From positions 1 through 27,153 of IMG/VR virus record IMGVR_UViG_3300027518_000028: a stretch of 27,153 nucleotides of DNA; one strand, given 5' to 3'. The notes under the pieces are model-generated. The model was not told where the DNA came from. It ran no database searches and saw nothing but the letters and a program-made list of their open reading frames with translations. Position 1 is the first letter of the stretch. The number at the start of each line of letters is the position of its first letter. Shown piece after piece: positions 1-27,153 of the stretch. Source of the DNA: a virus. Lineage: Duplodnaviria > Caudoviricetes. Both the position numbers and the translations under genes were made by a program.

Positions 1-3
1 CTT

Positions 4-303
4 TTACACAAGTCCAGGGTGTATACCCTTGTCTCGGTACTCTGAGAGCCTGGGGCCCCGTGCCTTGCTTGCCTCTTCACTTGTTTTACGTTTGTGGTGC
101 CAAGTGCACAAGAGTCTCAGGTTATTTAGGTCGTGGCTTCCGCCGGCCGCCAGGTTTACTATATGGTCCACGTCCGAGCCCTTGTGTGTGCAACCGCTCT
201 CGTCTTGACATTGTCCGCCAGCTCTCTGTATTACTAACTGTCTAGTGTTCGACCACCCTAGGGGGTCTTTAGGTCTACGGCTCGAGTCCCAGTTATGCGA
301 CAT
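4..303 (-). CDS. HNH endonuclease (probably terminase/cos-associated)
   Basis: C-Q...C, DVDHIVNL..GG.HDLNNLRLLC.WHH..KT HNH motif; last gene before the genome end, a typical position in cos-type siphoviruses. Confidence 0.9.
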   Translation of the reverse strand: MSHNWDSSRRPKDPLGWSNTRQLVIQRAGGQCQDESGCTHKGSDVDHIVNLAAGGSHDLNNLRLLCTWHHKRKTSEEASKARGPRLSEYRDKGIHPGLV

Positions 304-340
304 AGGGGGGGTCTCCGACGATATGTAAGATATAAGCGCG

Positions 341-471
341 ACCGTTTGTACACTACCGTTTTAGCACTCTATACGCTACCGGAATATCACTTTGTCGGCG
401 TACCCAGTCAGGTTAGTGTTTGTCGGCGAGCGCCGTAACCGTTTGTATAAATATGTATGCCAACGTTTATA
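341..471. repeat. Cluster of short direct repeats in the non-coding interval upstream of the terminal HNH
   Basis: ACCGTTTGTA at 341-350 and 438-447 (variants ACCGTTTT at 355 and AACGTTTATA at 462); TTTGTCGGCG at 391-400 and 419-428. Confidence 0.55.
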
Positions 472-497
472 GAGGTATCGGGCTATTAGTTTTGTTG

Positions 498-575
498 TGG
501 ACGCGGCGAGAGTCGAACTCGCGTACGGATCGTGTCCACGTGTGGCTTTACTATCCGGCGTAACCTATCGCGCCC
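498..575 (-). ncRNA. Minimal tmRNA-like RNA (tRNA-like domain only, Ala identity)
   Basis: Minus strand: GGGCGCG AUAGGUUACGC CGGAU..22 nt..AUCCG UAC GCGAG UUCGACU CUCGC CGCGUCC A. It has a 7-bp acceptor stem with G3-U, discriminator A, a canonical T arm, a stemless D-loop with GG and no anticodon arm. Confidence 0.75.
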
Positions 576-895
576 TACTCGGTGGGCAGACGTACACTAT
601 TGGACCAGCGCTGTCCTGCGTCTCCACCCCACGCGTCCCACGCCACACGGCCTGGGCTAGGGTAGCCGTCCTCGCCACGTGTAAACCCTTGCGCTTCCTT
701 GTCTACCTCGTGTCGTGCAAAGTATGAGCGCATACGCTCGATAGTTTCCTCGGATACTGGGCGACCGTTGGCTAGTTGCACAGCTCTCGCCCTACCAGTG
801 TCTGTAAAGCCTGAGCCGGCTCGGCGCTCAGCGATCCATATTAGGGCTCGCTTGGCTGCCTCTTGGACGTCGGCCGGTGGGTTATACGTCGCCAC
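575..895 (-). CDS. Conserved phage hypothetical protein (RAxQL...RMxSYFARH...AWDAWGG domain)
   Basis: GTG start coupled to the upstream stop (TAGTG); from recall, this motif set occurs in phage head-associated proteins. Confidence 0.75.
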   Translation of the reverse strand: MATYNPPADVQEAAKRALIWIAERRAGSGFTDTGRARAVQLANGRPVSEETIERMRSYFARHEVDKEAQGFTRGEDGYPSPGRVAWDAWGGDAGQRWSNSVRLPTE

Positions 896-1050
896 TACTT
901 GACCGGTCTAAGGTGTCTAGTCGCAGTCTTGCGTTTCGCTCGGTTCGCACCGACTCGAACAACAGCAAACATTAGCGCAGACACAAACACTACGCTCATT
1001 AGGGCTAGAGGCACAGCAATTACCCACCCGATAAACTCCCATACGCTCAT
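895..1050 (-). CDS. Small single-TM membrane protein, 51 aa (not in ORF track)
   Basis: MSVWEFIGWVIAVPLALMSVVFVSALMFAVVRVGANRAKRKTATRHLRPVK; ATGA overlap upstream, TAGTG overlap downstream, GAGG-rich RBS. Confidence 0.7.
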   Translation of the reverse strand: MSVWEFIGWVIAVPLALMSVVFVSALMFAVVRVGANRAKRKTATRHLRPVK

Positions 1051-1283
1051 AACTCCACCTCACCGTAGGCTGACTTACCCCACTCGAGTAAACCGGTTAC
1101 AGCATACAACGGGGTCGTAGCTGCGCGAAACACTACAATCTCTGCGCTTTCGCCGTCCGAGTCCATAGTGGCCGTCGAGGCGACCACTACCCAGTCGCGC
1201 ACAAAGTCTGCAACCTCTAACGCTTCGTCGAGCACGTGCTCGCTAATGGCCCGACCTAACGCGTCGTAAGTCTCGGCCGACAT
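1047..1283 (-). CDS. Hypothetical acidic protein
   Basis: 78-aa ORF with GAGAGG RBS, coupled to the next gene. Confidence 0.7.
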   Translation of the reverse strand: MSAETYDALGRAISEHVLDEALEVADFVRDWVVVASTATMDSDGESAEIVVFRAATTPLYAVTGLLEWGKSAYGEVEL

Positions 1284-1398
1284 AAAATACCTCTCGTAAA
1301 CCTGGCGTAGTCCCTGTCTTATTGGCTAAAGCCTCGACCGCCAAACGGTAGTCGTATCGTAGAGTGTGGACTATTGCCATAGGTCACTTAAAGTAAAC

Positions 1399-2136
1399 CT
1401 AAATAGATCGTAAAGTGCTAGTGCCGTCGGCGCGTTTAAGGCGCTGCCATTTACCGCAGTCGTGGCACCTGTAGCGAGGGTATGACTGGCTTGTCGTGTA
1501 GTAACGGCCTCGCACGGTTATATGGTCACTACCGCAAGCCACACACGACTCGGGTTTACCGTTCGAGAGCGCAGTGTTAGGTAGTTGACCGTCGGCCCAC
1601 GGGCGCAGTTTCTCGTAGAGCTCCACGAGTAGCTTTACGTCTTGTATCTGATATTTGCGCATAGTGCGCCAAGCTTTATCGTCGCCAGCCATAACGTCGA
1701 GCCATAACTGAAAACCGGTGTGGGATACTTTCGCTCCAACACCTAAACGTTGTGCAACGTAGTCGAGCTTGTTGCTCGGAAACCTAAACAAGCGTTTTAC
1801 CAACGCCATAAGGTCAAAGTCTTTAGTCGGGCTCGGCGGCAACATACCGGCCTCTAAAAATTCTCGGCGGATATGTTTGTGGTCAAAGCCTTTAGAATTC
1901 CAGCCAACAATAACGTCGGCCTCGTCCATTAGATCGTAGAGCGCCTGCAACATACCGGCTTTACCGTCGTGGTAGACCGAGTGAAAATATGTACGCTTCT
2001 CGCCGTACCACTGAGCTCCGAAACAGATAACCTCGGTACTCGAGACAATCTGCGAGAGGCTAACGTTCTGCTGCCACAAGCCCCACGTGTGAGCCGTCAT
2101 AGGCGACGTCTCTAAATCAAAAAAGAGGATACGCAT
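1399..2136 (-). CDS. DnaQ/RNase H-like 3'-5' exonuclease with C-terminal Zn ribbon
   Basis: ExoI FDLETS, ExoII GWNSKGFD, ExoIII YQIQDV, KLDYVAQRLG; C-terminal CVAC...CHDC. Confidence 0.85.
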   Translation of the reverse strand: MRILFFDLETSPMTAHTWGLWQQNVSLSQIVSSTEVICFGAQWYGEKRTYFHSVYHDGKAGMLQALYDLMDEADVIVGWNSKGFDHKHIRREFLEAGMLPPSPTKDFDLMALVKRLFRFPSNKLDYVAQRLGVGAKVSHTGFQLWLDVMAGDDKAWRTMRKYQIQDVKLLVELYEKLRPWADGQLPNTALSNGKPESCVACGSDHITVRGRYYTTSQSYPRYRCHDCGKWQRLKRADGTSTLRSI

Positions 2137-2930
2137 TAGTGCCTCTCGATTTTGGGCAGACTAATAGAGCGCACCTCAATAGTACCACAATTCTCGAACA
2201 TTTGTTCGACACTTTCCGCGTTTTCGTTATCGGCGTGTCTCAGCTCTTCGCTTTGGTCTATTTCGTACCTGAGCTGGCGCATACCTCGACCGTGTAGCCA
2301 CGTCGCCGAGCACGCAATACAACGCGCTTTAGTGTGATCTAGAGACCGGTACTCGACGATACGAGACTCGACCAGAATTGCGCGACGGTAAACGCCTTGC
2401 TCGTCGTTGCCGTGTGTGGCTTCACAGCGAGGGCACGGCGCAGTAATCTCTAACGCTGTAGGTGGGCTCAGTTTGCTCTCTATCGCGTAAGCCATAGCGT
2501 TTAGTTTGCGTAGCTTGGCTGCCATAACCTCGGCCGACACTTTACGGGCGTTCACCTGATTTTTAAACTCGATATACCAGTGCCGTAGGTTACTCTCTGG
2601 GCTCGCAAACGGTTTAGCGTCCGTCACCTCTTTAAACAGCTTTACCGCCTGCCCACGGATCGCTTCGTAATGTTCCAGCGCGTCCGCGTCGATAACGTTA
2701 CGCTCCGACGCTAACCCTGCGCCTTGCACTGTAGAGCCGAGACTTGAATGCACCGCCATACGTAGCTGGACGATTAGGGCGTCGTGCAACATAGTAACCC
2801 GTTGCTCTTTACCCTCGTCCTCTACCAACACCTCGGACTTGTGGACCCGTGTAAGCCGGTCCACAACGTTTAGTAATTCTTCCAGGTGGTTAAAAGGGTG
2901 CACTAGCGTCGACCTGGGTGCCTGGGCCAA
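2136..2930 (-). CDS. Conserved actinophage protein with C-terminal Zn ribbon (possible transcription regulator); start uncertain
   Basis: 264-aa ORF with CPRC...CIAC, at the end of the early region; TAATG coupling to the exonuclease. Confidence 0.65.
   Translation of the reverse strand: MAQAPRSTLVHPFNHLEELLNVVDRLTRVHKSEVLVEDEGKEQRVTMLHDALIVQLRMAVHSSLGSTVQGAGLASERNVIDADALEHYEAIRGQAVKLFKEVTDAKPFASPESNLRHWYIEFKNQVNARKVSAEVMAAKLRKLNAMAYAIESKLSPPTALEITAPCPRCEATHGNDEQGVYRRAILVESRIVEYRSLDHTKARCIACSATWLHGRGMRQLRYEIDQSEELRHADNENAESVEQMFENCGTIEVRSISLPKIERH
2179..2209 (-). promoter_or_regulatory. Putative promoter (TGTGG-TACTAT extended -10) overlapped by an actinobacterial LexA/SOS box
   Basis: TCGAAC-ATTT-GTTCGA at 2194-2209 matches the TCGAAC-N4-GTTCGA consensus exactly; -10 TACTAT at 2184-2179 on the minus strand. 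Confidence 0.7.
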
Positions 2931-3264
2931 CCGTCGCCCACGTTTCTGTAACGGCCGCCACCCCCACCTTGTCAGACATTACGGGCGAGTCCACAACTGT
3001 TACGCGAGGCTTGTTTACCTTAAGGGCGACCGCGTAACCTTTACCGCTGCCGTCGCGCTTGTCGTACTCGTCAACGCTTGCAGAGAGTAGGCCCTCAACG
3101 TTTACCACCGATCCCTCGGCTAAATTGTGTGCCTCGTCAAAGAATAGTGAGTACTTGGTCGTGCGCTCCGAGCCCTGGGTTACGTAACGCTCCACAACCT
3201 GAGCGCCTTTACCCTCCCAAAAAACGCGAGTCACTTGCACTTGGTTTAGTGTGATTTTAGCCAC
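2890..3264 (-). CDS. ssb: Single-stranded DNA-binding protein (putative)
   Basis: OB-fold-like beta pattern (GSVVNVEGLL, EYDKRDG) and C-terminal D..APF tail typical of SSBs. Confidence 0.7.
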   Translation of the reverse strand: MAKITLNQVQVTRVFWEGKGAQVVERYVTQGSERTTKYSLFFDEAHNLAEGSVVNVEGLLSASVDEYDKRDGSGKGYAVALKVNKPRVTVVDSPVMSDKVGVAAVTETWATVGPGTQVDASAPF

Positions 3265-3295
3265 GATACCCCTTAAAGAATTGTTTAGGTCGCCT

Positions 3296-3325
3296 ACAGT
3301 ATTACACGCGTGTAATTAGACTCAA
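3296..3325 (-). promoter_or_regulatory. Putative ssb promoter (TTGAGT-N18-TACTGT) with a perfect 16-bp palindrome in the spacer
   Basis: ATTACACGCGTGTAAT at 3301-3316, in one of the few intergenic gaps. Confidence 0.55.
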
Positions 3326-3328
3326 GGT

Positions 3329-3613
3329 TTAACGTTTTCTGGCGTGTCGTTTCACGTCGGGAAAATAAACCCAGGTCCGACCTTTACGTTTCTCCCACCG
3401 GATTTTACCGGTCGCAGTCCAACGTCTCAAACTCTGGACGCTGTAGCGTATAGCGTTAGCCGCTCTCGTTATTGTTTGCCAGTCGTCCGTAGACTCTGGC
3501 GGTGCCGTTATAGCTTTAAAACTATATTGTGGTGTCGGTGCCGTGTAGCGGTAATGGCGTTCAGCCTCGAGCTTGTCCAGGTCAATACCCAACAGCTCTG
3601 CATAGTTAGACAT
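3329..3613 (-). CDS. Protein with C-terminal Xis/MerR-like HTH
   Basis: WQTITRAANAIRYSVQSLRRWTATGKI...GRTWVYFPDV; ATG start at 3613. Confidence 0.7.
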   Translation of the reverse strand: MSNYAELLGIDLDKLEAERHYRYTAPTPQYSFKAITAPPESTDDWQTITRAANAIRYSVQSLRRWTATGKIRWEKRKGRTWVYFPDVKRHARKR

Positions 3614-3770
3614 TGGCCGGTAGTTTCCCGTCGACAAGCCTCACTATTAAAGTGTCTTGCCGTCGGCCGCTAATATTCTCCGACGCGTCACCGTTACACA
3701 GTGAGGCGATCGCTTCGTCGCTCATACGTCGAAACCCTGGCGGTGTCCAAAACGGCATAAACTCACTCAT
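3606..3770 (-). CDS. Hypothetical protein, 54 aa (not in ORF track)
   Basis: MSEFMPFWTPPGFRRMSDEAIASLCNG...KLPANV; AGAGGG RBS; fills the gap and overlaps the next start. Confidence 0.5.
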   Translation of the reverse strand: MSEFMPFWTPPGFRRMSDEAIASLCNGDASENISGRRQDTLIVRLVDGKLPANV

Positions 3771-3782
3771 AACAAACCCTCT

Positions 3783-3998
3783 CTAAGAATTGTCAAGAAT
3801 ATCTACCGGCTCGACGGCCGCCCAGTCAACTTTAGAAACGTCGCGGTAATTAGGCACGTTAGGCCAGTGAGCCTCGAGCACAGTGCTCGGCGCGTCCTCC
3901 CACTCACAGTGCCACACAACCTCGGCGTTAAAACTCTCGGTAACGGCTATGTCGAGACCGCCATAACCGCTAAAAAGAGAGCCCACTTTAAGAGTCAA
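3783..3998 (-). pseudogene. Truncated DNA cytosine-5 methyltransferase (N-terminal fragment)
   Basis: Motif I SLFSGYGGLD, motif II WHCEW, motif III YRDVSKVD, then VDIL-DNS-stop just before the catalytic GGFPCQ; I found no continuation in other frames. Confidence 0.8.
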
Positions 3999-4414
3999 AA
4001 TATGGCGTCCTCGTACACGTTCGCCACCGCCCACAAGTGCAAACGGTCCGACGGAATACTCAAAGACTTTTTATAGATCGTGATACAACACTCAACACAA
4101 GCCGTAATAAGTAAACCGTGCGCTGCACAACGAGGCTGTGGATCGCTTACCCCGTTCTCTTCAGACTCACGAGCTAACCTCGCGGCCTCCGTGTTTAAGT
4201 CTTTGACCGCGTCGTGCGACTTAGCTATAACGTGTTTAGGCTCGACCCAATTTATGTTTACGTCCTGGCGAGCTTTAAGCAAAGCCAGCTCGGCCACCTG
4301 GTACGACAAGTACCCGACCAGCTCGTGCCAACTATCCACCACACCGTCGTTAACGGTCCTGTTATCCAATACGGCTAGTTTGCGCACTAACCGCTCTGTC
4401 TCTAGTTTCTGCAT
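3995..4414 (-). CDS. Putative helicase loader/inhibitor-like replication protein
   Basis: Immediately follows the initiator; DNRT....DSW..L...WVEPKHV pattern recalled from actinophage replication modules; C-terminal Cys/His cluster. Confidence 0.5.
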   Translation of the reverse strand: MQKLETERLVRKLAVLDNRTVNDGVVDSWHELVGYLSYQVAELALLKARQDVNINWVEPKHVIAKSHDAVKDLNTEAARLARESEENGVSDPQPRCAAHGLLITACVECCITIYKKSLSIPSDRLHLWAVANVYEDAIF

Positions 4415-5121
4415 TACTTACTCTCTCTCTCTAGTTCGCGCAGTCTATCTAAATTCTCTTGCGCCCTCGTCTTAGACTCTCCACGTTTAGATCGTGCCGG
4501 TAACGGCCCGTCCTCCCACCGCTCACCATTAAGCCAAGTAGCCGGATACGGGATATAAGCCCTCGCCGGTAAATTAGGGTCCTCGGCGAAACGCTGCGCA
4601 CCCTCCACCACCGGCTTTAGTTTCTTACGGTCAATCTTTCTAAACGCTTTACGAGCTCGAGCCTTGTCGACCTTGTGGGGATAGCTCGACCAAAAGAGCT
4701 CGAATTGCTTGCTATACATACTCTCTATTGGTTCTAGTTCATTGGTTATAGTTCGTATGGCTATTTTGTCGCCCCCCCTATGGCTATTTTGTCGCCCCCC
4801 TATGGTTATTTTGTCGCCCCCCCTAATGCGCTTCAGAGTGTAAACGCTGCTACGTTGCCCACCCTCGTCTCGGCGTAACTCTTTGCCAATAGCGCCAGCC
4901 TCAATAAGCTCAGTTATCGCACGATCCACAGACTTAACCGTGCACTTAGCCCTCGTCGCCAGGGTGCCTCGAGCCGGCCAAGCCGTCAAAGTCTGATTAT
5001 CGGCGTACCGAGCGATAAGGGCGTAAATTCTTATAGCTTTGTGGCTCACCTCACTATCGAGTAGCCACTCTGGAATAATCGAAAATTTTAGGTCTGCGTC
5101 GACCTCGCTACTCTCAGCCAT
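4414..5121 (-). CDS. Replication initiator (N-terminal wHTH, C-terminal DnaD-like domain)
   Basis: AWPARGTLA...TVKSVDRAITELIEAG HTH; FELFWSSYPHK...YIPYPATWLNGERWED; internal iterons. Confidence 0.85.
   Translation of the reverse strand: MAESSEVDADLKFSIIPEWLLDSEVSHKAIRIYALIARYADNQTLTAWPARGTLATRAKCTVKSVDRAITELIEAGAIGKELRRDEGGQRSSVYTLKRIRGGDKITIGGRQNSHRGGDKIAIRTITNELEPIESMYSKQFELFWSSYPHKVDKARARKAFRKIDRKKLKPVVEGAQRFAEDPNLPARAYIPYPATWLNGERWEDGPLPARSKRGESKTRAQENLDRLRELERESK
4756..4825. repeat. Three tandem 22-23 bp repeats (iterons, probable replication origin)
   Basis: TATGGYTATTTTGTCG-C7/C6/C7 at 4756, 4779 and 4801, inside the initiator linker as in lambda O. Confidence 0.8.
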
Positions 5122-5527
5122 AAATCTCTCTCAGTCTCTCTAGTGCCTCTTCGTCACTTACCGGCAGACGTTCAGTATGTACCAGCCAGTGCCACCCGTC
5201 AAAATAACACACCGGCACGTCTGCAATATCCCACGAGTCGACAACCCACCTCGATATAGCCCACCCACGAGCCCTGTAAGCCTCTCTAGCGTCCGCGTTC
5301 TCCGTCTCTAGTACATTATGACCCCAGCACAAACTCAACAGCCAGGACGGGCTTGTATCGTATTGGGCGCTGCCGCCCATACCGCGCCCTACCCTGTGTT
5401 GTATCGTCAAGTCGCCGTAGCACGGTCGCATAAACCCCGTCGCAACACAGACACCGCCGTCGCGATCGTAAACGGTCTGGCGTACACGCTCCACGTTTGC
5501 TCTAGAGCGTTTACCCTTTGTCGACAT
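5114..5527 (-). CDS. HNH-like endonuclease
   Basis: RDGGVC...C..DLTIQHRVGRGMGGS...LLSLCWGHN. Confidence 0.75.
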   Translation of the reverse strand: MSTKGKRSRANVERVRQTVYDRDGGVCVATGFMRPCYGDLTIQHRVGRGMGGSAQYDTSPSWLLSLCWGHNVLETENADAREAYRARGWAISRWVVDSWDIADVPVCYFDGWHWLVHTERLPVSDEEALERLREIYG

Positions 5528-5675
5528 TATGCATAGCTTGTAACAACGTTATCGTCGCCATTTCTGCCGCTTGTGGGCTCCACCCTTGCGCGAGAAACTG
5601 ATTTTTAACCCCCGACAACATAGAGACCGCCTCGGTAAAATTCTCTAGCGCCCTAAAAATATCGGGCTCACTCAC
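5511..5675 (-). CDS. Hypothetical protein, 54 aa
   Basis: GTG start overlapping the resolvase stop; fills the operon gap. Confidence 0.6.
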   Translation of the reverse strand: MSEPDIFRALENFTEAVSMLSGVKNQFLAQGWSPQAAEMATITLLQAMHNVDKG

Positions 5676-6006
5676 TCGACGGCCGGCCAACAATATCGAA
5701 CAACGTTTCGAGCGACATTGTTACCCACCACTCTTTAGCGTCCGCTTTACCCACTCGTTTATGGATCACTACCGGCGGTTTATCGTGCGCCTGCTCGACC
5801 GCTTGCGCCCACCACCCAGCCAAGTCAAGCCGTGCCTGATTTTTGACCTCGATAGCGCACGGAAAATTGGTAACAATATCCTCGCCCGACTGGTAACCGC
5901 CACGCGCCGCCCTCGACGTTACCGCCGTCCACCCTGCGCCCTCTAACGCTTTGACAACCTCGACCTCGGCCGCGTTACCTTTACGTCTCGAGCTTGCACC
6001 ACTCAT
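5668..6006 (-). CDS. Hjc-like Holliday junction resolvase (PD-(D/E)XK)
   Basis: SRRKGNAAE...GEDI...IEVKN motif. Confidence 0.85.
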   Translation of the reverse strand: MSGASSRRKGNAAEVEVVKALEGAGWTAVTSRAARGGYQSGEDIVTNFPCAIEVKNQARLDLAGWWAQAVEQAHDKPPVVIHKRVGKADAKEWWVTMSLETLFDIVGRPSSE

Positions 6007-6164
6007 TAGGTGCCGACGTCTTTAGGCCACCACTCAACACAGACCCATAGGTTTACGACGTGAACTACCAGCGACCAGCCAGGCTGGTAAGTCAGCTCTA
6101 CACCCCACCGGTCACTCGAGCCAACAGCAATAAGTAGTCGGCCTATCTTTAGTTTCTTGTACAT
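6006..6164 (-). CDS. Hypothetical Trp-rich protein, 52 aa (not in ORF track)
   Basis: MYKKLKIGRLLIAVGSSDRWGVELTYQPGWSLVVHVVNLWVCVEWWPKDVGT; TAATG coupling at both ends. Confidence 0.65.
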   Translation of the reverse strand: MYKKLKIGRLLIAVGSSDRWGVELTYQPGWSLVVHVVNLWVCVEWWPKDVGT

Positions 6165-6502
6165 TACGCTTGTCCCCACTCGAGTCGAACTAACGGGCCC
6201 AACGATCTACCGACCTCGAGACGGTCGCGTAACGCCCTAATCGCTGTAATAGACGCCCTGTGTTGTTGGTCCGCAATTTCCGCCCCAAAATATAGTTCCG
6301 CCGTTTCCAGCTCAGCCGTATACTTGCGCACGTCCATAGCGCCCTCGGCCGTTAGAAACGCTCGAGCGTACGCTGTTTTAAACGTAGCCCTAGCTCGTAC
6401 CGCCGCCTCGTCGAGCCTCGCAATATCGTCGGTAGCCTCGTCAATATCCTTAGCGATACGGGTAAGCGTGTCGATAATCTGTGCCGGCGTTAAATTACTC
6501 AC
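6164..6502 (-). CDS. Helical/coiled-coil hypothetical protein (possibly a recombination mediator)
   Basis: GTG start at 6502; all-alpha pattern; lies in the recombination module; function is speculative. Confidence 0.6.
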   Translation of the reverse strand: MSNLTPAQIIDTLTRIAKDIDEATDDIARLDEAAVRARATFKTAYARAFLTAEGAMDVRKYTAELETAELYFGAEIADQQHRASITAIRALRDRLEVGRSLGPLVRLEWGQA

Positions 6503-6686
6503 TCGGTAGCCACTCCCCACCAGGCTCCAAGTCCTCGGCAATAGATAGCGCGACCATTTGGTCGATAGCGTCCCTACGTGTCCTATGGCACCCGATAGTC
6601 TCGCCGCTCTCTTTTAGCACACCCCACGGGCGCGACGGCCGACAATCTGCAACACTCTGCAAGTCCGTAAAGTAATAAGGTGACAT
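6495..6686 (-). CDS. Small conserved phage protein (PY...C...W.V.K..G..IGCH.T..DAIDQMVA domain)
   Basis: 63-aa ORF coupled to both neighbours; motif recalled from aquatic phage proteins. Confidence 0.7.
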   Translation of the reverse strand: MSPYYFTDLQSVADCRPSRPWGVLKESGETIGCHRTRRDAIDQMVALSIAEDLEPGGEWLPSE

Positions 6687-6883
6687 TATCGCCCCTCCAC
6701 TCTCTTACGCCGAGACGCACGCATTTTACGCAACAGCGCCGACGTGTGAGCGTAAAAATCGGTCCACGGCTTACCCTTGTCCAAAATCGTCCAGGGCGTG
6801 CTAGCACCGTAAAGCGTTACCCTCTGGTAGTAACTCTGTAGCTCTAACGCGAGGTGTTCGTCGGTTGTAGTCCACTTGCTCAT
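6686..6883 (-). CDS. Hypothetical protein
   Basis: 65-aa ORF with ATGA overlap upstream and TAATG downstream. Confidence 0.6.
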   Translation of the reverse strand: MSKWTTTDEHLALELQSYYQRVTLYGASTPWTILDKGKPWTDFYAHTSALLRKMRASRRKRVEGR

Positions 6884-7431
6884 TTTGTACCCCCTGTAAT
6901 AATCGCCTTTTGTTTACTAATAGACATACGCACAAAGTCAGCGTAACCGCCCACCTTAGCCTCTTCCCACAAAGCCATAAGGTCGTCGACCGTTTGCGAC
7001 TTTTCTAGCCGGTCGTGAAAATCGGCCGGCGTCTCCACCGTTTGTGCTGCCGGCGCTCCACGTTGTACCTTTTCCATTTCCTCACGAGACGCTAACGATT
7101 TAGCTGCGTCGTCTTTGTTGCCGGTCCACTTGTTAGAGGCCAGCGCCAGACAACGGCCTACAGCGCTCGTCTCGCACACCTCAAGCGCACTAGTCGCCTG
7201 GGGCCCGTTAGCCGAGTCCACCTCGAAAGCGTGCCCAGTGGCTTTAGACAAGCCCTCGGCCTGGTCCTCGCGTGTTAGGTAGAGTGTCGCCTTTACACGC
7301 CAGACACCTCTAGCGCGATCGTCGGCGGTCGAATAGTCCAGCGTTTCCAGTCGATAGTCTGGATAAGCGGCCTCGAGCATAGCTAGGCGTTCTGCCACTG
7401 TGGCATATTTATTTAGGTCGAACCGTGCCAT
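6880..7431 (-). CDS. Putative single-strand annealing protein (Rad52/ERF-like)
   Basis: Follows the YqaJ exonuclease; YATVAERL...ATGHAFE...SALEVCETSAVGRCLA...ASREEM pattern. Confidence 0.65.
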   Translation of the reverse strand: MARFDLNKYATVAERLAMLEAAYPDYRLETLDYSTADDRARGVWRVKATLYLTREDQAEGLSKATGHAFEVDSANGPQATSALEVCETSAVGRCLALASNKWTGNKDDAAKSLASREEMEKVQRGAPAAQTVETPADFHDRLEKSQTVDDLMALWEEAKVGGYADFVRMSISKQKAIITGGTK

Positions 7432-8025
7432 TTATTTACCCTCTCTAGTTTGTAAAGCGTCTGCCAGCTCGGCCGAGCGCTCCACCATTGCGTCGATAAT
7501 ATCCTCGTCACGGCCAATAACACCGTGTTTAGGTTCGAGCCACGCCGGCACCATAAGCCCGTCGTGCTCTTCACGTAACAGCCACACAAACACACACGAG
7601 CTCGCACCCGTAACGTAGAGCTGCCACTGGACCTGGCGGACGTACTGTATTGGCACCTTGTCCACCGAGCCCCAGTCTTTCCCCGTCGTCTTAATCTCTG
7701 CGATCGTGTCGTGGTCCAGACTGAGCCCGTCGGGTGTGGCGATAGCGTCGCTAAACTCGTCGTGTCGTATCAGCCAATCGTTAGGCATAACGCCAGTCGC
7801 GTTTTTGGTCCATAAAGCCAGCCACGGCTCACTATCGAGACCAAACTGCATATAAGCGTTCACAGTAATTGGCGTCTCGTTGTCCCAGTTCTCGACAACC
7901 TCACGAAACCCCGACGGCGTCATAGCTTTAGCCATAGTTGTAGCCGACATACCCAAACGTCGAGCGTCTAGCCACGCTTGCTCGTCAAAAGACTTACACG
8001 CTATAAACCGGTCTGCGCTAATCAT
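7432..8025 (-). CDS. YqaJ/lambda-exonuclease family recombination exonuclease
   Basis: WLDARRLGMSAT, FG...E, ATPDG, EIKT, YVRQVQWQLYVTG. Confidence 0.9.
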   Translation of the reverse strand: MISADRFIACKSFDEQAWLDARRLGMSATTMAKAMTPSGFREVVENWDNETPITVNAYMQFGLDSEPWLALWTKNATGVMPNDWLIRHDEFSDAIATPDGLSLDHDTIAEIKTTGKDWGSVDKVPIQYVRQVQWQLYVTGASSCVFVWLLREEHDGLMVPAWLEPKHGVIGRDEDIIDAMVERSAELADALQTREGK

Positions 8026-8210
8026 TAATTACCGTGCATAATCGAATTGGCGCGAGCATAAACAGTCTCGTAAATATCCAGCTCTCTCGCACGAGCAATA
8101 ATGTCGGCGCGGCGGTGCTCATTGTCTGAAAAGTCGACCGCGTTACTTGGCGCGTACGTATCCAGCCACGCCTCGACCAACTCGTTAGCCAAGTCCTCAA
8201 CGTTAGACAT
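8025..8210 (-). CDS. Hypothetical protein
   Basis: ATG at 8210 overlapping the upstream gene end; TAATG coupling downstream. Confidence 0.6.
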   Translation of the reverse strand: MSNVEDLANELVEAWLDTYAPSNAVDFSDNEHRRADIIARARELDIYETVYARANSIMHGN

Positions 8211-8502
8211 TAGACAACCCCCACACAATCGAATAACGGCCACTAGCCAGTTTCACACGCCGGCCCGTGTCAATCACAAGCCCACGATCTACCAGCTCAG
8301 CCCTACGCGACCGTATACCCGACTCCGACGCTCGAGGTGCCGTCTTATACGCGCTATAAGCGTTAATAAGCTCCCCGTCATTACGTGGCCTCTTCAGACA
8401 CCGCAGAATAAACGCCTGCGTCTGGGTAACATTGTCGACCGAGTCCGCTGCCAAGTGCGACGTAATCGGGTCCGTGCGACGAGCTCTAACCGTCCTCGCC
8501 AT
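8203..8502 (-). CDS. Winged-helix DNA-binding protein
   Basis: ARRTDPITSHLAA...SGIRSRRAELVDRGLVIDTGRR...IVW; ATG at 8502 with GAGGA RBS. Confidence 0.7.
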   Translation of the reverse strand: MARTVRARRTDPITSHLAADSVDNVTQTQAFILRCLKRPRNDGELINAYSAYKTAPRASESGIRSRRAELVDRGLVIDTGRRVKLASGRYSIVWGLSNV

Positions 8503-8662
8503 TGTCCTCACCACCCTCGGACTGTTTGACAACCGTTACAGCGTCCAACGCGTCGCGCAGTTTCTTCGACTCTGCCAGCGACAACAACAACGTGCCGCCG
8601 TCCATATCCCACCCGTGAGGGTTACTCACAAACAACGTACTACCGAATTGTTCTACGTGCAT
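8486..8662 (-). CDS. Hypothetical protein, 58 aa (not in ORF track)
   Basis: MHVEQFGSTLFVSNPHGWDMDGGTLLLSLAESKKLRDALDAV...; AAAGAGG RBS; fills the gap after whiB. Confidence 0.6.
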   Translation of the reverse strand: MHVEQFGSTLFVSNPHGWDMDGGTLLLSLAESKKLRDALDAVTVVKQSEGGEDNGEDG

Positions 8663-8912
8663 TTCGTTTTAACCTCTTTCTCTCTAGTTCGCTTGCGCCA
8701 CCCCACACACCAAAAGACTCTTCAGCTTGTAAAGCGTAGGCAAGACACTCCAACATTACTGGGCACGTGCGACACAGTTTTTTAGCCTGCTCACTACCTG
8801 CCCGTTTATCGGGAAAAAATAGGTCGGGCCATTGTTGGCACGGCACCACTCCCCCCTCGTCCTCAATCGCCTTAAGCAACTCGTCGTAACCTGGCTGGCT
8901 GTAAAAGCTCAC
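8640..8912 (-). CDS. whiB: WhiB-family Fe-S transcription factor
   Basis: C...PDLFFP...AKKLCRTCPVMLECLAYAL...FGVWGGASELER: four Cys plus GVWGG. Confidence 0.95.
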   Translation of the reverse strand: MSFYSQPGYDELLKAIEDEGGVVPCQQWPDLFFPDKRAGSEQAKKLCRTCPVMLECLAYALQAEESFGVWGGASELERKRLKRNARRTIR

Positions 8913-9055
8913 TGGTCGCGCACCGCGATAATAACGCCGGCGGCCATTACCAGGAAACCAAGTAACGTGAGCCCGTTTACCGGCACGTTATACGGGTCGA
9001 TAATCCCAGGCGTGAGCGCCATAGCGCCACCGATAACTACAAGTAGGTAAGCCAT
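8909..9055 (-). CDS. Small two-TM membrane protein, 48 aa (not in ORF track)
   Basis: MAYLLVVIGGAMALTPGIIDPYNVPVNGLTLLGFLVMAAGVIIAVRDQ; TAATG and GTGA coupling. Confidence 0.7.
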   Translation of the reverse strand: MAYLLVVIGGAMALTPGIIDPYNVPVNGLTLLGFLVMAAGVIIAVRDQ

Positions 9056-9438
9056 TAGATAAGCCTCGCGATCCACAAAAGCAAACCGATAGCCATAGTC
9101 GCAAACCCGATTACAGCGCCCATAATGAGCCGGTAGTCGGACTTGTTCAGTGTTATCGTCTGCGACGCCTTTACCGTGTCGGCGGCCTGGCGTCGAGTCT
9201 GCAACTGTAAAGCCACGTGCTCACTAGCTGGCTTAGGCGACTTTACAATAGCCTCGCTAACCTTTGTGGCGACGTCCTGCGCCTCCCAGGCGTGTATAGC
9301 ACTCCACACTCGCTCGTCGCGAGCCAAAAGCCACTCGTGCAAGTATGGCGGCAAGTATTTACCGCTCGACTTATACCAGACGACCATACGGTCTACGTCG
9401 GCTTGTTGGCTTATGCCTAGTTGGTTGTAGTACCCCAT
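9055..9438 (-). CDS. Hypothetical protein with C-terminal TM anchor (first early gene)
   Basis: Strong AGAGAGG RBS; hydrophobic C-terminus. Confidence 0.7.
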   Translation of the reverse strand: MGYYNQLGISQQADVDRMVVWYKSSGKYLPPYLHEWLLARDERVWSAIHAWEAQDVATKVSEAIVKSPKPASEHVALQLQTRRQAADTVKASQTITLNKSDYRLIMGAVIGFATMAIGLLLWIARLI

Positions 9439-9476
9439 TGTCTTTACCTCTCTCTTAGTTGGTGCTTACTGTGCAT

Positions 9477-9506
9477 ATCTTGGCACGACGCCCAACATAA
9501 AACCAA
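9477..9506 (-). promoter_or_regulatory. Putative early promoter TTGGTT-N18-(TG.)CAAGAT
   Basis: AT-rich gap between the late terminator and the first early gene; imperfect sigmaA-like elements. Confidence 0.35.
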
Positions 9507-9531
9507 CTCATTTATATAACAGCTAGGTAAC

Positions 9532-9572
9532 AAAAAAAAGACCCCCCTAAGCTCGAAAGCCTAGAGGGGTCT
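9532..9572 (-). terminator. Intrinsic terminator ending the late/lysis operon
   Basis: AGACCCCTCTAGGCT-TTCG-AGCTTAGGGGGGTCT stem followed by a T run on the minus strand. Confidence 0.9.
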
Positions 9573-9595
9573 CTATCCCTAGAGAGAGGGTCTAT

Positions 9596-9673
9596 TTACT
9601 GGCAACTATCACACTGTAATAGTTCCATAGGGTCAACGGGCACAGCGTACCCGTCCAAAATTTCGCGATCCAT
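9596..9673 (-). CDS. 25-aa acidic peptide ending CDSCQ (not in ORF track)
   Basis: MDREILDGYAVPVDPMELLQCDSCQ; TAATG coupling to the holin; ends just before the terminator. Confidence 0.7.
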   Translation of the reverse strand: MDREILDGYAVPVDPMELLQCDSCQ

Positions 9674-9879
9674 TACTCGCCAACCGGTACACGGTCATAC
9701 TGCAAGACAGACGTTAGCAGCGACATAACCATAGCCAGCGCAGAGACAGACGAAACGTTAAGCCAGTCCACCGAGAAAATACCGGTCGCGCCGACGCTAA
9801 TAGTAGCTAGCGCTGTTTGTGCAAACGTTTTTAGAGCTCTCTCGGTTGCGTACGCGTGAAACCTTTTAATCTTATCCAT
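9673..9879 (-). CDS. Holin (r1t-like)
   Basis: ERALKTFAQTALA...VDW......A...SLLTS motif, two TM segments, lysis cassette. Confidence 0.85.
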   Translation of the reverse strand: MDKIKRFHAYATERALKTFAQTALATISVGATGIFSVDWLNVSSVSALAMVMSLLTSVLQYDRVPVGE

Positions 9880-10102
9880 CTGGGTTACTCTCTTTCCTGT
9901 GTAGTCTTACGTCCTCGTAGGCGGCCGCGCCGGTGTAAACAGATAGGGCCGCGCCCATAAGACCGGCCACCGACAATACTACCGTTTCCAATACTGAGCG
10001 GTCGTCGCCACTCGCAACAACCCACACAATAACTACAGCGCCAAACACTAAAGTCGAAAATATGGCGCGACGGCGATATTTCCACGACGGTTTATCGGTC
10101 AT
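9872..10102 (-). CDS. Two-TM membrane protein (lysis-associated)
   Basis: WKYRRR followed by two hydrophobic helices; lies between endolysin and holin. Confidence 0.7.
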   Translation of the reverse strand: MTDKPSWKYRRRAIFSTLVFGAVVIVWVVASGDDRSVLETVVLSVAGLMGAALSVYTGAAAYEDVRLHRKESNPDG

Positions 10103-10335
10103 CTAATTATGTTCACAATCCACGGCATAACCGCAGCGACCAGGCCAAAACCGCCCACAGCCCAGCCCATACGGGTCTCGAGCTTACGTATGCGGTCCTC
10201 GTGGTCCTCTATTTTATGTTCACTACTTGGCAGACTATTAACGATTTTCTCAATTAGTCGCCCTTGCCGTTGCACCTCTTCGTAGAGATCGCGCATAGAT
10301 ACCCTAACTCCGACCTCGCGAGTGTTGTCGTCCAC
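10099..10335 (-). CDS. Coiled-coil protein with C-terminal TM (lysis-associated)
   Basis: DHEDRIRKLE followed by a TM helix; GTG at 10335 coupled to the endolysin stop. Confidence 0.7.
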   Translation of the reverse strand: MDDNTREVGVRVSMRDLYEEVQRQGRLIEKIVNSLPSSEHKIEDHEDRIRKLETRMGWAVGGFGLVAAVMPWIVNIIR

Positions 10336-10961
10336 TAGGCCACCTCGTTTAGCCACGACTGTAAAGCCTTATACGTGGCCGAGCTCGGTTTGCCGTCAAT
10401 CTTTCCCGTGTAATAACCCTGCGCGGTTAGGTACGACTGGAAACGCGACCACGTGCCAGGACCAATAACGCCGTCGACCTTTAAGGGTGCCGGTTTGCTC
10501 GGTGTTGCACCTGTGTCGGGTGTTGCACTGTTAGCAGCCGACTTAGTCATATCGGTTACCGTCTCAGGGTCAAAGTCTGTGCCGAAACGTTGCGCCTTGC
10601 GAGTCTCCCAGTGTAGGTGGACGCCCGTAGACGCGCCCGTCGTGCCGGTATGACCTAATACCTCACCTAGAGCCACTTTAGCGCCCACAGCGAGCGTAGA
10701 GGGCTCTCTAAGGTGGTAATAGACGGTGTACAAGTCTGTAGCGTGTTTTACGATAAGCGTGTAACCGCCACCGGTCCGTTTGTTTAGGTCTGCGCCTTTA
10801 TGCACAACCTCACCGTCGGCCGGCGAATAAATAAAACCGCTATAACCAACGTCGAGCCCCCTGTGTTTCTGAGTACGCCCACTAATCGGGTGCCGACGGT
10901 TACCATAGCCACCGTTAGGGTTTACCTTGTGTGGATCGGGCCACGGCTTAAGTAGTTTCAT
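10335..10961 (-). CDS. Endolysin: M23 peptidase with C-terminal peptidoglycan-binding domain
   Basis: HRGLD, YYHL, TGASTGVHLHWE; C-terminal LKVDGVIGPGT...IDG...T..ALQSWLN. Confidence 0.92.
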   Translation of the reverse strand: MKLLKPWPDPHKVNPNGGYGNRRHPISGRTQKHRGLDVGYSGFIYSPADGEVVHKGADLNKRTGGGYTLIVKHATDLYTVYYHLREPSTLAVGAKVALGEVLGHTGTTGASTGVHLHWETRKAQRFGTDFDPETVTDMTKSAANSATPDTGATPSKPAPLKVDGVIGPGTWSRFQSYLTAQGYYTGKIDGKPSSATYKALQSWLNEVA

Positions 10962-11217
10962 TAACAACCTCAACTACTGGCGGCACAAAAACGTCTAACG
11001 CTTTGTCGTAGCTGTAACCGACACCAGGGTAGACGCCCCTAAAGTTTGCGTTATATGAGCATTGGACCAGCTCGGACGGTTTGTAACCGTGTAAATTGGC
11101 TAAAAACTTTTGGCCTAGAGTTTCTTGTTCGACACCGTTTTTATCGGTTATGACTCCGTTGTTTACGACGTGAACACCCACAACCACACCGTCCATTACT
11201 CTCGCAAAATGCGCCAT
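10948..11217 (-). CDS. Small protein typically paired with Gly-rich fibre genes (putative fibre chaperone)
   Basis: MAHFA...QCSYNANFRGVYPGVGYSYD...DVFVPP motif; directly follows the Gly-rich gene. Confidence 0.65.
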   Translation of the reverse strand: MAHFARVMDGVVVGVHVVNNGVITDKNGVEQETLGQKFLANLHGYKPSELVQCSYNANFRGVYPGVGYSYDKALDVFVPPVVEVVNETT

Positions 11218-12095
11218 TAGTTTATCCTCACAATCACAACACCAGCCGAACCGTTACCGCCGTTAGTAGCGCTAGTGTCATTCCAGGCTCCACCACCACC
11301 TGAGCCTCGGTTGGCTACAGCGTTACCAGCGTTTGTGGTCGCGCCACCAGCGCCACCAACAGAAGAACCGCCCACAGCAGGAGTGCCACCACGCTGACCA
11401 CCACCACCTCCACCAGCATAGAAAAGACTGGTGCCTGTAATGTCTGAGGCAACACCAGCACCACCGGCACCGCCGACACTGTTTGTTCCGGTTCCGCCGA
11501 CAGCTCCCTGACCACCGCCTCCACCACCAGACCTTTGTGAACCTGTGCCTGAACCAAAACCAGCGCCAGCGTTATTACCGATAGCCGGAGAAACTGTAAT
11601 TCCCTGTCGGTTTGCTAGAGTTTCTGCACCACCCCCACCACCCGAAGCCCCGTCTCTAGCGGCAACATTTCCATTAGAACCAGCACCGCCACCAGGCATA
11701 ACAACACCGCTAAAAATACTTTGGCCTCCCATAGCGCCCAAGTTAGCTGCCACACCACCGGCACCAGCAGCACCCACAGTTACAGTCACGGTCTCAGCAG
11801 ACACAAAAAAATTAGGTAAGCGCACCCAACCGCCAGCACCGCCACCGCCAGAGCCCGAAGCGCTCCCAGAACCAGCGCCTCCGGCACCGCCACCCAACAC
11901 CAAAACATCAACAAAGCCAGCCCTAGAAAACGTAATAGAACCGTCGCCAGTGAACCTATAGACGTTAGCTACTGAAGTATCAGGCGACCCCGTCGTAGCC
12001 GACACAATCGCCGACACACGACCAGCCTCACCACTCATAGCGTCACTCTTAGAAAAATTGCGTACAGAGCTTGCTCGCATAGAAGTAACAGCCAT
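11217..12095 (-). CDS. Glycine-rich tail fibre/receptor-binding-like protein
   Basis: VLVLGGGAGG, YAGGGGGG, GGNGSAGVVIVR glycine-rich domain; at the end of the tail module. Confidence 0.75.
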   Translation of the reverse strand: MAVTSMRASSVRNFSKSDAMSGEAGRVSAIVSATTGSPDTSVANVYRFTGDGSITFSRAGFVDVLVLGGGAGGAGSGSASGSGGGGAGGWVRLPNFFVSAETVTVTVGAAGAGGVAANLGAMGGQSIFSGVVMPGGGAGSNGNVAARDGASGGGGGAETLANRQGITVSPAIGNNAGAGFGSGTGSQRSGGGGGGQGAVGGTGTNSVGGAGGAGVASDITGTSLFYAGGGGGGQRGGTPAVGGSSVGGAGGATTNAGNAVANRGSGGGGAWNDTSATNGGNGSAGVVIVRIN

Positions 12096-12104
12096 TAGTT
12101 ACCC

Positions 12105-12434
12105 TTAAGCGATCTCTGAGCCGAAAACGTTAAACGACATATCGGCGCTCGACGCATACACGGTAATAACGTCTGTGGCGTCCACAGTGATACCGAGTGT
12201 TAGCGTGGTCGAATCGTTGGCCGCAATAGGCACGTCGTAGGCGAGGTAATGCTGGTTAGCCTGCGCGGCACCATTAGGGCGCACCGACAAACGAAACGAG
12301 CCAGCCGTAGCCGCCCTGTTAGCAACAACGATCGTCGAGATAACCGCCTCGGTCGCCGCCGGCACAGTGTAAAGCGTTGTAGCGGTAGTAGCCGACGGTG
12401 CCGACTGCCCCAATACCTTATATGCGTTAGCCAT
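12105..12434 (-). CDS. Putative virion structural protein
   Basis: YKVLGQSAPSATT.TTLYTVP...FNVFGSEI beta-rich protein in the tail module. Confidence 0.65.
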   Translation of the reverse strand: MANAYKVLGQSAPSATTATTLYTVPAATEAVISTIVVANRAATAGSFRLSVRPNGAAQANQHYLAYDVPIAANDSTTLTLGITVDATDVITVYASSADMSFNVFGSEIA

Positions 12435-12438
12435 TTAT

Positions 12439-13059
12439 TTACATACCTCCCAATAGAAACGAACCCTCGAAACCTAGACCGCCACCTACGGGCGTCCAGG
12501 CAGACGTATTAGTGTTATAAAACTCAACAGCGCCAGTAGTGCTATTAAAGCCAAACAACACACGACCGGCCGGCGTAGGACGCCCCACAGTAGCCCACGA
12601 ACCCAAACGGGTACCCATAAACTCGCGACGATCTGTAATCGTTGTCGGCACACCAGAAGTAGCCGGTACAAGAGCGTTCGCTAGCGGTTGCTCAAAAATA
12701 CCTGCGTCGCTCTGAACTAGAGACGGCGCAACCGGTGAACCGGCCGGCGTACCAGTCTTAACCGCCAACACAATCGAGTTAGCTGTAGGGTCCAAACGCA
12801 ACACCACAGTGTCAATACGAGGGTTAGTCGGGTCAGCGGTAGCCAAAGCTAAAGCCACAGTAGCGTCGGACGTGTAATAGTGGCCGCGCACCATAGCCTC
12901 GCCAGCCTCCACGTCAACGGCAAGACCACTACCAGCCGACACCTCCAAAGCGGTACCAGTAGGTACGTCGTCGACACCACTGTTAAAGTGCCTCGCCCAC
13001 TTACTAAATTGGGTCTCGGTTGTGTCGATACCCTCAAACGGAAAACTCGCCTGGGTCAT
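12439..13059 (-). CDS. Minor tail protein
   Basis: ADPTNPRIDTVVLRLD...GTPAGSPVAP...ITDRR motif; tail module position. Confidence 0.8.
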   Translation of the reverse strand: MTQASFPFEGIDTTETQFSKWARHFNSGVDDVPTGTALEVSAGSGLAVDVEAGEAMVRGHYYTSDATVALALATADPTNPRIDTVVLRLDPTANSIVLAVKTGTPAGSPVAPSLVQSDAGIFEQPLANALVPATSGVPTTITDRREFMGTRLGSWATVGRPTPAGRVLFGFNSTTGAVEFYNTNTSAWTPVGGGLGFEGSFLLGGM

Positions 13060-13070
13060 TATTGCCTCTC

Positions 13071-14642
13071 TTAATACTCGAGCTCGTACGTGCCCGTAAT
13101 GTCGAAACTATCGGCTGTGGTAAGCGTTATCGGTTTATTGTACTCAAACGGCTCAGTCTCACCGTTGGACTTGATATACGACAAGACCATAACGTTAGAG
13201 CCGGCGGCAACGTTGCCGATAATCGAGTAAATTGTGCCACCCGAGTCGTCCGTTAACGATCCACTAGAAAACGTGACCGGTCGACGACTGTTATACGGCA
13301 AAGTCATAAAATACTGGCCGGTACCAAACGTAAGAATATTGGTAAAGTCGACCGAGTAGGCGAAGTACACCATATCGCCGAAACGAGTGTAGGTCGCTGT
13401 AAAGACTGGACCGCTAAAAGTCGGCTGTGTACCGTCGGTGCCACCTTGCACACCGGCAAACGTGGTAACAACCCCGTAGCCGGTAGTGTTGCGCTCAATC
13501 TCGCTAAGACGCTTTGACTGGCTTAGGGTAGCCTTACCTAGCATAGCCTCGTAAGACGACGGCATAGGTGTACCCACCTCGGCGGCCAAGTAAACCCCGT
13601 CGGACTGGATAGACAACGCCACCGTGTACACCACAGCCGTAGCCACAATATCGCGCACAGTAACCGTAATCGTGTCGCCCAGACCCCACTCAGACCCAAA
13701 CAACATAGTCGTATTGTCGGTAGGTGTGACCGTCATAGACACACGAGTTTTACCCTCGTCGATAAGAGCCTCGGTAGCGGCCTGCGTAAAGTCCGCGACC
13801 TCTTGCGTCGTCCTCGCGTCCACAAAAGACTCTATACGCCTATTCCACACCGTCTCGGCCGTAGTCGACTCGGTAAGAGTGCCCTCAAAAAATAGGCGTT
13901 CCTCTTGCTCGCCGGCACCGCCCACGATCGCACGAGTAACCGACGGCGCTGCATAAGCGTAGTCGGCAGACGTTAAACGCCCGTTGTCAATATCGAACCG
14001 GATAAGACCGCTACGGTCGACCGGCTCGTACACGTCAAAAACTAGGCTCGCGCCCTCTTGTTGTATCGAATAACCGACGCCGCCAGTTTGTGCAAGACCA
14101 TAAAAAAGTTCCTGCATTTTGTCAAACCGAGCCGAGCCGTAAACCGTTGTGCCACGGCCCTCGTCGGTCGCGACAATTAGATCGCCCACCTGGCGCACTA
14201 CTGGGCCTGTAACTAAATTCTCGTCGACATAACCCTTTAAAACCGTTTCGACAACGTCGCTACGAATATCGTAGGCCTGCGTTTGCGCTGTAACGTCCGC
14301 CTCGGCTGGGTCTGGATAAGCCAACCGCTCAGACAAGATAATCGAGTCGTCGACACCCTCAATAGTCCACGAGCCCTCGGCGTCGTCCTGTGTTTGCGCA
14401 AGCGCGGCAGACAACATAGGGCCCGACATTATTACACCGTCTGGACCGGTAAGAATAAGACCAAAGCCAGGCGTCCGTAACAGCTCAGCCATAGGCGAGC
14501 TCGAGTGTAATTGTACTTTCCAGGCACCGACCTCGTTATGTCGTAAAATAAACTCAGCACCGACCAAGTCCGCGCCTGAGAGTTGGCCTACACGATCTAG
14601 AGACTTATTGCGCACCTCTACCGTTAGGTCGTCAACTCTCAC
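13071..14642 (-). CDS. Minor tail/baseplate hub protein (ReqiPepy6 gp37-like) with C-terminal beta domain
   Basis: N.VGAW, LAYPDP, TRAIVGGAGE..ER, RRIESFVDAR, FGSEWGLGD motifs; follows Dit. Confidence 0.8.
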   Translation of the reverse strand: MRVDDLTVEVRNKSLDRVGQLSGADLVGAEFILRHNEVGAWKVQLHSSSPMAELLRTPGFGLILTGPDGVIMSGPMLSAALAQTQDDAEGSWTIEGVDDSIILSERLAYPDPAEADVTAQTQAYDIRSDVVETVLKGYVDENLVTGPVVRQVGDLIVATDEGRGTTVYGSARFDKMQELFYGLAQTGGVGYSIQQEGASLVFDVYEPVDRSGLIRFDIDNGRLTSADYAYAAPSVTRAIVGGAGEQEERLFFEGTLTESTTAETVWNRRIESFVDARTTQEVADFTQAATEALIDEGKTRVSMTVTPTDNTTMLFGSEWGLGDTITVTVRDIVATAVVYTVALSIQSDGVYLAAEVGTPMPSSYEAMLGKATLSQSKRLSEIERNTTGYGVVTTFAGVQGGTDGTQPTFSGPVFTATYTRFGDMVYFAYSVDFTNILTFGTGQYFMTLPYNSRRPVTFSSGSLTDDSGGTIYSIIGNVAAGSNVMVLSYIKSNGETEPFEYNKPITLTTADSFDITGTYELEY

Positions 14643-15490
14643 CCGTGCACCACCTCATACGCCAAGTTGTACACACAGTCAATACGCGTGTTTGCGTCTG
14701 CGTTAGTGCCAGTGACCAGCACGCTCGAGACGCCTGGGGGAAACGCAAAGAATTTAGGCGCTGTATCCAAAATATCGTAACGGTTTACGCCACCAATACC
14801 GGTAACTATGGCGGTCTCGTGGTCGAGCGCAAAAATATCGCCGGTAACAACGTTTTCCGTAAACCGCCAGCCCTCACCGTTTAGTGAGACCTCGAGCCCG
14901 TCGACCGGTCCAACAATCTCAAAGCGCGGATACACTGGCACGTCGCTCGTGTTGTTTACGTTGATTAGGCCCAAAGCCTGCGACGAAGAGACACGTAGTT
15001 TAGTTAGCTGTGGCAACAGACCGCGACCGGTGTTACCTGTAGTAACACTAAAAGTCTCTGTGTCGGCAGACTGCCAATACGGGTTAGGTGCCTGAAACGA
15101 GAGCAACAATTTAGCCCACGTATCGCCGCCAGTTTCCCCACCATACTCAAGCTCGGCACCGCCGACGTAGTGGAGCTCCAAAAAGACGTCTCCACCGGCA
15201 CGCAAAGCCGTAAGCTTTGTCGGTCCTGCCGTGTCCTGTGTCAGCTTAGCCAGACGGCGTAAATTGTCCTCGACGTCGAGCGCGTCTGTGCCGAGCACCG
15301 TCACCGGTAAATCAACGTTACGCACACCTCGACGGCTATACCGGTAGATACCGCCGTAGCGAGCCGAGTCGTCAATACGTACCGACGTCGGTGGAATACC
15401 AAAGCCGACAAGCGACGGGTTTAGCACGTAAGTAGAATTATCAAAAGTGATAACGTCACCGTTAGAGCCTGTCAGAGTGTAATTACTCAA
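14639..15490 (-). CDS. Distal tail protein (Dit-like)
   Basis: Directly follows the tape measure; R..DLPV, FQAPNPYW, N..DVPVYP...I.GP. Confidence 0.8.
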   Translation of the reverse strand: MSNYTLTGSNGDVITFDNSTYVLNPSLVGFGIPPTSVRIDDSARYGGIYRYSRRGVRNVDLPVTVLGTDALDVEDNLRRLAKLTQDTAGPTKLTALRAGGDVFLELHYVGGAELEYGGETGGDTWAKLLLSFQAPNPYWQSADTETFSVTTGNTGRGLLPQLTKLRVSSSQALGLINVNNTSDVPVYPRFEIVGPVDGLEVSLNGEGWRFTENVVTGDIFALDHETAIVTGIGGVNRYDILDTAPKFFAFPPGVSSVLVTGTNADANTRIDCVYNLAYEVVHG

Positions 15491-17289
15491 GCCAAAACCC
15501 TCGCCCTCGTCATAGCTAGCCGTAGCTCTTGCTCAGCGTCAAAACTCTTATTAGGTGCTGCGTAATAGTTCACCGTGCGACCGTTTGCGTCTCCGTCTAA
15601 CCCGATCATACGCTCGAACCGGTTTAACGGAATTACAACCTCTGGGCCTGCCTCGCCAATAAGCGCGTTAGTGGGCCCAGTGACTAAACCGCCTCTAGCT
15701 AATGGCGTCGGCGCTGTAGGCATTTCCAGGCGACCAAAAGCCACCTGAGCGACTAGTTTAAACGGCTCGTCTCCAACAGCCTCACGTATCGCGTTAATAC
15801 CTTTAAGGATCGTATTAAAACCGTTTATAAAGAAGTTTAGAAAATTCTCAAACCCTGCAATAAGCCCGTTTATTACGGTCACAAAAACGACCCGAATACC
15901 ATACCAAAGCGTCTCGAAGAAACCACGGAAAACGTCGAGTACACCGGTTACCTTGTCTATCGCGCCAACAAAAAACTCGATAGCGGCCACAAGTATTACG
16001 CCGATAAGCTCGGCAACAAAAATAAGTATGGGCGTCAAGAATTCTATAAACTGTATAAATAGCGGTAACAGCATTTCGATTAGAGGCAACATAGCCTCGA
16101 CTAGTTTTAGCACTACCGGCGCGAGAGCTGTAAACAGCTCGGCGAACACTGGTAGCAAAGCCTCGACAATCGGTACAAGCGCCTCGACTAGTTGCAGAAT
16201 AATCGGCACTAGCACAAGTAGGGCGTCGGATATAAACGCCGCCACAATAGGCACAAGCTCAGTAATAACCGGCAAGAGCGCCGTAAACAAGTTTACAAAA
16301 ATTGGTAAGAGCTCGGCTACAAGTTGTAAAAATACGCCTGCTAGTTCACCTAAGACCGGCAACAACGGCATAAGCGATACGAGTAGCCCTGGTAATTCCC
16401 CTGCGAGGTTTGCAATAATTGGCGCTAGTTGCTCGAGCACACCAACTAACACCGGTCCAAGCTGGGTAACTACCGGTATAAGCGCTGTCGTTAGGTTCGC
16501 AAACGCGCCGACTAGTGGACCGCCCACCTCGGCTTTAACATTCTCAAAGTTAGCCGCCAAGATACGCTGCGCGTTAGCGAGACCGTCCGACGTATTCTCA
16601 AAGTCGCCCTGGACCTTATTGGTTTGCTCAAGTAGAGCACCATACCGAGCCTGTTGTTTCTGGACCTCGGTTAGAGGCTCACCGGCGGCCGCAATACCGT
16701 TAGCGTAAGCAAACGACTCCACAGTCGCCGCCGAGAGGTCGATACCGAATTTACGTAACGGCTCAGTCTCACCGGCAAGACCAGACTGGAAAAGTCGCAA
16801 AGCCTCGTTTACGTCCAAGTTCATCACCGACGCAAAGTCGGCACCGCGAGTAGTGAGCTCGTCAATAAAACCGACAACGTCGCCGCCAGGACCGGCAATA
16901 TTGGCGGCAAAGCCTGAGAATTGTGTAGCGATCGCGTTAAATTGGTTGCTCGACAACCCCAGCCGGTTAGCTGCCGTCTCACCGAGCGAAACAATCCCCT
17001 GTGTAGCGGCACCGTAAGAAACAGAGACCGCGTTTAGAGACTCGTTTAAATCAGACGACGCTTTTACAGAGTCTTTTAAAAAGCTAGTAATACCGGCAAC
17101 GGCAAGCGCACCGCCAACAACCGCCAAACCTTTTAGGGCTGTGCCAAAACCGCTACTAAAGCCTTTACCGGCGTCGTCGCCAGCCTTTTTACCGACGTCG
17201 TTAACGCCGCCCATTTCTTTAGCTACTGCCTGCTGAAAACCTTTAGCAACGGGGATAAGTGTTACATAGGCGTAGGCTTGCTCTGCCAC
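15487..17289 (-). CDS. Tape measure protein
   Basis: AYAYVTLIP N-terminus, long Ala/Leu-rich helical repeats, C-terminal LARGGLV..PT.ALIGEAGPEVVIPL. Confidence 0.92.
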   Translation of the reverse strand: MAEQAYAYVTLIPVAKGFQQAVAKEMGGVNDVGKKAGDDAGKGFSSGFGTALKGLAVVGGALAVAGITSFLKDSVKASSDLNESLNAVSVSYGAATQGIVSLGETAANRLGLSSNQFNAIATQFSGFAANIAGPGGDVVGFIDELTTRGADFASVMNLDVNEALRLFQSGLAGETEPLRKFGIDLSAATVESFAYANGIAAAGEPLTEVQKQQARYGALLEQTNKVQGDFENTSDGLANAQRILAANFENVKAEVGGPLVGAFANLTTALIPVVTQLGPVLVGVLEQLAPIIANLAGELPGLLVSLMPLLPVLGELAGVFLQLVAELLPIFVNLFTALLPVITELVPIVAAFISDALLVLVPIILQLVEALVPIVEALLPVFAELFTALAPVVLKLVEAMLPLIEMLLPLFIQFIEFLTPILIFVAELIGVILVAAIEFFVGAIDKVTGVLDVFRGFFETLWYGIRVVFVTVINGLIAGFENFLNFFINGFNTILKGINAIREAVGDEPFKLVAQVAFGRLEMPTAPTPLARGGLVTGPTNALIGEAGPEVVIPLNRFERMIGLDGDANGRTVNYYAAPNKSFDAEQELRLAMTRARVLA

Positions 17290-17666
17290 TTAAGGCCTCC
17301 GTTTCGTGCGCGTTGTAAAATTTCTCGACCGTCCACTCTCGGCGTACCTTTACGAGTACTACCTCTGGCGTCGGGCCAGGGTCGAGGATACGGTTTAGGT
17401 TTACGTTTCGAGTGAACCTGTGCAAGTAGATCGTAAGTAGCTGCGTGCGCCGCCCACTCAAACGAGACGGGGTGGTGCCAACCGTTGTAACTCACTTGGA
17501 GCCACGAGGACGGATCGCGTAACAAAACAGCTACAAGATAAACAACCTCGGACCACGGCACAGTCGTACCCAGGTCGCCAAGACCTAAGTGGAAACGCTG
17601 CCTAAAATCATAAATAAACGCGGCTTTGTGGTCCTCGAGTAGTACGAGGACCGCAACTATTCCCCC
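17262..17666 (-). CDS. Tail assembly chaperone, -1 frameshifted extension (GT form; full CDS 17887-17262)
   Basis: Open -1 frame starting at GGGGGAA; DFRQRFHL, PKPYPRPW motifs; precedes the tape measure. Confidence 0.8.
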   Translation of the reverse strand, partial: GGIVAVLVLLEDHKAAFIYDFRQRFHLGLGDLGTTVPWSEVVYLVAVLLRDPSSWLQVSYNGWHHPVSFEWAAHAATYDLLAQVHSKRKPKPYPRPWPDARGSTRKGTPRVDGREILQRARNGGLKWQSKPTPM

Positions 17667-17887
17667 AGTGCTACGCCACCTGTCCACGATTTCATATGCT
17701 TAGTGAACTCAGACAAGGGCAACGAGTCCAACACTTTTAGATCGTCGGACGATAAAACGTTTTCGAGGATATACCAGGTTTGCTCGGTCTCGCTCTCGTG
17801 TCGCGCTTGGCGCAATACACCTACTGGCATTTCGTTAAACGCTGGTAGCTGGATTTTCTTGCCTTTATGTTCGATAACGTAACTCAT
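17657..17887 (-). CDS. Tail assembly chaperone (G form), 76 aa
   Basis: ATG at 17887 with GAAAGG RBS; ends ..ALGE-stop over the slippery site. Confidence 0.82.
   Translation of the reverse strand: MSYVIEHKGKKIQLPAFNEMPVGVLRQARHESETEQTWYILENVLSSDDLKVLDSLPLSEFTKHMKSWTGGVALGE
17660..17666 (-). other. Programmed -1 ribosomal frameshift site GGGGGAA
   Basis: CTG GGG GAA TAG; the -1 frame reads GGG GGA ATA GTT into the downstream ORF. Confidence 0.85.
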
Positions 17888-17965
17888 AGCGGCTATACCT
17901 TTCGTAGATTTTATTGTAGCGGCGGTGGGGAGCGCCAGGGGTGACAAACACCCCCCACCATTTCT

Positions 17966-17999
17966 AAACCCTCTAGGCCGCCGCAAAGAACCTAGAGGG
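17966..17999 (-). terminator. Stem-loop after the major tail gene (terminator/attenuator)
   Basis: CCCTCTAGG-13-nt loop-CCTAGAGGG followed by TTT. Confidence 0.6.
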
Positions 18000-18007
18000 C
18001 GTGCCTG

Positions 18008-18553
18008 TTATGGCTCGACAGAGCCAAAAGCGCTAAACAGCTTGCTAGCGACAATCTTGGACGCGTCGGCGTAAGCGGTAATAGTGACCTCGTAGCCGAT
18101 AGCCTCGCCAGACGCGAGCGTGCGCTCGCCCACTGCCGTAATTTCGCCCTGTGGGATATAAGTACGCTCAATGTTTGTACCGTCGATAACGTCAATAACA
18201 AACGACTTACGCCCACCTGAAGAGCGAGGGTCAATCGTAATAATTCCACCGGCGGTAGTAGTTCCACCGTAGTAGAGGTTTACAACGTCCTCGTTAGTTT
18301 CGATAAAGGTAAGCGAAACCGAATAAGTACCGTCTGAGATAATCTCGCGGACCAGGCTACCGTCCTGCCAGGACCTAATCTGTGTGGTGGACTTGTCCAA
18401 GCTCTCAGTAATTCCGTCGGCACTAACATAACCCAGGTCCTTAAACGCGACGTTAAGCGTGTCGTCACTGTAGTTAGGGCCAGACGTACCGGTAGGTGCC
18501 ACATACACGGCACCCGTTACGGCTACTCTTACGTTGTCAGAGTCTAAAGCCAT
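18008..18553 (-). CDS. Major tail protein
   Basis: NVRVAVTGAVYVAP, DLGYVSADG, IRSWQDG, LTFIETN, IGYEVTITAY; ATG at 18553. Confidence 0.9.
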   Translation of the reverse strand: MALDSDNVRVAVTGAVYVAPTGTSGPNYSDDTLNVAFKDLGYVSADGITESLDKSTTQIRSWQDGSLVREIISDGTYSVSLTFIETNEDVVNLYYGGTTTAGGIITIDPRSSGGRKSFVIDVIDGTNIERTYIPQGEITAVGERTLASGEAIGYEVTITAYADASKIVASKLFSAFGSVEP

Positions 18554-18572
18554 TTTCTTTACTCCATTTCTG

Positions 18573-18956
18573 TTAGAGGTTTGTGCCTCTATGGTCAACG
18601 GCAAAACGCATAAATCTACGCTCTGCCTTTAGGTCGGTCACGTCTTGTATAGAGCTCTCTGGGATAACGTCGACAATAGGGTTACCGTCGGGTAGATCGT
18701 CAAAAACTGCCATAACATTACGGGCCAAAGTTTCCGCGTTAGCGTATGAACTCGCGTACACGTTTACGCCTATGCTGTCGGTCATAATTGTTTTAGACCG
18801 TCGGCTGCCGCCGTCTCGGCGTAAAATCACTTGCGAGGCTGAGCTGTCAGCCAAGATACCTACGCGTGTAGTCGTGAAACCCTCGGCTACGAGCTTAGCC
18901 TTTACACGTGTAACGAGGTGGGCCATAATGTCGCTAAAAATAACTGCGTTAGCCAT
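18573..18956 (-). CDS. Tail terminator
   Basis: VILRRDGG...VNVYA....AE.LA motif; immediately upstream of the major tail gene. Confidence 0.75.
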   Translation of the reverse strand: MANAVIFSDIMAHLVTRVKAKLVAEGFTTTRVGILADSSASQVILRRDGGSRRSKTIMTDSIGVNVYASSYANAETLARNVMAVFDDLPDGNPIVDVIPESSIQDVTDLKAERRFMRFAVDHRGTNL

Positions 18957-19270
18957 TAGCTACTAGCCTTTCTCGCGTTTCGCGGTTTATTAAATTTCTT
19001 TTTGTAACCGCGTTGTCCGCCAGCCAAGTCGAGAGCTCGCGAGAGAGCGCCTGTGTCGGCTTCGTCAAAGTCTGAACCGTAGGCGACTTTAGCTCGAGCG
19101 CGAACGCCTGAACGGGTAATCTGTAGCTCGCTACCTGGTAGAGCTGCCTGGACTCGACGCATACGGTTACCGAGCTCGACCGCAATAGCTGGGTCGCGCA
19201 ATAGTTGGCCCATACCTGCCTTGTTTAGTAGCACGTAACCGCCACCGCCAGGAATTGCAGACCTACCCAC
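18956..19270 (-). CDS. Neck/head-tail connector-region protein
   Basis: LN..G..QLL...EA..GAL.RALD pattern; synteny. Confidence 0.65.
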   Translation of the reverse strand: MGRSAIPGGGGYVLLNKAGMGQLLRDPAIAVELGNRMRRVQAALPGSELQITRSGVRARAKVAYGSDFDEADTGALSRALDLAGGQRGYKKKFNKPRNARKASS

Positions 19271-19601
19271 GATCTAGTTGCCTTTGCACGTTTACAACCG
19301 TGCCAGGCGACCACGAACCGAGCCCGTCTCGCCAGTCAAAAGCCTCACCGTCAATTTCATACACTTTACCTCGAACGGTAAAAGTGTCGTCGTCTAGCAC
19401 ACTCAGACCAGACGGTAAATACAATGTAAGACCGTCCGTTACGACAATCTGGTCGGCGTCAAAATTAGTGCCAGACACTCGAGCGGAAACGATCGCGTTA
19501 ACCGTCGACGTCGTTGTCGTAAATACCGGTTGGCCGTAACTATCGGTAGAGGTCGAATTTCGTCGGGTTTGGGTAATAGACTCCATAGTTACCGTTTCCA
19601 A
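19263..19601 (-). CDS. Head-to-tail stopper
   Basis: D.YGQP, TLYLP, D.FTVRG..YEIDGE..DW motifs; synteny. Confidence 0.8.
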   Translation of the reverse strand: METVTMESITQTRRNSTSTDSYGQPVFTTTTSTVNAIVSARVSGTNFDADQIVVTDGLTLYLPSGLSVLDDDTFTVRGKVYEIDGEAFDWRDGLGSWSPGTVVNVQRQLDRG

Positions 19602-20145
19602 TGGTCGAGGCGGATCTAAAAGTTTTCTCGCGGTAGTAGTTAGCTACCTCAATGTCGCTAGGGCTCATAAGTACCTGGCGACCGACGGCCCAGTTGGCGT
19701 AAGACTGCGAGAACGGGCCTACACTCTGTTGTTGGATACCAGCGGCCGCGTCGTCGGGTATAAGCAACGTGCGCACGACCATACCGGCCACAACAGCGAC
19801 CACGTCGTCGGGAATAGTGGCCGAGCCGTGCTCGTACTCCACAATTACTGGGCTATAAGTGCCGAGCTCGTAAATAGACTGGAAACCGTCGTACGTGTAG
19901 TCAATTTCTACGCCGTCAATGTCGGTAACCGATACGATCTCTATTACTGGCCGTTGCACGAGACGCACGACACCGTCGCGAGGGAAAAGTCTAACCGTAG
20001 ACTCTGCGACCTCGAATTTTTGTACGGCCCGTTGCACGAACATAGCGGACGCGTCGGCGAGCCAAGCGTTAGCCTGTGTGGTCTCGCCTGCCGTAAGGGT
20101 ACGACCTAAACGTGCTTGCACGTTGGCGATAGTTGCTAAAGCCAT
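19540..20145 (-). CDS. Head-to-tail adaptor
   Basis: LAT..NV.ARLGR.L...ADAS, QQSVGPFS.SY; follows the capsid gene. Confidence 0.82.
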   Translation of the reverse strand: MALATIANVQARLGRTLTAGETTQANAWLADASAMFVQRAVQKFEVAESTVRLFPRDGVVRLVQRPVIEIVSVTDIDGVEIDYTYDGFQSIYELGTYSPVIVEYEHGSATIPDDVVAVVAGMVVRTLLIPDDAAAGIQQQSVGPFSQSYANWAVGRQVLMSPSDIEVANYYREKTFRSASTIGNGNYGVYYPNPTKFDLYR

Positions 20146-20179
20146 TTGTAGCCTCTCGTGTGAAACTTTGCGCGGCGTA

Positions 20180-20207
20180 GAGAGGGTGGCCCATAGGCCA
20201 CCCTCTC
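20180..20207 (-). terminator. Perfect 12-bp stem-loop after the major capsid gene
   Basis: GAGAGGGTGGCC-CATA-GGCCACCCTCTC; no U tract, so it may be a weak terminator or an mRNA stabiliser. Confidence 0.65.
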
Positions 20208-20224
20208 ATAAGGTCACCTAGTGA

Positions 20225-21043
20225 CTAGGGAGCTGAGACGTAGCGAACTACAGCCTCTTCCTTAAGGACCTTGCCACCGTAAACATTAAGACCGCGAACA
20301 ATGTCAGCGAACTTAGTCGGGTTACGCAGAGACTCGAGGCTCTGAATCTGGTTAGCAAACGCCACCATAGACTCGTGGTAACCGATAGCGGTGGGGCGAG
20401 CTGCGCCGCCAGGCTGGAGCAAAGCGGACTCAACGACGGTAAAGCCGAAAAGACGCGCAATAACACCGTTACGGAGCTCGTCGCCTGAACCGGCAACAGA
20501 AACGTCAGACAAGCCAGAGAGCAACAAGTCGGCGAGGTCTGGGTTTACCAAGAGGTAACGTCCAGACGCTGGCACCTTAGCTGAGCTCATAGCCTTACGA
20601 ATAGCGCGAACCGCTGCCAAAGCCTCGGCACCAGTATCGACAACAACGTTACCAGGGTTACCCTGCGTGCTGTTGTTAAGCATAATGTCGATAAGGTAGT
20701 TTTCTGCGTCCTCGGCGAGAGCCTTACCGGCAGAGTCAACCCACGGGGCGAACTCGCTAGAGGCCTGAACGCGGTCGACGTCGTCAACGTTAACAGAGAA
20801 CGCCTTTTCCTGGTCAATGTCCAGGGTAACCTCGGTGTCGTTAAGAGCCTCGGCGGTAATGGTACGAGTCGCGCTGTAGTCTGCGATCGTGGGGGTGGTC
20901 GCGTTAATCACGTGGATTTTGTTACCGGCGGTAATGTCGCCAGTAAACGCGTTGTCCAGGGTCGGAATAACGACCTGGTTGGCGAGGAAAGACTGGGTAA
21001 CCCCTGCCGCCCACACCTCGGGAATAAAGTTGTCAATAGCCAT
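20225..21043 (-). CDS. Major capsid protein
   Basis: NFIPEVWA, L.IDQEKAF..DDVD..Q, KVP..GRYL, FADIVRGLNVYG.KV; strong AAAGGA RBS. Confidence 0.92.
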   Translation of the reverse strand: MAIDNFIPEVWAAGVTQSFLANQVVIPTLDNAFTGDITAGNKIHVINATTPTIADYSATRTITAEALNDTEVTLDIDQEKAFSVNVDDVDRVQASSEFAPWVDSAGKALAEDAENYLIDIMLNNSTQGNPGNVVVDTGAEALAAVRAIRKAMSSAKVPASGRYLLVNPDLADLLLSGLSDVSVAGSGDELRNGVIARLFGFTVVESALLQPGGAARPTAIGYHESMVAFANQIQSLESLRNPTKFADIVRGLNVYGGKVLKEEAVVRYVSAP

Positions 21044-21063
21044 TTAGCTATATCCTTTCTTGT

Positions 21064-21657
21064 TTAAGATTTCCCCATAAGTCCGTCGAGCCGGCCGTCT
21101 TTACGAGCCTGCAAGATTTCCGTAGGGGTCATACCGTTTAACTCGTCTCGCGAACGAATTTGCGCGAGAGTAGCCTTGTTGCCACGAGGACCCTGCCCTA
21201 AATCGGGTTTAGGTGCCTCGTAGTGTGTACTGTGAGCTTCCACCCACGTCGCAATAGCCTCGCTGTTAATGTCGCCGGTATCGGTGATAAAAGCCGTCCT
21301 ATCGAACGAAAGAATAGCGTCGCCCTCTAGGGTCTTACCCTTTAGGGAGCTCTTCAGCTCTGCCTCTACCAATTTCTCGGCGAACTCCAAACGAACCGCT
21401 TTACGTGTATCGTCTTTAGTTTGCTCGATAAGTCGCTCGGTCTCCGAGAGCTGCGACCGACGTACCTCGTCAAGCTCTTTAGAGGCTTGCGTGTACGTCC
21501 TGCGTAGCTCTTTAAGCTCGGCGCGTTGCTTAGCTAAAGTTTTTACTAACGGGTGATCGTCTGGCAATTCCGTAAGGTTATCGCTGGCGTCTATTGTCTC
21601 AATATCCACGGGCGTATCGTTTACGGTATTTTCTTTTAGTGTTTCGTCTTGCGACAT
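21064..21657 (-). CDS. Scaffolding protein
   Basis: Acidic N-terminus, coiled coil, PKPDLGQG; ATG at 21657 with GAAAGG RBS; precedes the capsid gene. Confidence 0.85.
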   Translation of the reverse strand: MSQDETLKENTVNDTPVDIETIDASDNLTELPDDHPLVKTLAKQRAELKELRRTYTQASKELDEVRRSQLSETERLIEQTKDDTRKAVRLEFAEKLVEAELKSSLKGKTLEGDAILSFDRTAFITDTGDINSEAIATWVEAHSTHYEAPKPDLGQGPRGNKATLAQIRSRDELNGMTPTEILQARKDGRLDGLMGKS

Positions 21658-21729
21658 AGGGTTTACCTTTCCGTCTCGGAATAGATAGAGCTCGTCTCGA
21701 GCCATTAACCGACCAGGCTGGTCGGAAAC

Positions 21730-22578
21730 TTAAATATCTTTAGGGCCTGTAAATTTCTGGTCGCGCCAGGTCAAAGTAGGCCCATACTCGCCGTGCTCGC
21801 GAGTTACTACAATTTCTGTAAAGTCCGCTAGGCGTTGACTATCCTCATATTGGACTAGTTTGCCGATTTGGGCGTCGCGTGCCTGGTAATCGGTTACACC
21901 TAATTGTTGTTGTAAAGCCTGGTGAATACTGTCGAGCGAGCCCTGGTCAATAACCTGTCCAGGGTCGAAGTCGCCATATATGGGCTCTTCCCCACAATCG
22001 CACCCAGGGTGAATAGGTTTAAGGTTGTCGCGCCGGTAACGCTGCGTCGACGCGATCGCGCAGAGTGCACAGTTTTCTGAGCCTGTGAGCACACGTCGGT
22101 AGCCGACAATATTGGCGTTACCCTGGCGTTGTTTTAAACCTGCCTGCCGACTTGCTAACTGTATGTCTGTCTCGGCAATAGAGGACGCTCTAGCTGCGCC
22201 ACGCTCCACAGCGGTACGTAACAGTTGCTCACCGGCGAGCGCCGTATAAACCTCGACGAACGGCCGACGGTACACCTCTTGCGCACTAGGCCCGTTACGT
22301 AAGACCTGGTCGGTCAAGTCCGACGGTCTAGTCTGTGCCGGCGTAAAAGACTCGCCGTTAGCTTTCGCGACCTCTTGATAATAGGCCGCCTGCAAGTTGG
22401 CCGCCTGTTGCTTTAGTCCGTCAATCTGTGGACCAACGACATTTATATAACGCGCTATATCGTCGTCGCGCCACGATCCAAGCTGCCTAAAGACGTTACC
22501 GGCTAGAGTACCGGCACCACGGACTAGGCGAGTGTTTAGCCGGTTGTAGCCGTCGCGTATTTCTGCAAGCGTCGCCAC
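21730..22578 (-). CDS. MuF-like minor capsid/capsid maturation protein
   Basis: GYRRVL....CALCAIAS...IHPGCDC motif; between portal and scaffold. Confidence 0.8.
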   Translation of the reverse strand: MATLAEIRDGYNRLNTRLVRGAGTLAGNVFRQLGSWRDDDIARYINVVGPQIDGLKQQAANLQAAYYQEVAKANGESFTPAQTRPSDLTDQVLRNGPSAQEVYRRPFVEVYTALAGEQLLRTAVERGAARASSIAETDIQLASRQAGLKQRQGNANIVGYRRVLTGSENCALCAIASTQRYRRDNLKPIHPGCDCGEEPIYGDFDPGQVIDQGSLDSIHQALQQQLGVTDYQARDAQIGKLVQYEDSQRLADFTEIVVTREHGEYGPTLTWRDQKFTGPKDI

Positions 22579-22579
22579 A

Positions 22580-24178
22580 CTAAGCCTCTGGTAAGCCGTC
22601 TAACCGTGTAACCTCGCTGTAGCGGACGCCAAAGACGGCGGCGGTAGGTGACCAGTCGCCACCGACGAGCTCCCAGCGTCGTACCTGTATGGCTGGGTTA
22701 GTAGGTGTGGCCGTTATGGCAAACTCGCTACCCTCAATACCTAAAACGCCACCGGTCATAATATGCTCGACTTGTCCGACACCCTGAGCGAACTCGACAA
22801 CGTCACCGTTAGCGACGTCGCGGAAAACGTCCACGACTTGCTCAGCGCCAGGCTGTGCCGGTGCCTGTGTAGGCGCTCCGAGTAGTGCCTCGGTAAGCAA
22901 AGTCTCGCCGGCGCGTTGTACCTCCATTTCGTCAATTTCCGCTGGGGAGAATTGACCAATAAGAGCCATACGCGACCTAAACGGTATGTCTTGGAATTTA
23001 GAGTTAGCGTCGGCACGCTCAGCCATAGAGTAACGCTCGGCCGGCTTCCACAGTGGCTCGAGGTCCAACAAGCTTGCACGCTCTTCGTCGCCCACCCATT
23101 TAAAGAGCAACGACATTACGCGAGACCAGCCAGGGCTAACCCGTGCTATACGGTCCTCGGTCTTAAAGACCAGGCCCTCACGTGCGAGCTGAGCGCCCTC
23201 TGCCGAGCCGTTAGCGCCCTCTGGCGTAAAATAATGCATAGGCGTCCGAGTAACAGCCGCGAAGTCCTGAATATCAGCGCGAACCGCGTTTAAAATACCC
23301 ATAATCTCGGCCTGACCGAGCTCGCTAACGTCGGCACCCTCTGGGATAACCCACAAAGAGCCAGCGGACGACTCAAAAATACCGTTATAGTCAATTTCGT
23401 TGCCGTCGGCGTCGTGCGTCGGAAAATCGCCCTTAAGTACGCGCTGCCTAAACGCTTGCGTCGTCGCAATAACGAGACGCTGCAAAATCATATGGTTTAC
23501 ACGGTCGATAATGTCCAGGTAAGGCTCGTACTCGCCCTTTTCGTCCGCGTTAGCGAACCTCACCACCGGCGTCTCTCCCAGTGGGTTAGGCATTTCCTCG
23601 AGCAACTGGTAACCCTCGGCGTCGAATATGTTTAGATCGCCAGGCTTTACAAAAATTTCGATTACGTCCGCGTGGTAACAGTAGAGGTAATGTTGCCCGT
23701 CCTCGTTAAAAACCTTTATCGCCTGGATAACCTTAAACGGGTCTGTAGGCGACGTGTAGCCGTAAACCTGTCGAGGGTCCTCTACGGTCACTACCGGATA
23801 TTGCGAGCCCTCTGGGTACCCTACAAGCGCGTACGCGGTACCGAAACGCAGTAGGTACGAGTGCAAGTCGGACGCGCCGTAATCTAGGTTGCTTGCTTTC
23901 CACAAACGACGGGCCTCACGGTCCCCGTTGTCGTCGTCCTCGGCACCAGTCCTGAAACCGCCGATAACCATACGCTCGCGAACCGCTGCGACCGATAATT
24001 GTGCCAGGTTTAGGCGTGCCTTACGCTGGAAACGCCTATAGGCGCGACTTTGACCGTCTGCGCTCTCAGGTAGAGGCGCGTCGCCGTCGTAATAACGCTC
24101 GAGTAGGTTGTAGTGCGCTTGCTTACGCGCCAAAGACTTTAATAGGCCCTGTTGGGTCTTAGTGAGCTGTGTAGCCAT
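22580..24178 (-). CDS. Portal protein (SPP1 gp6-like) with extra C-terminal domain
   Basis: LERYYDG, PNPLG..PVV.F.N, QAFRQR, TRTP, SAEG; follows the large terminase. Confidence 0.92.
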   Translation of the reverse strand: MATQLTKTQQGLLKSLARKQAHYNLLERYYDGDAPLPESADGQSRAYRRFQRKARLNLAQLSVAAVRERMVIGGFRTGAEDDDNGDREARRLWKASNLDYGASDLHSYLLRFGTAYALVGYPEGSQYPVVTVEDPRQVYGYTSPTDPFKVIQAIKVFNEDGQHYLYCYHADVIEIFVKPGDLNIFDAEGYQLLEEMPNPLGETPVVRFANADEKGEYEPYLDIIDRVNHMILQRLVIATTQAFRQRVLKGDFPTHDADGNEIDYNGIFESSAGSLWVIPEGADVSELGQAEIMGILNAVRADIQDFAAVTRTPMHYFTPEGANGSAEGAQLAREGLVFKTEDRIARVSPGWSRVMSLLFKWVGDEERASLLDLEPLWKPAERYSMAERADANSKFQDIPFRSRMALIGQFSPAEIDEMEVQRAGETLLTEALLGAPTQAPAQPGAEQVVDVFRDVANGDVVEFAQGVGQVEHIMTGGVLGIEGSEFAITATPTNPAIQVRRWELVGGDWSPTAAVFGVRYSEVTRLDGLPEA

Positions 24179-24189
24179 ATAAAAGTGTC

Positions 24190-25851
24190 CTAACGTATAC
24201 GGCGCGGTATAAAAGTAGATCGTGTGGCCTCACCTTTAGAGAGGGCTATGAGCCGTGCCTGGTAAGCCAACAAGCCACTTATAGCCGCGTCGATTTTGTC
24301 CCGACTCTCGGGGTGTGATTTTGCAATAGTGATACCTGAACGCCCGATACGGCGTCGAGCGTTTAAAACGTGTCGTGTGAGGGCGAGCGAGCCGTCGTGT
24401 GTTAGCTCTTTGTCCATTACAGCGGTACTAAATTGCTCGACAGCTCTCACAACAAGATAAGACCTGTTACCGGTAAGCCACCACGCGATCGGGTTAGACT
24501 GGCTCGCCCTAGCCTTAAGTTTCTTACCGTAGGCGGCTTCCCACTTAGCTATATAGCTCTCCCAGCGAGCTGGGTCGGCAAACATACCTACGACGTTGTA
24601 GGTCTCAAAAGCCTTTTCGACCTCGTAGTCGACCTCGTCGACCGGCACAGCCCAGTCGTCACCGGCCGGCCCGTTAGGTTGCTCCCACACTTTAATCTCG
24701 AATAGGTGACCGTCGGATACGCGACAACCGACAAGAGCGGTAGCGTCCGTGACACCTCGAGCGCGTTTACGTGAACCGTCAAAGCCTAGAGTCACCTCTT
24801 CCCCAGGCTTTACAGCTTTATCGGCGTAACAACTATTCCACTCTGGCGCGGTTATCCAAGCGTCTCGTGCGCTAGTCGGCTGATTAAAGTAGTAGCGTCT
24901 CGAGTCCGACGGGTCGTTACGAGGATCGTAAATTTCCGACACAATCCGGTCGACGTCCATAATCTGCGCAAACGGCCCATAAGCCTCTGCAATACCGGCG
25001 CGTACCTGGTCCTCGTCTATAAGGTCTATGTCCGCGTCGGCCTCGCGGTGGTCAAAGAGTAGACGCTGCCGTTTAGTCTTACCCTCGTTAATCATTTTGG
25101 CGAGCTCGTGTGTTTCCTCGGCCACCGATTTCTCGCCAGGCAAGTACATAGTGGACGTTTCGAGCGACCACGGCTCAGCGATCTTACGTTTCGCGAGGTT
25201 ACGGCGCACCGTCTGGTACATACGCTTTAGCTCTGGCCGGTTATAGAGGTGCGTCTCGTCAAAGACCACCATAGTTTCTTTACCGCCGTCTTTAGAGCTG
25301 TTGCTCGCAGTCGACGGGATAATCTCCCCACCGCCAGGCAAAAAAATACGGGTAAGACCAGCCGCGTCACGAGGCAACCCCTCGCCCAGTGGGCCCTCGG
25401 TTAAGTTGTAATGCACGTTGTCGTACGTGTTACCGGCCTGGCCCTCTTCAGTCGCCAAACAACGTATAACGGGTGCCACAACGTTACGACCGACCGGCTC
25501 GCCCTCGGCGAACTCATAAACGGTGCTGTCGAACTCGTAAGCCTCGCCAGCCTTAGCCCAGTGGCTAAACCGTGCCGGCCCCATAGCCTCAAACAACACA
25601 ATAAAACCGGCGAGCTCCGACTTAGCGCGGCCCTTAGCACGCGACAAAAACGCCGAGTCGTAAAGCCTCTTACCGTTGTCGTCCAAAGCGTAACAGTCCA
25701 CAACAAACGCAGTAAACTCGTCGTCGAGTTGCACTAGTTGGCCTTGCACGTCGCCTGGACCGTGTACACAAAAATTTTCTATCCACCAAACCGCAAGCCA
25801 CCCCAGCGAGCGAGTGCGATCGTGTTGGTCTGCGCGAACTAGCTCACGCAT
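24190..25851 (-). CDS. terL: Terminase large subunit
   Basis: RAKGRAKSE Walker A variant, VVFDETH Walker B, LGFDGS and D.TAL nuclease motifs, KIDAA. Confidence 0.95.
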   Translation of the reverse strand: MRELVRADQHDRTRSLGWLAVWWIENFCVHGPGDVQGQLVQLDDEFTAFVVDCYALDDNGKRLYDSAFLSRAKGRAKSELAGFIVLFEAMGPARFSHWAKAGEAYEFDSTVYEFAEGEPVGRNVVAPVIRCLATEEGQAGNTYDNVHYNLTEGPLGEGLPRDAAGLTRIFLPGGGEIIPSTASNSSKDGGKETMVVFDETHLYNRPELKRMYQTVRRNLAKRKIAEPWSLETSTMYLPGEKSVAEETHELAKMINEGKTKRQRLLFDHREADADIDLIDEDQVRAGIAEAYGPFAQIMDVDRIVSEIYDPRNDPSDSRRYYFNQPTSARDAWITAPEWNSCYADKAVKPGEEVTLGFDGSRKRARGVTDATALVGCRVSDGHLFEIKVWEQPNGPAGDDWAVPVDEVDYEVEKAFETYNVVGMFADPARWESYIAKWEAAYGKKLKARASQSNPIAWWLTGNRSYLVVRAVEQFSTAVMDKELTHDGSLALTRHVLNARRRIGRSGITIAKSHPESRDKIDAAISGLLAYQARLIALSKGEATRSTFIPRRIR

Positions 25852-26302
25852 TTATGAGCCGTGACCTACGCTCGTCGAGATCGTCGACGGGCGCAAGAAT
25901 AACCGACTCAGTCTCGAGCTCTGCATAACGTATGCGCAAGTCTCTACGAGCGTCCAACGTCGTACCTAGTATTTTCTCGCGCTGCCTAAGCTCTGACATA
26001 GCAGAAACAACACCCGTAACCGCTTGCGCGTGAATAAGCGCAGTGTCAAGACAAAACGCCCAGTCAGACGGCGACCATAAAGCGCAGTGAGGCATAGTCG
26101 AAACAGACGCCCACCACGTCACCGTTTGCTCTGGAATAGGGTACACAGAGACGTCGCCGGCCTTGTTCATAATTTCGCGCACCTCTGGTAGTGCCGGCTT
26201 AGCACCGGCATAAGGCACGTTAGGCACCTCGGTCCAGTCCACCGTAGGCTTGTGCCTAGTGACTGTCGGGCGCTCACTGGGTTTACGTCCAGCCATAACC
26301 AT
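25844..26302 (-). CDS. terS: Terminase small subunit
   Basis: WW......P....W..SDW...LDTA.IH...ELRQREK.LG.T...R..LRI; directly upstream of terL. Confidence 0.85.
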   Translation of the reverse strand: MVMAGRKPSERPTVTRHKPTVDWTEVPNVPYAGAKPALPEVREIMNKAGDVSVYPIPEQTVTWWASVSTMPHCALWSPSDWAFCLDTALIHAQAVTGVVSAMSELRQREKILGTTLDARRDLRIRYAELETESVILAPVDDLDERRSRLINA

Positions 26303-26335
26303 AGTGTTACCTCGTCTCGAGCATAACGGCGTCTC

Positions 26336-26950
26336 TCACGCCAATTTAGAAACCGCAAACTCGAAGTAAAGTACGCCGAGCTTGCCTGCGCGGTACGGAT
26401 CGCCCGTAACCGTAATAAACCTGCCAGCCGGATACGCCTCAACTTTGAGACCGCCCAGCTTAAACCGTCTGCCCTTATCTAGAGGACTGTAACCCCACAC
26501 GTGTAGGCCACGCCCAGACGGCGAAAATTCTGTATACGACGGGCCCAATAACTCTAAAAACGCTTGCGCTTCGTCGTCGACAACCCCGTCGGTAACACAG
26601 TCGTCCAAGTCAATACACACAATACCGTCGCCATTAAGCACGAAACCGTAACCGTCGCCGGCCTCACAGTCGCGCACCTCGCTGTAAGAAACCCACGCCT
26701 GCGTATCGTGAACCGATATAGTCCAGCCGCCAATAGCGATAGGTCGTTTCTCGCGGTGTCGCACCCAGCGGCGCAACGATCGCAACTCGTCGGGGATAGG
26801 GTCGAGTTTCGCCTGCAACTCTGCAAGTAACCCAGGCGACCGTTTCAGCTCTCTATGAGCTCGCACCCTACAGTTAGTGCCACAGTAGGACGGCTTACGC
26901 CCACGCTTAGGCTCGATTAGGTCAACACCACACACTACGCAATTAGTCAT
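26336..26950 (-). CDS. Zn-finger plus AEP primase-polymerase catalytic domain (no helicase)
   Basis: N-terminal CVVC...YCGTNCR; GFVL..DGIVCIDLDDC, YTEFSPSGRGLHVW, VEAY...RFITVTG. Confidence 0.8.
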   Translation of the reverse strand: MTNCVVCGVDLIEPKRGRKPSYCGTNCRVRAHRELKRSPGLLAELQAKLDPIPDELRSLRRWVRHREKRPIAIGGWTISVHDTQAWVSYSEVRDCEAGDGYGFVLNGDGIVCIDLDDCVTDGVVDDEAQAFLELLGPSYTEFSPSGRGLHVWGYSPLDKGRRFKLGGLKVEAYPAGRFITVTGDPYRAGKLGVLYFEFAVSKLA

Positions 26951-26956
26951 AGCACG

Positions 26957-26985
26957 ACATTACCACGTGTAACGATAAACGGCAA
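26957..26985 (-). promoter_or_regulatory. Putative leaderless promoter TTGCCG-N17-(TG.)TAATGT, 6 nt before the ATG
   Basis: No RBS before ATG 26950; the spacing fits leaderless transcription, which is common in Actinobacteria. Confidence 0.55.
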
Positions 26986-27153
26986 AGACCTATTTAGCGC
27001 CAGTCTCAGCGGTCGAACTGTATAAAAGCCTCGGTACTTGTACCTATCCTTGTACGCCTTTTATCCAGGCGCACAGCCTCGCCCAGAGGGTAAAGGCTCG
27101 AGTATTGCACGCACAGCGAACTACAGCACCTCTCCGGCCCTGGCGTGGGGGGG

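Follow-up and report, generated by a model that had tools for sequence, protein, structure and literature searches.

An earlier note, made from the sequence alone, described a tmRNA's tRNA-like domain (TLD) standing by itself, without a tag domain, in a stretch of phage DNA, which raises the question of what such a gene is, how far it is shared and what it would do to trans-translation in the host. The window analysed here is that whole stretch, 27,153 nt long (IMG/VR record IMGVR_UViG_3300027518_000028). The locus at 498–575 on its minus strand is a TLD-only (tagless) tmRNA gene of the kind carried by phage DS6A, an assignment about which we have very little doubt. That kind is already in print (PMC4131195, PMC11915505), contrary to the novelty that the note implied, and the gene is one more example of it, real and conserved.

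Identity and structure of the gene

The stand-alone TLD is borne out by covariation, described below, and by a match to the Rfam tmRNA model RF00023 (46.4 bits, E 1.4e-16; 0.6 bits under the gathering score of 47), in an alignment that spans both gene ends in standard order and replaces ~306 model positions by 14 nt. A model built in this analysis (R1) scores the gene at 81.1 bits, the window gene being part of its training set. A scan for this architecture matched one place in the genome and none in 300 Markov-simulated genomes. The proposed structure, at -27.1 kcal/mol, comes close to the minimum predicted for a slightly longer stretch, and folding energy by itself is not significant (z -0.82; 40 of 200 shuffles equally good). 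ARAGORN returned 0 genes in the window and so misses this one.

The 7-bp acceptor stem (G1-C72, G2-C71 and G3·U70, followed by A73), the T arm, the stemless D-loop and the linker all lie where they had been placed (Table 1), and G1 is indeed the last base of the upstream TAG. The interior had to be partly redrawn. The first five pairs of the P2 helix do enclose 22 nt, but the helix goes on for two pairs beyond an A·G mismatch, and the proposed 4-bp CCAC/GUGG minihelix around 2 nt is more plausibly 3 bp (CCA/UGG) closed by a CACG tetraloop; this short hairpin closes the helix, and the mRNA domain is absent. A full CCA is missing, as described, but its first base, C74, is encoded at 497, the remainder not. 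The absence of a tag ORF and of pseudoknots stands, there being no room for them between the TLD halves and no frame with a tag-like end (hydrophobic-Ala-Ala-stop) anywhere in the window.

Table 1. Coordinates of the gene, its parts and neighbours in the window, and of tmRNA genes in cultured Streptomyces phages
Feature	Position	Strand	Remarks
TLD-only tmRNA gene	498..575	-	G1 at 575, discriminator A73 at 498; RF00023 match
Acceptor stem, 5' strand	569..575	-	G3 at 573; three compensatory changes relative to L003
Acceptor stem, 3' strand	499..505	-	U70 at 501
Stemless D-loop with GG	558..568	-	11 nt; last base covaries with first linker base family-wide
P2 arm	526..557	-	8-position helix, 557-550 with 533-526, one A·G mismatch
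P2 arm interior	549-546; 545-536	-	A-rich loop; 3-bp hairpin with CACG loop
UAC linker	523..525	-	3 nt; GAC in most family members
T arm	506..522	-	5 bp and 7-nt loop; paired in 72/72 and 54/54 sequences
3' trailer and AT-rich spacer	304..497	-	Missing along with the RNA in relative L004; varies among strains
Upstream ORF, phrog_2859	575..895	-	106 aa; stop codon ends in G1; same overlap in L003
Downstream HNH endonuclease	4..303	-	phrog_333, E 3e-27; precedes head genes on the joined genome
LuckySocke tagless tmRNA	L405 3001-3078		Unannotated
Shaeky tagless tmRNA	L406 2491-2569		Unannotated
BRock tagless tmRNA	L407 2991-3068		Unannotated
Riptide tagless tmRNA	L408 2977-3053 = PV654398.1 83298-83374		Unannotated; 67 bits
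Riptide full tmRNA with tag	94862-95128		Annotated; 267 nt

A tRNA-Ala was rejected, since ARAGORN is blank and the D stem and anticodon stem-loop are absent; the Rfam listing, which gives the best match per clan only, shows tmRNA and no RF00005 score. The decayed ordinary tRNA that the note had named as a possible better fit is taken up below among the relics. A permuted two-piece tmRNA was rejected on the standard order and on the lack of a permuted-model match in 1–3000, though the gene of phage Tunturi_5 (below) does match. A remnant of an ssrA attachment site was rejected because both gene ends are intact and no integrase occurs among the window ORFs scanned (37 in one scan, 22 in another).

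A promoter scan of 1–3000 gave 0 sigma-70-like sites and no terminator was found close to the gene; repeats in 1–1500 formed short chance-like families only. Contigs from one RNA run match 1058–1270, outside the gene, and are not evidence either way. Part of the spacer, 390–440, holds a 10-nt direct repeat and is matched, in several runs, by high-depth contigs that come from other sources; it is perhaps a shared phage regulatory site.

The phage and its relatives

The window belongs to a tailed phage, with terminase, portal, capsid, tape measure, lysis genes and WhiB. Its host is likely actinobacterial, because the best relatives of the terminase are in Gordonia and Streptomyces phages. An identical metagenome contig connects the end of the window to its start, so the window is probably an almost complete genome, although in CheckV the record is entered as linear, at 44% completeness. 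Near-identical DNA was found in lake and subsurface runs from 14 studies, and the phage is one of lake and groundwater. No smpB was found in the window genome or in the five carrier records searched. The upstream phrog_2859 protein has no Pfam family, and its Atlas neighbours are unnamed; the domain, present in ~4,000 IMG/VR stretches, stands alone in the window and is elsewhere fused, going by cluster names, to longer head-type proteins. Only 1 of 80 phrog_2859 loci had the RNA in the fetched flanks (L130, 1.5 kb off), which argues against a coupling between the RNA and this protein family.

Homologues and covariation, the check that the earlier note had proposed, came out in favour of the RNA: G3·U70 is kept and pairing covaries across related phage loci. 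Relative L003 (RF00023, 52.0 bits) carries the RNA at the syntenic place; among 20 pair positions it shows 8 double changes, all compensatory, while G3·U70 is unchanged. Locus L541, at 100% identity to the window, does not count as independent support. The RNA is dispensable, because in relative L004 it is cleanly missing together with the spacer. Among strains, the lake runs X4, X5, X6, X8 and X10 carry an allele differing at four places, in which G20-C49 has become A-U (556/527, compensatory), the A·G mismatch has become a U·G wobble (552) and one loop base is altered, so that three of the four substitutions keep or add pairs; runs X3 and X13 show the window allele. Several strain contigs stop at 497, the encoded C74. 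Record 13 of X13 has ~74 extra bases between the upstream stop and the first base of the RNA (575–577), an insertion of the size of a tRNA gene.

Family size, pairing and covariation

Pattern scans of IMG/VR gave at least 120 loci each. Among the 120 matches listed for a hairpin-blind scan, a script classed 69 as TLD-only (42 that have the hairpin and 27 others), with 29 3' ends of full tmRNAs, 16 unclear cases and 6 called tRNA making up the rest. Since an estimated ~2,600 IMG/VR stretches match this pattern and 69/120 are TLD-only, the family comprises ~1,500 stretches, a redundant count and not one of species. An acceptor-blind scan yielded, among 120 matches listed, 38 with full T and acceptor stems (32 distinct by reading); G3·U70 and A73 are present in 37 of these 38 complete matches, and in the last (L307) if one bulged nucleotide is permitted. 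Where ordinary phage tRNAs got through this filter, they had G3-C70 and A3-U70.

We aligned 72 distinct sequences (71 out of 118 candidates, plus L357; mean identity 62%), leaving out tRNAs, full-tmRNA ends and TLD-only forms with another interior. The proposed pairs were formed in 84.2% of cells compared with 62.4% after shuffling. In 54 sequences outside the model the figures were 92.6% and 62.2%, with 379 double changes against 128, although this alignment was fitted to the model, 52 of the sequences came from a pattern imposing G3·U70, and the shuffle controls ignore relatedness. All pairing counts rest on anchored and model-fitted alignments, which lean toward structure; RNAalifold on a plain MAFFT alignment of the 72 sequences recovered the T arm only, probably because G runs and indels shift registers.

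Across the family, the D-loop GG is present in 131 of 134 members, lengths are 77–80 nt in 106 of 137 candidates, and C74 is encoded in 130 of 137 (full CCA in 30); the family structure has neither a D stem nor a 7-nt anticodon loop. Covariation links the final base of the D-loop to the opening base of the linker in the 111 of 133 members that have a clear P2, A going with G in 63 and C with U in the window gene, with a mutual information of 0.55 compared with a shuffle maximum of 0.18 and 0.23 at a neighbouring control position (relatedness included). We take these elbow positions to be the ones that pair in E. coli tmRNA as the non-canonical A20·G333; a literature search on that pair found nothing.

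An inner AAAG-CC motif was rejected as a resume codon because its triplet is variable and the loop is unconstrained in sequence, and CACG is not essential: the first patterns imposed it, but the hairpin-blind scan found many loops and the lake strains read CCCG. Comparison with full tmRNAs suggests that the hairpin may come from the 3' strand of P2, to which the Glycomyces genes, picked by pattern, fit and five unbiased host genes only partly. Tagless tmRNAs of 71–89 nt with other interiors were also seen (L013, L042, L049, L057, L068, L093, L096 and L098), as they were in 27 further loci of the hairpin-blind scan, which suggests that the mRNA domain was lost several times independently. Locus L119 (301–368) holds a tRNA-like gene of 68 nt, on which ARAGORN is blank; it has a D arm and G3-C70, and its anticodon arm is shortened. 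An exact search of viral contigs with 17 bases of the gene 5' end gave 0 matches.

Distribution in phages and bacteria

A blastn search with the region led to an unannotated site in phage DS6A, an 80-nt TLD with an identical A-rich loop and CACG hairpin. The cultured Streptomyces phages LuckySocke, Shaeky, BRock and Riptide, the four fetched, carry unannotated copies inside tRNA arrays, and blastn suggests further copies in GiJojo, pSt2308 and Alone3. Many actinophages have full tmRNAs, but among ten carriers searched over the whole record a full tmRNA was found in Riptide alone; conversely, four phages with full or permuted tmRNA gave no strong TLD-model match (best E 3e-6). No integrase or SmpB was found among 87 ORFs flanking the RNA. 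One of the gene contexts lies between protease and capsid; others are after capsid, before a helicase and before HNH. A recurring slot after phrog_8424 and before phrog_7813, unnamed families in a head-gene position, was seen in L386, L222, L223, L249, L271, L082, L054 and L080. The Tunturiibacter phage Tunturi_5 (L002 1470–1766, PP885688.1) has a permuted tmRNA (86.4 bits) whose tag frame is long and which is likewise unannotated.

A pattern scan of species genomes gave 76 matches, mostly 3' ends of full tmRNAs, of which 18 were TLD-only by reading, 13 of these in Actinomycetota records. All five named bacterial carriers tested have a full tmRNA elsewhere. Few families flank the seven bacterial loci, some of them phage-type. 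One Pseudonocardia genome has two different tagless tmRNAs (L353 5001–5080 and L395 5001–5080) beside a full tmRNA.

Our search of the open literature, subscription papers lying outside its scope, found no paper on a widespread phage family of TLD-only tmRNAs. Nawrocki 2025 (PMC11915505) names, in its text, only DS6A as a phage CDS-less form; its supplements or database may list more, and its curation is described as having discarded some large internal deletions.

Comparison with known systems

The closest published gene is the DS6A TLD-only tmRNA (tmID 11587, Phage__Mycobacterium.9, NC_023744.1 28478–28557; PMC4131195, PMC11915505). Both genes are phage-encoded, in standard order, tagless and stemless in the D-loop, with G3·U70/A73, C74 only, a P2 arm with an A-rich loop and a 3-bp CACG hairpin, and an actinobacterial host group. 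They differ in length (78 nt in the window, 80 nt in DS6A) and RF00023 score (46.4 compared with 43.2 bits), and the window phage is unrelated, 27 kb long, with other gene context, a diverged D-loop and the UAC linker; its RNA overlaps a real upstream stop, whereas the annotated gene in DS6A ends 10 nt earlier.

Full tmRNA (RF00023), as in the Streptomyces phages Riptide and Jada, shares the TLD, P2a helix, T arm and alanine identity, but the window gene lacks the tag frame and pseudoknots and is ~290 nt shorter than actinobacterial host genes. CDS-less organellar tmRNAs (mitochondrial RF02544; the ~65-bp Mallomonadaceae plastid genes), as described in PMC11915505, are also a tagless selected TLD; they are usually permuted, however, whereas the window gene would be an extra copy alongside an intact host tmRNA. 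RF02544 was not among the Rfam matches listed for the window. Carsonella smpB-ssrA resembles the window in that 5' maturation is expected to remove a stop (PMC4131195), but the window overlap is of 1 nt, involves a phrog_2859 phage gene and recurs with at least four gene families.

Proposed action on the ribosome

The reading that we prefer, and to which we give about even chances, is that the charged RNA enters non-stop ribosomes, adds alanine without a tag and so competes with host tmRNA. From what is known of tmRNA biology, the RNA would be cut out of a longer phage transcript by RNase P, its CCA completed by CCA-adding maturation, and its end alanylated via G3·U70; host SmpB would bind at the elbow and EF-Tu be loaded. 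Brought to ribosomes that have halted on mRNA lacking a stop codon, it would attach alanine and no degradation tag, displacing host tagging. Because SmpB is reported to bind the TLD elbow (PMC3968760), we count the D-loop/linker covariation for an SmpB-binding mechanism. TLD and SmpB reportedly suffice for template-free polyalanine in vitro (PMC3929946, PMC2481249, citing Shimizu and Ueda 2006), and the DS6A form reportedly inhibits the tmRNA that E. coli itself makes (PMC11915505). Hudson 2014 (PMC4131195) states that a similar TLD-only molecule inhibits tmRNA 'whether or not chargeable', with titration of SmpB as a possible route; as worded, the two accounts disagree on which RNA was tested, that of DS6A or 'a similar molecule' (Mao 2009).

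We favour a charged, ribosome-entering RNA because inhibition is reportedly independent of alanine and yet G3·U70 is invariant. Charging could also be kept for stability, or for avoiding an uncharged-tRNA signal, and not for ribosome entry. A role as wholesale inhibitor would be odd, because Riptide (one of ten carriers) also carries a full tmRNA with a tag.

Overlap with an upstream stop codon

In 10 of 128 members, the window included, a UAG that ends a run of at least 60 open codons has G1 as its final base. Across 57 offsets further upstream there were 28 such stops, and among 140 G-starting tRNAs in the same loci there were none (Fisher p 0.013, or 0.044 once three related or doubtful cases are dropped). 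Of the overlapping ORFs, 6 of 10 have family support, in four gene families, and three are without a family; in DS6A the overlapping frame differs from the annotated one. Because G1 is shared with the stop codon, 5' maturation would leave a non-stop mRNA. The same consequence of tmRNA maturation is described for Carsonella smpB, and such overlaps are put at about 1 of 15,000 mRNAs (Hudson 2014, PMC4131195).

We caution that a leading G by itself makes UAG likelier and that tight gene packing could lie behind the overlap; its absence in 118 of 128 members, and the ~74 bases between stop and RNA on the X13 strain contig, argue against a required role. The fuller proposal, that the tagless family, spread over phages of Actinomycetota and other groups, actively reroutes rescue, with untemplated alanine replacing the ssrA tag, and in some phages, the window phage among them, adds an arfA-like switch through stop loss, is one that we hold only tentatively and think more probably wrong than right. 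Under such a switch, an upstream protein made from non-stop mRNA would survive only while host tagging is held down.

Alternative explanations

The molecular steps could be identical and the benefit be added ribosome rescue, the RNA being a compact tagless rescuer similar to mitochondrial tmRNA. CDS-less tmRNAs persist with SmpB in mitochondria and in some plastids (PMC11915505), the full tmRNAs of many actinophages indicate that phages can want extra rescue, and Riptide has both forms; against this, the RNA has no stop codon and hence no obvious release step, and inhibition is the sole in vivo effect reported in the accounts at hand (PMC4131195, PMC11915505). We consider this explanation unlikely, though a serious one.

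That the RNA is a decoy, or a substitute target, for host defences directed at the ends of tRNA or tmRNA is improbable in our view. The copies within tRNA arrays of four cultured Streptomyces phages are consistent with it, as are a tRNA within 1 kb in 14 of 71 loci and the prediction that the SmpB-like domains of CoCoNuT systems bind tmRNA (PMC10542128), but the other 57 loci have no tRNA that near (some loci being short), and the RNA offers no anticodon loop to anticodon nucleases. Also improbable is a mere SmpB sponge without any action on the ribosome, as was proposed in print for a DS6A-like molecule (PMC4131195). Copies often adjoin head genes, for example protease/major capsid, which would give high copy number; however, if inhibition is independent of charging, as reported, a sponge would not explain why G3·U70/A73 is invariant among the complete matches listed, nor why C74 is encoded in nearly all candidates.

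A relic, whether an integration-site remnant, a decayed tmRNA or a decayed tRNA-Ala, is very improbable and appears already largely refuted by covariation: dispensability in L004 and the copy on the Poriferisphaera chromosome that directly abuts a tyrosine integrase (L359 5010–5086), which may be an integration site, speak for it, but both ends are present and paired, the changes relative to L003 and among strains preserve pairing, lengths are narrowly distributed, and no integrase was found in the scanned window ORFs or the 87 flanking ORFs.

Significance

The single gene is not a discovery, its kind being in print from one phage, DS6A. The weight lies in scale, such genes standing unannotated in ~1,500 IMG/VR stretches (a redundant count) and in more than one cultured Streptomyces phage. 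This scale, together with the kept alanine identity and the elbow covariation, brings two open questions within reach of tests in laboratory strains: how a tagless tmRNA acts on the ribosome in vivo, which is asked of mitochondrial tmRNA likewise, and whether phages deliberately retune trans-translation.
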